Origin: a virus
Taxonomy: Duplodnaviria; Heunggongvirae; Uroviricota; Caudoviricetes
Direction: 5' to 3' (one strand)
IMG/VR virus record: IMGVR_UViG_2778261535_000015
Coordinates: 1 to 9,800 of that record
Length of the DNA stretch: 9,800 nt
Part shown: positions 1-9,800 of the stretch, one piece after another
Position numbering within the stretch: the first letter of the stretch is position 1
How the letters are laid out: the number at the start of each line of letters is the position of its first letter
Made by a program: the position numbers and the translations under genes
Notes under the pieces: model-generated
The model's database searches: none
Told to the model about the DNA's origin: nothing
What the model saw: only the letters and a program-made list of their open reading frames with translations

Positions 1-318
1 ATGAAAAAGATAGCTGCTATATCATTAATTAGTGTTTTTCTTATGTCTGGGTGTGCTGTGCATAATGATGAGACAAGTATCGGTAAATTTGGCCTTGCAT
101 ATAAAAGTAATATTCAGCGTAAACTCGATAACCAATACTACACCGAAGCCGAAGCTTCTTTAGCCAGGGGCAGAATTTCTGGTGCAGAAAATATAGTAAA
201 AAATGATGCAGCTCATTTCTGTGTTACTCAGGGCAAAAAAATGCAGATAGTTAAATTGAAGACAGAAGGTGCAGGATTACATGGCGTCGCTCGTCTGACA
301 TTCAAATGTGGAGAGTGA
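1..318 (+). CDS. Hypothetical small lipoprotein, probably host-encoded flank
   Basis: Complete 105-aa ORF starting at the window's first base. N-terminus MKKIAAISLISVFLMSGC looks like a signal peptide followed by a lipobox-like cysteine. G+C resembles the backbone. No family recognised. Confidence 0.5.
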   Translation: MKKIAAISLISVFLMSGCAVHNDETSIGKFGLAYKSNIQRKLDNQYYTEAEASLARGRISGAENIVKNDAAHFCVTQGKKMQIVKLKTEGAGLHGVARLTFKCGE

Positions 319-379
319 GAATATTTTTGGTAAGCGTCAAACATGCGCGTTCTGGTTGTGCTTAGCCGGAACCTGTGCG

Positions 380-412
380 AGCACGATGCCGTTACGTGAA
401 AGGCATCGTGCT
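380..412. repeat. Perfect inverted repeat / hairpin (about 11-bp stem, 11-nt loop) in the lipoprotein-integrase intergenic region
   Basis: GCACGATGCC (381-390) and GGCATCGTGC (402-411), with A380/T412 extending the stem. No U-tract follows on either strand, so it is not a canonical intrinsic terminator. Confidence 0.5.
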
Positions 413-475
413 ATGAAGGGAGATTCTATCGATGTGGTCAATGGAAGACGGTGACCAGGGATAGGGCTTATGCAT

Positions 476-497
476 AAAAAATAAGCCCGTGTAAGGG
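476..497. other. Putative prophage attachment-site core (attL); resembles the P2 att core as I recall it
   Basis: AAAAAATAAGCCCGTGTAAGGG lies about 85 bp beyond the integrase 3' end. The match to the P2 core is from memory, not a search. A second partial copy, AAGGGAGATT, is at 416-425. Confidence 0.35.
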
Positions 498-581
498 CGT
501 TTTTCAGGGTAGGTAACATGGGCTTTCAGCGGTGCAATGCGGGTTTGCGCGGCACGCAAGACCACTGAAAGCCATAATAAA

Positions 582-1589
582 CTACCCTACTGTGGACACA
601 GTGTGGACACTCATGGAGTCAACGCCACCACGTAGCGGATTGAGTGAAACAGCATCCTGAAGATACTCCGGGGCAAAGTGCGCATAGACCATTGTCTGCT
701 CTATGCGTGAATGTCCCAGTATTCTCTGCAGGGTGATGATACTCCCGCCGTTAATCATAAAGTGGGTAGCAAAACTGTGACGCAATGCGTGAGTTGCTTG
801 CCCGTCCGGTAGATCTGGTTTTACATCTTTCATTGTTCGCCTGAACTTCGGATATGAGGCATCAGGGAACAGATAACCTTTACCCGCAATCATTACAGCA
901 ACTTCCTCAGAGATAGGGACTGTGCGCGGTTTGTTCGTCTTTGTTTTAACGAACGTCACCCGATTCTGTATTACGTTCTCAGCTTTCAGTTTCGCGGCTT
1001 CACCCCATCGAGCGCCGGTACTTAAACAGAGGATCGCGATTTTCTTGTTGTCCCCGTCAAGATTGGCAAGTAACAATGTTATTTCTTCCTGCGTCAGATA
1101 GCCTGTTTCTGGTTTCTGCTCCTTGAGCTTTTTCATCCCTCTGAAAGGGTGTTCGCCAAAAAACAGTTCCGCATCAATTAGCGCAGTAAACATACCACTC
1201 AGGCAGGTAAGGTCGCGGTTAATACTGGCCGGTTTTATGCCTTGCCCTCTGCGAGTCATGCTGTACTGGCTAATAAGCGCTTTGGTTATCTGGAACGCGC
1301 AAGGGTCATCAGTGATCCGGGTAAAGATTTCAATCTTACCCAAATTGGATTTTCCGTGTTCTTCATGCTTGCCTTTCAGATCCCACCAGACTTTTGTTAA
1401 TTCAGACAGATGCCGCTTATCTGTCGGTTTAGCTAGCCATTCTTTATCGTGATGGTTGTATTGAGTGTGTTTCTCAAAAGCTACAGCCTCACTTTTCTTG
1501 TCAAATTTCCTGCGGATGCGCTTTCCGTTGCGCCCTGCAGGTCTGATATCCACTTCATAACGACCATCATCGAGTTTCTTAATTGTCAT
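582..1589 (-). CDS. int: Tyrosine recombinase / phage integrase, P2 Int family
   Basis: 335-aa ORF whose N-terminus MTIKKLDDGRYEVDIRPAGRNGKRIRRKFDKKSEAVAFEKHTQYNHH matches P2 Int as I recall it. C-terminal catalytic signatures are present: LSTGARWGEA (Arg), HALRHSFATHF (H-x-x-R) and VYAHF (nucleophilic Tyr). Same strand as and downstream of the repressor, as in the P2 Pc operon. Confidence 0.93.
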   Translation of the reverse strand: MTIKKLDDGRYEVDIRPAGRNGKRIRRKFDKKSEAVAFEKHTQYNHHDKEWLAKPTDKRHLSELTKVWWDLKGKHEEHGKSNLGKIEIFTRITDDPCAFQITKALISQYSMTRRGQGIKPASINRDLTCLSGMFTALIDAELFFGEHPFRGMKKLKEQKPETGYLTQEEITLLLANLDGDNKKIAILCLSTGARWGEAAKLKAENVIQNRVTFVKTKTNKPRTVPISEEVAVMIAGKGYLFPDASYPKFRRTMKDVKPDLPDGQATHALRHSFATHFMINGGSIITLQRILGHSRIEQTMVYAHFAPEYLQDAVSLNPLRGGVDSMSVHTVSTVG

Positions 1590-1734
1590 AAGACCCCCAA
1601 ATGAATGGTGCTAGGTTGAGTTTTCTTTGCTGCTGTTAATTTTCCCTTGCGCTTAGATTTCACAAACTTGTTGTGCTTGTTGTATTTGGCAACAAGTAAA
1701 CAAATTTTGTAATAAAGATGCGCCTGGTGAATGG

Positions 1735-2034
1735 TTAACCAATCTTTTGGTCTGAGTGCTGCGATGTTGTTACATCTTGCTCAAAGTGTGCGAGGGCCGG
1801 TGCTATCTGACCGGCTTCGGGAGCAACCTGATCGGTCATAAACCACAACGTGTATTTGCTGAACTGGGGCATTTGCAAAATCCTCATCATTACGTCCGTG
1901 GGCGGTGTAGAACGACCACTTTCGTAATAACTTAAAGTGCCATAGGGAATGCCTGTTAAATCAGCAAGTTGCTGTCTGCTGAGATACTCAGACTTTCTGA
2001 TGAGTACAATTTTCTCGTTTAAGGCGTTTGACAT
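1735..2034 (-). CDS. C: Immunity repressor, P2 C-like (99 aa)
   Basis: 99 aa, the same length as P2 C. Helix-turn-helix-like segment SRQQLADLTGIPYGTLSYYESG near the N-terminus. Lies between int and cox, divergent from cox. Confidence 0.85.
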   Translation of the reverse strand: MSNALNEKIVLIRKSEYLSRQQLADLTGIPYGTLSYYESGRSTPPTDVMMRILQMPQFSKYTLWFMTDQVAPEAGQIAPALAHFEQDVTTSQHSDQKIG

Positions 2035-2150
2035 GGTGTTTAGATCTCAATACTATTTGATTTAGATGTAGACTGTTTGATGTTTAGAAATGAACATCAA
2101 AAGCAACTATAAGCCATTGGTGACGATTCTTAAACTTGTGAGGGCCTTAA
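2035..2150. promoter_or_regulatory. Divergent early/repressor promoter-operator region (Pe/Pc switch) with phased direct repeats
   Basis: Three copies of TTTAGA(T) begin at 2039, 2061 and 2083, exactly 22 bp apart, flanked by TTTGAT half-repeats. The region is bounded by the divergent C and cox start codons. P2 C is known to bind direct repeats around the Pe -10 region. Confidence 0.6.
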
Positions 2151-2426
2151 ATGGTTAAACAGATCGCGTTAAGCACAGATGCCGTCCCATATCAGGAGTT
2201 CGCAAAACTCATTGGTAAAACACCGGCAGCGGTGAAGGGGATGATTGAAAAAGGAAAGCTACCTGTAGTTGAAATGACCGATCCGCAATCAACTTCCGGG
2301 CGGGCAGGTGAGTACTGGGTCTATCTTCCAGCCTGGAACAACGGCATGAAAATGGCGTATGAGAGCCGCCCGAAGGAAATTAGGGAAGGGTGGTTAATGT
2401 GGTTGGGTCTGGGCAATCCATCATAA
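2151..2426 (+). CDS. cox: Cox-like excision directionality factor / Pc repressor (91 aa)
   Basis: 91 aa, the same length as P2 Cox. The segment GRAGEYWVYLPAWNNG...AYESRPKEIR.GWLMWLGLG resembles P2 Cox as I recall it. GAGGG ribosome-binding site 6 nt upstream of the ATG. First gene of the plus-strand early operon. Confidence 0.85.
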   Translation: MVKQIALSTDAVPYQEFAKLIGKTPAAVKGMIEKGKLPVVEMTDPQSTSGRAGEYWVYLPAWNNGMKMAYESRPKEIREGWLMWLGLGNPS

Positions 2427-2448
2427 GCAACTTACAGGGTTGAATAAA

Positions 2449-2796
2449 ATGGACACGGCAAAAATCTTTAAACTCTCAGATAGTCATACAGCGTTATCAA
2501 ATGTGTTTATACGGATTAAGGATAAAAGAACACCTTGCGGTAATTACTTTTTCCGTTTGGATAAGTTGGACTGCGTTTCGTTAGCAGATAATTCAGGACT
2601 AACACCATTAATTGAGGTTACTGGTGGGTATGTTGAACCCAGCGTCACTTATGAGCAATTCATGAGTTTTCTTTTTCAGGTATTTGATGACGTATCAAAA
2701 GGTGATAACAGCATCAGAGTTTATGAGTTGATTGTTGATGAAGAAACCGTGCGAGATGTACCACCTCGCACAAGAAAAACGATAACGCCACAGTGA
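2449..2796 (+). CDS. Hypothetical protein (about 116 aa), low-GC accessory gene
   Basis: The ORF track begins at a TTG at 2440; the ATG at 2449 is the more plausible start. About 30% G+C on the sampled line 2461-2520, against a much richer backbone. No recognisable motif. Confidence 0.5.
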   Translation: MDTAKIFKLSDSHTALSNVFIRIKDKRTPCGNYFFRLDKLDCVSLADNSGLTPLIEVTGGYVEPSVTYEQFMSFLFQVFDDVSKGDNSIRVYELIVDEETVRDVPPRTRKTITPQ

Positions 2797-2800
2797 TGGA

Positions 2801-3280
2801 TTATTTGAACCATTTACTAGATGGGTGAGTGTCACCAATGTGGTGCGTTTCCTCGAAAGATTTTGAGAAGTGCATGCCGGGGATAGCGACATCGGCTTGA
2901 TCCAGAATAGGAGCGTCGATAATGGCATTAAGGAAAAACTGGGCATTTTGCTTTGCTAATTCTAATGAGTCAAAGCCATTTCCTGAACTTTCGGTAACTT
3001 TAGACAGTTGTCCATTTTTTGAGATAAATAATTCCCAGCCCCATAGCGATTCATGCTGTTTTAAAGAAATAACTACAGATGGACAGTTTTCTGTATCGCC
3101 AGAATTAATATCGTCACCAGCCTTAATAAAGATTGGCGATTCCATAAGGCCTACAAAGTTCTCAAGGTCATCAATGGCTTTAGGTCTTGTTTCAAATAGT
3201 GGACTTTCAAAGAGGGGGGCACCATCGGAAAGCACCCAGTGTGATCCGTGGTCTTTTTTAAAAAATACATTGAATTTCAT
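2801..3280 (-). CDS. Hypothetical protein (159 aa), low-GC accessory gene opposing the early operon
   Basis: The minus-strand ORF 2801-3328 has an internal ATG at 3278-3280 preceded by AAGGAG at 5-nt spacing (reverse complement of 3287-3292), giving MKFNVFFKKDHGSHW.... Composition is protein-like. The overlapping plus-strand ORF 2922-3344 is low-complexity and rejected. Confidence 0.6.
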   Translation of the reverse strand: MKFNVFFKKDHGSHWVLSDGAPLFESPLFETRPKAIDDLENFVGLMESPIFIKAGDDINSGDTENCPSVVISLKQHESLWGWELFISKNGQLSKVTESSGNGFDSLELAKQNAQFFLNAIIDAPILDQADVAIPGMHFSKSFEETHHIGDTHPSSKWFK

Positions 3281-3305
3281 TACAACTCCTTCTGTGTTGG
3301 TGATT

Positions 3306-3345
3306 GTTATGCCTGATTCACCGCTCAAAGTTACACAGGCATAGC
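3306..3345. promoter_or_regulatory. Inverted repeat in the divergent intergenic region; candidate operator or promoter element
   Basis: TATGCCTG (3308-3315) and CAGGCATA (3336-3343) with a 20-nt spacer, extendable to 9 of 10 bp. Lies between the minus-strand gene start (3280) and the next plus-strand start (3419). Confidence 0.25.
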
Positions 3346-3418
3346 GATGTTATCACAGGAAACACGCGCCGGGCGTGGGGTCGTATCCCGGCATCTTTTC
3401 AATATGACGGAGATCATC

Positions 3419-3640
3419 ATGGACTTAACACAGTGCCCTTCACTCGCCAGCCTGCTCACCCACGGCCAGCAGATCACCCACCGTCAGCATCAACGTGGCT
3501 GGATTGAAACCCCGGACGGGAGGTTCTTCCAGCCGAAAGCGTTAGATGTTCAATTTGTTAAAAACTACCGTGTACCGTTCATGTCGCGCCCGCGTAATAA
3601 GCGCCGCTGGTTTTCCCGCTTAATGGGCATCTTTGCGTAG
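3419..3640 (+). CDS. Hypothetical small early-operon protein (73 aa from the preferred start)
   Basis: The ORF track runs 3347-3640. The ATG at 3419 has GGAG 6 nt upstream; the ATG at 3404 has no ribosome-binding site. G+C is backbone-like. Basic C-terminus RPRNKRRWFSRLMGIFA. Confidence 0.4.
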   Translation: MDLTQCPSLASLLTHGQQITHRQHQRGWIETPDGRFFQPKALDVQFVKNYRVPFMSRPRNKRRWFSRLMGIFA

Positions 3641-3655
3641 TTCGGGGAGGTGGTT

Positions 3656-4045
3656 ATGTTGATGGATAAGACAGAACAACAGCCAGGTCGCCGCCAGTTC
3701 TTAGAGCAACGGGCGCGGCTGCAAGCCAGTTTGAACGCCTCACGCGTGAATGACACTGCAACCCGTTTTAACCGCCTGGATGATGCCTGCAAAAAGGTGA
3801 TTTTCATCCTGGCAAACGATGCGTCCAGATACATAGTCGGAATGCCGAAGCTGACCGCCAAACAGCTGGGTTGTACTTACGAAAATCTAACCGAAAAGGA
3901 GCAAACGTGCCTTTTGATGGGCATTAAGCGCCTTTCCGAATTTGCAGCATCAATGCCGTGGGAATTTGAGGACTACGCCGCACCACGCGCCGAAATTCAG
4001 GCGATACGCGACAAACCACCCGCGCCAGATAACGCAGTAAATTAA
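3656..4045 (+). CDS. Hypothetical early-operon protein (about 129 aa)
   Basis: GGAGG at 3646-3650 precedes the ATG at 3656 by 5 nt; the ORF track starts at the GTG at 3650, which overlaps that site. The position corresponds to the P2 B / orf80-83 region, but no motif was recognised. Confidence 0.5.
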   Translation: MLMDKTEQQPGRRQFLEQRARLQASLNASRVNDTATRFNRLDDACKKVIFILANDASRYIVGMPKLTAKQLGCTYENLTEKEQTCLLMGIKRLSEFAASMPWEFEDYAAPRAEIQAIRDKPPAPDNAVN

Positions 4046-4115
4046 CAACTAACTACCCACAAAAAAGAAACAGGCGCTAACGCGTCGGGCTTCTTGCACC
4101 CTGGAGAAAGTAAAA

Positions 4116-5081
4116 ATGATTCGATCTCTCGTTAAATGGCCCGGTGGTAAAGGCCGCGTTATGCCTGATTTGCTGCCGATTCTGCCGAAAGCCGATTGCC
4201 TGGTGGAACCGTTTGTCGGCGGTGCTTCTGTTTTCCTCAATACTGAATATCGCCGTTATATCCTGGGTGATATCAACCCAGATTTAATTAACCTGTATCG
4301 CCAGATAACCCGCTGGCCTGATGCGGTGATCGACGCTGCTCGCCCACTGTTTAAAGTGTACGGCGATAAAGACGGCTATAAGTGGATCCGCGATGATTTC
4401 AACGCCCGCGCACGTGACCTACTGTCATTGCGCAGTGTGTTTGAAGATGGGCCGGACGCGGGCAAGATTCTTCGTGCAGCACAATTTCTTTACCTGAACC
4501 GTCACGGATATAACGGCGTAGTACGCTACAACCAACAGGGTGGATATAACGTTCCCTTTGGGCGTCACAAAACCCCGCCTTACTTCCCGGAAGAACAGAT
4601 CCGTTTATTCTCTGAAAAAGCTAACGACACGAAAGCCATTTTCGTGTGCTGCGATTTCCAGAGCACGTTAAAAATCATGATTGGTAGTGACGCGGTTATC
4701 TACTGCGATCCGCCATACCTGCCAACAAGCGAAACAGCTAATTTCACCCAATATCACACAGCCCCGTTTGGCATTAAAGAACATCGCCAGTTAGCTGCCG
4801 CCCTGCTGGATATTAACCGCCTTACTGGTTCGCCGGTGATCCTGTCCAATAGCGACACCCCAGCCACCCGCGAGATTTATCGCTCTTTCAACTTCCAGGA
4901 AATTATCGTTAACCGTTCTGTCAGCGCGAACGCCATTACCAGAGGGGCCGCCAGTGAAGTGATCGGCGTCCTCAAAGTCTGCGCGACTTGTCGCCGTGCC
5001 GGTGGTGGGTGCTGCCCTGACTGCGGCCCTTGTGCTGGTTATTCCGTGTGGGGTGGAACGGCTGACGAGGTGCTCTTCTGA
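4116..5081 (+). CDS. dam: DNA adenine (N6) methyltransferase, Dam family, with a Cys-rich C-terminal extension
   Basis: N-terminus LVKWPGGKGRVMPDLLPILPKADCLVEPFVGGASVFLN parallels the E. coli Dam AdoMet-binding region. The catalytic DPPY motif is in IYCDPPYLPTSETANFTQYHT. GGAGA ribosome-binding site 8 nt upstream. An extra tail of about 35 aa, CATCRRAGGGCCPDCGPCAG, follows the Dam-like core. Confidence 0.9.
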   Translation: MIRSLVKWPGGKGRVMPDLLPILPKADCLVEPFVGGASVFLNTEYRRYILGDINPDLINLYRQITRWPDAVIDAARPLFKVYGDKDGYKWIRDDFNARARDLLSLRSVFEDGPDAGKILRAAQFLYLNRHGYNGVVRYNQQGGYNVPFGRHKTPPYFPEEQIRLFSEKANDTKAIFVCCDFQSTLKIMIGSDAVIYCDPPYLPTSETANFTQYHTAPFGIKEHRQLAAALLDINRLTGSPVILSNSDTPATREIYRSFNFQEIIVNRSVSANAITRGAASEVIGVLKVCATCRRAGGGCCPDCGPCAGYSVWGGTADEVLF

Positions 5082-5302
5082 TGGCTAGCAAAATTAATAA
5101 CGGTCTTTCGGAATACCAGCGCGGCGCACTGGCTGCGCTTAACGAAGCCAAAACACTGGCCCTTGCACACGCAACGTTGGCGGGTGTTCTCGCCGGAAGT
5201 GAAGCCGCAAACACGCTGTTGATTTCTTTCAATGTGTTACTCGACCCGCTAATCGAAAAGCATTCCCAGCGGGAGGGTGATAGCGGGGCATCCAATGTCT
5301 GA
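5081..5302 (+). CDS. Hypothetical small Ala-rich protein (73 aa), translationally coupled to dam and A
   Basis: Its ATG overlaps the dam stop (TGATG at 5079-5083) and its stop overlaps the ATG of the replication gene (ATGTCTGA at 5295-5302). No motif recognised. Confidence 0.4.
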   Translation: MASKINNGLSEYQRGALAALNEAKTLALAHATLAGVLAGSEAANTLLISFNVLLDPLIEKHSQREGDSGASNV

Positions 5303-7910
5303 CACCGCTTTTGCATGGCCCTGGAACGCGCCGCGCCCAGCTATTGGCCTGTACACCTACGAACCGAAAAAAATCGCCCCGCTTGCAGGGGCGGTGGTAC
5401 ATCATCCAGCCGTAAAAAAACACATCGATCACATCTTCAAACGCGCCGGTTACAACCCCGACGAGGTTCGGGACCGTAACGCGCTTATCCAGGCGCTGGA
5501 CAGGTACGAACCGTGCGGCCTGCTACTGGCCGCCCATCAAAATATAATCCGGCAGGAAATGGAAGCCGCTAAAGCTACGACGGCAGCCTGGGTCAATACG
5601 CCGGAAGGTGTCGAAGCGCGTTTATTATCAGAGCCGTTCTTCATTCGTGAAGTCTGGCGTAAAAAAATTGAGTGGTTACGGGTCAACCGTGAAACCAGAC
5701 ACACCAATGATTTTCTTATGGGGACCGTGAAAAAATCATTGCTGCGTCTTGATGTTGTACGCACAAGGCAAGGTGTTTCGCCTGATATCACCGGCGAACT
5801 GGCTGCGTACTGGTTCGGGCGCTGGCAACGTCTGGCTGATTTCACAAAGCGGGAAGCACTGAGCGCCGCTAATGAGATCGCCAGCCGCATGGCTGAAATG
5901 CTGGGGACGGAATGCGAAGCCCTGGGACGGAATGTTTCAGACATGAACGTCGAAGAATTGGACTGGCTTTATTGCCACCTGGGCCGCGAAATGCTGGCGC
6001 TTCGCATTGTACCGCCTGCATGGTATGCGCCGTGGGAACGCGAGCGCATATGCACGGCCATTTTGCGTATGGCTTCGCCTGACTGGTGGGGGCGTAAAAT
6101 CTGGCGCTTGCGTTGTGACTGGCGCGAGAACCAGCTGCGTGCTGTTGGCGCGGTAAATAAAAAAGCGCACGCCTACGTTAGCGTTTCCAGCCTGATCGAG
6201 TGGCAGGAACAGCGCCGTAAAAACCGGGATTTTTTCAAAAGTCATGAACTGGTAGACGAAGACGGCAACGTTTCGTCGCTTGAGGAAATGATTAATAAAT
6301 CCACGTCTAACCCGGCTATTCGTCGCCATGAGCTTATGGCCCGAATGGCTGGGGTTGAGCTTGTCGCCCAAAGTCGCGGCGATGTTGGCATCTTCCTGAC
6401 CATCACTTGCCCGTCGAAATATCACAGTAATATTGCGTCCGGCCACCATAACGCCAAATGGAATCATTCCACCGTCGCCCAGGCGCAGCGCTATTTATGC
6501 CGAGTATGGAACCGGGCAACCGCCAAACTGAAACGCGAAGATTTGCGCCCTTACGGCTTCCGCGTCGCTGAGCCGCATCATGATGGGACACCACACTGGC
6601 ACGCATTGCTATTTATGCCACAAGAGCAAGTTAAAGCCACGGTTGCGATCCTTCGCGCCTACTTCATTGCGGAAGACCGCGACGAGCTGGGCCGCAATAC
6701 CGGTGCTCGTTTCAAGTCAAAAAAAATGGACCCACGGAAAGGGTCAGCAACGGCGTATATCGCGAAATACATTTCGAAGAATATCGACGGCCACGCGCTG
6801 GCCGGTGAACTGGACGACGAAAGCGGCAAGCCGCTGAATGAAACAGCCAAATATGCAATGGCCTGGGCGTCACTTCACCGCATCCGCCAGTTTCAGCCCA
6901 TCGGACAGCCGCCCATATCGGTTTACCGCGAGCTGCGCAAACTGAGCAATCAGATCACGACCCGCCAGAAAATTGACAATACCTTCAAGCGCGGTGCGCC
7001 GTTGCTTGTGGATCCTGCAATGGATGCGGTTTGCGCCGCTGCCGATGTCGGGTGCTTTGCTACCTACATCATCCGCCAGGGTGGTGTTTTGATCCCGCGT
7101 GAAAACTATGTCGTCCGTCTGGCCTATCAGCCAGCTGATGAAATGAATGCTTATTGTGAGATCCCCGAAAAGGTTTTCGGGGTCTGGTCGCCGCGTCTGG
7201 GTGATGCCTCCCGTATTTGCACCCGTCTGGTTAAGTGGAAAATCCGCGCCAAATCCAAAGCTACCACCGAGGCCAAAAATGGCCCCGGTTTGGGGGTTGA
7301 CCTTTTGCCGTCGCCAACCGGCGACGCTTGGAGTTCTGTCAATAACTCTACGGAAGCCGAAAAAATCACCAATTTTTCGCCTGATGTGGAGGATATGACA
7401 GAAGAGTCAGAAGAAGAAATCGTCGATTTTGAAAATTTGGACCAGTCAACGCGGCGCAAATTGATGCGGCGACTACGTGAAACACCATTCAAAAGGCAGA
7501 AAAGCGGATCGCCTTACGAGCTAGGAAGCGAATTAGATGCCGCCTGGCGTTCTGCCGTGGAAAAAACCGAGGCCAGATCGGCGGCTGAAAAAGCCAAGCG
7601 GGCAGTTCTTGCCCCTGCGGTTGCCAGTCTGCTGGCTGATGCGGCGTTGTGTTTGGTTGAGATTTCAGAGATTCAGGCCGTTTCGCTGTTAATGGGGAGC
7701 CGTCTGGCTATTGGCGGAAAAGTTTATCAGGCCAGTGCTGGCGGACAGTTGATAACGCGTCAATTGCCTGATGAGTCACGGACGGTGAAAAAATTATGGG
7801 AACGTTTACGGGATAACCACGGCATTGATGCCACGCGCCTGCGGTTTGATCCGGTCGGGGAGTATCAAAAAATGCTGGCGGATGCGGAAGATTACCACCA
7901 AAAAGAATGA
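5295..7910 (+). CDS. A: Rolling-circle replication initiation endonuclease, P2 gpA-like (HUH superfamily)
   Basis: HUH metal-binding motif EPHHDGTPHWHALLF (about 6580-6612). Paired catalytic tyrosines in ATAYIAKYISKN (Tyr codons at 6756-6758 and 6768-6770), resembling the phiX174/P2 gpA active site. The ORF track starts at the GTG at 5277; the ATG at 5295 is preferred because it overlaps the upstream stop. Position after the early genes matches P2 gene A. Confidence 0.9.
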   Translation: MSDTAFAWPWNAPRPAIGLYTYEPKKIAPLAGAVVHHPAVKKHIDHIFKRAGYNPDEVRDRNALIQALDRYEPCGLLLAAHQNIIRQEMEAAKATTAAWVNTPEGVEARLLSEPFFIREVWRKKIEWLRVNRETRHTNDFLMGTVKKSLLRLDVVRTRQGVSPDITGELAAYWFGRWQRLADFTKREALSAANEIASRMAEMLGTECEALGRNVSDMNVEELDWLYCHLGREMLALRIVPPAWYAPWERERICTAILRMASPDWWGRKIWRLRCDWRENQLRAVGAVNKKAHAYVSVSSLIEWQEQRRKNRDFFKSHELVDEDGNVSSLEEMINKSTSNPAIRRHELMARMAGVELVAQSRGDVGIFLTITCPSKYHSNIASGHHNAKWNHSTVAQAQRYLCRVWNRATAKLKREDLRPYGFRVAEPHHDGTPHWHALLFMPQEQVKATVAILRAYFIAEDRDELGRNTGARFKSKKMDPRKGSATAYIAKYISKNIDGHALAGELDDESGKPLNETAKYAMAWASLHRIRQFQPIGQPPISVYRELRKLSNQITTRQKIDNTFKRGAPLLVDPAMDAVCAAADVGCFATYIIRQGGVLIPRENYVVRLAYQPADEMNAYCEIPEKVFGVWSPRLGDASRICTRLVKWKIRAKSKATTEAKNGPGLGVDLLPSPTGDAWSSVNNSTEAEKITNFSPDVEDMTEESEEEIVDFENLDQSTRRKLMRRLRETPFKRQKSGSPYELGSELDAAWRSAVEKTEARSAAEKAKRAVLAPAVASLLADAALCLVEISEIQAVSLLMGSRLAIGGKVYQASAGGQLITRQLPDESRTVKKLWERLRDNHGIDATRLRFDPVGEYQKMLADAEDYHQKE

Positions 7911-7999
7911 ATTCAATCACGCTATCCGTCGCAGCTGGTTGTGTCGGTTGGTGTGATTCTGCGGGGATGGGTGGTGCAGTGCTCGAATTGATAGGAAGT

Positions 8000-8249
8000 T
8001 GCATGTAACATTTTTCTACGAAGCGCGATAAATTAATAATTCTAAAATGAGTCTGTCAGGTTACTCAACTAAGAGTTCTGCTAACTTATCCGCATTTCTG
8101 TCATTCTTAAGGGTAGAAGACCTATCAAAAAATTGAATTAGTGTATATCTCACATCACCACACTGTGGCTGTAGATAAATGTTACTATTTTGTATATCGT
8201 AGTTGTCACTTATTCAAAATGGTTACACCTAAAAATTTCAAGGTAGAAA
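8000..8249 (+). promoter_or_regulatory. AT-rich leader / putative promoter region for the cargo gene
   Basis: Abrupt composition shift near 8000. Multiple TTGnnn and TAtAnT-like hexamers, and a weak AAGGTAG ribosome-binding site before the ATG at 8250. No single -35/-10 pair could be assigned confidently. Confidence 0.3.
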
Positions 8250-9800
8250 ATGGACGAGCATATTTCTGAATTCCTTTTTAATAATTACCGTGAAGACAAT
8301 CATGCAATGAAACTATTAGCTTGGTTGGTTATTGATAAGAATAATACAGCGAATCGGATTACGGCTCGCCTCAAGCATGCAGTTGAAAATCAAAAAGTAA
8401 TAACAAAGCCTCGTTTTATTCGCAGAGTTGATAAGTATCATAAATTTTATAATTTGAACCGGCCTCAACCGCTAAATGTATTAAACTCAAGTAAAAGAAT
8501 TCACTCATTACAGGTTTGTGATTTTCGAGGTTTTGGGCGTCTCACGGATGAAGATTTAGGTGTGAAATTTAAATTTAATAAGTTAAATAATATTTTCTTT
8601 GCTCCCAATGGAGGTGGAAAAAGTAGTTTGTGTGAGGTTCTTGAATATCAAACGACAGGTGATATTAAAGAGGCCGGTAGAAGAAAAACTTCAATAAAAA
8701 ATTATATACGAAGAAATGGGAAACATATTATAAGCTTATTAGATCATACTGGTAAGCCTATTCAAGCAAATCCAGATTATAAGTATAATTTTATAGATAG
8801 AAACAGACTGCAAGAATTTTCATTGTTAGGGTCTAATGATACAAAATTTGGTGAGAGGGATGTCCTTGCGGCTCTAGTTGGATTGGAAAATTTTGATGAT
8901 TTTTTATCAATGCTAGTTGCGCCAAGAAGTTTTAATGCCCTTAGTTTTATTAAAAATGAGCATGCGAATAAACTGGAATCTCTTGAGTCTCAGCTTGAAA
9001 GACTAAGGATAAGCTCTTCTGAAAATAACGCTGAACTAAGATCTATTAAATCAGAAATTATAAAATCTCTTGGCTGTGACTTTAAAAATCTTAGCGAGAG
9101 ATACATTGATAATGTTGTTAGAATAAAGTTGCCTCATATTAAAAAATATCATTTGAAATTGAATGAAAAAAAAGAACAGTTAAAAAAAGGGATTCCTTCA
9201 GTAGAGATTCCTTTAGAACATTCTCGCAGGATTTTGGCTATATTATGTAATTTATTGCAGAAAAAGAAAAGAATAGAGACAAAACTCAATGAGATTGTTT
9301 ATGATGCTAATAGCATTGCATTATTTAAATTGTCCAAGAAAATATTGACCGAACAGAAGTATAGTGCTTGTCCTCTTTGTAATACATCTTTAGCCGAAGT
9401 GAATAAAGATCCATTAGTTAACGCTATAGATATACTAAACTCTTATGTGCATGTTACAAACTTACAAACATGTCTCAATGAAACTTTAGCACTTATTCAG
9501 AAGTTTACTACTATAGTGTCAGATGCTTTGAGAGCATTTCTTATTTCACCTGTTAATGTAAATGTTGATTGTGATTTTAAAGCGCTGGCAGATATATCAA
9601 ATAATATAAGTGTAAGTAATGACGATGTAATTCTAGGTTATATGCTGTCTTTAGATGATATTTTAAAGTCATGTGGTACATTAGATTTGTATAATGAGAA
9701 AGCTAAACAACATAATGTAATAATAAAAAAAACGGAGAATACATTAAAAAAAATAATTTCAAGAATCAACATCTCTCAAGTTTCAGTATATTATATTTAA
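8250..9800 (+). CDS. Hotspot cargo protein: P-loop (ABC/SMC/Rad50-like) ATPase, 516 aa; candidate anti-phage defence gene
   Basis: Line counts give 19/60 and 13/60 G+C within this gene against 37/60 inside gene A. Walker A FFAPNGGGKSSLCEVLEY (about 8601-8650) is preceded by the beta-strand pattern IHSLQVCDFRGFG typical of RecF/SbcC/SMC heads. A coiled-coil-like region follows (LESLESQLERLRISSSENNAELRSIKSEI). CPLC motif at 9369-9380. Stop TAA at 9798-9800. Sits directly downstream of gene A. Confidence 0.75.
   Translation: MDEHISEFLFNNYREDNHAMKLLAWLVIDKNNTANRITARLKHAVENQKVITKPRFIRRVDKYHKFYNLNRPQPLNVLNSSKRIHSLQVCDFRGFGRLTDEDLGVKFKFNKLNNIFFAPNGGGKSSLCEVLEYQTTGDIKEAGRRKTSIKNYIRRNGKHIISLLDHTGKPIQANPDYKYNFIDRNRLQEFSLLGSNDTKFGERDVLAALVGLENFDDFLSMLVAPRSFNALSFIKNEHANKLESLESQLERLRISSSENNAELRSIKSEIIKSLGCDFKNLSERYIDNVVRIKLPHIKKYHLKLNEKKEQLKKGIPSVEIPLEHSRRILAILCNLLQKKKRIETKLNEIVYDANSIALFKLSKKILTEQKYSACPLCNTSLAEVNKDPLVNAIDILNSYVHVTNLQTCLNETLALIQKFTTIVSDALRAFLISPVNVNVDCDFKALADISNNISVSNDDVILGYMLSLDDILKSCGTLDLYNEKAKQHNVIIKKTENTLKKIISRINISQVSVYYI

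Follow-up and report, generated by a model that had tools for sequence, protein, structure and literature searches.

A convergent two-gene cassette between cox and fil of a P2/186-like prophage, with a probable terminator of one gene inside the coding sequence of the other

The cox-fil interval of a P2/186-like prophage adjoining yegR holds two genes of low G+C content that face each other tail to tail, that comparison of related loci showed to be one mobile cassette swapped as a unit, and of which the reverse member has the appearance of an autonomous unit of transcription on the other strand. The prophage was analysed in a window of 9,800 nucleotides (the whole stretch of DNA considered here), in which the gene order is int, C repressor, cox, ORF1, ORF2 (reversed), fil, orf131, dam and gene A. 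ORF1, the forward member of the pair (2449-2796, plus strand; ATG at 2449, stop codon at 2794-2796), encodes 115 amino acids and starts 22 nt past cox within the early (Pe) operon, and ORF2, the reverse member (2801-3280, minus strand; ATG at 3280, stop codon at 2801-2803), encodes 159 amino acids. The stop codons are separated by 4 nt (2797-2800); homologous loci show spacings between an overlap of 9 nt and a gap of 20 nt. An earlier note on this DNA had described both genes, the 4-bp tail-to-tail junction and the orientation of ORF2 against an otherwise co-directional early operon, and these observations were confirmed: from cox (2151) to gene A (7910) all genes except ORF2 lie on the plus strand. 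The position given there, between cox and the replication genes, is roughly correct; more exactly, cox and fil (3419-3640) are the genes on either side of the pair. A 140-aa open reading frame on the plus strand (2922-3344) was discarded as a shadow of ORF2. The classical gpA-gpQ hotspot of the same window (8250-9800) carries a separate cargo gene.

Judging from their conservation, ORF1 and ORF2 are real genes under purifying selection. The dN/dS values range from 0.07 to 0.29 in comparisons with 12 homologous loci (0.07-0.26 for ORF1 alone) and both proteins have full-length PHROG matches (phrog_10410, 2.8e-79, for ORF1 and phrog_9021, 7.3e-111, for ORF2). The ORF1 homologues fall into 33 clusters, and full-length conservation extends down to about 25-45% identity. 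The G+C content is 38.8% for ORF1 and 40.2% for ORF2, compared to 49.6% for cox, 54.5% for fil, 51.5% for orf131, 52.4% for dam and 54.1% for gene A, and GC3 is 34-36% versus 53-66% in the flanking genes; a deviant, low G+C content was likewise observed in eight other loci. The low G+C relative to the flanks had thus been noticed correctly, although the claimed 30-38% is slightly low for the genes as a whole (39-40%).

The pair was found in about 15 alleles in P2/186-like prophages of Enterobacterales, and its members are convergent neighbours at every locus examined, including pairs with 33-45% ORF2 identity; an ORF2 homologue of 28% identity has a convergent neighbour of 109 aa with a 4-nt overlap. 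The pairwise identities of ORF1 and ORF2 co-vary (r = 0.86), a co-divergence that can be explained by physical linkage alone. The earlier note had suggested a comparison with other P2-like early regions, and the pair is missing from SI7, a related free phage of Salmonella in which cox and fil overlap. The cassette is swapped within backbones that otherwise agree at about 97%: relative to two other loci (L004 and L008), identity reaches 96-99% in the backbone but 78-82% in ORF1 and 72-74% in ORF2. Of 5426 complete E. coli genomes, 19 carry the window allele. In seven complete E. coli genomes ORF1 is disrupted by IS3-family insertions, at two different sites, with ORF2 intact. In a Citrobacter braakii lineage (20 member sequences) ORF2 has been replaced and ORF1 kept, which makes the partnership a facultative one. 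All known members of the family come from prophages and metagenomes; a tblastn search with both proteins against 50,697 GenBank phage records yielded no match, and among the GTDB species-representative genomes none was recovered with the ORF2 profile, nor with a specific DNA pattern of the cassette.

The short distance between the stop codons had been taken to leave no room for terminators. This proved incorrect, as a terminator-like hairpin, T2 (2749-2771, minus strand), and its tail lie inside the 3' end of ORF1, within the last 20 or so codons, the hairpin being embedded in those for V-R-D-V-P-P-R-T. T2 has a stem of 10-12 bp (12 pairs with the tail TTTCTTCATC), was flagged as terminator-like and has a minus-strand folding energy of -18.1 kcal/mol (z -2.98). 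Across 15 loci 92.6% of the positions are paired and three pairs show compensatory change; moreover, 22 cells of the alignment are G.U and would be C.A on the plus strand, and therefore fit the ORF2 strand only. On the minus-strand RNA the hairpin is followed by the U-rich tail GGUUUCUUCAUC (2737-2748), and the interval between the ORF2 stop codon and T2 (2772-2799, minus strand) contains, at 2788-2799, a hairpin that is short and weak and, at 2772-2781, a conserved run of T. The U-tract after T2 is not perfect, and L060, the most distant homologue, lacks it. T2 is probably an intrinsic terminator or a 3' stabiliser of the ORF2 mRNA.

At the other end of ORF2, the Shine-Dalgarno sequence AAGGAG reported earlier was located at 3286-3291 on the minus strand, 5 nt before the ATG. 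The 138-nt region upstream of ORF2 is the best-conserved part of the module across distant lineages (84-87%). It includes an extended -10 motif, TGATAACAT (TGnTAnnnT; 3347-3355, minus strand), of which T76, G77, T79, A80 and T84 (alignment columns) are the same in all 17 aligned loci, and which is kept ahead of distant or unrelated cargo as well. A promoter belonging to ORF2 is thus predicted, from conservation only. A generic sigma-70 scan of 3281-3418 did not call a promoter, because there is no match to a -35 element, and inspection of the promoter region by eye revealed neither a LexA box nor C-operator repeats. Within the putative 5'-UTR of ORF2 lies hairpin B (3309-3342, minus strand; arms 3336-3342/3309-3315), which shows compensatory change in four of its seven pairs. 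Given that it begins at about the predicted transcription start (~3340), it would constitute a 5'-terminal stem-loop of the ORF2 mRNA; counting of wobble pairs did not assign it to a strand. The region 3363-3392, which immediately precedes the ORF2 promoter on one strand and the ribosome-binding site of fil on the other, contains a GC-rich hairpin, A1 (3368-3373/3387-3392), and an overlapping alternative hairpin, A2 (3363-3367/3373-3377); compensatory changes from GC to AU and from CG to UA were observed in this region. A function of hairpin A as a plus-strand terminator or attenuator before fil was rejected, as the downstream U-tract is not conserved and the fold is unremarkable (z 0.19). None of the conserved hairpins matched Rfam 15 at the gathering score, and the one match recovered was at chance level (E 4.1). 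For ORF1 itself, no promoter is evident.

The earlier note had proposed HHpred and structure prediction for both proteins. Neither protein has a match in Pfam, NCBIfam, PADLOC or the PDB sequences, nor in the PADLOC-DB v2 defence models at E <= 1, nor among known toxin, antitoxin and anti-defence families, and a literature search with the RefSeq accessions and PHROG identifiers of the pair found no mention. The AlphaFold model of ORF1 (pLDDT 76) had no confident fold match. The model of ORF2 consists of tandem beta-beta-beta-alpha repeats followed by a conserved C-terminal I-x-D-x-H-P-S tail, and the predicted fold may be of a tandem YegP/DUF1508-like kind, with the tandem-domain proteins of the UPF0339/DUF1508 group (PDB 2k49, 2k8e) as possible structural relatives. 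ORF2 exceeds YegP in length by about 50 residues; an additional strand follows each of its helices, and it conserves the D-x-H-P-S tail, which is missing from YegP. A link at the level of sequence was rejected: there is no Pfam match of ORF2 to UPF0339/DUF1508 at E <= 0.1, and the hhalign result (probability 1.5%, E 0.035), obtained with a YegP sequence verified against 2k8e, is not significant. The fold match list of ORF2 also included AcrIF5. Both proteins are mildly acidic, with a net charge of about -10 for ORF2, and neither contains a recognisable DNA-binding motif.

The interval is a variable slot, considering the fact that one and the same promoter cassette is found ahead of at least five reverse-strand cargoes that are unrelated to one another and that each face a convergent partner on the forward strand. 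Alternative cargo was found at four loci (L185, L188, L189 and L190); one of the alternative cargoes has a textbook terminator, and one encodes a protein with two hydrophobic helices (membrane-type). One slot cargo showed a marginal match to DrmC (E 0.006), and there was no other PADLOC defence match. In the comparison of L019 with L189 the exchange breakpoint is located at the end of hairpin A, and on this basis hairpin A marks the cassette boundary. A loose DNA pattern combining hairpin A and the -10 motif was used on IMG/VR; among the matches listed most were due to chance, and two further loci (L074 and L179) were revealed. Previously described variable hotspots of P2-like phages are gpA-gpQ (old/tin), Z/fun and tail-to-CI (PMC9122126; bioRxiv 10.1101/2024.10.15.618418), and the cox-fil slot is not among the P2 hotspots of these two studies. 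It resembles them in that diverse low-GC cargo is present at a fixed site and is exchanged between near-identical backbones. It differs from them in position, being part of the early operon with cox on one side and fil or DUF4761 on the other, and in its cargo, which comes as convergent forward/reverse pairs.

Morons, in the Hendrix/Juhala definition, are extra genes with their own promoter and terminator and an atypical composition that are expressed from the prophage. The suggestion of the earlier note that the insert is a moron-type acquisition is supported by its absence from SI7, its deviant composition, the promoter motif and terminator-like hairpin of ORF2, the exchange as a unit and the presence of at least five cargoes in the slot. 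ORF2 shares with morons the conserved promoter motif, the terminator-like hairpin, the low G+C content, the presence or absence between related phages and the orientation against the lytic operon. Unlike morons, however, the insert is a fixed convergent pair with the putative terminator in the coding sequence of the partner, the promoter/5'-UTR cassette is common to unrelated cargoes, and expression in the lysogen is in this case predicted.

The reading that we tentatively favour, at somewhat less than an even chance, is that ORF2 is an accessory or exclusion gene expressed in the lysogen and ORF1 its early-lytic partner, with reciprocal antisense control of the two. Lacking an evident promoter and lying so close behind cox, ORF1 would be made from Pe. 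In the lysogen Pe would be shut by the C repressor and ORF2 would be expressed as a moron, the 3' UTR of its transcript being antisense to roughly the final 20 codons of ORF1. Upon induction or infection the Pe transcript would yield ORF1 and would run antisense through the whole of ORF2; such read-through would silence ORF2 by transcriptional interference and RNA duplex formation, and the expression of the two genes would therefore be mutually exclusive. The switches of P2 and 186 are known to operate by interference between convergent promoters (PMC1904263, PMC5001618), and genes with their own promoter antisense to lytic operons are typical lysogen-expressed accessory loci (PMC7067206). The arrangement is similar to P2 Pe/Pc and 186 pR/pL, in that the units are face to face in the same phage family and interference is expected, and to that of lambda OOP and the 3' end of cII, in that the 3' end of ORF2 overlaps an early gene in antisense (PMC7067206). 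In contrast to these switches and to OOP, both units encode conserved proteins, the promoters are about 900 bp apart and the interference is deduced. With low confidence, we propose that ORF2 acts as a prophage-expressed accessory or exclusion factor that may bind protein or nucleic acid via its putative YegP-like tandem domain and conserved C-terminal tail, and, again with low confidence, that ORF1 could be the cognate early-lytic partner that neutralises or replaces ORF2 and so spares the lytic growth of the phage itself. In P22 the exclusion gene sieB comes with self-immunity through esc, which is encoded inside sieB. The proposed logic, and only the logic, is comparable, as the phage would encode a partner that counteracts a self-harming prophage factor; the two systems are related neither in sequence nor in structure, and the genes of the pair described here are on opposite strands.

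Several other readings have to be weighed against this one. The pair might be a toxin-antitoxin or addiction module, in which one protein is toxic and the other neutralises it, so that the prophage is stabilised or an infection aborted. Two small proteins in a prophage accessory slot, inherited together as a cassette of which many divergent alleles were swapped jointly, would suit such a module, and the convergent transcripts with overlapping 3' ends resemble the type I toxin-antitoxin systems of Bacillus prophages. Nevertheless, the genes are convergent with separate signals instead of co-transcribed in one operon, as in type II systems, and no toxin or antitoxin family was matched in Pfam, NCBIfam or PADLOC. 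The disruption of ORF1 in E. coli and the replacement of ORF2 in C. braakii moreover imply that either partner can be lost from a viable lysogen; a classical addictive pair is disfavoured, and we consider a module of this kind quite improbable. A modulator of the lysis-lysogeny decision, in which ORF2 or the leftward transcript would act against Pe and bias the C/Cox switch, as in 186 pE/CII or lambda OOP, with ORF1 as an early regulator, is an unlikely explanation. It agrees with the location of the module in the switch region, directly downstream of cox, with the predicted leftward promoter converging on Pe and with the ORF2 3' UTR being antisense to an early gene, like OOP to cII (PMC7067206). 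Yet the strand-specific hairpin would end or stabilise the ORF2 transcript short of cox, SI7 and further phages of the P2-like group do without the module, both acidic proteins lack a recognisable DNA-binding motif, and the acceptance of unrelated cargo, including a membrane-type protein, fits an accessory function better than core regulation.

An anti-defence function, in which ORF1 or both proteins would inhibit host immunity, with ORF2 as an acidic decoy, also has a small probability in our estimation. ORF1 would be among the first genes transcribed from Pe, ORF2 is acidic, the high allelic diversity is typical of arms-race genes, and tandem DUF1508 domains have been proposed as sensor domains in defence proteins (PMC12065111). 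A gene serving at the time of infection is, however, not expected opposite the early operon behind its own promoter, no known anti-defence protein was matched, and the match to AcrIF5 is no better than that to many unrelated beta-beta-beta-alpha folds. Finally, the rarity of the window allele among the complete E. coli genomes and the existence of decayed copies would be compatible with chance ORFs or a functionless, decaying remnant, but the low dN/dS values, the full-length conservation of distant homologues and the conserved regulatory elements leave this a negligible probability; the selection and conservation analyses effectively refute it.

Going beyond the favoured reading, that of a lysogen-expressed ORF2 with an early-lytic partner, one may speculate that the junction between cox and fil or DUF4761 is a fourth, undescribed cargo slot of P2/186-like phages. 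Cargo would be exchanged at the GC-rich boundary hairpin and driven by a portable promoter/5'-UTR unit, and would combine a reverse, lysogen-expressed effector (exclusion/defence) with a forward, early-lytic neutraliser, the two being mutually exclusive by antisense and thus providing built-in self-immunity; ORF1/ORF2 would then be the most common and most diversified family. As a whole we regard this proposal as rather doubtful.

If the model is right, it describes a compact and reusable design, in which one strand of a cassette of ~1 kb is read in the lysogen and the other lytically, and a prophage could encode a factor that damages phages, or the prophage itself, and yet remain inducible. 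The junction would then be a new place in P2-like prophages to seek defence, exclusion and counter-defence genes; two classical P2-like hotspots have already yielded many systems, and at least six pairs, unrelated to one another, are candidate cargo in the slot described here. The promoter/5'-hairpin cassette and the boundary hairpin can each be tested independently of the model, and even if ORF2 were an ordinary moron, it would be a clean case of a terminator lying within the coding sequence of a convergent gene.

The window holds the left end of a P2/186-like (Peduoviridae) prophage integrated beside yegR (1-318, plus strand), a gene of the host flank, which is E. coli-like (best identity 98.1%). 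The integrase (582-1589) and the C-type repressor (1735-2034) are encoded on the minus strand, followed by cox (2151-2426, plus; Pfam Phage_Cox, 5.9e-43), ORF1 (2449-2796, plus), ORF2 (2801-3280, minus), fil (3419-3640, plus; Phage_186_Fil), orf131 (3650-4045), dam (4116-5081), orf73 (5081-5302), replication gene A (5277-7910) and an ATPase-like ORF (8250-9800, plus; 30.6% G+C) that runs off the window.

The ATPase-like ORF (>516 aa) follows gene A after a spacer (7911-8249), where P2-like phages have their classical gpA-gpQ (old/tin) hotspot. It showed weak matches to AAA_23 (2.9e-4), PADLOC LmuB (3e-08) and the PtuA N-terminal ATPase, gave no match in a megablast search of 5426 complete E. 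coli genomes, and is probably rare defence-type cargo. Within the C-cox intergenic region (2034-2088), the direct repeats TGGTGTTTAGA and TGATGTTTAGA lie 44 nt apart with a similar copy, TGATTTAGATG, between them; they surround a 10/12 sigma-70 match (2028-2056) and probably serve as operators for the C repressor at Pe, the early lytic promoter. The Dam methylase (321 aa) ends in a Cys/Gly-rich C-terminal tail, and the extra 73-aa ORF (5081-5302) comes after it; in the E. coli relative, Dam has 296 aa and directly abuts gene A.

The coordinates, orientation and 4-nt stop-to-stop gap that the earlier note had assigned to ORF1 and ORF2 were confirmed, as was the ribosome-binding site of ORF2 (AAGGAG, 5 nt upstream of the ATG). 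The drop in G+C content relative to the flanks is real, but the 30-38% noted was slightly too low: we measured 38.8% for ORF1 and 40.2% for ORF2, versus 49.6% for cox and 54.5% for fil, and a GC3 of 34-36% versus 53-66% in the comparison genes. ORF1 and ORF2 each match, over their full length, one PHROG family of unknown function. For each protein a small number of homologues was recovered from a collection of 5.8 billion proteins (ORF1, 33 clusters; ORF2, 16), and an exhaustive profile search of 1.84 billion representatives yielded 25 clusters at 50% identity for ORF2. Given these matches and a dN/dS of 0.07-0.29 for both genes against 12 loci, ORF1 and ORF2 are genuine genes. A 140-aa open frame antisense to ORF2 (2922-3344, plus) was rejected as a gene; purifying selection acts on the ORF2 frame, of which it is a shadow.

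In all readable loci the ORF1 homologue was the convergent neighbour of the ORF2 homologue, with stop codons ranging from a 9 nt overlap to 20 nt apart. Such pairs were found in genomes of Citrobacter, Salmonella, Kluyvera and Serratia (where the ORF1 domain forms the C-terminus of a 214-aa protein), in several metagenomic and IMG/VR contigs, and as divergent E. coli pairs with 33-45% identity in ORF2 (1e-28 and 1e-45 in profile comparison). An ORF2 homologue of 28% identity had a 109-aa neighbour, overlapping by 4 nt, that aligned weakly but in register with ORF1. The pairwise identities of ORF1 and ORF2 correlate (r = 0.86), and all contexts were early operons of P2/186-like prophages. The allele of the window occurs in 19 of the 5426 complete E. 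coli genomes, at yegR in every case, and two further alleles in 2 and 0 of them.

The comparison of P2-like early regions that the earlier note had proposed revealed that the pair is absent from Salmonella phage SI7, in which cox directly overlaps fil. Relative to prophages of Citrobacter (L004) and Salmonella (L008), the backbone (int, cox, spacer, fil, orf131, dam and A) is 96-99% identical, whereas ORF1 is just 78-82% and ORF2 72-74% identical, with dS >1, which implies that the coding cassette was swapped as a unit. The ORF2 promoter cassette also precedes unrelated reverse-strand genes, each of which faces a convergent forward partner of its own; G+C is low in all of them. These reverse genes encode 46 aa plus 160 aa with two hydrophobic helices (locus L188; forward partner 101 aa), 73 aa (L185; 241 aa), 91 aa (Citrobacter braakii, phrog_32592; an ORF1 fusion), 64 aa with a textbook terminator (L189; 131 aa) and 155 aa of the 'ECs1072 family' (L190; 202 aa). 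Locus L019 is identical to L189 as far as the end of hairpin A2 and divergent beyond, and between L023 and L190 identity extends through hairpin B. ORF1 and ORF2 form a mobile convergent cassette of low G+C, strictly paired, whose slot also takes up other pairs of this kind. As far as could be checked, this cox-fil slot is undescribed; two hotspot surveys place the variable sites of P2-like phages at gpA-gpQ, Z/fun and tail-to-CI, not here (PMC9122126; bioRxiv 10.1101/2024.10.15.618418).

In the C. braakii lineage (L012-L014, 5001-5790; L179), ORF1 forms an in-frame fusion with a fragment bearing the motif YYNGTHAGN...WGMN; this motif belongs to forward partners found with other types of cargo (L188, 9222-9527; L185, 1992-2717), and the fusion is a recombinant of two cassette types. 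ORFs of ~140 aa resembling the N-terminal part alone of the GPO capsid-scaffold protease recur in early operons of these P2-like prophages, adjoining the slot on its upstream side (L015, 1977-2396; L007, 7632-8057; L060, 1213-1644; L185, 1992-2717); in L185 this ORF is fused to the forward partner.

Across distant lineages, no part of the module is conserved as well as the 138-nt ORF2-fil spacer (84-87% identity, versus 75-77% for ORF1, 70-76% for ORF2 and 73-78% for fil). Read in ORF2 sense from an alignment of 17 loci, it contains a GC-rich hairpin A1 (3368-3373/3387-3392) with an overlapping alternative, A2; an invariant TGnTAnnnT (TGATAACAT in the window, 3347-3355), the signature of an extended -10 promoter and thus the putative promoter of ORF2; hairpin B (3336-3342/3309-3315), which begins near the predicted start site; and the Shine-Dalgarno-type AAGGAG. 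Compensatory changes were found in 4 of the 7 pairs of hairpin B, and A1 and A2 have one covarying pair each. Since no -35 match was present and the site escaped a generic promoter scan, the promoter assignment rests on conservation; none of these elements matched Rfam. ORF2 thus has independent, conserved putative transcription signals. Hairpins A1/A2 (3363-3392) lie just upstream of this promoter, outside the predicted ORF2 transcript and ~25 nt ahead of the fil start. They covary across lineages, coincide with the recombination breakpoint between L019 and L189, and have no conserved U-tract beside them on either strand; they could serve as a boundary or recombination element, or act at the RNA level within the Pe transcript.

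The supposed lack of room for terminators did not hold. Past its stop codon, ORF2 has on the minus strand first a T-run, then a GC-rich hairpin of 10-12 bp (2749-2771) and, directly after it, the tail GGUUUCUUCAUC (2737-2748). The hairpin lies within the ORF1 codons for V-R-D-V-P-P-R-T, is 92.6% paired across 15 homologous loci and has three pairs with compensatory changes, some of them synonymous in ORF1 (CGA/CCT to CGG/CCC). In these loci, 22 G.U cells on the minus strand correspond to C.A mismatches on the plus strand, and the folding energy is -18.1 kcal/mol (z -2.98) on the minus versus -14.7 kcal/mol on the plus strand. We read the hairpin, embedded within the forward gene, as terminating the ORF2 mRNA or stabilising its 3' end, in which case the ORF2 3' UTR would be antisense to the last ~20 codons of ORF1. 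On the plus strand the hairpin is followed by an A-run, so that Pe transcripts should not be stopped there.

Both proteins are soluble and mildly acidic. In the model of ORF2 (pLDDT 84.7), two beta-beta-beta-alpha-beta units precede a C-terminal tail of low confidence. This tail holds the residues that are best conserved across the whole family: D150 and P153 are invariant down to ~25% identity, as is W15 in the first repeat, and H152 is nearly so. Tandem DUF1508, to which this fold has been likened, was described as a pseudo-dimer, yegP homologues were found beside capK/capS regulators, and in Menshen NsnA tandem DUF1508 was proposed to be a single-stranded nucleic-acid sensor (PMC12065111). 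For ORF1 (pLDDT 76), the model shows a single long helix in a beta-rich domain, for which structure comparison gave no credible neighbour.

The observation is real and beyond chance, and the moron-type acquisition proposed by the earlier note is right in kind but understated in scope, considering the absence from SI7, the swapped cassette, ORF2's own signals and the unrelated cargo pairs. One rival reading of the function is a toxin-antitoxin pair. IS3-family insertions, however, disrupt ORF1 at two separate positions (window ~2514 and ~2758-2761, the latter within the terminator hairpin) in 7 of the 19 E. coli genomes with the module, ORF2 being intact in all seven; examples are the STEC genomes L002 (2745-3958) and L003 (2733-3946). 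The C. braakii lineage has lost ORF2 and kept ORF1, and further decayed copies occur in L036/L045 and L074. Either gene is therefore dispensable to a viable lysogen, which counts against an addictive pair.

Modulation of the lysis-lysogeny decision and an anti-defence role are further rival readings. Our guess, which fits the pattern of allele cassettes and the kinds of alternative cargo, is that ORF2 is a candidate exclusion or other accessory factor and ORF1 its cognate lytic-phase partner. For expression, we infer that the lysogen would make ORF2 and that Pe would drive ORF1; Pe transcripts running on through the pair would silence ORF2, and the ORF2 3' UTR would dampen leaky ORF1 expression, the same interference logic as in the P2 Pe/Pc and 186 pR/pL switches (PMC1904263, PMC5001618).

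What the first reader, a model, noticed from the sequence alone, without database searches (positions are those of the whole stretch)
8000..9800. AT-rich cargo island directly after replication gene A, the P2 tin/old hotspot position
Composition switches abruptly about 90 bp after the gene A stop: counted 60-nt lines fall from about 62% G+C inside gene A to about 22-32% inside the next gene. In P2-like phages the slot after gene A holds variable anti-phage cargo (tin and old in P2 itself) and is a described defence hotspot. A compositionally foreign gene here is therefore a strong candidate for an anti-phage or superinfection-exclusion function. The window ends at this gene's stop, so further components may lie downstream.
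Basis: partly seen in the sequence, partly recalled or inferred. Interest (0 to 1): 0.85.

Follow-up and report, generated by a model that had tools for sequence, protein, structure and literature searches.

The report
Prophage cargo: Rad50-like ATPase gene, cut short
The AT-rich stretch after replication gene A is real. It is the first half of a single foreign gene in the known variable "defence hotspot" of a P2-like E. coli prophage, encoding a 941-residue Rad50/SMC-like ATPase of untested function, and the stop codon at the window's end is an artefact of a faulty contig end.

Summary
G+C drops from 54% in gene A to 31% at position 7986, 76 bp after the gene A stop. The slot is the P2 gpA-gpQ hotspot: three related prophages or phages share the flanks but carry three unrelated cargos.

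The window comes from a draft E. coli contig that ends 54 bp later. A sibling assembly is identical over 11,481 bp, then differs by 25 substitutions, with no indels, in the contig's last 124 bp. The TAA is GAA in every sibling.

The real gene encodes 941 residues and is the only gene between A and ogr/Q, so no further components lie downstream.

The protein is a coiled-coil ABC ATPase with Walker A and a CPLC zinc hook inside the window. The signature motif, a Walker B with Asp for the catalytic Glu, the H-loop and a family-private C-terminal domain lie beyond it.

It is not recognised as any named defence system. LmuB (Lamassu) and RloC are the nearest analogues, and it fails membership tests for both. 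Relatives sit in a type I R-M operon, in other P2-like phages and in apparent accessory-gene regions. A defence role is likely but untested.

The parts
5295..7910 (+). Replication gene A (Phage_GPA, 871 aa as called). This is the conserved left flank of the hotspot.
   Evidence: Pfam Phage_GPA on the called gene. 94% DNA identity to Salmonella phage SI7 'nicking at origin of replication'. G+C 54.1%.
7911..7985 (+). Conserved sequence after gene A. It is shared with relatives that carry other cargo and marks the end of the left flank. The GC-rich hairpin present in the relatives is degenerate here.
   Evidence: Three-way alignment with the GN06156 prophage and phage SI7 stays alignable to about 7985 and is then lost. 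Megablast homology to SI7 ends at 7965.
7986..8249 (+). Left end of the AT-rich cargo cassette: the 5' untranslated and promoter region. A TTTTGTATA block (candidate -10 TATATC at 8193-8198) is conserved with a 62%-identical relative. An AAGG ribosome-binding site lies at 8240-8243.
   Evidence: G+C change point at 7986. The conserved upstream block appears in the alignment with L008. The promoter assignment is an inference; the consensus scan found nothing above chance.
8250..9730 (+). Authentic coding sequence, codons 1-493 of a 941-codon gene. It covers the N-terminal helical region (aa 1-70), ATPase lobe I, the ascending coiled coil, the zinc hook and part of the descending coiled coil.
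   Evidence: Residues 1-493 are identical to the 941-aa cluster representative P0143. The DNA is identical to sibling L022. It matches positions 11-444 of a 950-position family profile at E 6e-82.
8601..8627 (+). Walker A / P-loop, APNGGGKSS (aa 118-126).
   Evidence: Invariant in family alignments. Coordinates.
9369..9380 (+). CPLC zinc-hook motif (aa 374-377) at the apex between long predicted helices.
   Evidence: C-P-x-C is conserved across the family. The AF2 model places helices at 236-367 and 388-514 on either side of the loop (low confidence).
9731..9800 (+). Corrupted contig-end segment: 12 substitutions relative to siblings, and a false TAA at 9798-9800 where siblings have GAA (Glu517).
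   Evidence: There are 0 mismatches to L022 over 11,481 bp, then 25 substitutions with no indels in the last 124 bp of contig NMHT01000072.1. G>T plus C>A make up 11 of the 25.

Best explanation
Window 7986-9800 is the left 58% of a single-gene cargo cassette of about 3.1 kb. It sits in the gpA-ogr/gpQ variable hotspot of a P2-like prophage integrated beside yegR in E. coli.

Shown here:
- The gene encodes a 941-aa coiled-coil ABC ATPase of the Rad50/SMC class.
- Its parts are an N-terminal helical region of about 85 aa, Walker A, an antiparallel coiled coil with a CPLC zinc hook, the signature LSEGH, a Walker B FIVFDD (Asp in place of the catalytic Glu), the H-loop TTHD, and a C-terminal domain of about 230 aa found only in this family.

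Strongly inferred:
- The 516-codon ORF and its TAA are products of an error-laden draft-contig end, not biology.

Inferred by analogy with Rad50, LmuB and RloC, and not shown:
- The protein dimerises through the zinc hook.
- Its heads and coiled coil sense an abnormal nucleic-acid state created by an infecting phage, such as DNA ends or replication intermediates.
- This releases a toxic activity of the C-terminal domain. That domain carries invariant Arg-x3-Glu and His residues, reminiscent of the RloC/PrrC anticodon-nuclease triad.
- The result would be exclusion of competing phages from the lysogen.
For: Location and variability:
- Siblings L021-L024 show the order int...A, 941-aa gene, ogr, Q, P.
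- The flanks are conserved while the cargo differs in the GN06156 prophage (an unrelated 925-aa protein) and in phage SI7 (a 66-aa ORF plus a methyltransferase). Junctions are shown.
- The hotspot is described in PMC9122126.

Foreign origin:
- 31% G+C against 54% in gene A.
- No DNA match in 5,426 complete E. coli genomes and no match in 50,697 phage records.

Artefact:
-.
- Eleven of the 15 listed cluster members are shorter than 941 aa.

Protein class:
- SMC_N scores above Pfam's cut-off on P0143.
- Rad50, SMC3 and SMC are the best PDB sequence hits.
- Relatives match the LmuB model PDLC03859 at up to E 5e-28.
- AAA_13, which by my recollection is the Pfam family of PrrC and RloC, matches relative P0124 at E 4e-8 over the ATPase part.

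Context of relatives:
- Inside an hsdM-hsdS operon.
- After gene A of another P2-like phage.
- After a diversity-generating retroelement in a P2-like phage.
- Beside a 1321-aa DUF4365 protein, and in another genome near an HTH_37/Gp49 pair and a DEAD + T5orf172 pair, which I read as toxin-antitoxin-like and defence-like.

C-terminal domain:
- Invariant R..R-x3-E and N-x2-H residues.
- Present in only 99 clusters at 50% identity, all with the same architecture.
Against: - No experiment links this family to phage resistance.
- PADLOC, NCBIfam and PHROGs give no family-level assignment for P0143.
- The Glu-to-His spacing is 67 residues, outside RloC's 36-52 range (PMC2610378).
- The Arg of a HEPN-type R-x(4-6)-H motif is present in only some members.
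- Not every cargo in this hotspot is defensive. Partition systems and toxins also occur there (PMC9122126).
- The artefact reading was not checked against raw reads.
Confidence: 0.6

Rival explanations
1. The 516-aa ORF is a genuine, strain-specific truncated allele. It would be a pseudogene, or a free-standing N-terminal half acting as a decoy or dominant-negative fragment.
For: The TAA is present in the deposited assembly, and RefSeq lists the product as WP_097439762.1. Truncated N-terminal relatives do exist inside long contigs or genomes, for example P0013 (508 aa, followed by an unrelated gene) and P0004, P0008 and P0011. The closest distinct relative, P0001, carries an in-frame TAA with homology continuing after it.
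Against: The divergence is confined to the last 124 bp of a contig, after 11,481 bp of perfect identity to a sibling. It runs at 20% substitutions with no indels, is dominated by G>T and C>A changes, and puts stops in all frames. The exact 516-aa product occurs on one contig only, against at least 24 contigs for the 941-aa form. The ORF ends inside the descending coiled coil, not at a domain border.
Confidence: 0.1
2. The gene is the LmuB subunit of a Lamassu system, and its partners LmuA and LmuC lie downstream, outside the window.
For: The best PADLOC hits of relatives are LmuB models. The window ORF hits LmuB at E 3e-8 over 73 residues. Many LmuB proteins have a CPxC hook and a non-Glu residue after the Walker B Asp (PMC10586767).
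Against: In four sibling loci nothing lies between this gene and ogr, and gene A is immediately upstream. Relatives share no conserved neighbour. The protein is about 300 aa longer than LmuB because of its own C-terminal domain. P0143 itself matches LmuB only over its first 73 ATPase residues.
Confidence: 0.05
3. It is a divergent RloC: a Rad50-like zinc-hook ATPase that controls a C-terminal anticodon nuclease. It would cut tRNA when phage infection or DNA damage is sensed.
For: The order of parts matches RloC as described in PMC2610378: ABC ATPase head, coiled coil with CxxC hook, C-terminal domain. Arg-x3-Glu and a downstream His are invariant. The Walker B reads DD-x-V-N-A-I-D, which resembles the AAA_13 form as I recall it. 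One relative sits in a type I R-M operon, as some rloC genes do. AAA_13 matches relative P0124 at E 4e-8.
Against: The AAA_13 score is below the gathering cut-off, and the match stops at profile position 578 of 713, before the C-terminal part of the profile. The Glu-to-His spacing is 67, not 36-52. A profile of the C-terminal domain found only this family among 1.84 billion representatives. There is no structural support.
Confidence: 0.2
4. It serves the prophage itself, as an SbcC/Rad50-like repair, recombination or maintenance factor, and is not a defence protein.
For: Rad50 and SMC are the best solved-structure relatives. About a quarter of P2-like hotspots carry partition genes rather than defence genes (PMC9122126).
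Against: There is no Mre11/SbcD-type nuclease partner. The gene is absent from most relatives of the same phage. Its composition is foreign. Relatives occur in non-phage contexts such as an R-M operon and an apparent accessory-gene region with toxin-antitoxin-like genes. Asp replaces the catalytic Glu in Walker B.
Confidence: 0.1

Closest known systems
P2 gpA-gpQ hotspot cargo (old and tin in P2; Rousset et al. 2022, PMC9122126)
   Same: Same slot, between replication gene A and ogr/portal Q. The flanks are conserved, the content is variable, and the G+C is low and foreign.
   Different: The cargo is unrelated to Old (ABC ATPase + TOPRIM) and to Tin. It is a single 941-aa gene that no PADLOC model recognises. 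This locus would have been dropped from that survey, which discarded loci split across two contigs.
RloC (Rad50-like zinc-hook ATPase + anticodon nuclease; Davidov & Kaufmann 2008, PMC2610378)
   Same: A single polypeptide with an ABC ATPase head interrupted by a coiled coil and a CxxC hook, followed by a C-terminal domain with conserved Arg-x3-Glu...His. Some members are linked to type I R-M loci.
   Different: It scores below the Pfam AAA_13 threshold. The C-terminal domain is not detectably homologous. The Glu-to-His spacing is 67 rather than 36-52. It has an extra N-terminal region of about 85 aa and, in the 940-aa subfamily, a C-terminal helical hairpin.
LmuB of Lamassu / DdmC (SMC-like sensor; PMC10586767)
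   Same: A Rad50-like ATPase with a short coiled coil, often with a CPxC hook, and with a substituted catalytic Glu. It gives the best PADLOC similarity for relatives.
   Different: There are no LmuA or LmuC genes. The presumed effector is fused rather than separate. The Walker B residue is Asp, not Gln.
Rad50 / SbcC
   Same: The best solved-structure relatives by sequence. Shared features are the zinc-hook coiled coil and the ABC head motifs.
   Different: There is no Mre11/SbcD partner. The coiled coil is much shorter. It has extra terminal domains and sits on a mobile cassette.

Membership tests
P2 gpA-gpQ hotspot cargo | Lies between replication gene A and ogr/portal gene Q | tested here: met
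   Siblings L021-L024 show the order A, 941-aa gene, ogr(-), portal(-), terminase(-). The window itself shows only the A side.
P2 gpA-gpQ hotspot cargo | Different content between the same conserved flanks in related phages | tested here: met
   Three unrelated cargos are found: this gene, a 925-aa protein in GN06156, and a 66-aa ORF plus a methyltransferase in SI7.
P2 gpA-gpQ hotspot cargo | Confers resistance to other phages | not testable with these tools
   This needs cloning and a phage challenge.
Coiled-coil ABC ATPase (Rad50/SMC class) | Walker A, signature, Walker B and H-loop split by an antiparallel coiled coil | tested here: met
   Motif positions in P0143 are given. SMC_N scores 42.7 bits against a cut-off of 40. 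Rad50 and SMC are the top PDB hits. Only Walker A and the hook lie inside the window.
Coiled-coil ABC ATPase (Rad50/SMC class) | CxxC zinc hook at the coiled-coil apex (Rad50 type) | tested here: met
   CPLC at aa 374-377, with C-P-x-C conserved family-wide. Metal binding itself was not tested.
Lamassu (LmuB) | Adjacent LmuA effector gene, with or without LmuC | tested here: not met
   It is the only gene between A and ogr in four sibling loci. Relatives share no conserved neighbour.
Lamassu (LmuB) | Full-length match to an LmuB model | tested here: inconclusive
   Relatives match PDLC03859 at E 1e-19 to 5e-28. P0143 matches PDLC03865 only over 73 residues, at E 7e-10.
RloC / PrrC (Pfam AAA_13) | Passes the AAA_13 gathering threshold, including the C-terminal nuclease region | tested here: not met
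   The best score is 32.8 bits against a cut-off of 36, covering profile positions 9-578 of 713 only. P0143 has no AAA_13 hit.
RloC / PrrC (Pfam AAA_13) | Arg-X3-Glu-X36-52-His catalytic triad | tested here: inconclusive
   R-x3-E and a His are invariant, but the spacing is 67 residues and there is no fold support. The motif definition comes from PMC2610378.
OLD (P2 old) | ABC ATPase fused to a TOPRIM nuclease domain | tested here: not met
   Pfam and PADLOC find no TOPRIM, OLD or GajA match on P0143.
Rad50/SbcC repair complex | Partner Mre11/SbcD nuclease gene | tested here: not met
   No such gene is present in the sibling loci.

The most novel reading that the evidence does not exclude
The 941-aa protein founds an undescribed single-polypeptide immune system. 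A Rad50-like zinc-hook ATPase would sense phage DNA ends or replication intermediates and unleash a fused effector domain private to this family, possibly a new HEPN-like RNase. The family comprises about 100 clusters at 50% identity and is spread by P2-like phage hotspots and R-M operons.
Probability: 0.35. Interest if true: 0.6.

Novelty: new variant of a known kind. Interest (0 to 1): 0.4.

Why it matters
If the gene is active, it adds a compact one-gene member to the SMC/Rad50-like branch of bacterial immunity. Its effector is fused to the sensor, which would make it an easier system than three-part Lamassu for asking how coiled-coil ATPases turn DNA sensing into toxicity. It would also add one more defence candidate to the P2 hotspot catalogue.

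The case also carries a practical warning. The last 100 bases or so of a draft contig can create false stops, and very AT-rich cargo genes appear prone to ending up there: 11 of the 15 listed cluster members are shorter than the 941-aa form. Surveys that drop split loci will miss such genes.

Tried and rejected
- IS insertion at the contig end: the last 76 bases have no repeat-like matches in 5,426 E. coli genomes. Rejected.
- Simple homopolymer frameshift: all three frames close, and siblings show substitutions only. Rejected.
- Split gene cut at a domain border: the ORF ends about 80-100 residues before the coiled coil returns to the head. Rejected.
- DGR-type mutagenesis of the tail: the substitutions are not adenine-specific. 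Rejected.
- Foldseek on the window-ORF model: Rad50, JetC, SMC and LmuB rank at the top, but none is significant.
- The afdb50 fold library was unavailable.
- Pfam and PADLOC scans of isolated C-terminal domains: no hits.
- Supplement search of Rousset et al. for this protein: not found, and the files were truncated when stored.
- DefensePredictor paper: no mention of SMC or Rad50.

Full report
**Observation**

G+C is 54.1% in gene A (5295-7910; GC3 57%) and 30.6% in the ORF at 8250-9800 (GC3 22%). The maximum-likelihood change point is at 7986, 76 bp after the gene A stop. The 62% figure applies only to single 60-nt lines.

**Where the window comes from**

An exact-protein look-up places the ORF on NCBI assembly GCA_002511955.1, contig NMHT01000072.1 (36,741 bp). 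The contig ends 54 bp after the ORF's TAA. The flank holding gatR, yegS and yegR is 97% identical to E. coli chromosomes. The phage part is a P2-like prophage (Peduoviridae). Its closest deposited phage is Salmonella phage SI7, at 94% identity over window 3434-7965.

**The stop codon is not real**

- The 516-aa product (WP_097439762.1) belongs to a 90%-identity cluster whose representative, P0143, is 941 aa. Identical-length copies occur in E. coli and Citrobacter freundii.
- P0143 is encoded on at least 24 contigs.
- Locus L022 (Logan assembly of SRR11430528) is identical to the source contig over 11,481 bp. It then differs at 25 positions, with no indels, in the contig's final 124 bp. That stretch is window 9731-9800 plus the 54 bases beyond.
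- G>T and C>A changes account for 11 of the 25.
- The TAA at 9798-9800 is GAA (Glu517) in all siblings.
- The window protein equals P0143 at residues 1-493 and differs at 9 of the last 23 residues.
- Perfect identity followed by 20% substitution exactly at a contig end is what erroneous read tails produce in a low-coverage, 23-28% G+C region.
- Eleven of the 15 listed cluster members are shorter than 941 aa, and several of these are labelled partial.

I rate the artefact reading at about 0.85. Raw reads were not available to prove it.

**The island as a whole**

In siblings L021-L024 the order is int, C-like repressor, cox..., dam, A, 941-aa gene, ogr(-), portal Q(-), terminase P(-), O, N, M, L. 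The AT-rich block runs for about 3.1 kb and returns to about 50% G+C at ogr. The gene's stop is followed by the hairpin AAGCCCCG-TTTTT-CGGGGCTT, and ogr starts 34 bp after the stop. There is exactly one gene in the island, so no further components lie downstream.

**Variable slot**

With the same integrase and attachment site, E. coli GN06156 carries an unrelated 925-aa protein between A and ogr. Phage SI7 carries a 66-aa ORF plus a methyltransferase there. Alignments lose homology at window position ~7985 on the left and regain it at the ogr stop on the right. Rousset et al. 2022 describe this gpA-gpQ locus as a hotspot holding old and tin in P2, with 1,650 gene arrangements in E. coli (PMC9122126). 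The cargo found here is rare. It has no DNA match, near or distant, in 5,426 complete E. coli genomes, and no tblastn match in 50,697 phage records.

**What the protein is**

- Pfam SMC_N passes its threshold on P0143 (42.7 bits against a cut-off of 40), and AAA_23 falls just below.
- A family profile finds Rad50, SMC3 and SMC as the best solved relatives.
- Motifs inside the window are Walker A APNGGGKSS (aa 118-126) and CPLC (aa 374-377).
- Motifs beyond the window are LSEGH (642-646), Walker B FIVFDD (666-671), followed by VVNAID, and TTHD (702-705).
- Asp replaces the catalytic Glu in Walker B. This recalls the Glu-to-Gln change typical of LmuB (PMC10586767) and suggests slow ATP turnover.
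- The window ORF matches positions 11-444 of the 950-position family profile at E 6e-82. It breaks off inside the descending coiled coil, about 80-100 residues before the chain returns to the head.
- AF2 on the window ORF gives the expected strands around the P-loop and long helices on both sides of the hook, but with low confidence (pLDDT 63). Foldseek ranks Rad50, JetC, SMC, RecF and LmuB first, none significantly.

**The family**

A profile search returned 304 proteins at E ≤ 1e-5. Most of the best 120 listed are 940-967 aa, chiefly from Pseudomonas, Halomonas, Achromobacter and Stenotrophomonas, and are annotated only as "AAA family ATPase" or mislabelled DndD.

The C-terminal 230 residues carry invariant R..R-x3-E and N-x2-H. 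A profile of this domain, searched against 1.84 billion representatives, finds only 99 clusters. Their lengths and match positions fit this same architecture or fragments of it. The domain is therefore private to the family.

No fold could be assigned to it. Pfam and PADLOC see nothing in it. PADLOC, NCBIfam and PHROGs give no family-level call on the whole protein.

**Context of relatives**

- P0001 (62% identical) also follows a Phage_GPA gene.
- P0014 follows a bAvd-RT retroelement in a P2-like phage.
- P0024 overlaps hsdS in an hsdM-hsdS operon.
- Pseudomonas copies sit beside a 1321-aa DUF4365 protein.
- Halomonas copies sit near an HTH_37/Gp49 gene pair and a DEAD + T5orf172 pair, which I read as toxin-antitoxin-like and defence-like.
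- No partner gene is conserved across these contexts, which argues for a stand-alone protein.

**Comparison with known systems**

- It works most like RloC: a zinc-hook Rad50-like ATPase with a fused C-terminal effector, sometimes linked to R-M loci (PMC2610378). It also resembles LmuB.
- RloC membership fails. AAA_13 scores below its threshold and aligns only to the ATPase part, and the Glu-to-His spacing is 67 rather than 36-52.
- Lamassu membership fails for want of LmuA and LmuC.
- OLD membership fails for want of a TOPRIM domain.
- Rad50/SbcC membership fails for want of an Mre11/SbcD partner.

**Mechanism**

This part is inferred. Hook-mediated dimers would sense phage-generated DNA structures through the heads and coiled coil, and then activate the C-terminal domain, possibly an RNase, to stop the infected cell or the invader.

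| Claim | Confidence |
|---|---|
| Hotspot cargo | about 0.95 |
| The stop is an artefact | about 0.85 |
| Defence role | about 0.6 |
| RNase effector | about 0.2 |

**Verdict**

The cargo is an uncharacterised variant of the coiled-coil ABC ATPase defence theme. It is of moderate interest as a candidate and is not surprising for this locus.

Noticed in passing
L008 4020-4105 (contig of P0001, the 62%-identical relative): The relative's gene, also located directly after a Phage_GPA gene, has an in-frame TAA at the position of window codon 354. Protein-level homology continues in the same frame after it. This is a nonsense mutation or a sequencing error in a metagenome contig that ends 56 bp later.
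   Followed up: partly
window 2449-3280: A convergent pair of small genes lies after cox: orf115 (+) and orf159 (-). Their G+C is 39-40%, against about 50% in the neighbours. They match PHROGs 10410 and 9021, both of unknown function. This may be a second, smaller accessory module of the prophage.
   Followed up: partly
L003 23753-26530 (E. coli GN06156 prophage): The same A-ogr slot holds an unrelated 925-aa hypothetical protein (WP_242880320.1). It shows no similarity to the ATPase family, and its function is unknown.
   Followed up: partly
P0197 (805-aa family member from the representative search): Trp appears wherever the family has Gly, for example APNWWWKSS for APNGGGKSS. This suggests a genome that reads UGA as Gly (code 25, Gracilibacteria/SR1-like) translated with the wrong table. 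The family therefore reaches such lineages.
   Followed up: no
L004 6126-10661: In a P2-like phage contig, a family member (P0014) sits immediately downstream of a diversity-generating retroelement (bAvd + reverse transcriptase). Whether the two are functionally linked is unknown.
   Followed up: no
L005 3082-7910; L006; L007: Subfamily member P0024 (878 aa) overlaps the stop of hsdS by 4 bp. In L005 and L006 it is followed by a 263-aa gene without Pfam domains, and L007 holds the start of a gene at the same spacing. This could be a partner specific to that subfamily.
   Followed up: no
window 7940-7985: The GC-rich hairpin after gene A, GCGGGC...GCCCGC followed by a T-run, is present in the GN06156 prophage and phage SI7 but degenerate in this prophage. 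Transcription from gene A may therefore read into the cargo.
   Followed up: no
L020 7641-7657 and cluster members P0147-P0154: Contigs repeatedly end inside or just after genes of this family: 16 bp after the stop of P0003, and many members of the E. coli/Citrobacter cluster are shorter than the 941-aa form. This fits coverage drop-outs in very AT-rich cargo DNA.
   Followed up: partly

What the first reader, a model, noticed from the sequence alone, without database searches (positions are those of the whole stretch)
8250..9800. 516-aa ATPase with an SMC/Rad50-like N-terminal head, a CPLC hook-like motif, and no recognisable C-terminal half
The protein has an N-terminal extension of about 85 aa, then a canonical ABC-head start (beta-strand LQVCDFRGFG followed by Walker A NGGGKSS), then heptad-like coiled-coil sequence, with CPLC at residues 374-377. 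The motif resembles the CxxC zinc hook of Rad50/SbcC; I recall E. coli SbcC also using CPLC. Only about 140 residues follow it, and I could not find an LSGGQ-like signature or a clear hhhhDE Walker B (YMLSLDD is at best a weak candidate). The protein is either a divergent ATPase, or the ABC head is completed by a partner beyond the window, or it is a hook-containing nucleotide-binding protein of a kind I cannot place. Several known defence ATPases (Old, Gabija GajA, Septu PtuA, PARIS AriA, Lamassu LmuB, RloC) are ABC-like, but none obviously matches this architecture.
Basis: partly seen in the sequence, partly recalled or inferred. Interest (0 to 1): 0.8.

Follow-up and report, generated by a model that had tools for sequence, protein, structure and literature searches.

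The report
Half-read Rad50-like phage-defence gene
The odd "half an ATPase" is the first 55% of a normal 941-residue gene, cut short by sequencing errors at the end of an assembly contig; the complete protein is an uncharacterised Rad50-like ATPase with a zinc hook and a probable RNA-cutting tail, carried by a P2-like prophage where such phages keep anti-phage genes.

Summary
The puzzle of the missing C-terminal half is an artefact. The window comes from an E. coli draft contig that ends 54 bp after the stop codon. Residues 1-493 are 100% identical to a 941-aa E. coli/Citrobacter protein. The last 124 nt of the contig carry 25 substitutions and no indel against the intact allele. One of them turns Glu517 (GAA) into the TAA at 9798.

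The gene sits alone between P2 gpA and portal gpQ, the old/tin defence hotspot. Its architecture mirrors the anticodon nuclease RloC, but it is a separate family: it does not match Pfam AAA_13 and has no family-specific model in PADLOC, NCBIfam or PHROGs. The most likely role is a single-gene abortive-infection sensor-RNase. This is untested.

The parts
5277..7910 (+). P2-type replication endonuclease gpA, the left border of the gpA-gpQ cargo hotspot
   Evidence: Pfam Phage_GPA on the called gene. It is 94% identical in DNA to Salmonella P2-like phages SI7/SW5. The hotspot is defined in PMC9122126.
7911..8249 (.). Junction between phage backbone and cargo, and leader of the gene. GC falls from about 53% to about 30% near 8000.
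   Evidence: Composition profile. No convincing + strand sigma-70 promoter and no terminator were found.
8250..9797 (+). 5' 55% (codons 1-516) of a 941-codon gene for a Rad50/SbcC-like CxxC ABC ATPase with a C-terminal HEPN-like domain
   Evidence: The family profile of 938 positions aligns to positions 1-506 only, at 401 bits. Residues 1-493 are identical to the 941-aa P0209.
8250..8504 (+). N-terminal extension (residues 1-85), conserved in the long subfamily, function unknown
   Evidence: Alignments A1 and A4; conserved M1, L5 and F8. No Pfam hit.
8508..8627 (+). ABC head N-lobe start: first beta strand LQVCDFRGFG (87-96) and Walker A APNGGGKSS (118-126, K124)
   Evidence: F-R-G-F and P-N-G-x-G-K-S are invariant or nearly invariant in the family.
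8790..8822 (+). FIDRNRLQEFS (181-191), the most conserved family motif, at the N-lobe/coiled-coil junction
   Evidence: F, N, R and F are invariant. It was used as the scan pattern.
9369..9380 (+). [quoted passage not shown]
   Evidence: C-P-x-C is invariant in 22 diverse members. In the AF2 model of homologue P0014 it lies in the turn between the ascending (157-278) and descending (300-503) helices.
9731..9800 (+). Start of the degenerate contig tail. There are 17 substitutions against the intact allele inside the window (25 to the contig end), including G>T at 9798 that turns Glu517 GAA into the TAA 'stop'.
   Evidence: Gap-free DNA alignment with IMG/VR locus L060. tblastn of P0209 gives one in-frame HSP, residues 1-530, running to the contig end.

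Best explanation
The window ORF is not a 516-aa protein. It is the first 55% of a 941-codon gene whose apparent stop lies in an error-laden contig end (shown).

The intact protein has these parts (shown by alignment and AF2 models of homologues):
- an 85-aa N-terminal extension;
- the N-lobe of a Rad50/SbcC-type ABC head with Walker A (K124);
- an ascending coiled coil;
- a CPLC zinc hook (C374/C377);
- a descending coiled coil;
- the C-lobe with the signature LSEGH (642-646), Walker B IVFDD (667-671), the D-loop NAID and the H-loop TTHD (H704);
- a roughly 130-aa all-helical HEPN-like domain with invariant R759, R766-x3-E770 and W831-x3-N835-x3-H839;
- a terminal helical hairpin.

It is the only cargo gene between gpA and portal gpQ of P2-like prophages, the position where P2 carries old and tin (shown).

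Inferred mechanism, by analogy with RloC, Lamassu and Rad50. Two protomers join through the zinc hook and through ATP-engaged heads. Binding of phage DNA (ends or replication intermediates) drives an ATP-dependent change in the head. That change brings the two C-terminal HEPN-like domains into an active arrangement. They then cut RNA, possibly tRNA, which stops translation and aborts the infection of a superinfecting phage.
For: Truncation is an artefact:
- The contig ends 54 bp after the stop.
- The 90% identity cluster holds 941-aa proteins from E. coli and C. freundii on at least 48 contigs, plus many fragments labelled 'partial'.
- Identity to P0209 is 100% over residues 1-493, then 9 of the last 23 residues differ.
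- The tail has 25 substitutions and no indel in its last 124 nt, and continues in frame with the intact allele.
- The tail is not an IS end.

Architecture:
- 48 of 50 genome loci hold one ORF of 879-967 aa.
- The motifs are invariant across the family.
- The AF2 model of P0014 has pLDDT 80.9.
- Foldseek matches it to Rad50 (E 4.7e-10), SMC heads and Lamassu LmuB 9hqu_A (E 4.5e-7).

HEPN-like domain:
- The invariant R-x3-E ... H pattern parallels the RloC triad R692/E696/H737.

Defence context:
- The order gpA-gene-Q-P is found in L007/L059, L060, L061 and L048.
- The hotspot is described in PMC9122126.
- Other members sit in a type I RM operon, on an ICE next to a Cap4 nuclease, beside integrases, and beside a DUF4365-TPR-PIN protein.
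- The gene has about 30% GC against about 53% for the phage backbone.
Against: - The deposited sequence does contain the stop, and NCBI annotates a 516-aa protein (WP_097439762.1). Without the reads, a real local hypermutation cannot be formally excluded.
- The loop carrying N-x3-H has pLDDT below 50.
- The canonical HEPN motif Rx4-6H is absent; the arginine before the histidine is not conserved.
- No Pfam HEPN model matches.
- There are no phage-challenge data for this family, and no paper was found that describes it.
- The RNA target is a guess. The Val_tRNA-synt_C hits on the terminal hairpin are mostly below threshold.
Confidence: 0.8

Rival explanations
1. The gene really is truncated in this strain. 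It would be a decaying pseudogene whose 3' part has accumulated mutations, including nonsense codons, perhaps because the intact protein is toxic.
For: The stop is in the deposited sequence. Split or truncated copies of relatives do occur in finished genomes: P0011 (400 aa) plus P0028 (536 aa) in Pseudoduganella sp. R-34, P0004 (400 aa) in Aeromonas, P0008 (471 aa), and 158 + 784 aa in L003.
Against: There are no differences over 493 codons, then 25 substitutions within the last 124 nt before a contig end. That is the signature of a bad assembly tip, not of gradual decay. The independent contig L060 also degrades in its first 45 nt, in the same region of the gene. Many cluster members are labelled 'partial', which suggests that this AT-rich gene often breaks assemblies.
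Confidence: 0.1
2. The ABC head is split. The 516-aa protein would be completed by a separately encoded C-terminal half, or would work with a downstream nuclease effector.
For: The window ends at the stop codon, so a downstream partner could not be seen. Some relatives are annotated as two ORFs.
Against: 48 of 50 relatives, and the alleles at least 90% identical, are single ORFs. The contig tail continues in the same frame as the intact gene. No neighbouring gene is conserved. In L060, L007 and L061 the next gene is the phage portal.
Confidence: 0.02
3. It is the LmuB subunit of a Lamassu system, or a DNA-repair or DNA-modification SMC-like protein such as SbcC or DndD, rather than a self-contained ATPase-RNase.
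For: The best PADLOC hits are LmuB models: E 3e-08 for the window, and down to 5e-28 over the whole profile for the homologue P0024. There are structural matches to LmuB and Rad50. Some database members are labelled DndD.
Against: No LmuA/LmuC, SbcD or DndE-type neighbour is conserved. The gene is a single-gene cargo in P2 hotspots. An extra conserved C-terminal domain is fused where those systems use separate effectors.
Confidence: 0.06

Closest known systems
RloC (wobble-nucleotide-excising anticodon nuclease; Pfam AAA_13/PF13166)
   Same: One polypeptide. The ABC ATPase head is interrupted by a coiled coil with a CxxC zinc hook. A C-terminal helical nuclease-type domain carries an R-x3-E ... 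H constellation (RloC R692/E696/H737). Some members are linked to type I RM or to prophages.
   Different: No sequence relationship beyond Walker A. AAA_13 scores E 0.078 on a homologue, against 2e-111 for the true AAA_13 protein in the APEC O1 P2 hotspot. This family also has an extra 85-aa N-terminal extension and a terminal hairpin, a longer E-to-H spacing (69 against 41 residues), and a total length of about 940 aa. Its activity is untested.
Lamassu LmuB (Rad50-like CxxC SMC sensor of DNA ends)
   Same: Best HMM and good structural similarity for the ATPase and coiled-coil part. A defence context on mobile elements.
   Different: Lamassu is a multi-gene system with a separate effector (LmuA) and LmuC. 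Here no partners are conserved and the putative effector domain is fused.
Rad50 / SbcC
   Same: The ABC head fold, the antiparallel coiled coil and the CxxC hook. Rad50 is the top Foldseek hit (7zr1_C, E 4.7e-10).
   Different: A much shorter coiled coil, no Mre11/SbcD partner, an added C-terminal HEPN-like domain, and carriage as prophage cargo.
ABC-HEPN fusions of Anantharaman et al. 2013 (families APECO1_4465 and ERFG_01251; PMC3710099)
   Different: The likely APECO1_4465 protein, located by genome position and not confirmed by locus tag, is a 738-aa AAA_13 member in the same P2 hotspot of E. coli APEC O1. It is a different family.
P2 Old and PARIS AriA/AriB
   Same: ABC-ATPase sensors coupled to a nuclease, encoded at the P2/P4 cos-proximal hotspots. 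Recent work reports tRNA cleavage for both (abstracts).
   Different: Those use a TOPRIM nuclease and have no long coiled coil or zinc hook. There is no sequence match.

Membership tests
Rad50/SMC-class ABC ATPase | Walker A in the N-lobe | tested here: met
   APNGGGKSS at residues 118-126; invariant in the family.
Rad50/SMC-class ABC ATPase | Signature motif, Walker B, D-loop and H-loop in a C-lobe after the coiled coil | tested here: met
   Absent from the window ORF. Present in the intact allele P0209 (LSEGH 642-646, IVFDD 667-671, H704) and invariant in the family.
Rad50/SMC-class ABC ATPase | Head fold with an antiparallel coiled-coil insert | tested here: met
   AF2 model of homologue P0014 (pLDDT 80.9). 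Foldseek matches Rad50 at E 4.7e-10 and also SMC heads.
CxxC (zinc-hook) SMC-like proteins | Conserved CxxC at the coiled-coil apex | tested here: met
   C-P-x-C is invariant in 22 members and lies at the helix turn in the model. Zinc binding is not testable here.
RloC / Pfam AAA_13 | Match to PF13166 above threshold | tested here: not met
   E 0.078, covering the Walker A region only, on P0014. No hit on the Ewingella protein. The APEC O1 hotspot ATPase scores 2e-111.
RloC / Pfam AAA_13 | C-terminal anticodon-nuclease domain with an Arg-Glu-His triad | tested here: inconclusive
   R766-x3-E770 and H839 are invariant, but the spacing differs and no sequence or profile homology to an AAA_13 member was detected.
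RloC / Pfam AAA_13 | tRNA anticodon-loop cleavage with wobble-nucleotide excision | not testable with these tools
   Needs biochemistry.
HEPN superfamily | All-alpha up-down helical-bundle fold | tested here: inconclusive
HEPN superfamily | Canonical Rx4-6H motif | tested here: not met
   Only W-x3-N-x3-H is invariant. The position of the arginine is Q, L or other residues. Conserved arginines lie on an earlier helix.
Lamassu (LmuB) | Adjacent LmuA effector and LmuC genes | tested here: not met
   No neighbour is conserved across 50 loci, and the gene is the single cargo gene in P2 hotspots.
Lamassu (LmuB) | Match to PADLOC LmuB models | tested here: inconclusive
   Weak and partial for the window (3e-08, residues 84-156). 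Stronger for distant homologues (5e-28).
P2 gpA-gpQ hotspot cargo | Located between the replication gene A and the portal gene Q of a P2-like prophage | tested here: met
   gpA lies immediately upstream in the window. The portal and terminase lie immediately downstream of the same gene in L060 (99% allele) and in L007, L061 and L048.
ERFG_01251 ABC-HEPN family (PMC3710099) | Sequence membership | not tested
   The reference sequence (gi 422781011) was not obtainable with these tools.

The most novel reading that the evidence does not exclude
The intact 941-aa protein would be a previously untested single-gene abortive-infection system. A Rad50-like, zinc-hook DNA sensor is fused directly to a non-canonical HEPN RNase and to a ValRS-like tRNA-binding hairpin. 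On sensing phage DNA ends or replication intermediates it would cut tRNA. That would be an independent evolutionary solution to the one seen in RloC, and it would extend the pattern of an ABC sensor paired with a tRNA-cutting nuclease seen at P2/P4 hotspots (Old, PARIS).
Probability: 0.3. Interest if true: 0.6.

Novelty: new variant of a known kind. Interest (0 to 1): 0.35.

Why it matters
The striking feature, an SMC-like head with a hook but no second half, is not real. This is a caution that ORFs ending at draft-contig ends can mimic novel architectures. NCBI carries this 516-aa product as a RefSeq protein.

The real gene still has some value. It belongs to a rare family: about 250 clusters at 50% identity among 1.84 billion representative proteins. 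It has no family-specific model in Pfam, NCBIfam, PADLOC or PHROGs. It occupies the P2 old/tin defence hotspot in several bacterial lineages as a lone gene, and it combines a Rad50-like hook ATPase with a probable RNase. It would be a compact, easily cloned candidate for studying how SMC-like DNA sensing is coupled to an RNA-targeting effector, in parallel with RloC and Lamassu.

Tried and rejected
- I first suspected a 1-nt frameshift at the stop, because the +1 frame is open to the contig end and reads NLIS against Ewingella DLIS. I rejected this once the near-identical allele showed that the original frame continues without any indel.
- An IS insertion as the cause of the contig break was rejected, because the contig tail matches nothing in E. 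coli genomes.
- I searched for the gene's missing 3' part in the protein database using the Ewingella C-terminal half. No close hit was found.
- Megablast against 5,426 complete E. coli genomes, tblastn against phage records and an exact-pattern scan of IMG/VR all found nothing.
- hhalign of the family profile against the APEC O1 AAA_13 protein aligned only the Walker A region.
- A PDB sequence search with the C-terminal-domain profile gave nothing meaningful.
- Pfam scans of the C-terminal domain found no HEPN model.
- A Foldseek PDB search with the C-terminal-domain model gave no significant hit.
- The afdb50 library was unavailable.
- A conserved partner gene was sought across 50 loci and not found.

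Full report
**1. What is in the window**

The window is the left end of a P2-like prophage inserted next to yegR in an Escherichia chromosome.
- The flank is 97.5% identical to E. coli ST2747.
- The gene order is integrase (582-1589, minus strand), C-type repressor (1735-2034, minus strand), cox (2151-2426), several small ORFs, a Dam-family methylase (4116-5081) and the replication endonuclease gpA (5277-7910).
- Just after gpA the GC content drops from about 53% to about 30%.
- The ORF in question runs from 8250 to a TAA at 9798-9800.
- On its own the 516-aa product gives only a sub-threshold Pfam AAA_23 hit and weak N-terminal PADLOC hits to LmuB and PtuA.

**2. Relatives are twice as long**

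- Homologues found in the large protein collection include full-length proteins of about 880-970 aa. After the CxxC these continue with a second long helical arm, VLSEGHLRxLGLS (signature), IVFDDVVNAID (Walker B and D-loop), TTHD (H-loop) and a further domain of about 230 aa.
- A scan of one genome per species returned 50 loci. tblastn and ORF analysis show one uninterrupted ORF of 879-967 aa in 48 of them, and no conserved neighbouring gene.
- A profile built from these proteins (938 positions) aligns to the window ORF only over positions 1-506, at 401 bits.
- An exhaustive HMMER search of 1.84 billion representative proteins found 252 hits at E <= 1e-3 and 30 at E <= 1e-30. Typical lengths are 870-967 aa. 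The family is rare, and 516 aa is an outlier.

**3. Why the window copy looks truncated**

- The source is contig NMHT01000072.1 of the draft assembly GCA_002511955.1. The contig ends 54 bp after the TAA.
- The exact protein is RefSeq WP_097439762.1. Its 90%-identity cluster is represented by a 941-aa E. coli protein (P0209, on 12 contigs) and by 941-aa Citrobacter freundii proteins (on 33, 2 and 1 contigs). The cluster also holds many fragments labelled 'partial'.
- Window residues 1-493 are 100% identical to P0209. Nine of the last 23 residues differ.
- An IMG/VR contig (L060) carries the DNA for residues 465-941 of this allele, at 99%.
- The alignment of L060 with the window contig has no gaps. 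It shows no mismatch over window 9687-9730, then 25 substitutions in the final 124 nt. These include G>T at 9798 (GAA Glu517 becomes TAA) and a second in-frame stop further on.
- tblastn of P0209 against the contig gives a single in-frame HSP covering residues 1-530, up to the last bases of the contig.
- L060 itself carries five substitutions in its first 45 nt, against both the window and P0209. Both assemblies therefore break and degrade in the same AT-rich stretch.
- The tail is not an IS end.
- My earlier idea of a 1-nt frameshift is superseded by these results.
- I conclude, with about 90% confidence, that the stop is an assembly artefact. A real local decay of the gene remains a minor alternative.

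**4. What the intact protein is**

- An AF2 model of the homologue P0014 (pLDDT 80.9) shows an N-lobe with the P-loop, an ascending helix (157-278), a short turn carrying the CxxC, a descending helix (300-503), a C-lobe (529-656), a compact helical domain (661-790) and a terminal helical hairpin.
- Foldseek matches the model to Rad50 (7zr1_C, E 4.7e-10), SMC heads, Lamassu LmuB (9hqu_A, E 4.5e-7), MukB and JetC.
- There are caveats. Generic helical hairpins score nearly as well. Foldseek gives no significant HEPN hit. The motif loop has low confidence. No Pfam HEPN model matches.
- Seven residues of the C-terminal domain are invariant across both subfamilies. In P0209 numbering they are R759, L762, R766, E770, W831, N835 and H839.
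- The canonical HEPN Rx4-6H motif is not present. The R-x3-E ... H pattern instead recalls the catalytic triad of PrrC (R320/E324/H356) and RloC (R692/E696/H737).
- The terminal hairpin gives weak hits, mostly below threshold, to the ValRS tRNA-binding arm in 10 of 24 members. This is a hint only.

**5. Genomic setting**

- In L060 (the same allele), in Ewingella americana (L007/L059, 64% identical to the intact P0209 and 56% over the window ORF), in a metagenomic virus (L061, 64%) and in a Pseudomonas prophage (L048), the gene lies between gpA and the portal and terminase genes Q and P. It is the only cargo gene, or nearly so.
- This is the cos-proximal hotspot where P2 itself carries old and tin, shown to be a reservoir of anti-phage systems (PMC9122126).
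- Other members sit after hsdM-hsdS of a type I RM operon (P0024), on an ICE beside a Cap4-nuclease gene (P0023), in a DGR-bearing prophage (P0014), next to integrases, or next to a DUF4365-TPR-PIN protein.
- The gene is absent from 5,426 complete E. coli genomes.

**6. Mechanism**

What is shown is the architecture and the hotspot position. The rest is inferred.
- RloC's nuclease is governed by its zinc hook and its DNA-dependent ATPase (PMC2610378, PMC3458546).
- Lamassu's Rad50-like LmuB senses DNA ends and releases a nuclease (PMC12663957).
- By analogy, I propose a hook-linked homodimer whose ATP- and DNA-dependent head engagement activates paired C-terminal HEPN-like domains. These would cut RNA, possibly tRNA, and abort the infection.
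- The window copy as deposited lacks the signature motif, Walker B, the H-loop and the effector domain, so it could not do any of this.

**7. Comparison with known families**

- The closest analogue is RloC, but membership fails. Pfam AAA_13 does not match (E 0.078 on the Walker A region only).
- The ATPase that occupies the same P2 hotspot in E. coli APEC O1 is probably the APECO1_4465 of Anantharaman et al. 2013, judged by genome position and not by locus tag. It matches AAA_13 at 2e-111 and shares nothing with this family beyond the P-loop.
- Two unrelated ABC-hook-HEPN-type families can therefore fill the same slot.
- The ATPase part is nearest to LmuB by HMM, but no LmuA or LmuC accompanies it.
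- The family may coincide with the 'ERFG_01251' ABC-plus-classical-HEPN group, mentioned only computationally in 2013. This could not be tested.
- No family-specific model exists in NCBIfam, PHROGs or PADLOC, and no paper describing the family was found.

**8. Verdict**

- The underlying gene is an uncharacterised, sequence-distinct variant of a known kind, the RloC-like Rad50-type ATPase fused to an RNase-type domain, in a well-known defence hotspot.
- Interest is modest (0.35). It would rise to about 0.6 if the full-length gene proves to be an independent DNA-sensing tRNase.

Noticed in passing
L058:6133-8349 (E. coli APEC O1, NC_008563.1 925932-928148): A different ABC ATPase fills the same gpA-gpQ slot of another P2-like prophage. 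It is 738 aa, matches Pfam AAA_13 at E 2e-111, is RloC-like and has a CPFC motif. Two unrelated hook-ATPase/HEPN-type families are interchangeable cargo at this hotspot.
   Followed up: partly
homologues P0011+P0028 (Pseudoduganella sp. R-34), P0004 (Aeromonas), P0008, L003:7528-10355: Several relatives in large or complete genomes are split or truncated at different points after the hook (400, 471, 158+784 aa). These could be real inactivations, perhaps because the protein is toxic, or sequencing errors. I did not resolve which.
   Followed up: no
90% cluster of the window protein; L060:1-45: Many E. coli and Citrobacter copies of this ~30% GC gene are 'partial' proteins at contig ends, and a second independent contig (L060) also begins with errors inside the gene. 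The gene seems to be a recurrent break point in short-read assemblies.
   Followed up: partly
C-terminal ~70 residues of family members (e.g. L029:10113-10850, residues 177-227): The terminal helical hairpin gives weak Pfam hits to Val_tRNA-synt_C, the ValRS tRNA-binding arm, in 10 of 24 members. The best E-value is 5e-6, and the score is usually below the gathering threshold. This could be coiled-coil noise or a hint of tRNA binding.
   Followed up: partly
window 4116-5081 (+): The prophage Dam-family methyltransferase (Pfam MethyltransfD12) ends in an unusual Cys/Gly-rich tail (CATCRRAGGGCCPDCGPCAG).
   Followed up: no
window 2801-3328 (-): A 175-aa ORF lies on the opposite strand within the early region, in a lower-GC patch (~41%). 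It matches phrog_9021 (unknown function, E 1e-110). It may be a second moron.
   Followed up: partly
L012:3761-7723 (-) and 7 other Pseudomonas loci: A 1321-aa DUF4365-TPR protein with a weak PIN match sits divergently about 275 bp upstream of the family member in eight Pseudomonas genomes. It may be a neighbouring defence gene or a lineage-specific partner.
   Followed up: partly
L007:7271-8008 (+): In Ewingella a 245-aa ORF (phrog_8083, unknown function) lies between the 940-aa gene and the portal gene. It is absent from L060, so it is probably separate cargo.
   Followed up: no
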